From IMG/VR virus record IMGVR_UViG_3300028833_000062: DNA of 64,000 bases; one strand, written 5' to 3'. Both the position numbers and the translations under genes were made by a program. This stretch comes from an uncultured virus (IMG/VR IMGVR_UViG_3300028833_000062) (lineage: Duplodnaviria > Heunggongvirae > Uroviricota > Caudoviricetes). The notes under the pieces are model-generated. The model was not told the DNA's origin, ran no database searches, and saw only the letters and a list, made by a program, of their open reading frames with translations. This document shows, piece after piece, positions 1 to 64,000 of this stretch (position 1 is the stretch's first letter; each line of letters opens with the position of its first letter).

Positions 1-272
1 ACATAAAGATTGATAAGGAACTCGCTTATGAGACTGCTCATCTTAATGCACTATTTAATCCTCAGATGGTTATTGAAGTAGGAGAATGCTTCACTCAATA
101 TAACTTCAGAGAGTTTGCAAAAAATTATATTGATACTCTTAAACTTCAGTTTGTAAAGACAACTCAAGAAATTGATGAAGATGATTTTTTATCAAGTATT
201 GAAGATATTGAGTTTGAAGAAATTGAAGATGATGAACCAGATATTGAGGAGACAAAAATATCTGAAAAGTAA
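1..272 (+). CDS. Partial hypothetical protein (5' end outside window), acidic C-terminus
   Basis: Frame is open from position 3 (IKIDKELAYETAHLNALFNPQM...) to TAA at 272. Confidence 0.6.
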   Translation, partial: IKIDKELAYETAHLNALFNPQMVIEVGECFTQYNFREFAKNYIDTLKLQFVKTTQEIDEDDFLSSIEDIEFEEIEDDEPDIEETKISEK

Positions 273-274
273 TA

Positions 275-874
275 ATGGGTGATGATTTAATTCAAAAATT
301 TGGATATTCTGAAATGTATGAGTGGAATGAACTTCCACCAAATGATTCTAAATTAGGTAGATTTGTTACATTTTCATCAGATGATCCTTCTAAGATTGTA
401 AAAATAAATAAATCTAATCAGCCTGTTCTTGGAGTCACTACTGTTAATTCAGTAGTAGATTCTGATAATCCAGAAGAATGGAAATATAAAAATCTTTGTA
501 ATGAATATGGTGATTTATATCTTAGAAAAGAAAAGCTTGCTGTTGGTGAAAAGGTATATGATCAACTTAATGAAATAAACTATATTCGTACTCGTCCTTG
601 GGAACATTTTATCACAATAGATAATAAATATTATGATAAGAATAAAAAGTATGTCAAGAGAACAAATAGAGGAGAATGGATTAGAGTTACTTTGATGGGT
701 AAGACAATAGTTTATGATAATGGTAAATGCACTCCAGGTGAATGGTGTACTCCATATACTGGTAAATTCAAAGAGGATTTTGGTATAGCTGTTCCAGCAA
801 CTGAAAAATCAAAAAATAAATATTATGTCCTTGAACGACTTAGTGATAAGACAATATTAATTTTTTATAAATAA
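275..874 (+). CDS. Stand-alone peptidase G2 / intramolecular-chaperone-like domain protein
   Basis: Motifs YSEMYEW, GRFVTF, VLGV, W..K...NEYG, R..R.EW..V.LMGK..VYD resemble the Peptidase_G2 tailspike chaperone domain. Confidence 0.6.
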   Translation: MGDDLIQKFGYSEMYEWNELPPNDSKLGRFVTFSSDDPSKIVKINKSNQPVLGVTTVNSVVDSDNPEEWKYKNLCNEYGDLYLRKEKLAVGEKVYDQLNEINYIRTRPWEHFITIDNKYYDKNKKYVKRTNRGEWIRVTLMGKTIVYDNGKCTPGEWCTPYTGKFKEDFGIAVPATEKSKNKYYVLERLSDKTILIFYK

Positions 875-889
875 ATTATAGTTTGAAGT

Positions 890-1876
890 ATGGCAAAGGT
901 AGAAGAAAATAAAAAATTAGACGTTATCTCAGTCATTACAACATTCTATAATGCTGAGAAATTTATATTCAATACTCTTAATTCTATTAATCAGCAAATT
1001 ATTGACGGATTTGATTTTGAGTATGTAATTGTTGATGATAAATCACCAGATTCTTCAAGAAAAATAGTTGAATCATTTATTGAAAATAATGTTCCAGAAG
1101 ACAAGAAAAGTAAATGGAAACTTTATACTCCAGAAGAAAATCTTGGTTGTGGTGGAGCAAGAAAATTTGGTATTGATCATGCAATTGGAGATTTCTTTAT
1201 GTTCCTTGATGCTGATGATTATTATATGCATACAAACTTTATGTTGAATGCTTATAATACAATTATTTCAGAAAATGCAGATATTGTTGAATATGGTGTA
1301 ATATTTAATCAACCAAATGGACAACAAATAAATAATACTGCTCCACAAAAGTATATTATTGAAAATAATCCAAGTGTTGCTGAAATTGCATTATTCAAAG
1401 ATAATCTTATTAAATTCAATGTATGGAGTAAAATCTATAGAAGATGGGTTGTTGAAAGTTATCCTTATTCAGAAGTACGTACATATGAAGATGTAAGAAC
1501 TATTCCTGTATGGGTTTCAAATGCTCATAAAATAGTTATAATGCCTACTGCTGAGATTAATTATCGTGCTGCTAGTGGAAGTATTATTAGAAGTGATATG
1601 ATTCAAACTCGTCTTGGAACTATTACTGCTATTACAGAATTATTCCCAAGATTCAAAGATGATTATAATGTTCTTAAAGCTATGTATGGTAGAGCTATGG
1701 TTGATTTAGAGGCATTACTTCATAATCATTCTTCTAATGATCCAGGATTTAATGAAATGAGTAGATTAAATACAATAATGCTTTCTTATCTTTATCCAGA
1801 TAATTATAAAGAAATTACTTATAATATTGATTTAGAAGAAAATAAAAATATTGAAGAAAATAATGAATCTAAATAG
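890..1876 (+). CDS. Glycosyltransferase family 2
   Basis: ISVITTFYNAE, IVDDKSPD, N.GCGGAR, FLDADD (DxD) GT-A motifs; ends in TAG. Confidence 0.9.
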   Translation: MAKVEENKKLDVISVITTFYNAEKFIFNTLNSINQQIIDGFDFEYVIVDDKSPDSSRKIVESFIENNVPEDKKSKWKLYTPEENLGCGGARKFGIDHAIGDFFMFLDADDYYMHTNFMLNAYNTIISENADIVEYGVIFNQPNGQQINNTAPQKYIIENNPSVAEIALFKDNLIKFNVWSKIYRRWVVESYPYSEVRTYEDVRTIPVWVSNAHKIVIMPTAEINYRAASGSIIRSDMIQTRLGTITAITELFPRFKDDYNVLKAMYGRAMVDLEALLHNHSSNDPGFNEMSRLNTIMLSYLYPDNYKEITYNIDLEENKNIEENNESK

Positions 1877-2318
1877 TGCTCTTTTAAAATATCATATTAT
1901 TAATTCATTAATTTTTGTTGATGGTAATTATTCAGTTAGTAGAGAATTGAAAGTTAAACTTATAAGGTATAAGTTCAATTTTAAGAAATTTTTTGATGAA
2001 TTTAATGAAATACAATCAAAATATGCTGAAGAAGTAAAAACTGATGAATATAATGAACTTGTTTCAATTCCAATTAAAGATAGAACAAAAAAACAAGATG
2101 ATAGACTTGATAAACTTATACAAGAAATAAATTCAGAATATAATTCATTAATAAATCAAAAATTATCTGAAGAAGTCAATACGGATTGGTATACTCCATT
2201 AAATGAAACTGAATTTGATGAATTATTAAATGTAAATATTGAACATAATGTAAATATAAATGGAACTGAAATAAATGGAACCGATTTTGTTACATTAATT
2301 CATGATAATTTATTATAA
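1863..2318 (+). CDS. Hypothetical protein
   Basis: Open frame, ATG at 1863, followed by a terminator. Confidence 0.6.
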   Translation: MNLNSALLKYHIINSLIFVDGNYSVSRELKVKLIRYKFNFKKFFDEFNEIQSKYAEEVKTDEYNELVSIPIKDRTKKQDDRLDKLIQEINSEYNSLINQKLSEEVNTDWYTPLNETEFDELLNVNIEHNVNINGTEINGTDFVTLIHDNLL

Positions 2319-2353
2319 AAAAAGAAGAGGTTTTGTTAAACCTCTTCTTTTTT
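2318..2353. terminator. Bidirectional intrinsic terminator
   Basis: aaaaagaagaggttt-tgtt-aaacctcttctttttt hairpin with A and T tracts between convergent genes. Confidence 0.85.
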
Positions 2354-2363
2354 GTTTAAAGAT

Positions 2364-4667
2364 TTATGTAATTATATATAATGTATGTTGGTCAGTACCA
2401 GGAGATGATGCTACTGTAATTTGGTCTATATAATTTGTTTCAGAACTATGTGTAACTATATTATTTGTATATGTTGTATTTTCTGATTGTCTATTTATTT
2501 TACCAGTAATTCTAATATAATTAGAAGACATAACTCCTAAATTTATAGTAGGATTATTTAATGAATTTCTTGATCCCCAGTTATATGTATTTACTGCAAA
2601 TAATAAATTAGATGCTTCAGATGTAGAACGTTTAATATATGTAAATAAACCTTCAGTAGATATTTTTGTATAAGTATTATAAGGTATTCCAGGTCCTGGT
2701 ACATCAACTGATCCTTCACATATATATGTTGATGAAGCTAATAAATATATATTACCATTTCCAGCATCAACATCTATATTATAGTCATCTGATTTTATTT
2801 CTATAGGTGCTGAATTTCCATATATATTTATACCATTTGCACCTCCTTCTAAATATAATATATCATCATCACTATTAATATTGCCATTATAATCTCCTGT
2901 TGAAATTAATCCACCACCACTAAAACTTAATGTATTTCCTGCTGGATTAAATGTAAGACCATTATTTACATATGATTTAGCAAGACTTCCTGAAGTTTGA
3001 TCAGTAAATAAAAAATTATATGATTGATTAGTATTTTTAGTTTCTATTGTAGGATATGTAGTTGGTAATGTAGGTAATTTATAAGAATCTACAGTAACTC
3101 CAGTTACATGTCCTTTTAAATCTCTTTTTATATTAACACCTGTAACAATTTGAGTTGTACCAAATGTTGCATCACTTCCACCACTTGCATCAACATTTAA
3201 TTCTGCTGAACTATTCTCTGCAGGTGTATAGTGACCTTCTAATGATGTTGATACATCTGTCCATGGAACATTTACAATTAATTTTCCATCTGGATTTGTT
3301 TGTATACCATAATATTTACCAGCAGTAGTTTGTGCACTATTTACATTAACAGCAGATGATGCACTATGATAAGTTTTTGCTACACCATATACGGAATTTG
3401 TCATTACAGGTATATCACCTGTAACACTAGTTGTAAGTGATCCAGAACGAGATAATGTCATTCTAACACCATTAACTCCACTTGTATTACCGCTAAATGA
3501 TGCTCCACTTACATATGTATCTGTCCAAGGTACATTAGTATATAAATTACCATTACTAATATCTAGTTTATAATTTCTAGCAGTTGTATTTGTAGTGTAT
3601 CCTGTTTTTCCAACACCATATGTTGATGATGTCATTATTGGAATTGTAAAATTAATTGTTTTATTACTTGTTAAACTGTCATCACCATTATGAACATGAT
3701 ATGTCAATGTTACTTTATCACCAGCATTGTCATTAGAAGTTACTTCTGCTTTATAAATATATGAATTAATCCATGGTACATATGTAAATAAATTACCTGC
3801 AGATGTAATTTCTGTTTTATATTTTTTTACTGAATTAACATAACCTAATTTTGCTACACCATATGATGTTGATGTCATAGGTGGTATAGTAGATGTATGT
3901 GAATCATTATAATTTGTAATTATAGATAATTTTCTACCACCACCATCATTTTCATTTTTAAATTCTGTAATATATGTTTCTTTAATAGTAAATTCATATG
4001 CACCTACTACATGACGTTTTGAATCAAGTTTAAGACCATTTAAAATTGATATACCATCTCTAAGATAATGAGGATTTGAATCATTTATATTATTAGAAGC
4101 TATAAATGATGTTGCTCCTGAACCAGTACGAGCTGTAGGAGATGATGGTATATAGTGTGTTGTTGTAATTGAAATATTTGTATCACTTGAAGTTCCACTA
4201 CCACTTATATCTCCTGATAAAGATATAGCATGAGCAAAATATGATGAATCCTTACTATCAAGTGTATCAGCATCATCAGCAGTATTAGCATGATTTACTG
4301 ATAAACTAGAAGATTTAGTATATGTTATTGTGATTGTTCCATTTGATTTAGTAATATCAGAAACTAAATCTTGTCCGGATGATTTTGTACCAGATAATGT
4401 ATCAACAGCATATCCTTTACTTACAGTAATAGTATAAGCATTATTATCATTTGATATAGATACTCCATTTACAAAATTACCTGTTCCACTAGAACTTATT
4501 GAAATAGATCTTGAATATCCATATTCTTCACCATGTGTCCATATAGAATGTCTTTTATTATCAAATACTAAAGAATTTGATGTATCAGCATCTAATGTTT
4601 TTATTTTATTATAGGTTGTTGAATATGAACCATCACCATTATAAGTATTAAATACATTACTTGCCAT
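2364..4667 (-). CDS. Tail fibre-like protein
   Basis: Ser/Thr/Asn/Gly-rich; three internal repeats (P.MT...YGV.K..Y ... G.L..NVPW) and DxxGHVT-type fibre motifs; TTATTTTTA motif upstream. Confidence 0.65.
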   Translation of the reverse strand: MASNVFNTYNGDGSYSTTYNKIKTLDADTSNSLVFDNKRHSIWTHGEEYGYSRSISISSSGTGNFVNGVSISNDNNAYTITVSKGYAVDTLSGTKSSGQDLVSDITKSNGTITITYTKSSSLSVNHANTADDADTLDSKDSSYFAHAISLSGDISGSGTSSDTNISITTTHYIPSSPTARTGSGATSFIASNNINDSNPHYLRDGISILNGLKLDSKRHVVGAYEFTIKETYITEFKNENDGGGRKLSIITNYNDSHTSTIPPMTSTSYGVAKLGYVNSVKKYKTEITSAGNLFTYVPWINSYIYKAEVTSNDNAGDKVTLTYHVHNGDDSLTSNKTINFTIPIMTSSTYGVGKTGYTTNTTARNYKLDISNGNLYTNVPWTDTYVSGASFSGNTSGVNGVRMTLSRSGSLTTSVTGDIPVMTNSVYGVAKTYHSASSAVNVNSAQTTAGKYYGIQTNPDGKLIVNVPWTDVSTSLEGHYTPAENSSAELNVDASGGSDATFGTTQIVTGVNIKRDLKGHVTGVTVDSYKLPTLPTTYPTIETKNTNQSYNFLFTDQTSGSLAKSYVNNGLTFNPAGNTLSFSGGGLISTGDYNGNINSDDDILYLEGGANGINIYGNSAPIEIKSDDYNIDVDAGNGNIYLLASSTYICEGSVDVPGPGIPYNTYTKISTEGLFTYIKRSTSEASNLLFAVNTYNWGSRNSLNNPTINLGVMSSNYIRITGKINRQSENTTYTNNIVTHSSETNYIDQITVASSPGTDQHTLYIIT

Positions 4668-4749
4668 ATATTACTATATTAATTATATAAACCTTTATAC
4701 ATAAAAATAATTTTTTAAGTGAAATAATTATATAAATATCTATAAATAT

Positions 4750-4757
4750 CTATATTA
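4750..4757 (+). promoter_or_regulatory. CTATATTA promoter-like motif (class 1; 12 copies at gene starts)
   Basis: Copies at 4750, 12840, 15157, 16526, 22435, 42319, 46226, 48075, 50914, 52142 and 57561 lie 31-40 nt before an ATG; one at 39051 precedes an ORF-free region. Confidence 0.7.
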
Positions 4758-4783
4758 AATTATAAAATAATCAATTTTAGTAA

Positions 4784-5482
4784 ATGAAAATTTTAAACGA
4801 ATTCGGTATTAAACCTACAAGAACTGGTCGTGCTGCTGGTTATGATTTCTTTATTCCTAATATTAAAACTTCTGTAGAAGAAGGTAAAAATATTTTAGAA
4901 GCATTTTCAAAATCTTATAATAAAAGTGTAGATGAATTAAATAATCTTATTAATGATTTATATCTTCAGATTTCTGCTACTTATGGTGAAGATAAAATTA
5001 ATGGTAATGAATTAAATATTCTTCATCTTTATCTTGCTATTGATTCTGTTTCATTAAAAAGTGTTGATGATTCAATTGAAACATTTGTAGATAATTATCT
5101 TGTTTATGATAAGAATGGAAATCCTGGTATTAAGCCTCGTGTTCTTGATCATGTAAAATTTAATTCTGGTATTCATACTCTTTTAAATAGAGGTACTGCT
5201 GGTATATTCTTTAATAAGAGTGGTAAAGGTGTAAAGGGTTGGGATATTAGAGCTTGTGTTGTTGATGATGATTATGCTGGTTTTGTTCATCTTTCAATGA
5301 GTTATACAAAAATTAATGATGAAGATGGTATTATTTATGTTGGTGATAAATTAACTCAGATGGTAATTCTTAAGGTTGAACAAGATGATGTTGAAGAAAT
5401 TGATGCTGAAACTTATAATAAAGCAATGAGTGATTCAGAGCGTGGTTCAGATGGTTTTGGTTCAAGTGATGTAAAACATTAA
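4784..5482 (+). CDS. dut: Trimeric dUTPase family protein with a large insertion
   Basis: AAGYDF, KSG, VVDDDYAG, GDKLTQMVI and RGSDGFGSS motifs. Confidence 0.85.
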   Translation: MKILNEFGIKPTRTGRAAGYDFFIPNIKTSVEEGKNILEAFSKSYNKSVDELNNLINDLYLQISATYGEDKINGNELNILHLYLAIDSVSLKSVDDSIETFVDNYLVYDKNGNPGIKPRVLDHVKFNSGIHTLLNRGTAGIFFNKSGKGVKGWDIRACVVDDDYAGFVHLSMSYTKINDEDGIIYVGDKLTQMVILKVEQDDVEEIDAETYNKAMSDSERGSDGFGSSDVKH

Positions 5483-5506
5483 AATATTTATTATTTATAA
5501 TATTTA

Positions 5507-5534
5507 AAAGACTGATATTTTATCAGTCTTTTTT
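5507..5534 (+). terminator. Intrinsic terminator
   Basis: aaaagactgata-tttt-atcagtcttttt hairpin after dut. Confidence 0.8.
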
Positions 5535-5541
5535 ATTTTTA
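5533..5541 (+). promoter_or_regulatory. TTATTTTTA promoter-like motif (class 2, putative late)
   Basis: Copies 30-43 nt before the ATG of virion-type genes: + strand 5533, 38128, 39834; - strand 4702-4710, 25139-25147, 30703-30711, 34169-34177, 38087-38095, 39823-39831, 42291-42299. Confidence 0.65.
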
Positions 5542-5565
5542 TATATAATATATTTGTTTTTATTA

Positions 5566-8500
5566 ATGGCTAAACATAGAGATTTTGGTACAATAAGAGT
5601 AAGAATACAATTACCTTCAACTGATGAACAGAAGGCAATAGTAGGAAGTATGCCTGATAATTTACAAAAAATAGGTGCAGATATTGATAGTGCTATGTTA
5701 GCTATTATTACCGGAGATACATCTAAAAAACCTAATATCGGTGATATTGCTAAAGGATTTACTATCGGTAAAGATGGTACATTATTTAGTAATATAAAAA
5801 ATATTAATGAAGAAATTACACAAATAAAAACTGAATTAACTAATAGTAATAAAACATTATCAGATATATATGGTTTACTTAATTCAATTACTACTAAAGA
5901 AAATCCAGAATCAAAAAAATCATCTGTTCTTATTGTTGATACAACAAAGGCAAATAATTTAGAACAAATTCTTGGAGAGGTAAAAAATCTTGCTAATAAT
6001 TCAAATGAAGTTGATTTAGATGGTTTTATTAACATTGAAAAATTCTTTATAATGTTAAATGAACTAACTAATGAAAATGGTATAATAACTCAAGCAGTAA
6101 ATAATACAAATAATATACCTAATTTATCTAAAAAGGCAAATAAAAATATTCATACATTAACATCTTTATTTACTGCTATTAATAATTTAATTGTAATAGA
6201 TTCTAATAAAATAAAAAGTAGTAGTGATGAACTTAAAGCTAGTATTGAATATTTAAATAAAATATTAGAAGATATATCAAAGCTTGACATTGATGATAAT
6301 ATTAAAAATGTCAAGAAAACATTTGATTCTATAAAGAGTTTATATGATGATAATGTTAAAGTAACTGCTGAAGCAGTAAAAAATCATACAGCAGACCTAA
6401 ATACTATAAAATTAGGTCTTGATCAATCATATGAAACAGTTATAACATCTCATGATAGAATGAGTGATTTAGATATTGATGATATAGAATTAACTGCTGG
6501 TGATGTCGCAGGTGCTATTGCTTTATTAGGTGTAGTTATGCTTATTGGTGGAGCAATAATAAAGAATAATCCAGACTTAATTCTTGAATCAGTAAAATTT
6601 GGTGCTGTATTAACTACTTTCTTATTAGAATTAAGTATACCTATTGCTGTTATTGGTGTAATAAATAATAGACTTGACGCATCTTTTGATTCTTTAGCTG
6701 AATTAACTGTTTTTATAACAATTGCATCATTTGTAATGTTTATTGGCGCATTAGTTGTTCAAAATAAGAGATTAGTTATTAATTCATTATTATTTGGTAC
6801 GGTTTTCTCAATATTTTTATTTGTAACTCTTGGAGCTATTAATATTGCTACAAAAAATATTACTCCTGAACTATTCAAAGATATTCATAAATTATCTTGG
6901 TTAATCATTACATGTACATTTGTAATGTTGATTGCTACTAAATTTGTTGAATCAAAAGAAATATGGGCTAATGCTTTACTATTTGGAATAATATTAGGAG
7001 GTTTTATCATTGCTGTATTATTACCATTTGCTTTATATGGTAGATTATTTAAAAAGACAATAGAGATAGCATCAGGTGCTGTACAATTAATTTTAGTATG
7101 TACACTAATAATGGTTATTGCAGCATATTTTGTTAAAACAAAAGAAATATGGGAAAATTCATTAAGATTTAGTGGTTTATTATTTGTATTTATATTTGCT
7201 ACTACTGCACCACTATTATTCTTTGCTCTTCTTAAAGAAAAAGCATATGAAGCTATAGATTCTTATAGAAGATTTATAGTTACATCATTAATTATAATGA
7301 CATTAGGTATCATCTTTATGAATATTAAAGGTGGTAAATATGCTATTGATGCTTTACAATTTGGTGCTTTATTAGGAGCATTTATATTTGCAACATTATT
7401 ACCTGTTCTTTTATTTATTCCTTTACAGAAGAAAGCAACATCAACAATATTAGTTATAACTTTATTTGTATTAAGTTGTGCTGCTATATTATTTATGGCT
7501 GCTACTATTATTGAAAGTGGTACATGGAAAGCTGCATTATTATTTAGTGTAGCAATGGGATTATTTATTACATCAATATTATTACCATTTAAGAAAGGTG
7601 TTAATGAAAGTATTACTAGAGCAACATTAGCTATTTTATCATTAAGTGTTTTAGTATTTGTTTCAGGATATACTATAAAAATGGTAGCAGAAACTGTTAA
7701 AGATAATGGTTGGGGTAAAACTTTAATAGGTGCTGGTATTTTTGTTGCAACATTACTTATTTTAGTTGGAGGAATTGTATTTATATCTTCACTTATTGAA
7801 AATAATATAAATCCAAATAAAGTAAAAGCAATTTCATTTACTTTATTATCTATATCAGTTCTTATACTTATAACTTCATATTCTTTATCATTATTGAAGA
7901 AATCTGGAATTGAATTAGCAGATATTGGAAAATTTGCTATTTTAAACGCTATTGTTATTGCAATGGTTGGTTTAATAGTTTGGATTTCAAGTAAAGCAGA
8001 TTTTAATAACGTTAAAAATACTATAATGATAATGGGAGCAATTAGTCTTACATTATTAGTTATTGTTGGTACATTATGGTTATTAAAGAAAGCTGAAATT
8101 ACAAAAGAACATTTAATACAAATTGGACTTATAGCTGCTGGTATTACAGTAATGCTTGCTATTATTATGGTTATATCAATGATACCTGCTAAAAGAGTTT
8201 TAGAAGCAAGTAAAATAATGTTTGGAATAACATTTGTATTAGCTTTAGCAGTTGGTGCAATATGGTTAATGAAGAAAGCTAAAATTGATGAAACAGATTT
8301 AAAAAGAATTGGACTTATAGCTGGCGGTATTACTGTAATGACAGGTATTATAATGGCAATTAGTTTAATACCAGCAAAAAATACAGAAGCAGCTATTGGT
8401 ATAATGCTTTCTATAGGTATTACATTAGCTTTAGTGGTTGGAGCAATATGGTTAATGAAAACTGCTCAAATTAAAGAAGAAGATCTTAAATTAATAGGAT

Positions 8501-11500
8501 GTATAGCTGGTGGTATTACTATAATGACAAGTATTATTATGGGATTATCAGCAATAAAATCAGTTGATGCTAAAAAAGCTATATTAATTTTAGCTAGTAT
8601 TACTATATGTTTAGTAGGATTAGTTTTAACTTTAGCATATTTAGCTAATTCTGGTATTGATTGGAAACATATTTGGATGTTATATGCTATTGAAGGAGCT
8701 GTTGTAGTTTTAACTGCTATTACAATAGGTATTGGAATATTACTTGAAAAAGTAAAAGATAAAGGAAAATTTTATGAAAGTTTATTTATAGTTTCTTTAA
8801 TGACAGCTTGTGTTATTGGATTAGCTCTTGGTATTTCAGAAATAGCAAAAGCTGGTGTTGAATGGAAACATGTTTTAATGTTAGGTGCTCTTGAATTAGC
8901 TGTTGTAGCTTTAGTTGGTTTAGTTTTTGCTATTGGTGCTATAACTTCAATTCCAGGAGTAAAAACATTATTAGCAATTGGTGCAGTTATTATTGCAGCA
9001 GCTGTTGGTGTAGTTTTATTAATAGGTATTGCTATAAGAAAAATAGCAGATGCAGCAAAAGAAGCAGATGAAGTAAAACATCCAGAATCAATAGGTCTTG
9101 TTTTATCAGCATTTTTTAATTCATTTAAAGATTTAAGTTTAGGTAGTACATTAAAATTAGCTTTATTTGGTAAAAAAATAGCTAAAACAGTTAATAGATT
9201 AGTTGAACCAATTTCAAAGATTGTTGAAATTATAAAAAATATATCATCATTAAATGTTCCTACTGGTTTTGATAAAAATGGTAATCCAACAGGATATACA
9301 CGTTTAACTCCAGAAGAATTTAAAAAAACTGCAAGTAATATAACAGATATACTTATGGTTATTCCAAATGGTGTTGCACCAGCTGCTAAAAGTATAAAGA
9401 AATTTGTAAAGAGTAATAAAAAAACAGATAATTTATTAGAAGTAATTAGTAATATGGGCGAAATTATTTCTAATATAGCTAAAGGTGTTCAATCATATGC
9501 TAATTTAGCAATACCTTCCGGATGGGATGAAAATTGTAAACCAACTGGTTATAGATTAATGAATGAACAAGATTTTATAAATGCTGGAAATAGTATAAAA
9601 CAAATACTTATAATAATACCAGAAGCTATAAAAAATACTTATGGTGATTTAAAGAAATTAATAAAGAATAATGAAATTGACAGTGTTATAAAAACTTGTG
9701 TAAGTATTGGTGATATTATTGGTAATATAGCTAAAGGTGTTCAATCATATGCTAAATTATTAATTCCAAAAGATTATGATGAAAATGGTAAGCCTAAAAG
9801 ATATGAATTAATGACAAAAAAAGATTTTAAGGATGCTGGTGAGGCAATTTCAGAAATTATGCTTACAATGACAAAAGGTGTTATTAATGCATATAAAGAA
9901 TATGAAACTATAATGACACCAAGCAAATTCAAGAAAATTATTAAATCATTTTCTCCTATTGGTGAATTAATATCTAATATGAGTAAAGGTATTAAAGATA
10001 TAATTGAATTAGAAATACCTATATATGATGAAAATGGTAATGTTGTTGGTAAGCAAAAATTAAATGAAAATGACTTTACTGATTTAAAAACTAATCTTAA
10101 TATATTAATGACAGGAACATCACAATCAATTGTTGATATTGCTGACAATATGAAGAATAGTGATTTAGATCCTAGTTCTAAAAAGTTCAAAGCTATTATT
10201 GAATCATTTGTACCAATTGGAGAATTTATTTCTAAATTAGCAACTGGTATAAAAGATTATGCGTCAGCAACTTATACAGATGAAAATGGTAAGAAGATTC
10301 ATGTTACTCCAGAATATATACAAGAAGCTGGAACTAATATATCTACATTATTAACAACTGTAACAAATTCATTAATAGATTATTATAATGATCCTAAATA
10401 TACAAAGTTATTTGATAAAGATATTATTAAAAATATAGGAACACAATATAAAGAAATTACAGAAGTTATAAGTTCAATAATTGATTCTATTAAGAAAATA
10501 GGAGAAATTAAAAATGATATTATAATAACTAGTCTTAATAATTTAAATACAATATTTAATGGAACAAAGAAAGATAAATCAGATAGTTTAATAAATATTA
10601 TATGCTCAGCATTTAGTGATAATATAAGTTATGATTCAAATAAATTAAAAACTATACAAACTATATTTACAGATTTATTTGATACTATTAATATATTAAA
10701 TAAAAATTTAACTGAGAATGAAATTAAAAATATTCCAGAACAAAAAATTATAGCTATTATTGATAGTATTACTAATATAATTAATAAATTTAAACCTGGA
10801 GATAGTTTTTGGGATGATAATAAGAATGTATTAAATATTGCAAATAAGTTTAAAACATTTGATTTAATAAATGGTTATATATCATCATCTATAAAGAAAA
10901 TTAGTAAATTAATAGATAATATAGATAAATTAAATATTAATAATTTATATTATGAAGAAGTAAATGATGAAAATAAAGAAACTAAAAATAAAATTAATAA
11001 AATTACTAAAGTATTAAATTCTATTAGTAATATTACTAATATATTAAATTCAAACACAAATGTAAAAATAGATAGAGAAAAAATAAATAAATTAAAAAAG
11101 GAACTTGGTTTAATAGATAATTTAATAGATGTCTTAAAGAATTCTTTTAAAAAACTTAATAAATTTAATAAGGCATATGAAACTGATAATAATTTTGATA
11201 ATATTTCCATAGCTATTAAAAAGTTTAATATTGCTTTTGCTAATATTAAGAAAGAATTAGAAGGAGATCCTAAAAATAATATTCCAGGATTATCTAATGA
11301 ATCAATTAAAAATTTAGCTAAGTTAGAATATAAAGTTGAAACATTTAGTAATATTGTTAGAGACCTTATAAAAGCATCTTCTGATTCAATAAAGAATCCT
11401 AAGTTATTTGAACAAATTGGACAAGGTATTTCAACAATAAATAGTAAATTAAATGAAGTAAATAGTAATAATGCTGAAAAGATTGATAATGAAGTTAGAT

Positions 11501-11856
11501 CATTAGATAAATTTGTAAAATCAGTTGATAGAATTGATTTAGTTAAAGTTACAAAAATGACAAGTCTTATGGAAGCAATGAGTAATTTAGCTGATAAGAT
11601 GGGTGGTTTTGATAAACTTGCTGAATTATTAGATGGTGATTTTATAGAAATACTTACTAAACTTAATGATACAGTTAATGAAGCAAAACAAAGTATAGAA
11701 ACATCAGAACGTATTAATAAGCAAAGACAGCAAGAATTAAAGAAGAATATTGAAGAATTCAGTAAACTTATGGATAAGAATATTGTTGTTGGAGTAAGTG
11801 AACTTGATAAAGATGGTAATCTTAAAGTAAGTTCAGAAAAAATAAAAAAGAGTTAA
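5566..11856 (+). CDS. Tape-measure-like protein with a long multi-transmembrane repeat region
   Basis: ~2100 aa, helical; central ~850 aa of hydrophobic helix repeats (IWL.K.A.I....L..IG.IA.GIT.M); repeats G.II.NIAKGVQSYA; next to a tail-tube-like gene; ATG at 5566. Confidence 0.55.
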   Translation: MAKHRDFGTIRVRIQLPSTDEQKAIVGSMPDNLQKIGADIDSAMLAIITGDTSKKPNIGDIAKGFTIGKDGTLFSNIKNINEEITQIKTELTNSNKTLSDIYGLLNSITTKENPESKKSSVLIVDTTKANNLEQILGEVKNLANNSNEVDLDGFINIEKFFIMLNELTNENGIITQAVNNTNNIPNLSKKANKNIHTLTSLFTAINNLIVIDSNKIKSSSDELKASIEYLNKILEDISKLDIDDNIKNVKKTFDSIKSLYDDNVKVTAEAVKNHTADLNTIKLGLDQSYETVITSHDRMSDLDIDDIELTAGDVAGAIALLGVVMLIGGAIIKNNPDLILESVKFGAVLTTFLLELSIPIAVIGVINNRLDASFDSLAELTVFITIASFVMFIGALVVQNKRLVINSLLFGTVFSIFLFVTLGAINIATKNITPELFKDIHKLSWLIITCTFVMLIATKFVESKEIWANALLFGIILGGFIIAVLLPFALYGRLFKKTIEIASGAVQLILVCTLIMVIAAYFVKTKEIWENSLRFSGLLFVFIFATTAPLLFFALLKEKAYEAIDSYRRFIVTSLIIMTLGIIFMNIKGGKYAIDALQFGALLGAFIFATLLPVLLFIPLQKKATSTILVITLFVLSCAAILFMAATIIESGTWKAALLFSVAMGLFITSILLPFKKGVNESITRATLAILSLSVLVFVSGYTIKMVAETVKDNGWGKTLIGAGIFVATLLILVGGIVFISSLIENNINPNKVKAISFTLLSISVLILITSYSLSLLKKSGIELADIGKFAILNAIVIAMVGLIVWISSKADFNNVKNTIMIMGAISLTLLVIVGTLWLLKKAEITKEHLIQIGLIAAGITVMLAIIMVISMIPAKRVLEASKIMFGITFVLALAVGAIWLMKKAKIDETDLKRIGLIAGGITVMTGIIMAISLIPAKNTEAAIGIMLSIGITLALVVGAIWLMKTAQIKEEDLKLIGCIAGGITIMTSIIMGLSAIKSVDAKKAILILASITICLVGLVLTLAYLANSGIDWKHIWMLYAIEGAVVVLTAITIGIGILLEKVKDKGKFYESLFIVSLMTACVIGLALGISEIAKAGVEWKHVLMLGALELAVVALVGLVFAIGAITSIPGVKTLLAIGAVIIAAAVGVVLLIGIAIRKIADAAKEADEVKHPESIGLVLSAFFNSFKDLSLGSTLKLALFGKKIAKTVNRLVEPISKIVEIIKNISSLNVPTGFDKNGNPTGYTRLTPEEFKKTASNITDILMVIPNGVAPAAKSIKKFVKSNKKTDNLLEVISNMGEIISNIAKGVQSYANLAIPSGWDENCKPTGYRLMNEQDFINAGNSIKQILIIIPEAIKNTYGDLKKLIKNNEIDSVIKTCVSIGDIIGNIAKGVQSYAKLLIPKDYDENGKPKRYELMTKKDFKDAGEAISEIMLTMTKGVINAYKEYETIMTPSKFKKIIKSFSPIGELISNMSKGIKDIIELEIPIYDENGNVVGKQKLNENDFTDLKTNLNILMTGTSQSIVDIADNMKNSDLDPSSKKFKAIIESFVPIGEFISKLATGIKDYASATYTDENGKKIHVTPEYIQEAGTNISTLLTTVTNSLIDYYNDPKYTKLFDKDIIKNIGTQYKEITEVISSIIDSIKKIGEIKNDIIITSLNNLNTIFNGTKKDKSDSLINIICSAFSDNISYDSNKLKTIQTIFTDLFDTINILNKNLTENEIKNIPEQKIIAIIDSITNIINKFKPGDSFWDDNKNVLNIANKFKTFDLINGYISSSIKKISKLIDNIDKLNINNLYYEEVNDENKETKNKINKITKVLNSISNITNILNSNTNVKIDREKINKLKKELGLIDNLIDVLKNSFKKLNKFNKAYETDNNFDNISIAIKKFNIAFANIKKELEGDPKNNIPGLSNESIKNLAKLEYKVETFSNIVRDLIKASSDSIKNPKLFEQIGQGISTINSKLNEVNSNNAEKIDNEVRSLDKFVKSVDRIDLVKVTKMTSLMEAMSNLADKMGGFDKLAELLDGDFIEILTKLNDTVNEAKQSIETSERINKQRQQELKKNIEEFSKLMDKNIVVGVSELDKDGNLKVSSEKIKKS

Positions 11857-11859
11857 TGT

Positions 11860-12030
11860 ATGAAAGTATTTAATATATATCATAAAAATGAAAAATTAAA
11901 TCATAGACCATTAACAGATAAAGATGTATTAGGTATTAAAGAAAAGAATTTTATTTTAAAAAAAGAAAATAATAGAATTGTAAAAATACCTTTACAAGAA
12001 ATAAAAATAATTAAATGTACATTAATATAA
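11860..12030 (+). CDS. Small hypothetical protein (56 aa, not in ORF track)
   Basis: MKVFNIYHKNEKLNHRPL...IIKCTLI fills the gap between two co-oriented genes exactly. Confidence 0.6.
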   Translation: MKVFNIYHKNEKLNHRPLTDKDVLGIKEKNFILKKENNRIVKIPLQEIKIIKCTLI

Positions 12031-12031
12031 T

Positions 12032-12679
12032 ATGTTTACACTAAGAGGAAGACAAGATAATTTTAGGTTAATATTTCCTAAAGAGTTTATTGTACCAGAA
12101 ATTGAAGAGAAATATGCAAAAATACTTCAAGATAAACATAGTTTTATATATACACCGATTGACTTTGTAAATGAAACAATACAGAGTGTACAAGTATTAG
12201 GTTTTCAAGAAGCTACTGTTGAACAACTTCAACCTGGTAGAGGAACATATACAGATAATCCAAATAGAATTAATCAGAATAGATTTATGCATACTACATC
12301 AAGTGTAAATTATCGTTCTGAGAAAAATCCAATTGATTTAATTGATAAGACTCTTAATGTACAATTCAGGCATACTCTTGGATTTGTTAATTATTTTTTA
12401 TTATTTGAGAATTTCTTTTATCTTTATGCTAGAGATACTAAATATGATCAAATGATTCCAAATTTATTTATAGATATAATGGATAATATTGGAAATGTAT
12501 ATTCTAGAATAGAAATCATTAAACCAATAATTAGTGGTATTGATATGCTTGATTTAAATTTTACACAGCCTCTTGCACAAAGTCAGACATTCAAAATTGA
12601 ATTTAAATATTCTAATTTAGATTTCCAATTTATATCTAATGATGATTCACAAGAAAAAAATGTAATTACTTATATTTAA
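12032..12679 (+). CDS. Tail tube / tail completion (T4 gp3/gp19-like fold) protein
   Basis: Pattern LNVQF...I.IMDN.G....I....P.IS.I..L.LNF......F.IEF.Y resembles T4 tail-tube family proteins; follows the tape-measure-like gene. Confidence 0.5.
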   Translation: MFTLRGRQDNFRLIFPKEFIVPEIEEKYAKILQDKHSFIYTPIDFVNETIQSVQVLGFQEATVEQLQPGRGTYTDNPNRINQNRFMHTTSSVNYRSEKNPIDLIDKTLNVQFRHTLGFVNYFLLFENFFYLYARDTKYDQMIPNLFIDIMDNIGNVYSRIEIIKPIISGIDMLDLNFTQPLAQSQTFKIEFKYSNLDFQFISNDDSQEKNVITYI

Positions 12680-12763
12680 TCCTGGAAAGTTAATAAATTT
12701 TTAATTTCTTGCTACTTATTTTTAGCCTGGTCGCGCTAAAATATAAAAAACATATAATATATT

Positions 12764-12815
12764 AAAGAACAGTTTATTTTATCCTAAAAACGATTTAAAT
12801 AAATTGTTCTTTTTT
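12764..12815 (+). terminator. Probable terminator hairpin
   Basis: aaagaacagtttattt ... aaataaattgttcttttttt inverted repeat with T tract. Confidence 0.6.
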
Positions 12816-12879
12816 ATTGTCTTTTTATATTTTATTTTTCTATATTAAAAATGTATGAAAAATATATATTAATTATAAT

Positions 12880-14124
12880 ATGATATTAAATCAAGGTTTA
12901 GCATATACAGATTTGACAATTGTACCAGCTGTTATTAGTGATGTTGATAGTAGAAAAGAATGTAATATCTTTTATGAAGATGGAAATCTTCCTATTTTTA
13001 CATCTCCAATGATGACTGTAGTTAATGAACATAATTATAAAATTTATAAAGATAATAAAATTAATGTAATTCTTCCAAGAACTATTAAGTATAAAGAAAG
13101 AATTGATTTTCTTAATAATGGTGAATGGGTTGCATTTTCTTTAAAAGAATTTAAAAGATTATTCTGTTATTTACCTGAAGATCCTGTTCAAAATGTCTTT
13201 AAACAAGAAAAGGATAAAGAATATAAAGTATTAATTGATATGGCTGATGGTCATATGCATTCTTTATATAAAACAACTTTTGAAGCAAAAAGAATTGCAA
13301 AAAATTATGGATATAAACTTACTATAATGGTAGGTAATATAGCTAATCCTATGACATATCGTTGGATATGTGAGAATACTTATGTAGATTATGTTCGTCT
13401 TGCTATTGGAAGTGGTGCAAATTGTATTACAGCTTCTAATACTGGTGTTCATTATCCTATTGCCACTCTTATTGATCAATGTAAGCAGATTAAAGAAGAA
13501 CTTAAAGGAAATATGGATTATTATGAACCAGGTACAGATTATATAGATGTAAAATGTTTACCATATCTTGTAGCAGATGGTGGTATCAAGAATTATTGTG
13601 ATATTAATAAAGCTCTTGCTCTTGGTGCTGATTATGTAATGATTGGTTCTTTATTTGGACAACTTCTTGAAAGTAGTGCAGATATGATTATTGAGTCAAG
13701 AGATAATGCTCAATATCCTGCAATTTATGATAATGAAGTAGGTAAGGTAGTTTATTATACTTCTTATGGTTCAAAGAAACTTAATATTTGGAATGGAAAT
13801 ACTGAAGAAGAAAAACGTACATTTATTCGTTCAGTAAAAAGTATTAAGAAGAGACTTATTGGTATGTCTACTAAGGAAGCTCAGATTGCTATTGCCAGAT
13901 GTCTTGAAGAACCTCAGGAATTAACTCCAGATATGTTAAAGACAAGTGAAGGTATTACTACATTTGTTGAATGTAAATATACACTTTCACAGTGGCTTGA
14001 GAATATGATGGATTATCTTAAGAGTGGAATGAGTTATTGTAATTGTTTTACTCTTGAAGAATTTAAGAATAATTGTGATTTAATTATTAATTCACCAGCA
14101 GAAATACAAGCAGTAAATAAGTAA
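12880..14124 (+). CDS. IMP dehydrogenase / GMP reductase family protein
   Basis: SPM.TV, IDMADGH, GNIA, IGSGANCIT (catalytic Cys loop), ADGGI, ALALGADYVMIGS. Confidence 0.85.
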   Translation: MILNQGLAYTDLTIVPAVISDVDSRKECNIFYEDGNLPIFTSPMMTVVNEHNYKIYKDNKINVILPRTIKYKERIDFLNNGEWVAFSLKEFKRLFCYLPEDPVQNVFKQEKDKEYKVLIDMADGHMHSLYKTTFEAKRIAKNYGYKLTIMVGNIANPMTYRWICENTYVDYVRLAIGSGANCITASNTGVHYPIATLIDQCKQIKEELKGNMDYYEPGTDYIDVKCLPYLVADGGIKNYCDINKALALGADYVMIGSLFGQLLESSADMIIESRDNAQYPAIYDNEVGKVVYYTSYGSKKLNIWNGNTEEEKRTFIRSVKSIKKRLIGMSTKEAQIAIARCLEEPQELTPDMLKTSEGITTFVECKYTLSQWLENMMDYLKSGMSYCNCFTLEEFKNNCDLIINSPAEIQAVNK

Positions 14125-14125
14125 T

Positions 14126-14482
14126 ATGATTACAGAAGATTATGTCTCATATGAGATTGCCAAACTCTTAAAAGATAAGGGATTTGATGAGTCATGTTTA
14201 ATGTGCTATACTTCAGACAAAAAATTAGGAAATTATGGACATTATAAAAGTTGTAAGAATAGTGATGTTTTTGCATTAACTGCACCAACTATTCAAAAGG
14301 CAATGAAGTGGTTAAGGAAAGTCCATAACATTGATATATCAGTGACTCCTGATAGAAAGAATGGTTATTCAGTTTTAATATTTAAGGATAAACGATTACC
14401 ATTCGATACTCTTGATTCGTATTCTACTTACGAACAAGTCTGTGAAGTTGCTATAAAATATTGTTTACAAAATTTAATATGA
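14126..14482 (+). CDS. Hypothetical phage protein
   Basis: EDYVS.EIAKLLK.KGF...APT...A.KWLR..HNI pattern recalled from Bacteroidota phages. Confidence 0.6.
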   Translation: MITEDYVSYEIAKLLKDKGFDESCLMCYTSDKKLGNYGHYKSCKNSDVFALTAPTIQKAMKWLRKVHNIDISVTPDRKNGYSVLIFKDKRLPFDTLDSYSTYEQVCEVAIKYCLQNLI

Positions 14483-14826
14483 TATCAAAAGATTTTAATA
14501 AAAAATTCTTATTCAATAGAGATGAAACTGGAAGATTTATTGTAAAGTCTATTAATACTGGTAAATCTTATTATGTTGAAACTATTGATGATGAAGAAAA
14601 AAGTTATTGGGGAGATTATGATCCAGCAAGTAAGAAATTTACTGGTAATTATGGATTTAAATATAAAGGTAGTATTAAGGAAGAAGAATCATTAATTACA
14701 AAAGAAAATGGTTTTGAAAAAATTCATGTTCTTAAACCAGGAGAATCTCCACTTGATTATATAAATAGAATTGATACTGAATATTATGAAAATACCAGAA
14801 GAAACATATCTAAAATGGATGAATGA
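14479..14826 (+). CDS. Hypothetical protein
   Basis: ATGA overlap with the upstream stop; open frame. Confidence 0.65.
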   Translation: MISKDFNKKFLFNRDETGRFIVKSINTGKSYYVETIDDEEKSYWGDYDPASKKFTGNYGFKYKGSIKEEESLITKENGFEKIHVLKPGESPLDYINRIDTEYYENTRRNISKMDE

Positions 14827-15091
14827 TTATTTTCATTGTGCAGATAAAGAAGTAGAAAATAATTATCAAATTTGGAAAGATTTTTTAATTGAATCAAAAA
14901 ATAATGATAAATTATTCAGTGTATGGAATGCAATGATAGAAGGTAGACTTGGTATGCATGTAAGAAATTATATGAGAGAAAATCATCCTGAAATTGATTA
15001 TGATATTCAGAATTATGGATTTTTTGAAGATTATTCTTGGGAATTAATACAAAAACTTGTAGATAAAATAGAAAAAGGAGAGATTAATTAA
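14786..15091 (+). CDS. Hypothetical protein
   Basis: Open frame ending in a terminator (aggagag...ctctccttttt). Confidence 0.6.
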   Translation: MKIPEETYLKWMNDYFHCADKEVENNYQIWKDFLIESKNNDKLFSVWNAMIEGRLGMHVRNYMRENHPEIDYDIQNYGFFEDYSWELIQKLVDKIEKGEIN

Positions 15092-15194
15092 AACCTCTCC
15101 TTTTTTTAAGTTATTATAGCATATTTACATATATTTAAAAATAAACTTAAATATTTCTATATTATTAAATATAATAATTATATATTGGATAGTT

Positions 15195-15701
15195 ATGCTT
15201 ATAGAACAAATGATGAATAAAAGAGATATTGCTACTAATATTTCTGTTATATTTCAGAATATATTTGGTAAAGATATTTCTGGAGTTTTTATGATAGAAG
15301 ATCTTGAAACACGAAATAATCAAGAGTTTAGAGAGTATATATTAAGTGAAATGTCTAGACTTAATTTAGATATTATGATATTTACTGGTTGGGCATTTAC
15401 AAAAGATTTATTTCATAAATTAATATCATATAAAAATTTTGAAGAAAATGATCAGTCTACAGAATTAAGAGTACTTATATTTCCAGAAATATTAAGTATT
15501 ATTGTTTTTAAGAATGTAGATGTAATGAAATCTTCAATTAAGAAGCTTACACAAGAACATAAATTATGTTCAGATATTAATATTAAGAATATAGTAGAAT
15601 TAGATAATGGTATTGAAATAAATTATTATACAAATACTGTAACTAAATTATTTGAAGAAAAACCAAAATCATTACAAGAAATTATTGAAACAGATGAATA
15701 A
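15195..15701 (+). CDS. Hypothetical protein
   Basis: Open frame behind the class-1 motif at 15157. Confidence 0.65.
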   Translation: MLIEQMMNKRDIATNISVIFQNIFGKDISGVFMIEDLETRNNQEFREYILSEMSRLNLDIMIFTGWAFTKDLFHKLISYKNFEENDQSTELRVLIFPEILSIIVFKNVDVMKSSIKKLTQEHKLCSDINIKNIVELDNGIEINYYTNTVTKLFEEKPKSLQEIIETDE

Positions 15702-16503
15702 GATACTTATAATACCTGATGTACATGGTCGTTCTTTTTGGAAAGAAGAAGTATATAGAGTAATTGAAAATGAAAAGGATACTCATATAGTTTTTCTTGG
15801 TGATTATATTGATCCATATTCTTATGAAGGAATATTTCCAGAAGATGGTATTGCTGCTCTTGAAGAAATTATTGATTTAAAGATAAAATATAAGGATCAA
15901 ATAACTCTTCTTCTTGGTAATCATGATTGTGGTTATATTTGGGATAGTGTATGTAGAGCAAGAAGAAGTGTAAAATATTATAAAGATATAAATCATTTAT
16001 TAGTATCTAATTTATCATTATTTGATTTAGCATATAAAGTAGAATTTGGTAATAAGAAATATCTTTTTACTCATGCTGGTGTACATAAAGTATGGATAGA
16101 TAGATTTATTGATTATTTAAATGTTAAAATTGGATATAATGATATTGATTTCTTTTTAAATAATGCTCTTCATGTAGATACATATTCAGATGCTCTTGAA
16201 TCTTTTCTTGGTGAGTATTCTTATTTCAGATCATATTTTGGACCAGATTATGGTTCATGTATATGGGCAGATGTAAGAGAATTATCTGAAGAACTTCCTC
16301 ATAGAAAAAAAGATAAAGAACTTGGATATTTTCAAATATTTGGTCATACTCAATTAGAAAATGAACCGATTATTCAAGATGGATTTGCATGTCTTGATGT
16401 AAGAAGGTATTTTTATTTAACAGATGAAAATAAACTATTAGATCCTAAACATCCTACATGTGAATGGGAATATGATTTAAATAATTTAGATAAGAAGCAA
16501 TAA
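15694..16503 (+). CDS. Calcineurin-like metallophosphoesterase
   Basis: DVHG, GDYID, GNHD, THAG and FGHT motifs; ATG at 15694. Confidence 0.9.
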   Translation: MNKILIIPDVHGRSFWKEEVYRVIENEKDTHIVFLGDYIDPYSYEGIFPEDGIAALEEIIDLKIKYKDQITLLLGNHDCGYIWDSVCRARRSVKYYKDINHLLVSNLSLFDLAYKVEFGNKKYLFTHAGVHKVWIDRFIDYLNVKIGYNDIDFFLNNALHVDTYSDALESFLGEYSYFRSYFGPDYGSCIWADVRELSEELPHRKKDKELGYFQIFGHTQLENEPIIQDGFACLDVRRYFYLTDENKLLDPKHPTCEWEYDLNNLDKKQ

Positions 16504-16557
16504 TGAATATTGCTTCTATTTTTTTCTATATTATTATATATTTTAGATAGTATAGTT

Positions 16558-18438
16558 ATGATTAGTCGTCAAGAAGTAGAATATAATGTTAATGATTTTG
16601 TATCTAAGAATTTAGATAATTTTTCTTTTAGAGAATATCAAAAAGAAACAATTGTTGATATAATTCTTAATATACTTAATCATGAACATAAAAATTATAT
16701 TGTAGAAGCTCCAACAGGAAGTGGTAAATCATTAATTAATATTATATCTGCTTGTGTATTAAGAAATTATTATAAAATTACATCATATATACTTGTATCA
16801 GATTTGTATCTTTGGGAACAGTATGAAAATTTTTTGAAAAAGAATAAACAATTAAATATTGCTTCTCTTAAAGGACAGACTGGTAATTATTGTTGTGCTA
16901 TAAATGGTGAAGATATACGTCATGGTGATTGTAGATTAGCTGGTCTTTCTTGGGCAAGTTTATTTAATAAAACAACAATAGAAAGATATGGATATGATTG
17001 TGCATATACATGTGAATATGTAAATGCTAGAAGAAAAGCAACTAAATCAGAAATATGTATTATGACATATCAGCTTTTCTTATTTATTATGAACAATCCT
17101 CAATTTAATAGTGATGGAAAAGGAGGATTTATGTTTCCTCCTCATGATGTATTATTCTGTGATGAGTGTCATAATATTCCAGGTATTGTTCAAATGGAAT
17201 ATGCTCCTACTATTGTAGAAAATGATTTTGATAAATTATGTTTAATATTTGACAGATATTTTAATAAGAAATTTAATCTTTTTGAAGATAAACAAAGTGA
17301 TATATTATTAGATACTTTTCCTTATAAGACATCTTCAGAAATGAAAGAAGATATGATTAAATTTTGGAATACATGGACTAATCCAGAATCAAGAAAAGAT
17401 GAGGATTATGAATGTATGAAAAAATATGTCAATATTATTATGAAATTAGGAGAATTTTCTAAGGACATTGAATTAGAAATTTCTACTAAGAAACTAAATA
17501 AAGAGAATATCACAAAAGAAGATATGAAAATTTATAAAGTTTCTAGTTGGTATGCTAATTATTGGTGTCATTGGGAAGATTTTCTTGATGCTATAAAAAA
17601 TACTAGTACAGATTATCTTCTTAAAGATATTACAATAGCAAATGATGATAATCATGTTTCTGTATCATTTAAATGTACAAAAGAAGATTATCTTGTTTAT
17701 AGATATTTATTAAGTAAAGCGAACTATAAAGTATTTTGTTCTGCTACTATTGGTGGTAAAGATGCATATGATGAAAATATGGGATTTAGATATGATGTTG
17801 ATGAAAATCGTTCTGAAGAATTAAATAAATCAAAATCAGTTAAAGTTCCATCTACATTTGATTTTACTAAATCTCCTATTCATTTTTTGAATAAATTTAA
17901 AATGTCATTTAAAGATAAAGAAATTTCTTTTTATCATTTAAAGAATGTAATTTATTCAATATGCAATACTAAGTTTAAAGATCAAAAAGGAATGATTCAA
18001 ACTGGTTCATATTATTTTGCTAAGAAATTATATGATGAAGCTCCTTTTGAAATTAAACAAAGAATGCTTGTTTATAGTGGTTCTAAAGAAAAGAATACAA
18101 TGATTCAAATTCATCAGATGAGTACAAATACTATTCTTGTTGGACCAACATTAAATACTGGTATTGACCTTCCTGGAGATGAATGTAGATTTATCATTAT
18201 ACTTAAAGTACCATATCCAAGTATGGCTGATAAACTTGTAAAAGAAAAGATTAAGTTATTTCCTCTTTGGTATAATTCAAGTACAAGTAATGAGATAATC
18301 CAAGGTATTGGTCGTGGTGTACGTTATGATGGTGATTGGTGTGTAACTTATATACTTGATGCTTGTTTCTGGAATTTATATTTAAGTACAAAAGAACAAT
18401 ATCCAGAAGAATTACAAAAAAGAATAAATATAATATAA
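16558..18438 (+). CDS. DinG/XPD (Rad3)-like SF2 helicase
   Basis: Q motif REYQ, APTGSGKS, Cys cluster (possible Fe-S), DECH, SAT, TGIDLPG, QGIGRGVR..D. Confidence 0.85.
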   Translation: MISRQEVEYNVNDFVSKNLDNFSFREYQKETIVDIILNILNHEHKNYIVEAPTGSGKSLINIISACVLRNYYKITSYILVSDLYLWEQYENFLKKNKQLNIASLKGQTGNYCCAINGEDIRHGDCRLAGLSWASLFNKTTIERYGYDCAYTCEYVNARRKATKSEICIMTYQLFLFIMNNPQFNSDGKGGFMFPPHDVLFCDECHNIPGIVQMEYAPTIVENDFDKLCLIFDRYFNKKFNLFEDKQSDILLDTFPYKTSSEMKEDMIKFWNTWTNPESRKDEDYECMKKYVNIIMKLGEFSKDIELEISTKKLNKENITKEDMKIYKVSSWYANYWCHWEDFLDAIKNTSTDYLLKDITIANDDNHVSVSFKCTKEDYLVYRYLLSKANYKVFCSATIGGKDAYDENMGFRYDVDENRSEELNKSKSVKVPSTFDFTKSPIHFLNKFKMSFKDKEISFYHLKNVIYSICNTKFKDQKGMIQTGSYYFAKKLYDEAPFEIKQRMLVYSGSKEKNTMIQIHQMSTNTILVGPTLNTGIDLPGDECRFIIILKVPYPSMADKLVKEKIKLFPLWYNSSTSNEIIQGIGRGVRYDGDWCVTYILDACFWNLYLSTKEQYPEELQKRINII

Positions 18439-18439
18439 T

Positions 18440-18769
18440 ATGGAAAATTTTAATGATATATTACCAGGACAATATATATGGTTTTCTGATGAAGGAAATG
18501 TAGGTCAATATAAAGTTGTTGATATTGATAAAAAGAATAATAAATTAGTTTATAATAATGGTGATAAAGATATAGAAATTCCATTTGATTATAAATCATC
18601 AAAATGTGATAAATTTTATGCAAATGGAAGTGATGCTTTTGATAATGCTAGAGAATATGCAAATAAATATTATAAAATATTAAATCCTGGTACTATAAAT
18701 GCTCATACAGTATATAAATCACCAGAAGAAATATCTATACAAAATGTTAAACAAATGTTATTTGATTAA
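18440..18769 (+). CDS. Hypothetical protein
   Basis: Open frame in a tight operon. Confidence 0.6.
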   Translation: MENFNDILPGQYIWFSDEGNVGQYKVVDIDKKNNKLVYNNGDKDIEIPFDYKSSKCDKFYANGSDAFDNAREYANKYYKILNPGTINAHTVYKSPEEISIQNVKQMLFD

Positions 18770-18771
18770 TT

Positions 18772-19305
18772 ATGGATGCAAAAGAATATAAAATTACAAT
18801 TAAAGAATTAAGAGAACAAAGAGATTTCTATCAAAAAGAAGCAAACAGACTTGCTAAAGAAATGGATGAACTTGTAAATTCAATTAATAAAGAAACAGTT
18901 AATTGGATGATTGGTAAATATCTTAAGATTGATAGAAGAAATACAGGTGGTTATCTTGAATTCTTTTATGTTGATAATATAGATACACGTCCAAGAGGAT
19001 ATACACTTTATGGAAAGGGTTTTGATATAAGTGAGATTGTAATAAAAATAAATGATACATGTACATTATTTGTAGAAGATGGGAATCTTGATTGTATTTC
19101 AGAAATAACTAAAGATGATTTTTATAAAGCATTTGATGAATATGTTAAATTATTTAGAGAAAAACTAAATGATATTAAAAATTATAAATCTTTAGGAAAT
19201 CAATTTGCATTTAAAAATTCTATGATAAGTGCAACATTAGAACTTAAAGATAAAAATTCATTCTCAAATAAAATACTTGAAGTATTAAAAATAAATGAAG
19301 AATAA
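18772..19305 (+). CDS. Hypothetical protein
   Basis: Open frame in a tight operon. Confidence 0.6.
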   Translation: MDAKEYKITIKELREQRDFYQKEANRLAKEMDELVNSINKETVNWMIGKYLKIDRRNTGGYLEFFYVDNIDTRPRGYTLYGKGFDISEIVIKINDTCTLFVEDGNLDCISEITKDDFYKAFDEYVKLFREKLNDIKNYKSLGNQFAFKNSMISATLELKDKNSFSNKILEVLKINEE

Positions 19306-19307
19306 TT

Positions 19308-19691
19308 ATGAATCCAATACCTTTGAATAATGAAACCATGGGATTTAACCAAGAAGTTTATTTTGATATTCTAAAACAAAGAGAAACTATATTAAAGACT
19401 GAAGAAGAAAATAAAAAGAAAAGAAAAGAATATTTAAAATTAACAGAACCACTTAGAAAAGAACTTGAAAATCTAAGGAAAGAAGAATTAGAAAAATTAA
19501 TGTTAAATAAAAAATTTATAAGATATTGTAAAATTGGAAAAGAAAGTGGTTTTTTAACAAAAGATTATCATATTCAAAGATCTACGGGTGGTTGTGGATT
19601 TGAAGATATTGATTTGATTTATGAATATGGTTCTAAAGAATATAAAAAGAAGGTAAAAGAAATAATTAATAAGATTAATCAAATTAAATAG
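19308..19691 (+). CDS. Hypothetical protein
   Basis: Open frame in a tight operon. Confidence 0.6.
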   Translation: MNPIPLNNETMGFNQEVYFDILKQRETILKTEEENKKKRKEYLKLTEPLRKELENLRKEELEKLMLNKKFIRYCKIGKESGFLTKDYHIQRSTGGCGFEDIDLIYEYGSKEYKKKVKEIINKINQIK

Positions 19692-19693
19692 TT

Positions 19694-20083
19694 ATGGTAA
19701 GGAAAAAGTCTTATAAAATTTTTGAAATGGATTATCTTAAACATGCAGATTTAACTGAAGATGATCTTTATTATCTTTTTGAAACTTCAAGTCTTAATTA
19801 TTCTTTTTTGATTGATGAGTTTAAAAGAACTAACCAAGAAATAACTGATGAAAAAAAGATAATCAATCTTGTTAAAAATGATAAAGATTGGATGTATAAG
19901 TATTTTTGGACATCTAAGCAAAGAGAAGAATTTGAAAAAGATGTTAAAGAAGCATATATAAATATAAGACGATGTGGAAAAGAAGAAGCAGAAAGTTCTA
20001 CACAATTTTGGATTATTATGTATGGACTTACAGATTCTAAATTAAGAAACAATAAAAATATTTCTAAATTATGTGATGATTGA
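19694..20083 (+). CDS. Hypothetical protein
   Basis: Open frame in a tight operon. Confidence 0.6.
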   Translation: MVRKKSYKIFEMDYLKHADLTEDDLYYLFETSSLNYSFLIDEFKRTNQEITDEKKIINLVKNDKDWMYKYFWTSKQREEFEKDVKEAYINIRRCGKEEAESSTQFWIIMYGLTDSKLRNNKNISKLCDD

Positions 20084-20708
20084 TATATATGTTGGAATTG
20101 ATCCTTCAATAAATTCATCAGGTATTACATGTATGGCATATGAAAATAATACATTAATACGTGAGATGTTTTATATTATAAAACCAGATAAATTAACAAA
20201 GAAAGAAGATAAAGCTGAACAAGACAATATTAATAGGTTTATGTATGTTATATATAATAAACCAGAATATGATAAAGAAAATAATCATGCTGTTGAATAT
20301 TATAAAACATTAATATTTAAAGAAATACTTAATAATATTGAAGAAGTAATTAAAAAATTTATTATTCAAGTAACAGATAATAAACCTTATAATTTATATA
20401 TTTGCCAAGAAGGTATTTCATATGGATCTTCAATAAGAACAAAATCTGTATTTGATTTAGCTGGATTAAATTTCTTATTAAGAATGATGGTAATAATTAA
20501 ATTTGATATTACATTCTTTTTAATTGCTACTCCAAGTGAAATAAAAAAGAAAACATCTGGAAATGGTAATTGCAAAAAAGAAGTAATGATAGATTTATTT
20601 AAAGCTTGCAGACCAGATTTTGATTTACCTAAAATTGATGATATTGCTGATTCATTTTGGATGGCAAATTATATTAAAAATTTACATGAAGAAGGAATAG
20701 TACAATGA
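20076..20708 (+). CDS. RuvC-like Holliday junction resolvase
   Basis: VGIDPS..SSG, ICQEG, P.EIKK...G.G...K, DDIADS acidic catalytic pattern. Confidence 0.8.
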   Translation: MIDIYVGIDPSINSSGITCMAYENNTLIREMFYIIKPDKLTKKEDKAEQDNINRFMYVIYNKPEYDKENNHAVEYYKTLIFKEILNNIEEVIKKFIIQVTDNKPYNLYICQEGISYGSSIRTKSVFDLAGLNFLLRMMVIIKFDITFFLIATPSEIKKKTSGNGNCKKEVMIDLFKACRPDFDLPKIDDIADSFWMANYIKNLHEEGIVQ

Positions 20709-21673
20709 AGAAAATACTTATATTAGTAATGTCTTGTAAAGATGAATTTTTTCAAGAACAAGAAAAATTTATAGATCAGACCTGGGGTAAAGATGTTTTA
20801 GAAGGTAAATATCCTAATATAAAAATCATGAAATATCATGGTGGAGAAGATAAAAATGAAATTACATCTACAGAAATGAAATTACATTGTGAAGATGATA
20901 TAAATAATACTTTTAAAAAGACTTATTTAGCATTTTCATTAGCTAAAAAATATATGAATTATGATTATATTTTTAGAGTAAATACTTCTACATATGTAAA
21001 TATTGACCTTCTTAATAATTTTGTTCAAAATTTAAAAACTGATGATGTTCTTTGGTGTGCAGAACTTTATTCATTATCAGAATCAATGACTCCATTTCCA
21101 TTAAATCTTTTTGGACGAGGTAATGCTCTTTTATTTTCAAGTTATCTTATTGATATTATATTATCTCAAGGATTTTCATATTTATATTTTAATATGACTG
21201 ATGATAATACAATAGGAAATATTTTAAATTCTTATTGGATGAAAAATAATATGAATTATTTAGATCATATTAAGTCATTCCGTCATGGTTGGTTTAGATG
21301 TATTGGTAGTGATGTTATTACTAAAAATACAATATGTCAATGGAATAATAGTAATTGTTCTTTTGATTTTATGAAAAACTTTATGACAATTCAAATAAAA
21401 AGATATTGGGAAAGAGAAAAAGAAAATCAAAATTATATAGATTTATATAATAATTGTTTTAGAGATAATAAAGATAATAATATTCAAGAAGCAATAGATT
21501 TACAATATGAATATTCAAAAAATCCTAATGTTTTTATCGGTTCAATTCTTGGTTATATATCATATGATAAATGGTTAGAAATAGATAAACAATATTTATA
21601 TAAAACAGAAGTAAATAATAAAAGTATTGATGATATAAATAGAGGTAAAGGTAAAGATTTAATTATATTATGA
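20705..21673 (+). CDS. Putative glycosyltransferase (GT-A, galactosyltransferase-like)
   Basis: ILVMSC...QTW, KT..AF, YDYIFRVN.STYV and TDD..IG motifs. Confidence 0.55.
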   Translation: MKKILILVMSCKDEFFQEQEKFIDQTWGKDVLEGKYPNIKIMKYHGGEDKNEITSTEMKLHCEDDINNTFKKTYLAFSLAKKYMNYDYIFRVNTSTYVNIDLLNNFVQNLKTDDVLWCAELYSLSESMTPFPLNLFGRGNALLFSSYLIDIILSQGFSYLYFNMTDDNTIGNILNSYWMKNNMNYLDHIKSFRHGWFRCIGSDVITKNTICQWNNSNCSFDFMKNFMTIQIKRYWEREKENQNYIDLYNNCFRDNKDNNIQEAIDLQYEYSKNPNVFIGSILGYISYDKWLEIDKQYLYKTEVNNKSIDDINRGKGKDLIIL

Positions 21674-22404
21674 CAGATACAAGTATATATATATTAGCAT
21701 ATGATAAAGTAACATTATTAGATGATTCATTAAAAGTATTATATTGTGGTAAAACAGATAATACTGGAGATAATATATCTAATAAGAATGAGTATTTTGT
21801 TGAGACAACAGGAATTTATTGGATTTGGAAAAATACAAATAGTAAATATATTGGAAATATGCAATATAGAAGATTTTTAAGTATTAATCCAAGATATATT
21901 GAAAATATACTAAAAGATTATGATATAATATTAGCAAATCCAATTATATTTCCATATTCATTAAGGACTCAATACATGTATAAACATAATGTAAATGATA
22001 TTGATACAATAAAAAATATAATTAAAGATAAATTTCCAAGTTATTTAGATTCTTATGAAAAATATATTGAAAATGGAAATGTTCTTTTTTATAGTAATTC
22101 ATTTATAACTAAAAGGGAGATTTATAATGATTTATGTAATTTTTGTTTTTCTATTTTATTTGAATTCGAAAAAATATTTAATTTATCAAATAAAGAAGAT
22201 AGATTAAGACATGCAGCAGAAGCATTAAAATTATATCCTGAACAAAAAGAAGTAAGTCATTCTGGAGAAGATATTGTATTATATCAATCTAGATTTTGTG
22301 GATATTTATTTGAAAGATTATTAACATTATATATATATCATAATAAGTTGAATATATATTTATGTGGAAATTATATAAAATTAGAAGATAATATGAAAAT
22401 ATAA
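21670..22404 (+). CDS. DUF4422-family putative glycosyltransferase
   Basis: TGDNISNKN.YF.E.TG.YW.WKN, YIG..QYRRF and R..GYL.ERL motifs. Confidence 0.75.
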   Translation: MTDTSIYILAYDKVTLLDDSLKVLYCGKTDNTGDNISNKNEYFVETTGIYWIWKNTNSKYIGNMQYRRFLSINPRYIENILKDYDIILANPIIFPYSLRTQYMYKHNVNDIDTIKNIIKDKFPSYLDSYEKYIENGNVLFYSNSFITKREIYNDLCNFCFSILFEFEKIFNLSNKEDRLRHAAEALKLYPEQKEVSHSGEDIVLYQSRFCGYLFERLLTLYIYHNKLNIYLCGNYIKLEDNMKI

Positions 22405-22413
22405 GTAAAAATT

Positions 22414-22441
22414 TTGAATTTCCTCATTTTTGTTCTATATT
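22414..22441 (+). promoter_or_regulatory. Sigma70-like promoter TTGAAT-N16-TATATT
   Basis: Same architecture and identical downstream TATTAATGTAATTA at 39030-39070. Confidence 0.7.
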
Positions 22442-22468
22442 ATTAATGTAATTAAAACAAACAACATT

Positions 22469-23083
22469 ATGAAAAAGAACATCGATATTTTTTCCAAAGA
22501 TTATCAGAAACAACTTAAAGAACGTTATTCTATTGCTCTTGAGGATGTTTGGAAAAAAGATAGTAAGATGATTGATTGGGCAATGAAGCAGATTACATTC
22601 ATTGCTCCAATTTGTGACGGTAAATATTTAATTGAATTTACAAAACCCAATATTGAAACTGAATTCTGGTTTGGTGAATCTGATTGTGGACAGGGTTTTT
22701 CTCATGATGAGAATAATAAACGTATGAATAAAGTTAGGTTGACTTTGGAAGAATATTTCATTAATAAGAATATGGAAAGTATTAATAATGAAATTAATAC
22801 TATCAAAAATATTCTTAATGGAAAATCTTCAAATAAAGCTAAACATTATTTACAGTATTGGAATTCCCCTGCTGATTCTCCAATTCATGATTTTACTATC
22901 GAAAGTCCTTATTATAGAAGTGGAGTAAGTGGTGAAACTTATGATATTTCTAATAAAGATCTGAAAATCATTCTTAAAGCTCTTGAGCTTAATAAAGAGA
23001 GATTTATGACTCGATTGGTTTCTTATCTTAAGAAATATGGTACTAAAAAAATCCGTGTTAGTTCTTACTGGCTTGATAGGTAA
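22469..23083 (+). CDS. Hypothetical protein (putative early gene)
   Basis: ATG 34 nt after CTATATTA; open frame. Confidence 0.7.
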   Translation: MKKNIDIFSKDYQKQLKERYSIALEDVWKKDSKMIDWAMKQITFIAPICDGKYLIEFTKPNIETEFWFGESDCGQGFSHDENNKRMNKVRLTLEEYFINKNMESINNEINTIKNILNGKSSNKAKHYLQYWNSPADSPIHDFTIESPYYRSGVSGETYDISNKDLKIILKALELNKERFMTRLVSYLKKYGTKKIRVSSYWLDR

Positions 23084-23084
23084 T

Positions 23085-23546
23085 ATGAATAAATACATGA
23101 TTATTGCTTTACGTCAACGTGCTAAGCAAACAATAAAGGCATTTTCAAAACGTCTTGAGGAATATAATTCTATAACAAATTCAAATATTGATTTTCATAC
23201 ATTTTTTGTAGATGTTTTGAATTATTCTGAAGAAGATTATTTGAATTTACTTACTGTTAAAATTAAATTTGAAAAAATAAGAAAAGATAGAGAAACTCCT
23301 AAGAAGAAAAAAATAGACCAAAATAAATTAATTGAACATGGAATAGGAGATACAGAAAATCCTGAATATAAAAAATACTGGGATATTTTTACAGACTATA
23401 ATGAAAATTATCTTGGAGATGAATCTATTAAAGGTAAAAAATGCTTAAAGCAATATTTTATTTATAAATATAATTATGATGAAGATAAAGCTTATGCTGA
23501 ATCTAGAAAAATAACATCTATAATTTTTAAAAAGAAAAAGAAGTAA
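23085..23546 (+). CDS. Hypothetical protein
   Basis: Open frame in operon. Confidence 0.6.
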   Translation: MNKYMIIALRQRAKQTIKAFSKRLEEYNSITNSNIDFHTFFVDVLNYSEEDYLNLLTVKIKFEKIRKDRETPKKKKIDQNKLIEHGIGDTENPEYKKYWDIFTDYNENYLGDESIKGKKCLKQYFIYKYNYDEDKAYAESRKITSIIFKKKKK

Positions 23547-23548
23547 TT

Positions 23549-24172
23549 ATGGATAAGAGAGAATTTATTAGTTATCTTGGTGGTATTAGTGATATTGAAA
23601 TTGGTATTCGTAAAGAAGCTGCAAGTGTTCATGAAAATGTAAATCAACATTATGATGAACATCCTTATTTCTATCATCTTAATAAGGTTGCTACTAATGT
23701 AATTAAATTTGGTTATGAAATTATTACTAAAAAAGAAGATATTCTCCCTGTTCTTTTCAGCTCATATTTTCATGACTCTATTGAAGATGCAAGACTTACT
23801 TATAATGATGTAAGGAAAATTGCAGAGAAGTATATGACTGAAGAACAGGCATTTCTTGCTGTCGAGATTATATATGCTCTTACTAATGAAAAGGGAAGGA
23901 ATAGACATGAAAGAGCAAATGATAAATATTACGCAGGTATTCGTGATATTCCTTATGCTCCTCTTGTAAAAGCATGTGACCGCCTTTCTAATTATAACTT
24001 TGCTAAAGAAACAAAGTCTAGAATGGTAAAGATGTATGAAAAAGAAATGGATAATTTTATTAAAGCTATTTCACCACAAGATGAATATGAAAAATATCCT
24101 GGAGTTGTACCAATCGATAAAAGATTTACTTTAACTGAAGAATTAATCTCAGCTCTTATGAGTACAGAATAA
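23549..24172 (+). CDS. RelA/SpoT-type HD hydrolase (small alarmone hydrolase / Mesh1-like)
   Basis: H...Q.Y...PY..HL, FHDSIED, LT, VK.CDRL.N motifs of the HD_4 domain; no synthetase domain. Confidence 0.75.
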   Translation: MDKREFISYLGGISDIEIGIRKEAASVHENVNQHYDEHPYFYHLNKVATNVIKFGYEIITKKEDILPVLFSSYFHDSIEDARLTYNDVRKIAEKYMTEEQAFLAVEIIYALTNEKGRNRHERANDKYYAGIRDIPYAPLVKACDRLSNYNFAKETKSRMVKMYEKEMDNFIKAISPQDEYEKYPGVVPIDKRFTLTEELISALMSTE

Positions 24173-24191
24173 TGTTTGTTGTTTTAATTAC

Positions 24192-24222
24192 AAAAAAAGA
24201 GGTTCATTATTGAACCTCTTTT
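24192..24222. terminator. Bidirectional terminator (near-identical copy at 25146-25175)
   Basis: aaaagaggttca-ttat-tgaacctctttt. Confidence 0.85.
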
Positions 24223-24225
24223 AAA

Positions 24226-25113
24226 TTAATCATGATACCATTTAGGAGGATTTTTTTGTAAAGGAGATTCTTTAAACATACGTAGCATATTTGTAACATT
24301 ACTTACATTCCACTTTGATATATCCCCATTAAATTTAGAATTTAAAAACATACAATACATATTAGTAACTTTACTTACATCCCAAGATGATATATCTCCA
24401 TTAAATTCAGTCTTACTAAACATACTTGCCATACTTGTAACATTACTTACATCCCATTTTGATATATCACCATTAAATTTAGAATTATAAAACATACTAT
24501 TCATACCTGTAACATTGCTTACATTCCAAGATGATATATCACTATTAAAATCAGAATCACAAAACATTGCCGACATATCAGTAACATTACTTACATCCCA
24601 AGAAGATATATCTCCATTAAATGATGAATAATAAAACATCTGTGACATATCAGTAACATTACTTACATCCCAAGAAGATATATTTCCATTAAATAATGAA
24701 TGATAAAACATAGAAATCATATCTTTAACATTACTTACATCCCAAGATGATATATCACCATTAAATTCAGAACCAGAAAACATTCTTTGCATATTAGTAA
24801 CATTACTTACATCCCAAGATGATATATTTCCATTAAATTTAGAATTATAGAACATACTATCCATATTAGTAACATTACTTACATCCCAAGATGATATATT
24901 TCCATTAAATTTAGAATTATAGAACATACTATCCATATTAGTAACATTACTTACATCAATATCATTTAAATCAGCCTTATTTCCTCTTTCTTCAATAAGT
25001 TTATCTACTAAAGATTTAAGTTCATCTCTATCTTTAGGTTGATAATTATGTATTGGTTTAATATTTTTATTAAGATGAAGTTTTTCAAATAAGTAATTAT
25101 TTAATTCTTTCAT
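24226..25113 (-). CDS. DUF285/BspA-type surface-repeat protein with capsid-targeting-like leader
   Basis: About 9 tandem 24-aa repeats FNGDISSWDVSNVT.M..MF; N-terminus MKELNNYLFEKLHLNKNI. Confidence 0.85.
   Translation of the reverse strand: MKELNNYLFEKLHLNKNIKPIHNYQPKDRDELKSLVDKLIEERGNKADLNDIDVSNVTNMDSMFYNSKFNGNISSWDVSNVTNMDSMFYNSKFNGNISSWDVSNVTNMQRMFSGSEFNGDISSWDVSNVKDMISMFYHSLFNGNISSWDVSNVTDMSQMFYYSSFNGDISSWDVSNVTDMSAMFCDSDFNSDISSWNVSNVTGMNSMFYNSKFNGDISKWDVSNVTSMASMFSKTEFNGDISSWDVSKVTNMYCMFLNSKFNGDISKWNVSNVTNMLRMFKESPLQKNPPKWYHD
24280..24960 (-). repeat. 72-bp tandem coding repeats
   Basis: Repeating taacattacttacatcccaaga.gatatat...ccattaaat units, some identical. Confidence 0.9.
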
Positions 25114-25145
25114 TATATGTATAATATATTATTATATATAAAAAT

Positions 25146-25175
25146 AAAAAAGAGGTTCATTTATTGAACCTCTTT
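25146..25175. terminator. Terminator, near-identical to 24192-24222
   Basis: aaaagaggttca-tttat-tgaacctcttt. Confidence 0.8.
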
Positions 25176-25194
25176 CTATTTATATTTTAGTAAA

Positions 25195-26472
25195 TTATTT
25201 TTCAAGCATTGCAAGTTCTTTAGCTGCTTTATTAAGAAGAGTAATCTTAACAGGATCATTCTTATATTGTTCTGCTAAAAGAGCAATCTTCTTTCTTCTT
25301 GCTGCGAATGCTGCTTCTTTATCAGCTTCAAGTTGTTCCTTGATTTGCTGATATTTTTCGGGATCAGCTTTCTTACAATCTTCATTGATTCTATTTTCAT
25401 AAACTTCTTTAAGATCAATACCTGTTACTTTAATAACATCCTTAAGAGCTTCTACCATAAAATCATAAGATTTAACTGAAGTACCAGCATTAAGTGAACG
25501 GTTAACTGAAAGAACTACATTATTACCTTCGATAATTGTGCAAATTTCACCTGTAGATGTCTGAAGAACATTAACATTATCAAGAGCGCGTACATTATCA
25601 TAAGCTTCAAATACTTCTGCAATAGCACTTGTAACATTCATCCAATTCATCTTTTCATTTAATGACATTGGTTTAGAAACTGTATTACAATACTGAATAA
25701 AATCAGCTGCATTACTAAAGCTTTCTTTAAGATCACCTTTTGTAAATACAAGACCTTCATCAGTTAAAGTAAATCTTGCTGTATCTCCATGAGTACCTTT
25801 ATATTCATAGAAAATAGAATTATCTTCTCTAGAGAAACTTTCAAGAAGAGCATTAATTCTCTTGAATTTAATATCATCACAAACAGCTTCAGTAATATTA
25901 TTTTCTTCATCTCTCTTATAAGTTTTACCAAGAACTGAGAAATAAGAATCTTTCTTATCTTCACTTTCTGTAACTACTACATAAGAAATAGGAGTTGTAA
26001 CAACATATGTAGGAGCATGCATTTCATTAAGAGTTGAAGCATAAACATTCTTAAGAATCTGTCTAAATTCAGGAATAAATGTAAGGTTCTTCATTGCACC
26101 AGCTTTAAGATATGATACAACTTCACTTTCATTCATTTCAAGAAGTTTATCTACTTGTTCAAGTCCCATCTTTGAAAGATAACCATAACTTGAATTATTA
26201 GCATTGATTGATTCACAAGCTGTTGCAAGTTGCCAAGAAATATTATTTTCTTTAATAAAACTATTAACAGATTCTAAAATTCCTACCAAACCTGCATCGA
26301 AACTAAATTTAGCTGCTTCTTTAATAAAGCCATTAACGATACCACAGGTAACTGGATTAGAATAAATATATCCTCTGTAGTTTTGTAACATTTCTTTACC
26401 TGCTTCGGTAACTGCTTCAGTTCCGTTTATCTTACTTGCGAAGTCCAGGTTTTTTAGTAATTTTATATTCAT
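25195..26472 (-). CDS. Putative head/core structural protein
   Basis: 425 aa with many [LIVM]xE-[SA] sites (VTEA, MNES, VTES, ITEA, LKES) typical of prohead-protease substrates. Confidence 0.4.
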   Translation of the reverse strand: MNIKLLKNLDFASKINGTEAVTEAGKEMLQNYRGYIYSNPVTCGIVNGFIKEAAKFSFDAGLVGILESVNSFIKENNISWQLATACESINANNSSYGYLSKMGLEQVDKLLEMNESEVVSYLKAGAMKNLTFIPEFRQILKNVYASTLNEMHAPTYVVTTPISYVVVTESEDKKDSYFSVLGKTYKRDEENNITEAVCDDIKFKRINALLESFSREDNSIFYEYKGTHGDTARFTLTDEGLVFTKGDLKESFSNAADFIQYCNTVSKPMSLNEKMNWMNVTSAIAEVFEAYDNVRALDNVNVLQTSTGEICTIIEGNNVVLSVNRSLNAGTSVKSYDFMVEALKDVIKVTGIDLKEVYENRINEDCKKADPEKYQQIKEQLEADKEAAFAARRKKIALLAEQYKNDPVKITLLNKAAKELAMLEK

Positions 26473-26566
26473 AGTTTTAATATATTTGGTATATTTATAG
26501 AATTTGTAGATTAATTCTACTTTTTATATATAATAATAAAATAATTTTAAAATGTATGATTATTTA

Positions 26567-26788
26567 TTATATTTTTGTTTTAATATCTTTAATGTCACCA
26601 ATTTTAATAACAATTGTATTTTCACTACATTTTGCTATTTCCCAATCATCAATTTGATTCCATTCATCAAAATCATCATCATCTGGTCTATGCCAAAAGA
26701 ATTTACCTCTTAAATCAACTTCTAAAATATATCCTTTACCATTATTATTTATATTTTCATTTAAAAGGAGTTCAACTAAATTTTTCAT
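26567..26788 (-). CDS. Small protein with capsid-targeting-like leader
   Basis: N-terminus MKNLVELLLNE. Confidence 0.65.
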   Translation of the reverse strand: MKNLVELLLNENINNNGKGYILEVDLRGKFFWHRPDDDDFDEWNQIDDWEIAKCSENTIVIKIGDIKDIKTKI

Positions 26789-26812
26789 AATTATATTATA
26801 TATTTATTTATT

Positions 26813-27100
26813 TTATACTTTCCAACCAACTGATGTACCAACAGCAGTAAGTATAAGTCTTGATGTAAATAAACTTCCAAGAGGACCAGTTTCGTTAATA
26901 CCAAGAGCCTTACAAATTGCTTTCATAACTTTAGGGCCAAATGTAGCACCAGTAATACCACCAACTATAGATCCTATAATTCCTTCTTCAATTGGAATAT
27001 TATTTTCTTTAGCCTCTTGAAGTTTAGCAATTACATTATCATAAGTTAATTCCTCTGTAATAGGAGTTTCAGTATTTATAAAATCTTCTAATTTTTTCAT
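26813..27100 (-). CDS. Small hydrophobic Gly-rich protein with capsid-targeting-like leader
   Basis: MKKLEDFINTE...IEE/GIIGSIVGGITG. Confidence 0.7.
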   Translation of the reverse strand: MKKLEDFINTETPITEELTYDNVIAKLQEAKENNIPIEEGIIGSIVGGITGATFGPKVMKAICKALGINETGPLGSLFTSRLILTAVGTSVGWKV

Positions 27101-27105
27101 ATTAA

Positions 27106-27534
27106 TTATTTAATGATTTTATCTATATCAAAATCAAATTCATCTTTATTATCAACTAAATTCTTTATAATTTCATCTTTTGTTCCTATAAAAACTTGAT
27201 TATCTTCTTCAGAATTTCCAGCAATAGCATTTAATCCAGGACGATAAAAAATATAACTTGTTTCATCATATATATTTTTAAAAATTAAATCACCAACCTT
27301 AGGTTTATTATTACCTTTATCAGCAAAATAATTACTATTATCATATATAAAGTATTCTTCAATAAATTCTTTCATAGAAGAACCTTCTTTAAAATCATCA
27401 TTTGTTAATATATGATAAGGTTCAATCTCTTTAATTAATTTATTTAATTTACTTTGTGCATTGATTTCTTTATAATCAATTATATAATATATATCTTTTT
27501 TTGTTTCTAAAATATAATCTTTTAAACTTTTCAT
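27106..27534 (-). CDS. Protein with capsid-targeting-like leader
   Basis: MKSLKDYILE. Confidence 0.7.
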   Translation of the reverse strand: MKSLKDYILETKKDIYYIIDYKEINAQSKLNKLIKEIEPYHILTNDDFKEGSSMKEFIEEYFIYDNSNYFADKGNNKPKVGDLIFKNIYDETSYIFYRPGLNAIAGNSEEDNQVFIGTKDEIIKNLVDNKDEFDFDIDKIIK

Positions 27535-27554
27535 ATTAATTATTTAATAATTTT

Positions 27555-28325
27555 TTATAGTTTTTTACCAAGATTATTTATTGGATGAGGAAATTCATTT
27601 TTCTTTGCAAGTTCTTCTAAATCTTTTTCATACTTCTCTTTTTCAAAAACAATTGTAAATAAGAAAGTATAAAGATCATCAAGATTATCAATAGCAACAT
27701 CAAGTACTTGAGCCCAAGTAATTTCTTTTCTCTTTTCAAGTTTAGTTAAAGTATCTGCTGCATTAAGTAAAGAATTTTTTATAGAACATTCTTTACCATT
27801 AGTACCCATATGTTTAATAGCAAATAATTGAATATCACCATTAGCTCTTAATAAAAGTACAGGTTCTGATAATTTTTCATCTTTACATATAGATAATATA
27901 TCATTTCTTAATTTAGGACTCATACACATATTTCCCATATTAGAACATGGTTCATAAAATACAAGTGGTTCTGAATTGCTTCTTTGATATTCATCATTGA
28001 ATCTGCATTTATAACTAAATTCTCCATGTGCATTATATAAATCCATTACTTTAGGATAACCTGAAAAAATCTGTGTATATTTTGTAACAGGATCTAATGG
28101 AGTACATGAACTAGGTTCTAAAGTATTTGCACATGGAACGCAAGGATCAACAGTACATGATGCTTCACCAGGAATATCACATCCATAAGAGCAACCATCA
28201 TCACAACATCCACAACATTCAGTTATTTCATATCCTTCAAGATTAGAAAGTTTTTCTACAATATTCTTATCTAATCCCTTTAAACATATATATTGATTAT
28301 TTATATATTCAGATAATTTTTTCAT
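27555..28325 (-). CDS. Cys-rich protein with capsid-targeting-like leader
   Basis: MKKLSEYIN...ITE/CCGCCDDGCSYGC. Confidence 0.7.
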   Translation of the reverse strand: MKKLSEYINNQYICLKGLDKNIVEKLSNLEGYEITECCGCCDDGCSYGCDIPGEASCTVDPCVPCANTLEPSSCTPLDPVTKYTQIFSGYPKVMDLYNAHGEFSYKCRFNDEYQRSNSEPLVFYEPCSNMGNMCMSPKLRNDILSICKDEKLSEPVLLLRANGDIQLFAIKHMGTNGKECSIKNSLLNAADTLTKLEKRKEITWAQVLDVAIDNLDDLYTFLFTIVFEKEKYEKDLEELAKKNEFPHPINNLGKKL

Positions 28326-28379
28326 ATCTTAATATTATATAATTTTCTATTAAACTTTAGAAAATGTAGTAATTCTAAT

Positions 28380-28727
28380 TTATTTTACTAATTCTAATAC
28401 TTTAGCTATAACCTTTTTAAAGATTTCACCAGCCTTTTCAGGTTCATTTTTAAATAATTGTAAACAAACTGCACTATGATAAGCATCATATATTTTATTA
28501 TTTATTTCTTTATCCCATTTTGGAGATTCAAAATAAACATCTAAAGCATTCATAGCTACATCATGAATCTTATTTACATCATCATTATTTTTAACATCTA
28601 AATCTTTAACATCATCATATTGAGATGATAATTCATTAACCGATATTGCTTTATTTTCATTTATATTAAAATCAATATCAATTGTATTTGCACTTGCATT
28701 GTTTAAATATTCATTTAAGCTTTTCAT
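28380..28727 (-). CDS. Protein with capsid-targeting-like leader
   Basis: MKSLNEYLN. Confidence 0.7.
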   Translation of the reverse strand: MKSLNEYLNNASANTIDIDFNINENKAISVNELSSQYDDVKDLDVKNNDDVNKIHDVAMNALDVYFESPKWDKEINNKIYDAYHSAVCLQLFKNEPEKAGEIFKKVIAKVLELVK

Positions 28728-28744
28728 ATCTTTATATTATTTAT

Positions 28745-28957
28745 TTAATCAAAATATCCACAAGCATCCATTTCATCATAAAGTTCTTCTAAAGTTTTGT
28801 CTGTAAATGTATCCCACAAAAGATTTAAAATTTCTTCTGTATCTAATTTAGAAAAAGCTTTATTCATTTTTTCTTTATAATTATCTCTTTCTGATTGAGA
28901 CCATTCATTAATTACTTGTTCATCAGTATGATTTAAATATTCATTTAAGTTTTTCAT
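28745..28957 (-). CDS. Small protein with capsid-targeting-like leader
   Basis: MKNLNEYLN...VINE. Confidence 0.7.
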   Translation of the reverse strand: MKNLNEYLNHTDEQVINEWSQSERDNYKEKMNKAFSKLDTEEILNLLWDTFTDKTLEELYDEMDACGYFD

Positions 28958-29003
28958 ATCTTTATATTATTTATTTATATAATTTTCCATTGAGTTTCAT
29001 AAA

Positions 29004-29483
29004 TTAATCCCAAGCGGCATCATCATATTCTTTTGTTCTTCTTATATTTTTATAACCATTATCAGTATATGAAAGTTTAGTATAAAGATTATTTATTAAT
29101 TCATAAATAAATCCATAAGGTTTTCCAGGATCTTTTCTTTCAGAACATTGATACTGCCAACTGTCTAGCCATTTTAATATTTGTACCTCTGAAACTTTTT
29201 CTTTAGGTTCAGAATATTTAAATGTAGATTTTGCTGCTTCTGATTTTCCATATCTATAACTTATTGCACGACGATTACAATTATATAAATCATTTGCAAT
29301 TGTTTGTTCATCTGCATCATCATACCATTTTATGTATGTTTTAGTAATTTTTGAAAGTAAATCAGATTTATTTATAAATAAGTCATGAATATATTTTGCT
29401 AATTGATTAATTACTTCATCACTTTCCATAAATGCAGATTCATTAATGAGTGATTCATTTAAATATTCATTTAAGTTTTTCAT
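29004..29483 (-). CDS. Protein with capsid-targeting-like leader
   Basis: MKNLNEYLNESLINES. Confidence 0.7.
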   Translation of the reverse strand: MKNLNEYLNESLINESAFMESDEVINQLAKYIHDLFINKSDLLSKITKTYIKWYDDADEQTIANDLYNCNRRAISYRYGKSEAAKSTFKYSEPKEKVSEVQILKWLDSWQYQCSERKDPGKPYGFIYELINNLYTKLSYTDNGYKNIRRTKEYDDAAWD

Positions 29484-29491
29484 ATCTTATA

Positions 29492-29893
29492 TTATATAAT
29501 TTTCCATTGAGTTTCAGAAACTGTAGTGATTCTCATATTATCAAGACCTTGTTTAAGATAAAGGTCAAGAATCTTTTGAAGTTCTGTATTGTTATTAGCA
29601 TAAAAAGGAACAGGATATTTAAGAGTCTTTATTGTTCCATCTTCCTGTTCTACTTCTTCTGCAAATTTTACTATAAATACTTTGCATGTTTCTTGATATT
29701 CTATATTACCAGCTGGTTTAAGATTCTTCATAAGACATACATCTTCAATCTCTCCTTCACCATTTAAATATTTTAATACAGCATATCCTGCTTCTGCAAA
29801 ATTATTTTGATCACTAAGATAATACTCAGTGATAGGTTTTTCTTTACCTTTAGTGGTTAATATATTTCTACTTACCTTAACTCTGTACCACAT
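29492..29893 (-). CDS. DUF4494-like protein (Bacteroidota family)
   Basis: W...KV.......G.EK.ITE.YL.D...F.EA duplicated-domain pattern, C-terminal VSET. Confidence 0.6.
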   Translation of the reverse strand: MWYRVKVSRNILTTKGKEKPITEYYLSDQNNFAEAGYAVLKYLNGEGEIEDVCLMKNLKPAGNIEYQETCKVFIVKFAEEVEQEDGTIKTLKYPVPFYANNNTELQKILDLYLKQGLDNMRITTVSETQWKII

Positions 29894-29905
29894 AATTATT
29901 ATATA

Positions 29906-30340
29906 TTATATACTTTCTAAATCTATCCATCCGTATTTGCTACTATCTAATTTATCCTGAATTTTTTCAATAAAATCAATAAAAGAATAAATTACATAAT
30001 CTCTTGATGGATCAAATTCATCATCATCACCTTTATAATATTTAATATCATCTAAATCTGGATAAAGATTATTTATATATTTTTTAAAAATTTCTATTTC
30101 CATTTTTAATTCATCTTCTCTTTCTTTAGATTTATAGTTAGTTTCAAAATCTTCTCTTCTTTGAATACTTAAAAACTCTCCAATAGATTTATCATCATTA
30201 TTTATTATAAAAAATTGTTCACCACTAACACCATTATCGTCATAATGATACTGGAAAACTAATAATTTAATATCATCTATTTTTATATTTTTATTAAGAT
30301 GAAGTTTTTCTGAAATTAAATATTCATTTAAAGTTTTCAT
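29906..30340 (-). CDS. Protein with capsid-targeting-like leader (KLHLNK subtype)
   Basis: MKTLNEYLISEKLHLNKNI. Confidence 0.7.
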   Translation of the reverse strand: MKTLNEYLISEKLHLNKNIKIDDIKLLVFQYHYDDNGVSGEQFFIINNDDKSIGEFLSIQRREDFETNYKSKEREDELKMEIEIFKKYINNLYPDLDDIKYYKGDDDEFDPSRDYVIYSFIDFIEKIQDKLDSSKYGWIDLESI

Positions 30341-30347
30341 ATATTAT

Positions 30348-30680
30348 TTATTTATTTATTTCATTATATCTTTCAATTATATCTAATAGTAATTGTTTAT
30401 TAGATATTGGATAAAACATTCTATCAATATAGATTCCAATAATATCTTTTGGTGCTGCAATATCTAATTCTTTATCAATCATATTTATTGTATACCATGA
30501 ATAATCATTTCCTTCTTTTAAAAGAATTTTAGGTAATTGATCAGAATTACTTTTATTTGCATCATATCTATTTGTTCTATCGATTACTTTTTTACATGCT
30601 TCATCTTTTTCTAAAATAGATTTTACAAATGCAAAAAAAGAATTTTTTCCTTCAGTTATATATTCATTTAAATTCTTCAT
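30348..30680 (-). CDS. Protein with capsid-targeting-like leader
   Basis: MKNLNEYITEG; class-2 motif at 30703-30711. Confidence 0.7.
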   Translation of the reverse strand: MKNLNEYITEGKNSFFAFVKSILEKDEACKKVIDRTNRYDANKSNSDQLPKILLKEGNDYSWYTINMIDKELDIAAPKDIIGIYIDRMFYPISNKQLLLDIIERYNEINK

Positions 30681-30771
30681 TATATTATATAATCTAATTA
30701 AATAAAAATAAAATCTTTTGAATTATATTATCAAAATTATCTATAATACATTATCTAAATTAATTAATAAA

Positions 30772-30969
30772 ATGAAAAAAATATTTGTTTTAATTATATC
30801 ATTACTTTGTTTATTTGGTTGTTCTTCACAAGAAAGAGGTTCTAATGGAATTTCTGTTGAAAAGTTTACTTATGAACAACATGACTATTTGATGTTTTAC
30901 ACAATAACTGGTCATTTTACTGGAGTAGAACATGATCCAAATTGTTGGTGTATGAATGATTATGATTAA
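30772..30969 (+). CDS. Small lipoprotein
   Basis: Signal peptide MKKIFVLIISLLCLFG-C with lipobox; TTGAAT-N18-TATAAT upstream (30718-30747). Confidence 0.65.
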   Translation: MKKIFVLIISLLCLFGCSSQERGSNGISVEKFTYEQHDYLMFYTITGHFTGVEHDPNCWCMNDYD

Positions 30970-30981
30970 ATTTTATATAAT

Positions 30982-31146
30982 ATGAGTAAATATCCTAAAA
31001 TGACACATTATCCATTACCAACTTCTATTAATGGAGAAATTTTTGAACCAGAAAAATATGAGAAATGTATTCAAGTAGAAGTCAATAAAGATGGTTCAAT
31101 AGATACTTATGATTTTAATACATGTAAACATTTAGAAAGATATTAA
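30982..31146 (+). CDS. Small hypothetical protein (54 aa, not in ORF track)
   Basis: MSKYPKMTHYPLP...CKHLERY fills the gap in the operon. Confidence 0.55.
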   Translation: MSKYPKMTHYPLPTSINGEIFEPEKYEKCIQVEVNKDGSIDTYDFNTCKHLERY

Positions 31147-31147
31147 T

Positions 31148-31792
31148 ATGGAAATTACACTTGTTACAACATTTGATTTAAGTCAAGATATTACTCTTGA
31201 TGCTTATAATGAAGATGAAAAAGTAGGTACTGCTGTTATAAAAAATAGTGAACTTACTTATTATAATCTTTTGACTCATACTGATGAAAAGTTTACTGAA
31301 GATAATCTTAATGAATTTATAGATTTTGTTTCTGAATTTAATCTTAAATTTAAAAAGGTATGGGATAGAAAATGGATAAAATATAATCCAAATCCTCAGA
31401 ATAATAACACTGGTGACTGTTCAATTAGAGCTTATTGTAAAGCTGAAAATCTTGAATGGAATACAGCATATGATATGGCCACTAAAGTAGGTAAAGAAAT
31501 GTCAATGATTTGTGATGACCATAAAGTAGTTGATAAGATACTTACTGAAAAATTTGGTTATACTTATTACAAAGGAGATCATTGTTTTGTAAAAGATACT
31601 GATGGTAAAGGTAAACTTGAGAAAGGAAAAAAGAAAACAATTAATGAGTTTGCTATTGAACATCCTAAAGGAAAATATATTCTATGGGTTCATGCTCATG
31701 TAGTTACAGTAATTGATGGATATTATTATGACTCTTGGGATAGTGGAAATAAAAAGATAAATGGTTATTATACAAAAGAAAAAGAGAGGTAA
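31148..31792 (+). CDS. Putative papain-like (Cys-His-Asp) peptidase-fold phage protein
   Basis: GDCSIRA ... HAHVVTVIDG.YYDSWDS motifs. Confidence 0.55.
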   Translation: MEITLVTTFDLSQDITLDAYNEDEKVGTAVIKNSELTYYNLLTHTDEKFTEDNLNEFIDFVSEFNLKFKKVWDRKWIKYNPNPQNNNTGDCSIRAYCKAENLEWNTAYDMATKVGKEMSMICDDHKVVDKILTEKFGYTYYKGDHCFVKDTDGKGKLEKGKKKTINEFAIEHPKGKYILWVHAHVVTVIDGYYYDSWDSGNKKINGYYTKEKER

Positions 31793-31806
31793 AAACCTCT
31801 CTTTTT
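31781..31806. terminator. Bidirectional terminator
   Basis: aaagagaggt-aaaa-acctctctttt between convergent genes. Confidence 0.8.
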
Positions 31807-32219
31807 TATTTTAGTAATTTATTAAATTCTGATTTAGAAACTTTAGTAAAATTATCAAAATTTTGTGCCCAATCATAACAAACCTTTTCATAATTATCAC
31901 CTGTTAAATCTCCACCTTCTAAAGAAAATGTAAAAGATTTAACATTATCAATAAATACATCCATATCTTCCCATGAACCTTCACCAAATCCAACTTCGCC
32001 ATCATATTTATCTAAATATGTATGTAATTTACCAACAATTTCTTGTCCTTTTAATTTACCAAAATTAAAAATAATTACAGCATCACGCATTGTAACATAA
32101 TAACATGTATCAGGCCAGTCATAAGTATCTGTATTTTTTAACCATTTATTTATAAATTCAAATACTTCTTTTTCAGATAATGTTTTTGCTTCTAATAAAA
32201 ATTCTACTAGATTTTTCAT
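31806..32219 (-). CDS. Protein with capsid-targeting-like leader
   Basis: MKNLVEFLLEA. Confidence 0.7.
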   Translation of the reverse strand: MKNLVEFLLEAKTLSEKEVFEFINKWLKNTDTYDWPDTCYYVTMRDAVIIFNFGKLKGQEIVGKLHTYLDKYDGEVGFGEGSWEDMDVFIDNVKSFTFSLEGGDLTGDNYEKVCYDWAQNFDNFTKVSKSEFNKLLK

Positions 32220-32240
32220 AATTTATATATATATTTAATA

Positions 32241-32627
32241 TTAATCCAAGTGATCAAAAGCTACTGGTTCACCATTCCAATAATAACAATATGTATATTT
32301 ATCTAATTTTACATCTCCAAATTTATTTATTCTTGCTCTCTTTTCTTCTGTTTCTTTTGTATCAAATTCATCAGGAATTGGAACTGATTTACCAGCTTGA
32401 CCATTACCAGATACAATTTTATCTTTTAATTTTCTAAAAGTAAATGTTTTACCACTAATTTTAACTATTTTATAAAAATCAATTATAATCATACTATAAC
32501 TAAAATTAGAATAAATAATATCACCTACTTCCCAATTTTCTGGTTTTGATTTATCTCTTTCTTCAACAGTTTCAATATCTTTATTAAGATGTAATTTTTC
32601 TATTATATATTTATCTAATTGTTTCAT
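32241..32627 (-). CDS. Protein with capsid-targeting-like leader (KLHLNK subtype)
   Basis: ATG at 32627: MKQLDKYIIEKLHLNKDI. Confidence 0.7.
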   Translation of the reverse strand: MKQLDKYIIEKLHLNKDIETVEERDKSKPENWEVGDIIYSNFSYSMIIIDFYKIVKISGKTFTFRKLKDKIVSGNGQAGKSVPIPDEFDTKETEEKRARINKFGDVKLDKYTYCYYWNGEPVAFDHLD

Positions 32628-32637
32628 ATTATATATA

Positions 32638-34146
32638 TTAATATTTATGTCCTCCTCTTGCATATTGAAGTCTCATTTGTTCTTCAATCATTGATTCTGC
32701 ATCTTCATCAGTAAAATCAGGATCATCATCACAAGCAGTAAATATCTTTGCACAAAGAACAAATGTTCTTAATGATAATTCCATACTTGATCCTTTTTCA
32801 TTTAATTCTTTTAAATAATTATAAGCCTTTATTTTTGCTTTAGGCAATAATATTTTATTTTCAATATTTGGAAGTAATTTCTTTATAATTGATAAAATCT
32901 CATCATTTGAAAAATCAATATCTTGCATAAAACATCTATTTCTTAAAGCTGTATCAAGTTGTCCTGCACGATAATTTGTTATAACAATAACACCAGATTT
33001 AATTCTACATTTCTTTGGAATTTCTTGACCGTCATCATCAGTAATTTTACCAGCAATTCCATAAGTAACAAGTCTTCCTTCTGGAGATGTATCTGAATCA
33101 AGAGCTGCTTTAAGAATATTGATACAGTTTTCATCTGCTTGTGGACCTACAAGAGAGTCAGCATCATCAATTAAAATAATATCATTACTTTCTCTAAATC
33201 CATAAAGAGTAGCATAAAGTCTTCTTGCTGTACATTTACCTTTTATAGTACAAAGATTTTCTCCTTCAATATAATTAGATTCTTTAAGTTGTTTCTTTAC
33301 TCTATATGTTTTACCAACACCAGGAGCTCCACAAAGAATAAGTGCTGGTTGACGACCTTTAATAACTAAAGAAATATATTTTTCCATTTCTTTAAATATC
33401 TGGTCAGGATCTTTTCTATTACTTTGAGCATCTTTAATTTCCTTAGAATCTTCAATTTCAACTCTTTTACCTTTAGCAATTGATACTTTAATATCTTCTG
33501 AACCACCTTCTTTTATATATTTATAAATATCTTTAACATCATTTTCGATATTATTTAAATTAGAGTTTGAAATTTTACTCTTAGCAATAAATGATTCATG
33601 AATTAAATCTTTATCAATTTTAGAAAAAATATAATTTAATTTACCAATATTATATTTAGATTCTTTTAAATTATCTTCTTTATTAGATAATTTTTTAACA
33701 TCTTCTTCACTAATAGAATATTTTTTAGAATTTACTATTGTCCATACTACTGGTAATAATTTAGCTATATTTGTACCTAAAGTATAAATAGATAAATCTG
33801 CTTTTCCTTTACCAGACCAATATACATCTAAATCTTTAAAAAAGTCTATAGAATATACATCTACAGAATCATTATCATTAATCCAATTAAATTGAAAAAA
33901 TGAAGTTTTAGCATAATCTGATTTATCAATAACAATAAATTGTTTTGATGTACATTTTTCACCATCAATTGTAGTATCTACAAAACCAATAAGAGGAACA
34001 AGACCATTGATATGCTTCTTTAAAATTGATTCAATTTTTTCAATAGCCGCATCAATATCTTTTTCTCTAAATGATTCATTTAATTTTTCTTTATTTTGTA
34101 TATCTTGATTACGCTTATTTACGAATTCTAAAAAATTATATCTCAT
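32638..34146 (-). CDS. AAA+ ATPase with a long N-terminal extension
   Basis: Walker A GAPGVGKT, Walker B ILIDDAD, sensor ITN, Arg finger ALRNRC; N-terminus MRYNFLEFV...LNES. Confidence 0.8.
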   Translation of the reverse strand: MRYNFLEFVNKRNQDIQNKEKLNESFREKDIDAAIEKIESILKKHINGLVPLIGFVDTTIDGEKCTSKQFIVIDKSDYAKTSFFQFNWINDNDSVDVYSIDFFKDLDVYWSGKGKADLSIYTLGTNIAKLLPVVWTIVNSKKYSISEEDVKKLSNKEDNLKESKYNIGKLNYIFSKIDKDLIHESFIAKSKISNSNLNNIENDVKDIYKYIKEGGSEDIKVSIAKGKRVEIEDSKEIKDAQSNRKDPDQIFKEMEKYISLVIKGRQPALILCGAPGVGKTYRVKKQLKESNYIEGENLCTIKGKCTARRLYATLYGFRESNDIILIDDADSLVGPQADENCINILKAALDSDTSPEGRLVTYGIAGKITDDDGQEIPKKCRIKSGVIVITNYRAGQLDTALRNRCFMQDIDFSNDEILSIIKKLLPNIENKILLPKAKIKAYNYLKELNEKGSSMELSLRTFVLCAKIFTACDDDPDFTDEDAESMIEEQMRLQYARGGHKY

Positions 34147-34182
34147 AAATTATAATATTAATTATATATAAAAATAAAATTA

Positions 34183-35877
34183 TTAAATCCATATAATTGT
34201 TATAGGATCTATCTTTATAAATGAATTTTTATTTGGTTTATCTGTATAATAGTTAAATCCTCCTCCAAGTATTGGAATTTCTAATTTTGAATTTAATGAT
34301 ATATTTCCATAATTGTCAAGTCCTGGATTTGTATCACTTTCATAATATATCTTTTTATTTACTAAGTTATATTGACCATTTATATATTCAAAATTAGAAG
34401 TATAATAAAATCCTCTATAAAATGTTTCTTCACTAAGTTCTGATATTATATCTATATCAAATGATTCAATATCATCATGACAAAGAGAACCAATATTAAT
34501 TAAATCACTCTTAGCAATAAATTTTGAATCCTCTTTCAAATTCATAAAATAATTACCTAATACAGATTTTATAGAATCTTCAATATCTTGTTTAGAATAT
34601 TGTGATTTTGTTTTAACATAACACATAATAGCAAATCTTCTAATTTCAGGATCTTGGAATTTAAGTGTTATACCAGCAAATGATTTATTTGAATTCTTAA
34701 GAGTATTTTGAATCATTAATTTTTGGTCATTTGTAATTAAAATACCTTGATTATTATTTGCTTTATTAGTTAATTTATAGTATTCATCTATAGAAGATAT
34801 ATTATTTATTATATTAGATATACATGTAGCATATATAGTCATACTATTTTCTTCACTCCAACAATTTACATATCCAACAAATGAGAATCTTTTAAAGAAT
34901 AATTTAAAGTTTTGTTCAGAAGCAATGACATTACTTCTAGAATTATATCCAATCATATTTCTTACAAAATCAATTGAATCAGAATTTGTACCACCAGAAA
35001 TTACTGTATTAAGATTAAGTAATAAATAGTCATCTAAGTTAACTGTATTTCCTTCTGAATCATATCCATTATCAACAAATGAAAATTTAGGATTATCACC
35101 ATATAAAATATTTCCTATAGTTCCTGAATGTGATAAATATAATATTTGTACTACATCACCAGGATTTGGAATTTTACCATATATACCATTACCAAATATT
35201 ATATCAAATGTATTTTCATATCCAACAGTAAGAACATATTCTTTACTGTCTTTTGACATATCATATAAACTTGAAACAGGTTCCCATTCTTCTCCATTTA
35301 CAAATACTCTTATATAATCTCTGTCAAAAAGACCAGATGATTCAATAGATATTCTTTCAAGAGGTTCACCAATACAACCATATTGATAATTATTCCATGT
35401 TCCTTGTACAATTTTAAATTCATGAGATGTAAGTGGTTGCTTTGTATAAATTATATATCTATTTGAATTCAATATAACAACATAGTTTACACCAGTATTC
35501 TTATTGATTATTCTTGTATAATTATTAATATAAATTTTATCAATATCAAGATATGAACCATTATTCATTATAACTTTACCAATAATACTTCCACTTGCAG
35601 CTGATCCATAATATGGTTCATAACCACTGATTTTAGCTAATGAATAAATACTTTTTCTTCTTGTAGCAGTTCTGACATTTTGTTCTGTAAGAGCATCTTC
35701 AATATAGAACATAGCATTTTGCATGATACCTTTAATACCATCAAAGATAACACCAAAAATTTGGTTATGAGTATATTGATAACCAATTGAATTAAATGTT
35801 TTTGAAAGATATAGTCTTACTGTTTCATCAAACTGATCATAAGCAGTTTGCATTACTGAAAATAATTTATTAGCCAT
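34183..35877 (-). CDS. Baseplate wedge protein (T4 gp6-like)
   Basis: TATRRKSIYSLAKISGY.P...AA.G, IIFGNGIYGKIP..G and GG...DSI motifs. Confidence 0.8.
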   Translation of the reverse strand: MANKLFSVMQTAYDQFDETVRLYLSKTFNSIGYQYTHNQIFGVIFDGIKGIMQNAMFYIEDALTEQNVRTATRRKSIYSLAKISGYEPYYGSAASGSIIGKVIMNNGSYLDIDKIYINNYTRIINKNTGVNYVVILNSNRYIIYTKQPLTSHEFKIVQGTWNNYQYGCIGEPLERISIESSGLFDRDYIRVFVNGEEWEPVSSLYDMSKDSKEYVLTVGYENTFDIIFGNGIYGKIPNPGDVVQILYLSHSGTIGNILYGDNPKFSFVDNGYDSEGNTVNLDDYLLLNLNTVISGGTNSDSIDFVRNMIGYNSRSNVIASEQNFKLFFKRFSFVGYVNCWSEENSMTIYATCISNIINNISSIDEYYKLTNKANNNQGILITNDQKLMIQNTLKNSNKSFAGITLKFQDPEIRRFAIMCYVKTKSQYSKQDIEDSIKSVLGNYFMNLKEDSKFIAKSDLINIGSLCHDDIESFDIDIISELSEETFYRGFYYTSNFEYINGQYNLVNKKIYYESDTNPGLDNYGNISLNSKLEIPILGGGFNYYTDKPNKNSFIKIDPITIIWI

Positions 35878-35883
35878 ATTATA

Positions 35884-36231
35884 TTATTGATATTGATATT
35901 CTCTTATTTTTGTTTCTCCAGATTCTTTATCTACTAAAGCAATCTTTATTAAATAAATACTTCTATAATCACCTTGAAGAAATGTAGCATTTACATAATA
36001 TTCCATCTTAGATGCATAATATGTAAGTGTATCTATTTTTTCTCTTATATATTTTTCAATTTCAGATGTAGTTGGAGTAAGTGTCCATAAAAATGATTCA
36101 AATTCTGTACCATATTGTGGATATCCAATTAATTGTGTATTTTCTGTATTAAGAAGCATATCTATTTCTTGAAGTGCACAATCTACTTCATTATCTAAAA
36201 ATACTCTTCCATCTAAAGCTAAATCTAACAT
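35884..36231 (-). CDS. Baseplate wedge subunit (gp25-like)
   Basis: LL.T......G.P.YGT....FL pattern; adjacent to the gp6-like gene. Confidence 0.65.
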   Translation of the reverse strand: MLDLALDGRVFLDNEVDCALQEIDMLLNTENTQLIGYPQYGTEFESFLWTLTPTTSEIEKYIREKIDTLTYYASKMEYYVNATFLQGDYRSIYLIKIALVDKESGETKIREYQYQ

Positions 36232-36239
36232 AATCAAAA

Positions 36240-38063
36240 TTAATTTATATTATAATTTCCATCAGAAATATAATCATTGTTTTCATTTACAATGGTATAT
36301 TTTCCATATAAATTGTTTATATCTGATGAATTTATTGAAAAAATTACATATATATCATTTCTTCCTATTTCAATATATTCTTGTTGTTCAATAATCAATT
36401 TAAATGTTTCTACTTTTGATAAATATTCACTTAAATCAATACCAATATTCTGAGTAAATCCATTTCTTAAACTGATATTTTGTAATTCAGATGTTTTATA
36501 AAATATTGGTTTATATATTACTCTTGGAGTACTTGATTTTTTAATACTTATATTATTATCATTTTCTGATGATTTTAAAATTGAACAATTTATTTTATCA
36601 ATAAATACAAGATTATCTTTATTTATTTCTGTTACTAACATATTTGTTTTATTGTTTAATTTATATATCTTATTAAATGTTAATTTATGTATAGATAAAT
36701 CATTTATTAAATATTTATACCATTCTTTAGATAATATAACTGGATTAGAACGTATAATATTACAATTTACTTTATCGATAAATGATATTCTATATACAAT
36801 TAATTCAGGAATATCATCCCAAGTATCAAAAATATCTGCTAATGGTAACATCATATTATCAATTATAGAATCATTTAAATTGCTACATGATTTATAAAAT
36901 ACTTCATTAAAATATTTATCTGTACTAAATTCTATTAAAAATCCTGTTTTATTTATATTTTCTAAATCTTCACCAAATAAATCATTATCTTCTTCTTTAT
37001 TATTTTCATAATTTATATATTCATTTTTAGTAATATTATTGAAAAATAAATATGATTCTTCTAAAGTTTTATTATCATAATCTGGATATGAAAATTCATT
37101 TACAATAAAAGGAATTCCATAATATTTATTATATAATGTTTGTGATTCAAACTCTTCTTCTTTTAAAAATTTTATTTTACTTTTTAAAGAGAATGAAACA
37201 TTTATATTAAATGTATTAGAGTTTTGTAAATTATCAAGATCTTGAACATACATATTATTACTATCAACATCAATATATGGTGTTAATATAATATTCAATG
37301 TATTATAAAATTGATTATTGATATAATTTATTTTATTATCAAAAATCTTCTTATAAGATACACTACCATTTTCTTTAATATCAGATTCAATACTATATGG
37401 ATAATATAATAAATAAAATGGTACTAAAGAAGTATATTCATTATCATTATTCTTTAAATTAAATTTTTCTTGAGTATTTCTATTTATACATTCATTATAA
37501 TCTTCTATATAAATATCTTTATCATATAAAAGTAATTTTAAACAAGGTATATATAATTCTATATATTCTGAATATGTTATATTATTTATTACTAATTCAG
37601 TATTAGATAATCTTGGATAATTTTTACTTAAATCAACTAAATAATGAAATTTTATATCATTTATATAATTTTCAATATCTATTATACTATTTAATGTTGT
37701 ATAAATAGTTGGTATATATATTCTTATTTTATCACACAATATTTCTGTCTCATTAAAACTTGAATTATATATCTTATACTTATTATATTCTATATTATCT
37801 CTTTTTATCTTATCATTAAAATTTGATGGATCTGTTGAATATCCAAGAGATGTTCCATTTGGAATAGGGAAACAAGAAATATTTTTATTTGACTCAGGAA
37901 TAAAAAATATATCTTTATCTACAAAGATACCAGATATAAAGTTTTGATTTTTTAATATGTAAAACTTTTCATAATGATGCAAATCATTTTTTAAATCAGT
38001 CATCGCATCAAAATAATCAATAATATAAGTATAATTACCTAATATTACTTTTTCTCTTATCAT
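36240..38063 (-). CDS. Hypothetical virion/baseplate-associated protein
   Basis: 607 aa, first gene of the baseplate operon, class-2 motif upstream. Confidence 0.55.
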   Translation of the reverse strand: MIREKVILGNYTYIIDYFDAMTDLKNDLHHYEKFYILKNQNFISGIFVDKDIFFIPESNKNISCFPIPNGTSLGYSTDPSNFNDKIKRDNIEYNKYKIYNSSFNETEILCDKIRIYIPTIYTTLNSIIDIENYINDIKFHYLVDLSKNYPRLSNTELVINNITYSEYIELYIPCLKLLLYDKDIYIEDYNECINRNTQEKFNLKNNDNEYTSLVPFYLLYYPYSIESDIKENGSVSYKKIFDNKINYINNQFYNTLNIILTPYIDVDSNNMYVQDLDNLQNSNTFNINVSFSLKSKIKFLKEEEFESQTLYNKYYGIPFIVNEFSYPDYDNKTLEESYLFFNNITKNEYINYENNKEEDNDLFGEDLENINKTGFLIEFSTDKYFNEVFYKSCSNLNDSIIDNMMLPLADIFDTWDDIPELIVYRISFIDKVNCNIIRSNPVILSKEWYKYLINDLSIHKLTFNKIYKLNNKTNMLVTEINKDNLVFIDKINCSILKSSENDNNISIKKSSTPRVIYKPIFYKTSELQNISLRNGFTQNIGIDLSEYLSKVETFKLIIEQQEYIEIGRNDIYVIFSINSSDINNLYGKYTIVNENNDYISDGNYNIN

Positions 38064-38160
38064 AAATTTTACATACTTAATTTAATTAAAAATAAAAATC
38101 TACTATAAAAGTTTAAAGATTTGAATGTTATTTTTATATATAAATAGATAATACTAAGAA

Positions 38161-39003
38161 ATGAAAACATTTTCAAATTACATTGATAATATAAAATTAA
38201 TTGATGAAATTTGTTCTTATGAATATAGTGATGTAGTTCTTGAAGGAATATTAAAGAAAATAGCTAATTGGTTTGGTAATAAATCAAGAAATATATCTAA
38301 TAAATTAAATAATTTTTATGATGAATTATATTATTTTCCAGATAATGTAATAAAGACATTTAATGGAACATTATCAATTGCAGCAGATGAAACTAATGAT
38401 TCACAAGAAAATAAAGATATTATAAATAACATTATTAATGATAAACCAGAAAATATACCAGAAAAAGTTATAAATTATCTTAAAGAACATGAAAATGATA
38501 AAGATTTTTATAATTCAATACTTATTGCTTCATTATGTGTATTAGGTATAAATGTAGCAAATGAAAATAAAGATCAAAAATCAGTAGATACTATAAAATT
38601 ATATTTTAATAAAATTAGTGATAAAATAAAGGAAGATACTAAAGATATTTTAAAAAAATCTACAAATAATCCAGATAATAATGATAATGATAATGATAAT
38701 AATCCTTCAGAAGATCTTACTAAAAAAGTTGATGATGTAGTACAAAATGTAGTAGATGATAATCCAGATATAGATATTAATAAAGAAAAAGAAAGAGAAT
38801 TAATAGAAACAATAACTTGGATGATTTTTTATAAATATAATAAAAATAATATGAATTCAGACGAAATTGAAGATAATGCCAAGAGACTTGCTAATATATT
38901 AATAAATGAATTAGAATTAGATGATGATTTAAAACAGAAATTTAATATAACTTCATTAGATGATTTAAAACAGAAAATTGAAGATTATAAAAACAATAAA
39001 TAA
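38161..39003 (+). CDS. Protein with capsid-targeting-like leader and amphipathic helix
   Basis: MKTFSNYI...VLE/GILKKIANWFG; class-2 motif at 38128. Confidence 0.7.
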   Translation: MKTFSNYIDNIKLIDEICSYEYSDVVLEGILKKIANWFGNKSRNISNKLNNFYDELYYFPDNVIKTFNGTLSIAADETNDSQENKDIINNIINDKPENIPEKVINYLKEHENDKDFYNSILIASLCVLGINVANENKDQKSVDTIKLYFNKISDKIKEDTKDILKKSTNNPDNNDNDNDNNPSEDLTKKVDDVVQNVVDDNPDIDINKEKERELIETITWMIFYKYNKNNMNSDEIEDNAKRLANILINELELDDDLKQKFNITSLDDLKQKIEDYKNNK

Positions 39004-39031
39004 AAAGTTGCAATTTTTGCAACTTTTTTTT
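39003..39031 (+). terminator. Intrinsic terminator
   Basis: aaaagttgcaa-ttt-ttgcaacttttttt. Confidence 0.85.
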
Positions 39032-39057
39032 GAATTTCTAGAAATACTTACTATATT
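39030..39057 (+). promoter_or_regulatory. Sigma70-like promoter TTGAAT-N16-TATATT
   Basis: Near-copy of the promoter at 22414. Confidence 0.7.
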
Positions 39058-39063
39058 ATTAAT

Positions 39064-39450
39064 GTAATTAATTTAGCTCTTTGAATGCCATTAAAAATAC
39101 CTAAAAACCAATATTGAAATCGAGGTTATCTTGAAATAAGTTTAGCAGATTTCACATTTTTTGGAGGATAAACCAATGTAATAGATAAAATATATAATTA
39201 ATTTTATTCTAATTTATTTAATCTTAAGAGTAAAAACTAACAAAGAGAGTTAAAGTTTTTCAAAACCTTTTTCAACGCTCTCGCAACAATAATTAAGGCG
39301 TAAGGTGTTTAAAAAACGAACAATACAGACTAGTCATCTGATATTGAAGCCTGAGTGACTTGGAAAGAAAAGATAATATAATATTTAATACGAATTATTT
39401 AATTTAATTATGAATATAAAAATGAGCACCTTTGAGTATCAGGTGCTCTT
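39064..39450 (+). ncRNA. Candidate structured non-coding RNA (~350-390 nt)
   Basis: ORF-free region between a promoter and a terminator, with several stems, 5'/3' end pairing and a boxA-like GCTCTTTGAA. Confidence 0.45.
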
Positions 39451-39457
39451 ATTTTTT
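39424..39457. terminator. Terminator hairpin
   Basis: gagcacct...aggtgctc followed by ttattttt and preceded by an A tract. Confidence 0.8.
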
Positions 39458-39459
39458 AA

Positions 39460-39801
39460 TTATTTATTTTTAAATTCTATGTCATGTATATATATTGTTG
39501 TAAGATCATCTTCATCAAAGGTTATAAAAAAACTATCTATATAATCATTATCAAAAAATTTCTTTTTTATCTCTTTAATACAACTATGTAAAAAAGATGA
39601 TGATTTTTCTTTTTTAAATTTTATATATAACCATTTATCATCATCTATAATAAATGTATAATCATCATCTTTATATAAAAATTCTCCATCAAAATAAGAT
39701 TCTAGATCAAATAATAGTTTATCCATATTATCTGATTTTACATTTATATTTTTATTAAGATGTAATTTTTCTGTTATATATTGACTTAAATTATTCATCA
39801 T
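39460..39801 (-). CDS. Protein with capsid-targeting-like leader (KLHLNK subtype)
   Basis: MNNLSQYITEKLHLNKNI. Confidence 0.7.
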   Translation of the reverse strand: MMNNLSQYITEKLHLNKNINVKSDNMDKLLFDLESYFDGEFLYKDDDYTFIIDDDKWLYIKFKKEKSSSFLHSCIKEIKKKFFDNDYIDSFFITFDEDDLTTIYIHDIEFKNK

Positions 39802-39865
39802 TAAAATTTTTCTTTATACAATTAAAAATAATTTTATTTTTATTTAATTATATAACACAGTATTT

Positions 39866-40552
39866 ATGAAAACAATTAATGAATATATTAGATTTTCAGT
39901 TAATAATATAAACTATAATATTATTGACGAAGCATTAGCTCTTGAATCAGAAGGATGGACAATGCAAGATGTTTATGAGACATTATTTATAACTGATATT
40001 TATGATAATGATCAATTAAATGAAGGTTGGATTGGTGATAAACTTAGAAAATTAGCTGGTGCGGCTGATACTGCAGAAGATAAAGCAAAAGAAACAATAA
40101 ATAAAACAAAAGAAGGTATTAAAAATGCTAAAGATGCAGTTGTTGCAAAATTTGATGAATGGTCAAATGAAGCAAAAGAAGCATTCAATAATTTAAAGAA
40201 ATGGGCCGGAAGTAAATGGGATAAAGTTAAAAAAGATATAACTGAAATAATTGGAAAAATTGAAGCAGCATTTAATAAAATAAAAGATACAATAAAAAAT
40301 ATTGTTGTTTCTATTGGTAAACTTAGTAAAGATATTGTTTTAACAACAGTAGGTCTTTTAATTTTATTAGTAAAACAAATAATAGCATTGATTGATAAAG
40401 GTTCAGATTTAGTTATGAAATTATTTAATGATGCAAAATTATTTGCTGGTAATGCAATATTTAATTTAGGTGCTGTTGCCGCTAAGAAAGCTGGTTTATC
40501 TCAAGAAGAATTAACAAATGTTTTAACTTTAACATTTTCTTATGCAAAATAA
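39866..40552 (+). CDS. Helical, apolipoprotein-like protein with capsid-targeting-like leader
   Basis: MKTINEYI...LNE/GWIGDKLRKLAG followed by amphipathic helices and a hydrophobic segment. Confidence 0.7.
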   Translation: MKTINEYIRFSVNNINYNIIDEALALESEGWTMQDVYETLFITDIYDNDQLNEGWIGDKLRKLAGAADTAEDKAKETINKTKEGIKNAKDAVVAKFDEWSNEAKEAFNNLKKWAGSKWDKVKKDITEIIGKIEAAFNKIKDTIKNIVVSIGKLSKDIVLTTVGLLILLVKQIIALIDKGSDLVMKLFNDAKLFAGNAIFNLGAVAAKKAGLSQEELTNVLTLTFSYAK

Positions 40553-40570
40553 TTTAAATATTATAAATAT

Positions 40571-40602
40571 AAAAAAGAGCTCTTTTTAAAGAGCTCTTTT
40601 TT
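40571..40602. terminator. Bidirectional terminator
   Basis: aaaaaagagctcttt-tt-aaagagctcttttt. Confidence 0.85.
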
Positions 40603-42263
40603 TATTTTTCTTCTCTACTATGTTTATTGTATTCTGATGAATGAAATTCTTCTTCAAAAGTATGTTTAGCACCAGGATTAATCATATAAGCCATTTTTGC
40701 CATTATATCTCTATTAAGAAGAACTGGTGTTGATTTCTTTCTATTATCAACAAGAGCAAAATCTACATTAAGTAATTTTCTTGAACCAATCTGAATACAA
40801 GGTACTATTACAGTAACTCTTTCTTCACGTACTTGTCCAACTATAGGGTTTGAAACCCCACTTTTCTTAAATCTATATGTTTTACCATTTATAACTGCTG
40901 ATACTTTATCTCCAACTACTTCAACTGATTCACAACCAATTGTAGAAGCTTTAGCGCCATTACCTGTATCAAATTTAGCTTCAAGTTCAAATTCTGAATC
41001 ATTATCCATAATAAACTTCATATTTTCAATATAACCAATTGATTTAGGTGCAAGTACAAGCTCATTAATATCATTGATTGCATCAAGAAGTATCTTACAG
41101 AAATTTTCTCCAATTACTTCAGAAATACCTTCTGTACCTGGAGAGCAGTTATATTCAAGAACAACATTATCTCCAATCTCTGGATTAGAACCTTTTACAA
41201 GAGGCATAATATCAACAGCACACCAAGGCATACCTGAAATCTTTGCTACATTTAATGCAATATCTTCTTGTTCTTTAGTAATTTCAACTTTTTCAGCTTC
41301 TGCACCAAGAGATACATTACTTCTGAAATCACCACCAAGTTTCTTTCTCTTCATACATGCAAGAATTGTTTGTTTTGTTCTGCTTGTAAGAACATGCACT
41401 CTGATATCACCACCATCAGCTTCTTCTTTCTTTTGAAGAAGTAATTCTCTTTCAGGGTCAATAGCAAATATTGCTTGAAGAATTGCAAGAATACCTTTAC
41501 CTGTTGTCATGAATACACCTGTTCCACCATGACCATCAAGAATCTTTACAACATATTCTCTCTTTTCATCTTCTTCTTTATTTTCACCTACTTCTTTATA
41601 AATAAGTTTAAGTTTCTTCTGAAGAGATTCTTCACCTTTAGATACATCTTTTGAAGAAAGAAGACAGAATTTTGGTTGTGGAATATCATATCTTTTCATA
41701 AGAACAGCTGAAGCATATTTATTACTTGCTCTTTTAGCTGCTTGAATTGGATTAAGAACAAAAAGACCCCAATCTTGAAGTTCTTTAATACATTCCATAC
41801 ATTCTTCACTATCTTGTGCACCAAGACGTGCAATAACTATTGTATCTATATTTGATTGATCTGTTATAGTAAATTTCTCTTTAGAATCTTTAATTTCAAT
41901 TTTCTTATCATCTGCACTATAATCAACTTCTTCAGAAACAAATGTTATAAGATTTACATCTGTATTTTTAAGTGCATCTTGAAGGTTTTTAAGAGTTTTA
42001 TTTTTTGAAGCATCTCTTTCATTTGTAAAGAAGATAATATTCTTAAAGAAATATTCTTCATTTCTTTTTATTTTTTCAGCATTCTGTACAGTATCATTTT
42101 TTGCACCTAATTGTTCAGCTGCTTGATCAACTGCTTGGTCTTCTGAACCAGGTTTTTCTGGATTTTTTTCTGCACCAGTATTTTCTTCTGCTTCTAAAAT
42201 AGATTCTACTTCATCTATTGATTTAATAAATTTTGATTCTAAAAGTTCAGTTAAAGTTTTCAT
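40602..42263 (-). CDS. RimK-family ATP-grasp ligase fused to a RimB-like retropepsin domain
   Basis: G.GGTGV, DIRV, FRSNVSLG, AVD, EYN.SPG (ATP-grasp); C-terminal AKFDTGN...LLNRD (retropepsin-like); leader MKTLTELLES. Confidence 0.8.
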   Translation of the reverse strand: MKTLTELLESKFIKSIDEVESILEAEENTGAEKNPEKPGSEDQAVDQAAEQLGAKNDTVQNAEKIKRNEEYFFKNIIFFTNERDASKNKTLKNLQDALKNTDVNLITFVSEEVDYSADDKKIEIKDSKEKFTITDQSNIDTIVIARLGAQDSEECMECIKELQDWGLFVLNPIQAAKRASNKYASAVLMKRYDIPQPKFCLLSSKDVSKGEESLQKKLKLIYKEVGENKEEDEKREYVVKILDGHGGTGVFMTTGKGILAILQAIFAIDPERELLLQKKEEADGGDIRVHVLTSRTKQTILACMKRKKLGGDFRSNVSLGAEAEKVEITKEQEDIALNVAKISGMPWCAVDIMPLVKGSNPEIGDNVVLEYNCSPGTEGISEVIGENFCKILLDAINDINELVLAPKSIGYIENMKFIMDNDSEFELEAKFDTGNGAKASTIGCESVEVVGDKVSAVINGKTYRFKKSGVSNPIVGQVREERVTVIVPCIQIGSRKLLNVDFALVDNRKKSTPVLLNRDIMAKMAYMINPGAKHTFEEEFHSSEYNKHSREEK

Positions 42264-42352
42264 ATATATTTTATAAAAAATTTATCTATATAAAAATAAA
42301 AGATAAAAGAATAAATATCTATATTATATAAGAAATATATTTAAGATAATGA

Positions 42353-42922
42353 ATGATAAATTCAAAGTTAAATGATTATTTATATAATATAGATAATTTA
42401 AGAAATATTGACCGTTATCAAATAGCTCATAAGATTACAAAAGAAACAGTTGCTGAACATTCTTTTTTTGTTGCTTCTTATATATTAAAACTTCATGATT
42501 ATTATAATTTTAATTTAGAGAAGGCACTTACTATGGGTTTACTTCATGATTTTAGTGAAGTATTTATTAGTGATGTACCTCATCCAATTAAGATGGCTTT
42601 TCCTGATATAAATAAACAATTAGAAAAAGCTGAATATGATATGAATAGTAAATATATATCTAAGGATTTTGCTGATAATCTTGAAGAATTTAATAATCTT
42701 ACGACTGTTGAAGGTAAAATTGTAAATGTAGCTGATATTCTTTCAGTTATATCATATTCTAAATATGAAATATCTCTTGGAAATTCTCAATATATGAAAG
42801 ATGTTCTTAATAGAGGATTAATGAGAATTAAAGATGCTCTTGATTTAATTGAAGATAATATAAAACCAGAATATAAAACATTTGATATATTATCTGAAAT
42901 TATTGATTTTTCAAAACGATAA
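42353..42922 (+). CDS. HD-domain (YfbR-like) deoxynucleotide phosphohydrolase
   Basis: LR.I.RY, ETVAEHSF.VA, LLHDFSE...SDVP.P.K and V..AD motifs. Confidence 0.85.
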   Translation: MINSKLNDYLYNIDNLRNIDRYQIAHKITKETVAEHSFFVASYILKLHDYYNFNLEKALTMGLLHDFSEVFISDVPHPIKMAFPDINKQLEKAEYDMNSKYISKDFADNLEEFNNLTTVEGKIVNVADILSVISYSKYEISLGNSQYMKDVLNRGLMRIKDALDLIEDNIKPEYKTFDILSEIIDFSKR

Positions 42923-42994
42923 TTATATATTAGATTATATGGAGAAATATAGTCTATATAATCTATGTTTTAAAATATATTACAAATTAAATAT

Positions 42995-45900
42995 ATGAGT
43001 AAAAGAAAAGATCTTAAAAAGATTATGGTCATAGGTAGTGGTCCAATTGTAATTGGTCAAGCTGCCGAATTTGATTATGCTGGTACACAAGCATGTCTTG
43101 CACTTAAAGAAGAAGGATATGAAGTTATTCTTGTAAATTCTAATCCAGCAACAATTATGACAGATACTAATATTGCTGATAAGGTTTATATGGAACCTTT
43201 GACTTTTGATTATGTATCTAAAATTATTTATAAAGAACGTCCAGATGGTATTGTACCAGGTCTTGGTGGTCAGACAGGATTAAATCTTGTAACAGAACTT
43301 TCACAAAAAGGTGTTCTTGATGAATGTGGTGTAGAAGTTCTTGGTACATCATTTGAAAGTATAAATATTGCTGAAGACAGAGAAAAATTTAAAAACTTTT
43401 GTATTGATAATAATATTCCTGTAATTCCTTCGGAGATTGTACATGATATTCAAGGTGCTATTAATGCAGCATCTTCAATTGGATATCCTGTTGTTCTTCG
43501 TCCAGCATTCACTCTTGGTGGAACAGGTGGTGGATTTGCTTATAATGAAGATGAATTAAAGGAACATATGATAAATGCTCTTAATCTTTCACCTATTCAT
43601 CAGGTACTTATAGAAAAGAGTGTAAAAGGTTATCGTGAGATTGAATTTGAAGTAATGAGAGATAACAATAACAATGCTATATGTATTTGTGGAATGGAAA
43701 ATGTTGATCCTGTTGGAATTCATACAGGTGATTCAATTGTTGTTGCTCCATGTATAACAGTTTGTAAAAATGATTATGAAAGGTTAAAAAATGATGCTTT
43801 AAAGATTATTAAGAAATTACAAATTGCTGGTGGATGTAATGTACAGTTTGCTCTTTCTCAAGAAGATGAAGATAAATATTATATTATTGAAATTAATCCT
43901 CGTGTATCTCGTTCATCAGCTCTTGCATCAAAAGCATCTGGTTATCCTATTGCAAGAGTAACTGCTAAGATTGCTGTTGGTTATAATCTTAATGAAATAA
44001 ATCTTGATGATCATACAGCATTGTTTGAACCTTGTCTTGATTATATAATTGCTAAATTCCCAAGATTTCCATTTGATAAATTTGAAGAAGCTAAAGATGA
44101 ACTTTCAACTCAGATGAAAGCAACTGGTGAAGTTATGTCAATTGGTAAAACTCTTGAAGAAGCTTTCTTAAAGGGTCTTAGAAGTCTTGAAACAAAAACA
44201 TATCATTTATATAATTCTAAATTTGATCATTTTAAGAAACAAGAACTTATTGAATATATTTCAACTGATGCATATGATAAGATTTTTGCTATAGCACAAC
44301 TTCTTAGGATTGGTGTATCTGTAAAAGAAATATTTAATAAGACAATGATATGTGAAGATTTTTTAGTAGCATTTAGAAATATTGTTGAATTTGAAGAGAA
44401 GGTAGAACATTATGGCAAAGATGAAAATGCTGATTTTGGTGATATAATTTATAGAGCAAAGTTATTAGGTTTTTCTGATGAAGAAATAGCTCATCTTATA
44501 GATACAGATCCTTATGAAATTACTAAATATCGTTTAGATAATGGTTATGTACCAAAATATAGAATAGTTGATTGTTATTGTTATAGATATTCTATTGATA
44601 TAAATGGTAAAGAATATGAACATAAGAGATCAATTCCTTATTTCTATTCAACATATAATGATCTTGTAGAAAATGAATCAGTAAGAAGTAATAAAAAGAA
44701 AATCATAGTTCTTGGTTCTGGTCCTATACGTATTGGTCAAGGTGTAGAATTTGACTATTCTACAGTACATGCAATATGGGCTATCAAGAATATGGGTTAT
44801 GAAGCTATTATCATTAATAACAATCCTGAAACAGTTTCAACAGACTACACTATTTCTGATAAACTTTATTTTGAACCTCTTACTGTTGAGGATGTAATGA
44901 ATGTAATTAATTTTGAAAAACCTGATGGAGTAATTGTATCTCTTGGTGGACAAACAGCAGTAAATCTTGCTAATCCTCTTTCTAAGTTCAATATTCCAAT
45001 TATAGGTACTGGAATTGAAGCAATTAATAATGCTGAAGATAGAAAGATTTTTGAAAGCATTCTTGAAGAACTTAATATTCCTCAACCAAAAGCTATTGCT
45101 GTAACAAATATTGAAGATGGTTTAAAAGCTGCTAATGAAATTGGTTATCCAGTACTTGTTCGTCCAAGTTTTGTTCTTGGTGGTCGTGCAATGATGATTG
45201 TTGGTAATGATGATACTCTTAAGCATTATCTTGCTAATGCTGTTGCTCTTGATGAAAAATCTCCAGTTCTTATTGATAAATATATACAAGGTATTGAGTG
45301 TGAAGTAGATGCAATATGTGATGGAGAAACAGTACTTATTCCAGGTATAATGGAACATATTGAAAGAACTGGTGTTCATTCTGGAGACTCTATAAGTATA
45401 TATCCTTCAGTTAAATTAACTGATATAAATAAACAAAGGATTATTGAATATACAAAGAAACTTGGTGTAAGAATTGGTATTAAAGGATTATTTAATATTC
45501 AATATATTGCTAATGGTGATGATATTTATGTTATTGAGGTAAATCCAAGAAGTTCTAGAACAATTCCATTCTTAAGTAAGTCTACTAATATTCCTATGGC
45601 AAAAATTGCTACAGAAATAATGTTAGGTAAGAAATTAGTTGATTATGGATATCCTGAATATATTCCTGAAAAGAATTCATATTTTATCAAAACTCCTGTA
45701 TTTTCATTTAATAAACTTATAGGTGTTGAGTCATATTTGTCACCAGAGATGAAATCTACAGGTGAGGCGATAGGTATTGATAAAACTTTCACAAAAGCTC
45801 TCCAGAAGAGTTTGTGCGCCTCTGGATTAAAGATTAAAGACCATGGTACGATATTCGTAAGTGTATATGATGATGATCGTGAAGAAGTATTACCTATTAT

Positions 45901-46216
45901 AAAGAGATTTTATGATTTAGGATTTAATATTGAATCTATAAATGGTACAGCTACTTTCTTAAAAGAACATGGTATACATACTAAGACTCTTAAGAATCTT
46001 TCATATTATGATCTTATTAGAAATGGACACTTTACATATATAATCAATAGGATTAATGTAAATCAGCATTCATCTCATCTTGATGATTATGGTATTCGTC
46101 ACGTTGCTACTGAATGTAATGTACCAGTATTTACATGTCTTGATACAGTAAATGCACTTCTTGATGTTATTGAAGATATAACATTAAACGTTAATGATAT
46201 TACTAAATTCAATTAA
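42995..46216 (+). CDS. carB: Carbamoyl-phosphate synthase large subunit
   Basis: GSGPIVIGQAAEFDYAG, duplicated ATP-grasp halves (EINPRVSRSS, EVNPRSSRT), GSGPIRIGQGVEFDY, EMKSTGE; 1073 aa. Confidence 0.97.
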   Translation: MSKRKDLKKIMVIGSGPIVIGQAAEFDYAGTQACLALKEEGYEVILVNSNPATIMTDTNIADKVYMEPLTFDYVSKIIYKERPDGIVPGLGGQTGLNLVTELSQKGVLDECGVEVLGTSFESINIAEDREKFKNFCIDNNIPVIPSEIVHDIQGAINAASSIGYPVVLRPAFTLGGTGGGFAYNEDELKEHMINALNLSPIHQVLIEKSVKGYREIEFEVMRDNNNNAICICGMENVDPVGIHTGDSIVVAPCITVCKNDYERLKNDALKIIKKLQIAGGCNVQFALSQEDEDKYYIIEINPRVSRSSALASKASGYPIARVTAKIAVGYNLNEINLDDHTALFEPCLDYIIAKFPRFPFDKFEEAKDELSTQMKATGEVMSIGKTLEEAFLKGLRSLETKTYHLYNSKFDHFKKQELIEYISTDAYDKIFAIAQLLRIGVSVKEIFNKTMICEDFLVAFRNIVEFEEKVEHYGKDENADFGDIIYRAKLLGFSDEEIAHLIDTDPYEITKYRLDNGYVPKYRIVDCYCYRYSIDINGKEYEHKRSIPYFYSTYNDLVENESVRSNKKKIIVLGSGPIRIGQGVEFDYSTVHAIWAIKNMGYEAIIINNNPETVSTDYTISDKLYFEPLTVEDVMNVINFEKPDGVIVSLGGQTAVNLANPLSKFNIPIIGTGIEAINNAEDRKIFESILEELNIPQPKAIAVTNIEDGLKAANEIGYPVLVRPSFVLGGRAMMIVGNDDTLKHYLANAVALDEKSPVLIDKYIQGIECEVDAICDGETVLIPGIMEHIERTGVHSGDSISIYPSVKLTDINKQRIIEYTKKLGVRIGIKGLFNIQYIANGDDIYVIEVNPRSSRTIPFLSKSTNIPMAKIATEIMLGKKLVDYGYPEYIPEKNSYFIKTPVFSFNKLIGVESYLSPEMKSTGEAIGIDKTFTKALQKSLCASGLKIKDHGTIFVSVYDDDREEVLPIIKRFYDLGFNIESINGTATFLKEHGIHTKTLKNLSYYDLIRNGHFTYIINRINVNQHSSHLDDYGIRHVATECNVPVFTCLDTVNALLDVIEDITLNVNDITKFN

Positions 46217-46259
46217 TAAAAATTACTATATTAAATAAAATTAAAATAATTTATATAAT

Positions 46260-48038
46260 ATGAAGAGTTTACTTTTAACACTTGGACATAATTCATCCGC
46301 AATTTTTGTAGAAGATGGTAAAACACCTATTGGTTATGAAGAAGAAAGATTAACAGGTATTAAATCTGATTCACAGTTTCCTACTGATGCAATTCATGAA
46401 ATTGCTAGAAATGTAGGTATTAAGAATATGAAAGGTTGTAAGATATTTATTTCACATTGGTTTGATTTTATTCCTAATGTAATACCTAATAAATATATTA
46501 CTCAGACTGATATTGACAATCTTAAAGAAATTTCTGATGATATTACCTTTGTATCTCCAGAATTTACACATCATGATGCTCATGCTTATGCTGGTAAGAG
46601 TTTCTTTGATTATCATTTCTCAAAGTTAAATACTGATCCTTATTGTGATGTTTCTCTTAAACTTCAGCAGAATAAAGATATTTATGTTATTGTAGCTGAT
46701 GGTTTTGGTAATAATGGTGAGGTTCTTTCAGTTTATAAAATTAATGATTATTTAAATAATAGATTTAGTAATCTTAATCTTGAACATAGAGTTTATGGAT
46801 ATAAGAATTCTATTGGTCTTATGTATCAGTATGCAACTTCTTATGTTGGTATGAAAGAAAATCAAGATGAGTATAAATTCCTTGGATATGAAGCTCATAT
46901 TGATGAATATCTTAATAAATATAAGATTGATATTCTTGATGCATATATCAAAGAACTTGTAAATACTCTTTGGGAAGGATTTGAAAGAGATACTAATACT
47001 AATGTATATAAAAAGTGTGAATATTTAATTAATTTTGATTCACTTAAAGAAACTAAAGAATATTTCCATAATATCTTTAGAGAAGCATATGAGACAGTAT
47101 GGAAAGCTGATGATAAAGCAAAATATTCAAAAGAAGATAATGAATTTATTCAGAGAAGTATTGTAGCATATTATCTTCAGCAGACAGTAGAACAATTCTT
47201 TGGTAAGGTTGTTGAAAAGTTTAATATACAGAATGTAGTTGTAGTTGGTGGTTCATTCTATAATGTAAAACTTAATAATTATATTTTTGAACATACTAAT
47301 GGTGTATATTGTGCAATGCCTCTTGCAGGTGACCAAGGTGCTGCTATAGGTCTTTATTACTATTATACTGGTGAACAATTCAATTTTGAAACACTTTGTA
47401 TTGGTAAGAGAAATTTCTATGGTGCTGAAAAGGTATTTAAGAAGAATTTCTATAGAGAAGCTACTGATGAACTTGCAAAAGAAATAGCAAGAAAGATTGC
47501 TGATGGATATATTGTAGATCTTGTACATGGTTCTATGGAATTTGGTCCTCGTGCTCTTATGCATACATCAAGTTTATTTATTCCTACAGTAGAGAATACT
47601 GCTCAGAATAATTCAAATAATCTTAGAAATGAAGTAATGCCTTGTGCGCCAGTTCTAACAAAAAAGAATGCTGAATTTTTATTTGGTAAAGAAAGTATTA
47701 ATCGTGTTGTTGGTAGTGATGAATTTATGATTCTTACACATACTTATAAGAGAGGATATTCAGAACTTTATGGTGGTGTAATGCATAAGATTGTCCTTAA
47801 AGATGGTTATTCTGGTCGTCCACAAATTGTAAGAGAAGGAACATTTGAAGAGAAGATTCTTAAATATGTTGAAGAACTTGCAGATATTAAATGTCTTGTC
47901 AACACATCTTATAACAAGCATGGTACACCTATTCTTTATTCAATGAAGCAAATTAAAGATGACTACAATTTCCAAGTTGAACATTCACAAATGAATGGTT
48001 ACAAGAAGTCTCCTTTACTTTATGTAGTTGAAGATTAA
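46260..48038 (+). CDS. NodU/CmcH-family O-carbamoyltransferase
   Basis: GHNSSA, EEERL.GIK, HHDAHA, DGFG, EYK.LG, NVKLN, GDQGAAIG, EFGPRAL, RPQ, VNTSYN.HG.PI. Confidence 0.9.
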   Translation: MKSLLLTLGHNSSAIFVEDGKTPIGYEEERLTGIKSDSQFPTDAIHEIARNVGIKNMKGCKIFISHWFDFIPNVIPNKYITQTDIDNLKEISDDITFVSPEFTHHDAHAYAGKSFFDYHFSKLNTDPYCDVSLKLQQNKDIYVIVADGFGNNGEVLSVYKINDYLNNRFSNLNLEHRVYGYKNSIGLMYQYATSYVGMKENQDEYKFLGYEAHIDEYLNKYKIDILDAYIKELVNTLWEGFERDTNTNVYKKCEYLINFDSLKETKEYFHNIFREAYETVWKADDKAKYSKEDNEFIQRSIVAYYLQQTVEQFFGKVVEKFNIQNVVVVGGSFYNVKLNNYIFEHTNGVYCAMPLAGDQGAAIGLYYYYTGEQFNFETLCIGKRNFYGAEKVFKKNFYREATDELAKEIARKIADGYIVDLVHGSMEFGPRALMHTSSLFIPTVENTAQNNSNNLRNEVMPCAPVLTKKNAEFLFGKESINRVVGSDEFMILTHTYKRGYSELYGGVMHKIVLKDGYSGRPQIVREGTFEEKILKYVEELADIKCLVNTSYNKHGTPILYSMKQIKDDYNFQVEHSQMNGYKKSPLLYVVED

Positions 48039-48043
48039 TTTAA

Positions 48044-48074
48044 AAAAGCCTCTAAATTATTAGAGGCTATTTTT
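48044..48074 (+). terminator. Intrinsic terminator
   Basis: agcctctaa-atta-ttagaggct followed by atttt. Confidence 0.7.
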
Positions 48075-48107
48075 CTATATTAATATATATTAAATTATAG
48101 AATAGTT

Positions 48108-48740
48108 ATGAATTGTCCAAAGGTTTTAGTATTTACAGGTGGTTGTTATTCAGGTAAAACAACTTCAATGCAAGTTATAAAAGAAATACTTGAAGAAAAA
48201 GGTAAAAATGTTATATTTCTTGATGAACTTATTCGTCGTCATAAGATAGGTTCTATTGATGAGATTCGTCGTGATCCTAATAAATATATGGAATTACAGA
48301 ATGATATCATTAGAGGTAAAATGGATAGTGAAAAATATTCATATAAAAACTTTAATGAAAATACTGTTATTCTTGTTGATAGAAGTGTAACAGATTCATT
48401 GTTCTATTTAACATTTTATGTTGATAAGAATTCATTAGATATTGAACATCAAAAGCAATTTATAACTTTATTTAATGATTTAAATGATTATCTTGATACA
48501 GTATCAGATATATATACTTATATATTTGAATTTACTCCTTTAAAAGAAGTAATTGAAAATGATAATTTTAGACCACAAAATCTAAAAGATTTACAAAACA
48601 TAGAATATAAAATGATTAAGAAATATAATCTTTTATATTTTCATAATCATAGTGGATATATGAGTATTGATTTAAATAATGTATCTAAAGATAATATGAA
48701 AGAATATTGGAAAAATTTACTTGATTGGATGAATATATGA
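48108..48740 (+). CDS. P-loop nucleotide (dNMP) kinase-like protein
   Basis: GGCYSGKTT and VDRS..DSL.Y motifs. Confidence 0.7.
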   Translation: MNCPKVLVFTGGCYSGKTTSMQVIKEILEEKGKNVIFLDELIRRHKIGSIDEIRRDPNKYMELQNDIIRGKMDSEKYSYKNFNENTVILVDRSVTDSLFYLTFYVDKNSLDIEHQKQFITLFNDLNDYLDTVSDIYTYIFEFTPLKEVIENDNFRPQNLKDLQNIEYKMIKKYNLLYFHNHSGYMSIDLNNVSKDNMKEYWKNLLDWMNI

Positions 48741-49513
48741 TATTTCCAGATATAGAATATTTACATTTAACTAATAATTGGAAAAGAATATTTGAAGATT
48801 TTAGTTATAAATGTGAAATATATAAAGATTATTATGAATGTTTAAACTATTCATATAAAATATCTCCAATGATTGATTATTGCATGAGTTATTTTACTAA
48901 TCTATTTGATTTAGATAAAGCAAAAGCAATATATAATTGGTATAGAAATCATGATTCAAGAGATCATTCTATTGAAGAATATTTTGATGAATATAAAAGA
49001 TGTACAGATGAAACTCATTTAGATTTTAATTCTAATTATGGGTTATATGCTTATTCTCCAGAAGGTCTTGATAAATGTATAAAACGTCTTGGAGAAAATA
49101 ATGATACTCGTCAAGCAATGTTTTGTATAAATAACAATGAAGCAATGTCTGATAGAAGTATAGATAAACTTTGTACTAATACTGTTCAATTTTATATAAG
49201 AAGAAATAAATTAATTATGGTAGTACAAATGAGAGCAAGTAATATGATTACTCTTTTACCATATGATTCATTTATGTTTTGTTATTGGTATTTTTATGTA
49301 TTTAACAAATTATATAATGAATATAATTTAAAAAATCTTGAACTTAATTATATTTATATTAATGTATCAAGTATTCATTACTATATAGATAATTTAGAAA
49401 AGATTAATAAGGATAATAAAGACGTTAAATTTATCAATGATTTATTTGATGATTATAAAGATCCTGATTTTATAAATATATTTGATAAAAAGATAAATGG
49501 ACAATACAGTTGA
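48737..49513 (+). CDS. Divergent thymidylate synthase / dCMP hydroxymethylase paralogue
   Basis: NSNYG, DTRQA, LCT..VQF.IR, MRASN.....PYD and SSIHYY motifs. Confidence 0.75.
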   Translation: MIFPDIEYLHLTNNWKRIFEDFSYKCEIYKDYYECLNYSYKISPMIDYCMSYFTNLFDLDKAKAIYNWYRNHDSRDHSIEEYFDEYKRCTDETHLDFNSNYGLYAYSPEGLDKCIKRLGENNDTRQAMFCINNNEAMSDRSIDKLCTNTVQFYIRRNKLIMVVQMRASNMITLLPYDSFMFCYWYFYVFNKLYNEYNLKNLELNYIYINVSSIHYYIDNLEKINKDNKDVKFINDLFDDYKDPDFINIFDKKINGQYS

Positions 49514-50204
49514 TATTTTAAATCAATTTAAAGAAAAGTATAAAAATGGTGAATTCAGATATATTAATGGAACTACAAAAACAGTAGAAATTCAAAATGC
49601 ACATTTTATATGTGATAAAGATTATATTTTAAGAGAACCAAATTATGAATATGCTAGAAGAGAGATTGCATGGTATGATACAATGTCTTTATATGTAAAA
49701 GATATTCCTGATAAGATACCAGTAATTTGGCAGAATGTTTCTGATATAAATGGTAAGATTAATTCAAATTATGGTTGGTGTATTTATTCAGAAGAAAATG
49801 GTTCACAATATAAAAATTGTTTATATAATTTAATTCATGATACTTGTTCAAGACAAGCAGTAATGATATATACTAGACCATCAATGCATAATGATGCTAA
49901 TAAAAACCATATGCATGATTTTATGTGTACATTTGCAACACAGTGTTTTTTAAACAAAGTTGAAGATGGTTATTCTTTAAAGTATATAGTTTATCAAAGA
50001 AGTAGTGATGCTGTATTTGGTTTTAATAATGATCATCTTTGGCATAAAGAAGTACAAAAAAGATTAGCTGATGATTTAGAGAAAGAATTTAATAAAATAA
50101 AAAATGAAAGTGATGAACATATCCATGTACATTGTGAACCAATAGAATTTAATTGTGGATCAATTCATGTTTATGAAAGACATTTTCAATATTTGGAGGA
50201 TTAA
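49497..50204 (+). CDS. dCMP hydroxymethylase (T4 gp42 orthologue)
   Basis: INSNYGWCIYS, SRQAVMIYTRPSM, DFMCT, RSSDAVFGFNND (Asp specifying dCMP) and GSIHVYERHF closely parallel T4 gp42. Confidence 0.9.
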   Translation: MDNTVDILNQFKEKYKNGEFRYINGTTKTVEIQNAHFICDKDYILREPNYEYARREIAWYDTMSLYVKDIPDKIPVIWQNVSDINGKINSNYGWCIYSEENGSQYKNCLYNLIHDTCSRQAVMIYTRPSMHNDANKNHMHDFMCTFATQCFLNKVEDGYSLKYIVYQRSSDAVFGFNNDHLWHKEVQKRLADDLEKEFNKIKNESDEHIHVHCEPIEFNCGSIHVYERHFQYLED

Positions 50205-50207
50205 TTT

Positions 50208-50726
50208 ATGAGAAATTTTGATTATCAATATCTTAGAATTGCTAAAATTTGGAGTGAGAATTCTTATTCAAGAAGAAATAAAGTAGGTGCTATTATAGTA
50301 AAAGATGGTATGATTATTTCTGATGGTTATAATGGTACACCAGCAGGATTTGATAATAATTGTGAAAATGAAGTAAAATGTGATGTTGATTGGGATGAAC
50401 TTATTTCTGCATTAGATAATGGATCTTCTGTATGTGCTGCATATAATAGAGATTGTAATAAATGTCCTCATCATTATCTTGTTACAAAACCAGAAGTACT
50501 TCATGCAGAAGCTAATGCTATTACAAAAGTAGCAAAATCTACTAATTCTTCAGATGGAAGTACATTATATGTAACATTATCTCCTTGTATTGAATGTGCA
50601 AAACTTATTATTCAAGCAGGTATTAAAAGAGTTGTATATAATGATGTTTATAGAAATACTGACGGTCTTGAATTACTTAAGAAAGCAGGTATTGAATTAG
50701 TACAAATAAAAGATATAAATGATTAA
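50208..50726 (+). CDS. dCMP deaminase
   Basis: VGAIIVKD, GYNG.P.G, HAEANAI and SPC..C zinc motifs. Confidence 0.92.
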   Translation: MRNFDYQYLRIAKIWSENSYSRRNKVGAIIVKDGMIISDGYNGTPAGFDNNCENEVKCDVDWDELISALDNGSSVCAAYNRDCNKCPHHYLVTKPEVLHAEANAITKVAKSTNSSDGSTLYVTLSPCIECAKLIIQAGIKRVVYNDVYRNTDGLELLKKAGIELVQIKDIND

Positions 50727-50728
50727 TT

Positions 50729-50911
50729 ATGTTAAGTAAAAATGATTTAATATTTTTAGGAGCATCTATAATTATAGGAGCAGATGTAAATAGAAATGGT
50801 GTTCAATTTAGTACAAATAATAGTATATCAAAAGCTATTGAATTATCATCAAAATTATTTGATAATATATTTAAAGATGATAATAGTAAAGATGAAATGA
50901 TTTTAGAATAA
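50729..50911 (+). CDS. Small hypothetical protein
   Basis: Open frame at the operon end. Confidence 0.5.
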   Translation: MLSKNDLIFLGASIIIGADVNRNGVQFSTNNSISKAIELSSKLFDNIFKDDNSKDEMILE

Positions 50912-50952
50912 TTCTATATTAATATAATGTAACGTTTACAAAAAGAAAGAAT

Positions 50953-52056
50953 ATGATGAAGAAAATTTTAAGTATTATTATCGCATTTGTAATGATGATT
51001 ACACTTGCAAATGCTCAGACGGTTGAACATTCACGTCTTTTTGAAAACACTTATGTAACCCTTGTCGGTGGTGGTATTACAACCCAGCATACAGGTGGTC
51101 AGACTTTCTTCTGGGCCGGAGCACAGAATATCGTTAATGGTATTCGTCCTTTTGCAGGTCTTGAGATTGGAAAATATGTAACTCCTGTTGTTGGTTTTGG
51201 AATCGAAGGTCTTGCAATGTTTAATACTACTGGTTCAAATACTGTTGTTGATCAGTCAAATGTTGTAGGTAACTTGAAACTTAATCTTTCCAATTGGTTT
51301 GGAGGATATAAGGGAGAGCCTCGTAGAGTAGAGGTAGTTTTGGTTCCTGGACTTGGTTGGGGTCATGATTATGGTAATGTTTATAATGATAGAAATTATT
51401 TAACTTATAATATTGGCGCAGAATTAAATATTAATCTTGGCAAGGCTCGTGCTTGGCAAATTAATGTTAAACCTGTTGTAATGTGGAACAATTATAATAA
51501 TGTTCTTACTCCTAGACGTGCCAATATGCAAGGTAGAATTCAGTTTGGTTTAACATATAAGTTCGGTTCAAGAAGTAAGAAGAGCCATAACTTTGTTCTT
51601 TGTCCTTATAGTGTAACTGCAGCTGATTATGAAGCAGCACATGCAAGAATTGCTGAACTTGAAGCAAGAGAACCTAAGACTGTTGAAAAGGTTGTAGAAA
51701 AGGTAGTTGAGAAGCAGGTTATTATTGAAAAGGTTGTTTCTCATGATCCTGCACTTCAAACAGTTATTACATTCAATATTGGAAGTACTAAGCTTTCAAG
51801 TGTTGAAAGAGCTAAGCTTGGTGTTCTTGCTAAGGTAGTTAGAGCTGATGAAAAAGTTTATCTTGTAGGTAGTGCTGATAGCGCTACTGGTACTGAAAAG
51901 AGAAATACAGAACTTGCAAATGGAAGAGCTAATACAGTTAAAGATATTCTTGTAAAGGAATATGGTATTAGTGAAGACAGAATATTTATCAGAACAGCTT
52001 TTGATACAAATTCAGATGCTGAAGCAAGTAGAGCTGTTGTTATTACTCTTGAATAA
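50953..52056 (+). CDS. OmpA-family outer membrane protein (Bacteroidales type)
   Basis: Signal peptide, beta-barrel strands ending GLTYKF, coiled linker, C-terminal OmpA-like domain (F.IGS, GSADSATG...N..LA..RA..V). Confidence 0.85.
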   Translation: MMKKILSIIIAFVMMITLANAQTVEHSRLFENTYVTLVGGGITTQHTGGQTFFWAGAQNIVNGIRPFAGLEIGKYVTPVVGFGIEGLAMFNTTGSNTVVDQSNVVGNLKLNLSNWFGGYKGEPRRVEVVLVPGLGWGHDYGNVYNDRNYLTYNIGAELNINLGKARAWQINVKPVVMWNNYNNVLTPRRANMQGRIQFGLTYKFGSRSKKSHNFVLCPYSVTAADYEAAHARIAELEAREPKTVEKVVEKVVEKQVIIEKVVSHDPALQTVITFNIGSTKLSSVERAKLGVLAKVVRADEKVYLVGSADSATGTEKRNTELANGRANTVKDILVKEYGISEDRIFIRTAFDTNSDAEASRAVVITLE

Positions 52057-52084
52057 AATAATTTAATTTAAACGTTACAAAATT

Positions 52085-52114
52085 AAAGTCTCCTAAAATA
52101 AGGAGACTTTTTTT
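52085..52114 (+). terminator. Intrinsic terminator
   Basis: aaagtctcct-aaaata-aggagactttttt. Confidence 0.85.
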
Positions 52115-52172
52115 ATTTTTAAATATATTAATAAGTAATTACTATATTAATATATAATATATTTTAAATATT

Positions 52173-52619
52173 ATGGAACAAAAAAAAGTAGTACAAAAAG
52201 TTGTAAAGAAGTCAGTTAATAAAAATGAAAATAATTTATTAGATAAACTAAAAAAGAATTGGAAGAATATATTACTTATTCTTTTAATAATTTTTAGTAT
52301 GAGTAAATGTACAAGTTCTTGTTCAAGAGGAAGAGAAATTAATAGACTTAATGTTCAAATTGAACAATTAGATTCTATAGTAGTTGCTAAAGGAATTGAA
52401 TATGATAAACAAAGTATTGAATTACAAGGAGTAAAAACAAGTATAGATTCTTATAAAGGAATTGCTACTGGTAATCAAAAAGAACTTGTTGATAAAGTTA
52501 CTTCATTAACAGAAGAAAATAGAAACTTAACAAATAAAGTTAATTCATTAAATAAAGAAAATAAAAAACTAAAAGAAAAAATTGATGAATTAGAAAAACA
52601 AAAAGAAGATATGAATTAA
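52173..52619 (+). CDS. Membrane-anchored coiled-coil protein (possible spanin-like)
   Basis: Basic N-terminus, one hydrophobic segment, long coiled coil. Confidence 0.45.
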   Translation: MEQKKVVQKVVKKSVNKNENNLLDKLKKNWKNILLILLIIFSMSKCTSSCSRGREINRLNVQIEQLDSIVVAKGIEYDKQSIELQGVKTSIDSYKGIATGNQKELVDKVTSLTEENRNLTNKVNSLNKENKKLKEKIDELEKQKEDMN

Positions 52620-52646
52620 TATCTTCTTTTTTTTATTTTTAAATAT

Positions 52647-53402
52647 ATGAATATACTTATAACAGGAAACAGAGGATTTATTGGTGGACATTTATCTAAA
52701 TATTTAAAGGATAAAGGTCATAATATTATAGGTATAGATAGAAAAGATGGTAATGAAGTATTAGATATTAATGAAGATACTTTAAAAGATATTGATATTA
52801 TAATCCATTTAGCAGCACAAACATCAGTTTGGAATACTAATATTGAATTAATAGAAAATGATAATATAAAATCTTTTATTCATATATTTAATTTATGTAA
52901 AAAACTTAATAAAAGATTTATATATGCAAGCAGTTCATGTTCGATAAATATAACATCGATGTATGGATTAAGTAAATATTTTGATGATTTATATTTTGAA
53001 ATTTATAAATGGGATAAATGTATTGGATTAAGATTTCATAATGTATATGGTAAAGATTCAAGAGAAGATACATTATTAGGAATTTGTTTAAATAATTCAG
53101 AAATTACATTATATAATAATGGACTTAATTATAGACATTTTACTTATATAGATGATGTATGTAAAAGTATAGAAATGTCTTTTAATTTAAAATCTTGTAT
53201 ATATAATGTATTTAATCCTCAAGAAAATTCAGTATTAGAATTTGTCAATGAAGTTTTAAAATATAAAGATTTAAAAATTAATTTAATTGATTCTATAAGA
53301 GAACTTGATAAAGAAAAACAGCTTATAGATGATACTAAAATAAATTTAATAGAAAATAATTATAAAAATATAAAAATAGGCATAAATGAGATATTTAGGT
53401 AA
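52647..53402 (+). CDS. NAD-dependent sugar epimerase/dehydratase
   Basis: ITG.RGFIG, HLAA, YASS, YGLSK, LRF.NVYG and R.FTYIDD motifs. Confidence 0.9.
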   Translation: MNILITGNRGFIGGHLSKYLKDKGHNIIGIDRKDGNEVLDINEDTLKDIDIIIHLAAQTSVWNTNIELIENDNIKSFIHIFNLCKKLNKRFIYASSSCSINITSMYGLSKYFDDLYFEIYKWDKCIGLRFHNVYGKDSREDTLLGICLNNSEITLYNNGLNYRHFTYIDDVCKSIEMSFNLKSCIYNVFNPQENSVLEFVNEVLKYKDLKINLIDSIRELDKEKQLIDDTKINLIENNYKNIKIGINEIFR

Positions 53403-54309
53403 ATTTACTTCAGAAACTGAAATACAAAATGCATTAGATAATAATGAATTATTAAATCCTTATATTGCATTATATAATAATGCATTAAATATAGATATTA
53501 ATACAAAAACACCACATGATTATTCTCAAGATTATTTAACATTTGTTATTTTATCTGGTTTAGGAGAGATTTCTCCACAATATGATGGAATTGAATTTTC
53601 TAAGGATAATGGAGAATCATGGCAAGATTGGACTATAAGTGGTGAACAAGGAGATAGAATTTTAGTAAGAGGAAATTTTAAAAATGGAAGTGCAACTAAT
53701 GGATTTTTTAATATAGTAGATTCACATTTTTATGCAATTCCAGAAGATTTTACATATAATGTAGAAGGTAATATATTATCAATATATGATTCAGAAAATT
53801 TTAGAACATTAACTGAAATTGAAAATACTACTTTTGAAGGATTTTTTTTTAATTTAGATGGTTTAATTTCAGCAAAAAATCTTATATTACCATTAACAAC
53901 TTTAACACAAGATTGTTATAAATTAATGTTTAAAGGTTGTGTAAATCTTACTACTGCGCCTGAACTTCCTGCTACTGTATTATCAAATGATTGTTATTTA
54001 GAAATGTTTGATGGTTGTGTAAATTTAAATTATATTAAATGTCTTGCTTTAAATATATCTACTAGTATTTATTTTGGTTTACAAGAATATAGTTCAGGTT
54101 CAGGTTCAGGTTCAGGTTCAGGTTCAGGTTCAGGTTCTGGTTCAGGTTCAGGTTCTGGTTCAGGTTCTGGATCAAGTTCTGAAACAGGTTCAATATCTAA
54201 AACATTTATTATAAATAATAATTTTGATGGTAATCCATATGACTTGTTTAATATACCATATTCATGGAATGTATATTATGAAAATGGTACACAATATATT
54301 AATGAATAA
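53386..54309 (+). CDS. Protein with BspA-like LRR units and an (SG)n tract
   Basis: LP.T.L..DCY..MF.GC.NL repeats; poly-SG tract; N-terminus shared with the next gene. Confidence 0.65.
   Translation: MRYLGKFTSETEIQNALDNNELLNPYIALYNNALNIDINTKTPHDYSQDYLTFVILSGLGEISPQYDGIEFSKDNGESWQDWTISGEQGDRILVRGNFKNGSATNGFFNIVDSHFYAIPEDFTYNVEGNILSIYDSENFRTLTEIENTTFEGFFFNLDGLISAKNLILPLTTLTQDCYKLMFKGCVNLTTAPELPATVLSNDCYLEMFDGCVNLNYIKCLALNISTSIYFGLQEYSSGSGSGSGSGSGSGSGSGSGSGSGSGSSSETGSISKTFIINNNFDGNPYDLFNIPYSWNVYYENGTQYINE
54091..54180 (+). repeat. Hexamer microsatellite (TCAGGT/TCTGGT) encoding poly(Ser-Gly)
   Basis: Directly visible tandem hexamers. Confidence 0.95.
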
Positions 54310-54332
54310 AGAAATATAATAATAATATATAT

Positions 54333-56621
54333 ATGGGAAAACATTTAGCTAAATTTAATACTAAGACAGAAATACAAAATGCTTTAAATAGTTTTACATT
54401 ATTAAAACCTTATGTTGCGATATATAATAACAAAACTAATATTGATTATAATTCATTTAATATAAAGTATCGTAATTTTGATTTTGATTCTGTTATAAAA
54501 ATAAATACAGAAAATGATACATCATATGCTATAACATTAACAAAACAAATAGTAAATAATATAGAAACAACAAATACATGGATTAATATAACATTAACTG
54601 ATGTATTAGATAATAGTACTGATAATTGGACTCATTATCCAACTATTATAACTATACCAGATTCTGGTTCTGGTTCTGGATCTGGATCTGGTTCTGATTC
54701 TGACTCTGGTTCTGATTCTGACTCTGGTTCTGGATCTGGTTCTGGTTCTGGTTCTGGCTCTGGTTCTAGTTCTAATTTTGAAAAGATATTAGAAGTTAAT
54801 TCAATGCTTATAAAAAATAATGAATTATATTTAAGATTAACTAATAATTTATATTATAAAGATAGTGCTAAATTATGTGCTAATGCATTTAAAATTAATT
54901 TAGATACTCAATTAGTAACACCAGTTATAATTAATGATTATAATGATAACTATTATATTGATAGTATTATATATTGTGAAACTGAGAATAATAATATAAT
55001 AGCAAAATCATTAACATCTAATATAATTAATATATTAACTTCTAATACAAATGTAAGTGAAAAATATATACCAATAGAATCAACAATTATTGTTATTAAT
55101 GATGAAGTAGCATATTATATAACAGATATTAAATTAAAGACTAATAATCTTTATTTACGATTAAATAATATTATATATGATAATAATTGTAATATAGATT
55201 TTAACGCATTTTCATTATATTTAACACATGGTTTAATAGAAAAAATTATATCTACAAATGAAATAAGTAATATTAATTCAGTAATTATAAAATATGATTG
55301 TATTTATGAAAGACCTGAAAATGTATTTAATGTAATTATAGATGCTAATGATGAATCAAATGAAGAAGCAAATGAATTAAATGGATATTATTGTGTAGAT
55401 ATTTTAAATCCAGAATATGGTGATGATGGTTGTATATATACATCTAAATATCAACTAAATAATTATATTAATGATAATATAACATATGTGGATAATGATA
55501 ATATATCTATTAAACTTGCACAATATACATATAAATTATTAACTAGTGATGAGAATAATTATTATGTACCATTTGTTCAATCAAATGAAAATGTACTTAC
55601 ATATACTAATGATAATAATTATGTTTTAACTGAAGTAACAGGAGAATTACAAACAATAATTTATGGTATAAAAAATAATACATTATCACAAACAGAATTT
55701 AATGTTAATATATCAATATCTGATGACAATAATAATACATATAATATTGAAAAAATAGAATATGTTAGTGGAGATTGTGGTAAACTTATATTATATAAAT
55801 ATGTTAAGCCTGATATAGACTATGATTATTATAATCAGACTAATGGTTGGATAGATGGATATACATTAACTATTAACACTAACTCTGTATGGTCTTATTA
55901 TGACGACAAAATAATTGGTTTATGTAAAATAGAAGAAGATAATAATGTACCAGACATTTTAGATAGTAAATATATAATGCAGCCATTAGCAAATAATACT
56001 GAATATCAAGGAATATATGTATTAAATACTACATTAGATGGATCTACAAATAATCCTTATGTTGTAGGAATAATTCCACAAATTAAAAATGTAAATACAT
56101 CAAATAATATATCAATTGAAAATTTATCTATTTATAATGATGTTGTATATTATATAAAAGATGGAGTTGATGATTATGATTTATTTGGATCTAGATGTTA
56201 TTATATGAAGAATAATAATATAACATATATTATATCTGAAAAATTATTATCAGAAAATTATTCTAATGTTTATTTTACTATAAATTCATCAGGTGTAATA
56301 TCAAATGAAGGAAATTTATTATGTACAATATCATCTAATGGAGATAATGCTTATGTAAAGTTCAGTGAATTATATGAAGCAGTACATAATCCAAAAACTT
56401 TAGTTGATATAGATAGTTCTGATGGTTTATATCAAGCTATATATAATGGAGGTCATTTATATATAATTAGAAATCATACTACTACATCTGGTGTCGTACC
56501 AACTGGTGGTTATGTAGAAATAAGTACTGACTTTACATCATTACATGATATAACAAATTTAGATGTTAACTTTGAAACTATTGAAGAAGAAAATGAATTT
56601 ATTACAAATTTAACATCATAA
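54333..56621 (+). CDS. Large Asn-rich protein with an (SG/SD)n tract, putative virion surface protein
   Basis: N-terminal L.KF....EIQNAL....LL.PY.A.YNN shared with 53386; SG/SD tract. Confidence 0.55.
54660..54772 (+). repeat. Hexamer microsatellite (TCTGGT/TCTGAT) encoding Ser-Gly/Ser-Asp
   Basis: Directly visible tandem hexamers. Confidence 0.95.
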
Positions 56622-56624
56622 TAT

Positions 56625-57545
56625 ATGAAATGTTGTATAATTGCCATAGCAAAAAAAGAAAATAAGTATATTCAAGAATGGGTTAATTATCATCTTAATT
56701 TAGGATTTGATAATATAATAATTTGTGATAATAATGATACAGGTGATGAAAAAATATCAGATGTAATTAATGATGATAAGGTAATTATTTTAAATTATTT
56801 TAACTTTAAAAATATACAACCAACTGCATATACAAAATGTTTTTTAAAATATAAAGATACATATGATTGGCTGGCATTTATAGATATAGATGAATTTATT
56901 ATATTAGATAAAAAATACGATAATAATATAAAGAATTTTTTATCAGATAATATATTTAAAAATGCAGATATTATAAGATTATGTTATAAGTTTTTTACTG
57001 GTGGAAATAAGTTAGATGTTGAAAATAATGACTATTCTTTAATGAGTAGATTTACTGAAGAATTTGATACTATAGAAAATACATGGGGTAAATCAATTAT
57101 TAAAAACACAATTAAATATATTCCTAATACTAGATTTTATGGGCACGGGTATGCAACTAATAAAAATAATGTAGCTTATTCGGCTGATGGAAATATATGT
57201 AAAAATGATTGGATTATTGTAAGTGAAGAACCTATATATGTTAATGCTTGGATAAATCATTATCCAACAAAAACAATTGGAGAATATGTAAGACAAAAAT
57301 ATTTTCGTGGTGGTCCAAATAATAACAACAATAAATATAAATCATTAAATTATTTTTTCAGATATAATAAAAAAACAGATAAATTATTTAAATATGGTAT
57401 TAAATTAATTAATTCATATAAACAAGAAATAGAGAAGAAAAAAATCAAAACTAATAAACAAGAAATAGAGAAGAAAAAAATCAAAACTAAAATTAATACT
57501 TTAGTTATTTCTAATAATTTATTAATAAGTAAAGAGATTGATTAA
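56625..57545 (+). CDS. Glycosyltransferase (GT2-like / GT92-like)
   Basis: EW..YHL.LGFD.I.I.DN, Q..AY, W.AFIDIDEF, KSI and INHY motifs. Confidence 0.85.
   Translation: MKCCIIAIAKKENKYIQEWVNYHLNLGFDNIIICDNNDTGDEKISDVINDDKVIILNYFNFKNIQPTAYTKCFLKYKDTYDWLAFIDIDEFIILDKKYDNNIKNFLSDNIFKNADIIRLCYKFFTGGNKLDVENNDYSLMSRFTEEFDTIENTWGKSIIKNTIKYIPNTRFYGHGYATNKNNVAYSADGNICKNDWIIVSEEPIYVNAWINHYPTKTIGEYVRQKYFRGGPNNNNNKYKSLNYFFRYNKKTDKLFKYGIKLINSYKQEIEKKKIKTNKQEIEKKKIKTKINTLVISNNLLISKEID
57418..57489 (+). repeat. Perfect 36-bp tandem duplication (2 copies)
   Basis: ataaacaagaaatagagaagaaaaaaatcaaaacta x2 in the glycosyltransferase C-terminus. Confidence 0.95.
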
Positions 57546-57599
57546 TTCAATCTCTTTTTTCTATATTAATATATATATATAATTTTTACTTTTATAAAT

Positions 57600-58238
57600 A
57601 TGATAAATAAAGAATTTATAAATAATTATTTAAATAATAATGAAATTACAAAATTACAATTAGGTTGTGGTATATTTACAATTAATAATTGGTTAAATAC
57701 TGATAAAGATACATATAAAATAAATAATAATATAATATATTTAGATGTAACTAAACAATTTGAATTACCTGATAATTCATTTAATTATATATATTCTGAA
57801 CATCTTTTTGAGCATTTAACATATTTTGAAGGTTTAAATATGCTAAAAGAATGTTATAGAATTTTAAAGCCTGGTGGAATAATTAGAATAGCTACACCAA
57901 ATTTAGAATTTCTTATTGATTTATATTTTCATCCAGAGAAGGAGATAAATAAATTATATATAGAATTTGATGGTAAAAGAACAAATCAACCTAATGATGC
58001 AATATATGCTATAAGTCATTTTCATACTGATTGGGGTCATAAAATTATATATGATTATAAATCATTAAAAACTTTTTTAGAAAATGTTGGTTTTAAAAAC
58101 ATTATACAATGTGAAGTTAGTAAAAGCTCACATCCAGAATTAAATGACATTGAGCAACACCCAAAACATTTCAAAAGAATGGAAGTTAAATATGATTTTA
58201 ATTCTTTACAAACAATGGTTTTAGAGGCTGAAAAATAA
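57600..58238 (+). CDS. Class I SAM-dependent methyltransferase (Methyltransf_11-like)
   Basis: LQLGCG, W.N.D, IYSEHLFEHL and E.YRILKPGG.IRIATP motifs. Confidence 0.85.
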   Translation: MINKEFINNYLNNNEITKLQLGCGIFTINNWLNTDKDTYKINNNIIYLDVTKQFELPDNSFNYIYSEHLFEHLTYFEGLNMLKECYRILKPGGIIRIATPNLEFLIDLYFHPEKEINKLYIEFDGKRTNQPNDAIYAISHFHTDWGHKIIYDYKSLKTFLENVGFKNIIQCEVSKSSHPELNDIEQHPKHFKRMEVKYDFNSLQTMVLEAEK

Positions 58239-58301
58239 ATCTCATTGAATAAAATCAATGAGGTTTTCTATTTTATAATAGTAATAGTAAATAGTTTAAT
58301 T

Positions 58302-59135
58302 ATGAGTACAGGTTTAGGAAAAACAACACCAGCTAAGAAAGAAAAAATTACAAAGATTTCTGATTTTGAAGAAACATGTATGTGGATGAGTTATCGATAT
58401 GCAATAGGTAGACATACTATTGCTTCATCTATGCATGCTAATGATATTGCAACTCATTTTTTCTATCGTCTTTCAAATGATAGAAAGGAATTTACTGCAT
58501 TTGATATAGCAAGAGAAATTGATAATATACTTAGATGGCAATTTAATTTATTTATTGAATATCCTAATAAAAATATAAATTATAGACCTTATGAAATTCT
58601 TATGGATTTCATTAAGAAATATAATATTAAAGATTTAGATGAATTCAATAAGTTTGATAGAATTGATTATGATTGTTCAACAAAAGAATTTAAAGTAAGA
58701 TATGTTTCTTCTTATATTGACTCTTATCATTCATCTCCAATAGGTGATGAACAAAAAGAGATATATGATAAGAAAAGAAATTATAATACAATGGATCTTG
58801 AAGATTTACTTCATTGGCAAATGCTTTCTGCTTGTTTTGATGTTAAAAGACTTAAAGTAGTTAAGACATTATATGAAGGAAAAGAAGAAGAACATATTTG
58901 TTTTAAATCTTATTTCTTACAATATGGTCATACAACTGAAATTAGTAAAATTAATGGTGAACCTTATGAAGTAAATGACCTACATAATATTTGGTGGGAT
59001 GAACACTGGATTCCTCTAGATAGATATTTAAGCGGTATTGAAGATGGCTATATTGCAGATGAATATATTACAGATGTAAGAGATATTACCGATGAAGAAT
59101 GTAGACAATTTGAAGGATTTAATAAAGGAAAATAA
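58302..59135 (+). CDS. Hypothetical phage protein
   Basis: Open frame, ATG at 58302; WMSYRYAIGR motif. Confidence 0.65.
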   Translation: MSTGLGKTTPAKKEKITKISDFEETCMWMSYRYAIGRHTIASSMHANDIATHFFYRLSNDRKEFTAFDIAREIDNILRWQFNLFIEYPNKNINYRPYEILMDFIKKYNIKDLDEFNKFDRIDYDCSTKEFKVRYVSSYIDSYHSSPIGDEQKEIYDKKRNYNTMDLEDLLHWQMLSACFDVKRLKVVKTLYEGKEEEHICFKSYFLQYGHTTEISKINGEPYEVNDLHNIWWDEHWIPLDRYLSGIEDGYIADEYITDVRDITDEECRQFEGFNKGK

Positions 59136-59316
59136 ATTACCTTTAATTAATGGTTTTGATGGAACAACAAGTAAAATAACTGATGATAAATGGCTAATTT
59201 GTATACATCAATTTGAACATTGTAAATACCAAGCTTCTGTTGGAGATGGAGCATGTTTAATATGTACAAATTATCCAGAATGTTTAAAAGAAGGATGTTT
59301 TATTGAAGAAAAATAA
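59092..59316 (+). CDS. Small Cys-rich hypothetical protein
   Basis: Open frame with five Cys residues. Confidence 0.5.
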   Translation: MKNVDNLKDLIKENKLPLINGFDGTTSKITDDKWLICIHQFEHCKYQASVGDGACLICTNYPECLKEGCFIEEK

Positions 59317-59326
59317 TAAAATAATT

Positions 59327-59611
59327 ATGATTAGATTAGTTGAATTTGATAATATAAATTTTCTTAAAGATAATCCTAGTTACATTAAAAGGGTTTATGA
59401 ACACAGATATAAAGATACCAATTATGCAATTATTCAAGAAGGTAAAAATACTTGGGTAATATATATAATTGATGATAACCTTGGTGTATTTGAATTATTT
59501 GAAGGATATTGGACTAAAAAGAAAGCTATTGAAGAAATAGAGAGTGGAAATCTTAAAAGAAAGCTTTTTGAACAAAAAATTTTATATGATAAAATAGTTG
59601 AAGTATTATGA
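59327..59611 (+). CDS. Hypothetical protein
   Basis: Open frame with ATGA overlap into mgsA. Confidence 0.55.
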   Translation: MIRLVEFDNINFLKDNPSYIKRVYEHRYKDTNYAIIQEGKNTWVIYIIDDNLGVFELFEGYWTKKKAIEEIESGNLKRKLFEQKILYDKIVEVL

Positions 59612-60111
59612 ATATAGCATTAGTTGCCCATGATGGGCGTAAAAAAGAGTTAATGGAATGGGTAAAGTATAACTGGGAAACCCTTTCACAACATAATTTA
59701 TTTGCAACAGGTACAACTGGAAAACTTGTTATACAGACTCTTACTGAATCACATTTAGATATGATTGGACTTGGTAATTATCCTGATTTTTATCCAAGTA
59801 AATTACATGATACATATTCAAATAAGGTAACTTGTTTATTAAGTGGTCCTCTTGGTGGTGATCAGCAAATTGGAGCAATGATAGCAGAAGGAAAAATTGA
59901 TGTACTTATTTTCTTCTGTGATAATCTTATTATGCAAGGCCATCAAAATGATGTATCAGCACTTACAAGACTTGCATCTTTGTATAATATTGCATTTGCA
60001 ACAAATCGTACAACTGCAGATATGATATTAACATCACCATTATTTAAAGATCCTAATTATAAAAGAATTCTTCCACAAGCAATCGAAAATTATAAAAATA
60101 GAAGTATATAA
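59608..60111 (+). CDS. mgsA: Methylglyoxal synthase
   Basis: IALVAHD..K, ATGTTG, SGPLGGDQQIGA, H..DV.AL.R and ATN..TAD motifs. Confidence 0.95.
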   Translation: MNIALVAHDGRKKELMEWVKYNWETLSQHNLFATGTTGKLVIQTLTESHLDMIGLGNYPDFYPSKLHDTYSNKVTCLLSGPLGGDQQIGAMIAEGKIDVLIFFCDNLIMQGHQNDVSALTRLASLYNIAFATNRTTADMILTSPLFKDPNYKRILPQAIENYKNRSI

Positions 60112-60113
60112 TT

Positions 60114-60518
60114 ATGTATGGAGAAAAACCAAACTATAATAGAAGGAAAATAAAAGAAAACTTATATAAATTAAAGTTTAGATTAGGTGAAGAATATGAT
60201 GAAATAGACTTTACTGAAATAATTAATTGGTGTTCTAAGGTTATTGCTAAGTCAAAAGATTTAAATAAGAAACTTATAATTGATATTTGCTGTGAAGATG
60301 AAGATAGTGGAGGATGCGATTATCGTAAAGATGTTATTATGTTAATTCCTTTTTATGAAAGAGAAGAAACTGATACAGAATATAATAAACGTATTGCTGA
60401 AGAAGAAAAAGAATATAATGAGTATCTTCAAGTAAAGAAATTAGAAAGAGAGCAAAATGCAGAATATTTAAAAGACTTAGAAGAATACCGTAGAATAAAG
60501 AATAAATATCATTTTTAA
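60114..60518 (+). CDS. Hypothetical protein
   Basis: Open frame; REETD.EY..R motif. Confidence 0.6.
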   Translation: MYGEKPNYNRRKIKENLYKLKFRLGEEYDEIDFTEIINWCSKVIAKSKDLNKKLIIDICCEDEDSGGCDYRKDVIMLIPFYEREETDTEYNKRIAEEEKEYNEYLQVKKLEREQNAEYLKDLEEYRRIKNKYHF

Positions 60519-60521
60519 AAT

Positions 60522-61490
60522 ATGAAAATATTAGTAACTGGAGCAAATGGACAATTAGGTAGATGTATTTATGATATTATGCATGAAACATTTACTTACA
60601 AAAATAATGAATATATTTTTGCTTCTCATTCAGAATTTGATATTACTGATATCGGAAGTATGGAAAAATATTTTTTCTATAATCCGGATATAAAATGTAT
60701 TATCAATTGTGCTGCATATACTAATGTAGATGGTGCTGAAAAAGATCAATATACAGCATTTTATGTAAATTCAAGAGGTGTACAAAATCTTGTACAACTT
60801 TGTGAAAAATATGATATAATGTTATTCCATATTTCTACTGATTATGTATATAAAGACTATCAATCATTAGATAGTTTATGTAGTGAAGATTCAGAAATTG
60901 AACCAATTAATATCTATGGACAATCAAAAAGAGATGGAGAATTACATATAATTAATTCTAATTTAAAGAATTGGTATATTTTTAGAACATCTTGGTTATA
61001 TTCTGAATATCCTGGAAATTTCTTTACAAAGATTTTAGAAAAAGCAAAAAATAGTTATTCATTAGGTGTTGTTACAGATGAAGTTGGATGTCCTACTTAT
61101 GCAAAAGATTTAGCATCAATGTTAATATGCATTATAGAACATGAATATTATAAAACAATATTAGAAAGTGGTATTTATAATTATAGTGGTCTTGGTTTTA
61201 CTTCAAGATATGATTTTGCTTCTTCAATAATTGCAGCTGGATATAATATTAAAGTTAATGATAAAAAAATTGGAATTCATATACCAATCTATCCTATAAA
61301 ACAAAAAGATTTAAATTTACCAGCTAAAAGATCACAATTTGTTGTTTTAAATAATCAAAAAATTTCAAAAATACCTGTTTTTAGAGATAATTGGATATTT
61401 GATTTACAATCATGTATAAATAATTATGAAAAGAAATTAAATAAAGAAAATAATGATTATAGAATAATGTATGGAAAAGACTTATATTGA
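60522..61490 (+). CDS. rmlD: dTDP-4-dehydrorhamnose reductase
   Basis: GANGQLG, NCAAYT.VD.AE, STDYV, YG.SK, RTSWLY and G.PT motifs. Confidence 0.92.
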   Translation: MKILVTGANGQLGRCIYDIMHETFTYKNNEYIFASHSEFDITDIGSMEKYFFYNPDIKCIINCAAYTNVDGAEKDQYTAFYVNSRGVQNLVQLCEKYDIMLFHISTDYVYKDYQSLDSLCSEDSEIEPINIYGQSKRDGELHIINSNLKNWYIFRTSWLYSEYPGNFFTKILEKAKNSYSLGVVTDEVGCPTYAKDLASMLICIIEHEYYKTILESGIYNYSGLGFTSRYDFASSIIAAGYNIKVNDKKIGIHIPIYPIKQKDLNLPAKRSQFVVLNNQKISKIPVFRDNWIFDLQSCINNYEKKLNKENNDYRIMYGKDLY

Positions 61491-62046
61491 ACCATTTAGA
61501 ATTACAAATGAAGTATTTAATGATGTAAGAGGTGGATTTTCTCCATTTAATTTTGCTAAAGATTTTAGTGATTTTAATATATATCAATTAAATACAGTTA
61601 CTACAAAAGAACCATATACATTTAGAGGTATGCATTGGCAAGAGCCTCCTTATGCACAGGGTAAACTTATTCGTTGTACACTTGGAAAGATAATTGATTT
61701 TGCTGTAGATATTAGATGTGGAAGTCCTAATTTTGGTAAAAGTTATGGTTTTGTACTTTCAAATCCACAAGAATGGGTATTTATTCCAAGATGTTTTGCT
61801 CATGGTTATTTAACTCTTCCTCATAATCTTGGAAATACTTATCCAACAACTGTTGAGTATCTTGTTGATAATCATTATAATCCTCAAAGTGAAAGAGGAA
61901 TGTTTATGACTAAAGAGATTAATGATTGTATAAATGCAGAACTTCCAAATGGTATAACAAATATAATTTTTAATGAACGTGACCTTAATTGGCCTACAAT
62001 AAGTGAAATAGAAACAAATTTTAGATATGAACCAGAAGAACAATAA
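61471..62046 (+). CDS. rmlC: dTDP-4-dehydrorhamnose 3,5-epimerase
   Basis: F.D.RG.F, RGMH.Q, QGKL.RC, DFAVDIR.GSP.FG and FAHG motifs. Confidence 0.92.
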   Translation: MEKTYIEPFRITNEVFNDVRGGFSPFNFAKDFSDFNIYQLNTVTTKEPYTFRGMHWQEPPYAQGKLIRCTLGKIIDFAVDIRCGSPNFGKSYGFVLSNPQEWVFIPRCFAHGYLTLPHNLGNTYPTTVEYLVDNHYNPQSERGMFMTKEINDCINAELPNGITNIIFNERDLNWPTISEIETNFRYEPEEQ

Positions 62047-62374
62047 TAATGAAGAAAATATTTTAGATGTTGATAAATTATATAATATAGCATCTAGATT
62101 AAAAGAAGCACAAAGTAATAGAATAAGTGCAAAAAATATACTTGCAAAGAATCCAAGTTCTACAATTAATAAAAGATATATTGATGCTAAAGAAGAATAT
62201 GGAAAAGCTTTAAATGATTTTAATAACTTTGTTAATAATTATATTGAAATTAATCCTGATGGTATTAATCAAATAATATTTAATAAAGATGTAAATGATG
62301 AAACTGTTATTAGAATAATTAAAAAGGTTAAAGAAGAATTAGAAAAAATAGTTAAAAAAGAATTAGAAAAATAA
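62027..62374 (+). CDS. Hypothetical protein
   Basis: Open frame ending at a terminator. Confidence 0.55.
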   Translation: MNQKNNNNEENILDVDKLYNIASRLKEAQSNRISAKNILAKNPSSTINKRYIDAKEEYGKALNDFNNFVNNYIEINPDGINQIIFNKDVNDETVIRIIKKVKEELEKIVKKELEK

Positions 62375-62402
62375 AAGGAGAGAATTAATTCTCTCCTTTT
62401 TT
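62373..62402. terminator. Bidirectional terminator
   Basis: aaaaggagagaat-ta-attctctcctttt. Confidence 0.85.
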
Positions 62403-62801
62403 GTCATTTTCTTGTCCCATTGGTGGAGTATCTACTTCTGTATTAGGAATGCCATTTAATGCATGTTGATAATCATAAGATACTTTATTAAATAAGTTAA
62501 AGTTTGTAATAAAATGTTCAATTATCTTAGTAAATAAATAAATATAATCTACACTAATTGCTTCATCTCTTTTTACATCTTCATCAAAGAAATCTACAAA
62601 CTTTTTAATTTTAAACTTAGGATTTTCTGCTAAAAATTTTTCAACATCATCTTTTTGAACAAGTTTTCTTTGTCCACATATAGTTATAAAATTTAACATT
62701 GGTTTTAAATATTCTTTATCATTTTTAAACCATACATCAAATTTATAAGCGAAATTATCTACATCAAGACATTCTTTTATATATTCTTTAATATTCTTCA
62801 T
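62385..62801 (-). CDS. Protein with capsid-targeting-like leader
   Basis: MKNIKEYIKE. Confidence 0.7.
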   Translation of the reverse strand: MKNIKEYIKECLDVDNFAYKFDVWFKNDKEYLKPMLNFITICGQRKLVQKDDVEKFLAENPKFKIKKFVDFFDEDVKRDEAISVDYIYLFTKIIEHFITNFNLFNKVSYDYQHALNGIPNTEVDTPPMGQENDKKGEN

Positions 62802-62803
62802 AA

Positions 62804-63415
62804 TTAAATACTATAATATCCTTTTAAATTTTCTACAGATTTTATTGTAATTTCATTACTCTTTAATTGAGATATTAAACGTTTATCTTTTATTAAGATA
62901 TCACTGTTTATTTCTTTTAATGCAGATACAATATCACCATAATTAATAACATATTTATAAACAGTTAAATCTTCAAATAAAAATACTACAGGAACATCTT
63001 TTGCATTTTCATCAGTATATGTAATACCAATCAATGTACAAGATTCTGTTAATTCATCAGTTTTAAATACTGATGTCAACCATGTATATTTATCATTTAT
63101 TTCTCCATGTTCAGGATGAGTTTTTAGATCTTCTTTTACTTTATAAAAACCAACCTTTTGATTATCATCATTTTGAGAATTAGATATAATCTTTTTTAAG
63201 ATTTTTGTATTTTCAACAGGTTTAATAATTACATTATCAGAAGTAAACTTATTTATATACTTAACTTTTTCTTTTTCATTATAATCAGAAGAAGTTGCAT
63301 CATATTCCTTCTTATTTGATTTACCTGTTAACCATTCCCAAAAACCTTTAAACCAATCACTTATAACTCCTTCTTCAACTAATTGTTCTTGAATGTATTC
63401 ATTTAAATGTTTCAT
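62804..63415 (-). CDS. Protein with capsid-targeting-like leader and amphipathic helix
   Basis: MKHLNEYIQEQLVEE/GVISDWFKGFWEWLTG. Confidence 0.7.
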   Translation of the reverse strand: MKHLNEYIQEQLVEEGVISDWFKGFWEWLTGKSNKKEYDATSSDYNEKEKVKYINKFTSDNVIIKPVENTKILKKIISNSQNDDNQKVGFYKVKEDLKTHPEHGEINDKYTWLTSVFKTDELTESCTLIGITYTDENAKDVPVVFLFEDLTVYKYVINYGDIVSALKEINSDILIKDKRLISQLKSNEITIKSVENLKGYYSI

Positions 63416-64000
63416 ATATTATATATTAATATTTCTTTATTTTCTTGTGATGTTTTAAATTTAAGTTTATTTAAATTTCCTTTTAATTTTGGATGTAAAT
63501 TTTTTGCAGTAAAACCTTTTATATTACTATTTTCTTTTTTACATATATCAATATATTGTTTTAATATTGTTTCATTTACTTCTGTTGGATTATCTACAAT
63601 AAGATTAGATTCAATATCTACAATATGTCTATAATTTTCTATATATGTAGAAGTATTATCAACCATTAATAAAGCAATAGAATAAGTTCTTTTTCCATCC
63701 TCATCTTGAGAAAAAAATGTATAAACTAATGGATCTATTGGATTATTATTTATATCAACTAATAACTTTTTTTGGTTATTTATAATATTTGTAGCAACAA
63801 CATATCCTAATTTATTATGTTTCCATTCATTTAAAGTATCATTATCAATTTCACTGAATTTTACTGGTTCTTTTGCAAATTTTATAGTTTTAGTATTAAC
63901 TTCATACATTTCAACATTATTACCATTTAATCTTGATTGTTGACTTTTAAATACCTTTTTAAAAAATGCTTTAAACCAATCTAATAAACCCTCATTTAAA
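63412..64000 (-). CDS. Partial protein (start outside window) with amphipathic helix; weakly GNAT-like C-terminus
   Basis: Frame is open to the window edge: LNE/GLLDWFKAFFKKVFKSQQSRLNGNNVEMYEV... Confidence 0.65.
   Translation of the reverse strand, partial: LNEGLLDWFKAFFKKVFKSQQSRLNGNNVEMYEVNTKTIKFAKEPVKFSEIDNDTLNEWKHNKLGYVVATNIINNQKKLLVDINNNPIDPLVYTFFSQDEDGKRTYSIALLMVDNTSTYIENYRHIVDIESNLIVDNPTEVNETILKQYIDICKKENSNIKGFTAKNLHPKLKGNLNKLKFKTSQENKEILIYNI

Follow-up and report, generated by a model that had tools for sequence, protein, structure and literature searches.

The window analysed here is a stretch of 64,000 nucleotides, bases 80934-144933 of a 168,026-bp IMG/VR virus record with a CheckV completeness of 59%. 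Its source is a large AT-rich T4-related rumen phage. The GC content across the window is about 19-31%, the record encodes a T4-type baseplate wedge protein, a helicase, nucleotide-metabolism enzymes, carbamoyl-phosphate synthase and a RimK-like ATP-grasp protein, and the public runs that contain window DNA are sheep and bovine gut metagenomes; a relative, G001 (410 kb, 97% complete), whose ATP-grasp gene is 66% identical to that of the window, encodes a T4-type Gp23 capsid gene. The window also holds a set of metabolic genes unusual for a phage, in which a full-length carbamoyl-phosphate synthase large chain (1073 aa), a carbamoyltransferase and the RimK-like ATP-grasp protein adjoin (42995-48038 and 40602-42263), and a 2100-aa ORF at 5554-11856 (+) with no Pfam or PHROG match.

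The genome is densely packed, the 12th-largest ORF-free gap of the whole record measuring 116 nt, so that a dead stretch of 400 nt would be unusual in it. One interval, 39004-39409, contains no ORF of at least 40 aa on either strand, and 39004-39459 contains none of at least 60 aa; the former is the largest gap without an ORF of at least 40 aa both in the window, as an earlier note on this DNA had claimed of its non-coding gaps, and in the whole record, where the next largest measure 317 and 310 nt. The longest ORFs that touch the gap run to 13-19 codons, with none of at least 20 aa in the window's unit. Stop-codon recoding was ruled out: every frame of the gap holds 6-12 TAA codons, and therefore reassigning a stop opens no frame, and TAA ends most genes of the record (149, with TGA ending 21 and TAG 14). 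A start-stop site, GGAGGA-N7-ATG-TAA at 39163-39181, was dismissed in a phage that does not rely on Shine-Dalgarno sites, since Shine-Dalgarno-like 4-mers stand upstream of 9 of the 184 ORFs of at least 100 aa in the whole record, below the background of 8.8%. We likewise rejected a pseudogene of a nearby gene, as tblastx of three bodies of the unit against 35 related loci and the record returned only self matches and hits at E 0.04-0.1.

The anatomy of the locus, from left to right, is as follows.

38161-39003, + strand: upstream neighbour gene, 280 aa, no Pfam or PHROG match; the unit begins just past its stop
39002-39028, both strands: terminator 1, a bidirectional hairpin AAAAAGTTGCAA/TTGCAACTTTTT from the terminator scan; it terminates the 280-aa gene and bounds the cassette on the left
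39030-39059, + strand: promoter of the class TTGAAT-N16-(C)TATATTAT, with the -35 element at 39030-39035 and the -10 element at 39052-39057; activity predicted
39060-39092, + strand: conserved transcript start TAATGTAATTAA...TTGAATGCCATT, from the alignment of the window with the related loci L031 and L032
39085-39117, + strand: mini-ORF MPLKIPKNQY*, its ATG 25 nt past the promoter motif
39102-39205, + strand: variable segment, with three substitutions and five of the six gap columns relative to the related locus L028; unalignable with L031 and L032
39206-39417, + strand: 3' domain, identical in L028
39330-39362, + strand: hairpin of seven pairs with a conserved U-U mismatch and a 17-nt loop, including the agtca/tgact stem
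39425-39456, both strands: terminator 2, GAGCACC/GGTGCTC followed by the T-run TTATTTTTT; it also ends the convergent 113-aa gene
39460-39801, - strand: convergent neighbour gene, 113 aa, no Pfam or PHROG match; outside the cassette

We read this layout as terminator 1, promoter, some 360 gene-free nucleotides and a bidirectional terminator; transcription from about 39064 to about 39452 would then yield an RNA of about 390 nt that could encode at most a mini-ORF of 5-18 codons.

Both neighbours vary among related loci. Homologues of the 280-aa protein in L031, L032, L034 and L035 are 24-58% identical to it, and relative to L028:8328-9170 the gene shows seven differences, all at codon positions 1 or 2 and none at position 3, which hints at diversifying selection on the protein. 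The 113-aa gene is 85% identical in L028; relative to L035:9568-10053, the two proteins have in common only the first 25 or so residues (M..L..YI.EKLHLNKN, 60% identity) and diverge afterwards, which suggests that these small convergent proteins may carry a common N-terminal module on different bodies.

Promoter, terminators and the 5' end

The promoter at 39030 is intergenic and sigma70-like, reading TTGAAT-N16-TATATT with conserved flanks. Its description as a near-copy of the promoter at 22414 is borne out: the window has exactly two occurrences of the pattern TTGAATTTC-N12-CTATATTATTAATG, at 22414 and 39030, and 100 shuffles have none; the 20-mer CTATATTATTAATGTAATTA is identical at the two positions. 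The record holds ten copies of the class, on the + strand, while G001 has 21 forward copies and one reverse, against two and two for a reversed-pattern control. Behind most copies an ATG follows at 12-27 nt, and the genes so placed, an RNA ligase, a NUDIX hydrolase and an operon with an HD hydrolase among its members, are all non-structural; because of these genes and this spacing, the class would fit an early or middle type of promoter. The leaders of 12-27 nt are A-rich. Together with the scarcity of Shine-Dalgarno-like 4-mers in the record, such leaders would fit a host that initiates translation without Shine-Dalgarno pairing, for example one of the Bacteroidota. A search of G001 for other ORF-free units behind this promoter class gave two candidates, both rejected, with ORFs 47 and 140 nt downstream. 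Outside the window, at G000:C1:160550-160738, a copy of the class is followed at the canonical distance by a 20-codon ORF only, with about 120 nt to the next gene.

The terminator scan reported terminator 1 on both strands (two found, 0.1 expected); the hairpin directly precedes the promoter and is kept in L031 and L032. Terminator 2 is absent from the scan's list because its loop is longer than the scan permits. The GC-rich hairpin that had been placed at the end of the gap is nonetheless there, at 39425-39447, followed by its T-run, and its stem shows compensatory changes in both diverged relatives, reading GAGCTTCTG/CAGAAGCTC in L031 and AAGAGCTC/GAGCTCTT in L032.

Because of the position of the -10 element, transcription is predicted to start near 39064. 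The first 30 or so transcribed nucleotides, TAATGTAA..TTGAATGCCAWT, are conserved in the alignment, and the 10-mer TTGAATGCCA, which contains the ATG, is identical in the window, L028, L031 and L032; it has no other exact match in the 168-kb record and is shared with no other promoter copy. Targets complementary to this 5' block were sought in the phage record, where two near-matches were found and about 4.6 expected, nothing above chance. An IMG/VR pattern scan for the block returned 116 stretches, which we judged to be chance, the promoter lying upstream in none of those fetched. The boxA-like element proposed within the 5' region did not survive comparison with the relatives: the letters GCTCTTTGAA are present at 39076-39085, but they overlap an 8-nt stretch missing from L031 and L032, so that the AGCTCT part falls within the indel and is absent from both. 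A boxA/nut-type antitermination site was set aside with it, the boxA not being conserved in the L031 and L032 leaders.

The ten-codon mini-ORF noticed with its ATG at 39085 is present, and its distance of 25 nt lies within the usual 12-27 nt range of start codons behind this promoter class. It runs to 10 codons in the window, 18 in L028 (frameshifted by an inserted AA), 5 in L031 (MPFKR*) and 6 in L032 (MPIKRY*), and only M-P-(L/F/I)-K is kept across the copies. That the product of the unit is this short peptide, or that its translation serves as a leader-type regulatory device, seems unlikely to us. The ATG and the next three codons do recur in all four copies at the canonical promoter distance, and the missing Shine-Dalgarno site is no objection, because the phage does without such sites. 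Beyond codons 4-7, however, length and sequence vary, even in the 97% identical strain, and no same-strand gene stands before the terminator, hence a leader would have nothing to regulate.

Related phages and RNA libraries

Through the ATP-grasp gene 1.1 kb away we gathered 35 metagenome loci, nine of which, the window's own contig included, span the junction between the ATP-grasp gene and a 607-aa gene. The unit is present in four of the nine (its own contig, L028, L031 and L032) and absent from five (L034, L035, L029, L055 and L059). One bidirectional terminator, different from terminator 1, is all that parts the 280-aa-type gene from the convergent gene in L034 and L035; L029, L055 and L059 are without the 280-aa gene too. 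Because it is absent from these five loci and from G001, in whose 410 kb no copy was found, the unit is an optional cassette within a hypervariable island. At L028:6856-7542 (+), between homologues of 39866-40552 and 39460-39801, lies an extra 228-aa ORF (about 690 nt) that is missing in the window, which is further evidence that this island gains and loses single-gene units.

Among the loci that carry the unit, L028 is 97% identical over the gap, and the sixth of its gap columns, a 1-nt A insertion near 39417, is the sole body difference outside 39102-39205. L031 and L032 are considerably further away: the DNA of their ATP-grasp genes is 86% and 82% identical to that of the window, falling to 64% and 60% at four-fold sites. 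Both nonetheless keep the order of 280-aa-type gene, terminator 1, promoter, 250-320 ORF-free nucleotides, terminator and convergent gene, and the only frames in their units, 21-34 aa long, are unconserved and lie, with one exception, on the opposite strand. What is kept in the alignment is terminator 1, the promoter, the first 30 or so nucleotides, one 3' hairpin and the terminators; the centre is unalignable, and the body measures about 360, 320 and 240 nt in the three homologues. With 39000-39480 as the query, positions 5-97 are 78% identical in L031, whereas the last 140 or so nucleotides (39327-39470) reach 66%, about equal to the 64% at neutral four-fold sites.

This pattern of conservation bears on the main rival to a functional RNA, which we regard as quite possible: the unit may be a relic, an early-gene cassette of the hypervariable region whose coding body has decayed or been deleted, whose promoter still fires and whose RNA is a by-product. 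The ATG at 39085 stands where the protein genes behind other promoter copies begin; changes accumulate in the body at the neutral rate or faster, indels among them, and it shows no fold signal; and five of the nine informative loci lack the unit altogether. Against a relic, the ORF-less state, the terminators, the promoter and the private 10-mer have survived in three lineages with differences at 36-40% of their four-fold sites, the density of stops is as base composition predicts, unlike that of a recently broken frame, and the tblastx comparison of the three bodies with the 35 loci and the record found no protein-level remnant. Phage genomes as compact as this one usually delete dead DNA.

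Searches with the unit and its neighbours were also made beyond these loci. We set aside weak BLASTN matches of the body in several loci, L049, L037 and L054 among them (59-65% identity, E 1e-4 to 3e-6), as noise from AT-rich sequence: under that scoring, hundreds of alignments at 57-62% occur anywhere in the loci, and the matches are not syntenic. A body 18-mer search of 185,579 prokaryote genomes gave ten matches, none in a gut organism, against a rough chance estimate of 15-20, and these too were discarded. The unit matched none of 50,697 phage GenBank records, and an IMG/VR search with the 280-aa, 113-aa and 607-aa proteins and with an alignment of the 280-aa homologues returned no relatives.

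RNA from the gap is present in both of the RNA runs compared, X10 and X11, which are sheep-gut metatranscriptomes from two studies that possibly belong to one campaign; X3 and X8 are DNA runs. The X10 contig places 334 nt on 39080-39411 and the X11 contig 187 nt on 39237-39422, both wholly inside the gap; the latter has no differences from the window, while the former carries L028-type variants, which recur for 39102-39205 in an X3 DNA contig. The two RNA contigs end just short of terminator 2, whereas the DNA contigs of X3 and X8 continue past it. As assembled contigs they give no strand, ends or level, and their depth cannot rank expression, so that they lend no support to the note's words 'highly expressed'; we infer the strand and the exact ends of the transcript. 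The X11 contig hints that the 3' half, about 39237-39452, may accumulate as a processed product.

Among the RNA contigs listed, none covers the 280-aa or the 113-aa gene or bridges into the latter, and the summed X10 depth over the bins at 38170-38973 comes from partly fitting contigs only (62 of 67 contigs placed). In both RNA runs a further contig begins at 39860/39861, where the next gene has its 5' end. Within the 4-kb stretch compared, the bins 37902-38035 and 40314-40447 have a depth of 0 in both RNA runs and of 8.5-49 in the DNA runs. This speaks against mere carry-over of DNA; the contig pattern fits a discrete transcript instead. The feature is real and probably expressed, and the claim of a self-contained transcription unit that yields RNA is upheld by the promoter, the terminators and the gap-confined contigs of two metatranscriptome runs. 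We hold with high confidence that it is an accessory promoter-to-terminator cassette that is transcribed and is without a protein gene.

Folding, RNA families and repeats

Folding of the + strand is indistinguishable from that of shuffled sequence. Relative to dinucleotide shuffles, the minimum free energy gave z scores of -0.19 and -0.36 in two runs on the unit and of -0.85 and +0.90 in the diverged homologues L031/L032, and seven 120-nt + strand windows all fell between -0.78 and +1.01. The minus strand scored -1.8 to -2.4, which falls to -0.87 with the terminator excluded. Inverted arms of 11 nt with at most one mismatch number four, against 8.3 on average in 40 dinucleotide shuffles, of which 33 equal or exceed the observed count. 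The pairing that had been proposed between the 5' and 3' ends exists as letters (39065-39075 with 39400-39410), but it consists of A and T only and belongs to a kind of arm that is rarer here than the shuffle mean.

One hairpin of the 3' domain, 39330-39362, forms seven of seven pairs in both distinct sequences (window and L031), with two double-sided changes and one single-sided; in slid controls 14-50% of cells pair. Two distinct sequences give this covariation no power, 113 of 500 shuffles reaching it, and we treat it as an anecdote only. The hairpin shows only after proper alignment of the 3' arm; given the MAFFT alignment of the 3' domain, RNAalifold settled on another hairpin that is partly broken, and this we did not adopt.

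Known families gave no match. At the gathering score of Rfam 15, the 64-kb window had no matches, with 6S, tmRNA, RNase P, phi29 pRNA, ribozymes and riboswitches among the models; in E-value mode, the best hit over 38950-39520 was terminator 1 itself (39002-39028, E 0.29), L031 and L032 returned nothing at E up to 0.05, and ARAGORN found no tRNA or tmRNA. The statement that the unit is not recognisable as tRNA, tmRNA or RNase P is accordingly confirmed. That it is a structured RNA is not: + strand folding is no better than in shuffles in three homologues, and the stems are not above chance. A compactly folded RNA, be it a scaffold, a decoy or ribozyme-like, is on this evidence very unlikely; the minimum-free-energy fold has several short stems and the hairpin at 39330-39362 is kept with compensatory changes in L031, yet the z scores, the deficit of inverted arms, a centre that varies in sequence and length, and the lack of an Rfam match all stand against it.

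Repeats are equally scarce. The gap has no direct-repeat families, TRF reported low-score AT repeats only, and the record has no second copy of the body. A type III, ToxI-like antitoxin was sought and not found: there are no tandem direct repeats, and the next gene is convergent with no family match. Nor does the 168-kb record (59% complete) contain a match to PF00078 (reverse transcriptase) that would point to a diversity-generating-retroelement (DGR) template or a retron.

The least likely of the readings that we weighed places the function in the DNA or in cis, as a T4-type R-loop replication origin or as a convergent read-through transcript that dampens the 113-aa gene. A promoter followed by very AT-rich DNA, convergent with that gene, and a cumulative GC skew minimum near 38-42 kb are what it would lead one to see. 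The skew there, however, tracks gene orientation, direct repeats and iterons are lacking, close relatives do without the unit, and the RNA contigs end before terminator 2, with none of those listed reaching the 113-aa gene.

A possible non-coding RNA gene and its nearest known counterparts

We tentatively favour, as the most probable single account, an accessory cassette of early type whose product is a non-coding RNA of about 390 nt, weakly folded, selected and constrained at its ends. Selection would keep the unit as a non-coding RNA gene without a compact fold: the constrained parts would be the first 30 or so nucleotides (TAATGTAA..TTGAATGCCA), one hairpin of the 3' domain and the terminator, with the centre free to change. 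The RNA would be mostly linear and stabilised by the 3' hairpin and the terminator; early in infection it would act in trans, through its conserved 5' end, on a partner from the host or the phage. We prefer this account because the gene-free state, the terminators, the promoter and the private 10-mer persist over divergence, because the genome is compact and because RNA is found in vivo.

Several points weigh against the favoured RNA gene. The + strand has no excess folding, the 3' domain is near neutral identity and the centre is unalignable. The unit is dispensable and narrowly distributed (four of nine loci, none in G001), its ATG at the canonical distance resembles the start of a former gene, and complementarity in the phage record predicts no target above chance (two against about 4.6 expected).

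RybB and OmrA/B are bacterial base-pairing sRNAs with a conserved 5' end. By analogy only, the unit resembles them in its conserved promoter and first 30 or so nucleotides, its variable remainder and its 3' terminator hairpin; at about 390 nt, it is much longer than either, and the search of the phage record turned up neither a target, a chaperone nor seed pairing. A bolder and quite improbable extension is that giant rumen phages have a cassette with conserved ends and a swappable centre, in which the 5' handle and the 3' hairpin with its terminator would frame a fast-changing centre that base-pairs with variable transcripts of the host or of rival phages; the RNA, carried in a hypervariable accessory island, would then be programmable and serve in an antisense or anti-defence role.

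Among phages, four ncRNAs of 236-619 nt are described from RNA-seq of the Pseudomonas jumbo phage PA5oct (PMC7318152), and intergenic sRNAs from 201phi2-1 (PMC11512511). As presented there, these RNAs and the unit are alike in being transcribed regions of a few hundred nucleotides without a plausible ORF, with similarity confined to near relatives; those were mapped by directional or long-read RNA data from infected cultures, whereas the unit is seen in metatranscriptome contigs without strand or ends. The description of the PA5oct ncRNAs reports no known promoter for them (PMC7318152), whereas the unit has a clear promoter and terminator. The unit and these RNAs have no sequence relationship, as judged from the 50,697 phage records. 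If phage intergenic ncRNAs are defined operationally, as for PA5oct, as transcribed regions without a plausible ORF, the unit belongs among them.

Morons of lambdoid phages are independent promoter-to-terminator units with a protein gene, inserted between genes and absent from relatives. The unit is alike in having its own promoter and terminator between genes that one terminator parts in L034 and L035; a moron carries a protein gene, whereas the unit is without one. Morons are described in the discussion of a paper on T4-type phages (PMC2839356) whose subject is the promoter-early stem-loop (PeSL) cassette (Arbiol et al. 2010, PMC2839356). Like a PeSL cassette or a moron, the unit is self-contained and movable as a unit of transcription. 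In PeSLs as characterised there, and in the unit, a strong sigma70-like early promoter lies directly against a stem-loop terminator within a hypervariable region, and a flanked unit in some relatives is replaced by a single element in others. PeSLs are, in the same account, a repeated composite motif flanking small protein ORFs, whereas the cargo of the unit has no ORF. Among the ten strong promoter copies of the record, only that at 39030 has a stable stem-loop in the 45 nt upstream (-11.1 kcal/mol; the other nine 0 to -4.7, with a background mean of -2.1). The unit therefore falls outside the PeSL definition, because it has no ORF cargo and because the composite of stem-loop and promoter occurs at one of ten copies; it is present in some relatives and absent from others (four of nine loci carry it), with no cargo ORF of at least 20 aa in the window and unconserved frames of 21-34 aa in L031/L032.

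Large uncultivated phages are annotated almost wholly by their proteins. Here, public metatranscriptomes show an optional gene-free promoter-to-terminator unit transcribed in the rumen, and it is gene-free in diverged relatives too. If its RNA is functional, it would be among the first non-coding accessory genes described for AT-rich giant phages of the ruminant gut; if it is a relic, it shows how early-gene cassettes decay. On either reading, the unit should not be entered as a new class of structured RNA. More promising as a folded RNA than the unit at 39030-39457 is a stretch of 624 nt outside the window, G000:C1:22505-23128 (locus L178). It has no ORF of at least 60 aa and no Rfam match at E up to 0.05; its GC content of 0.31 is clearly above that of the surrounding DNA, and a strong hairpin with a T-run closes it.
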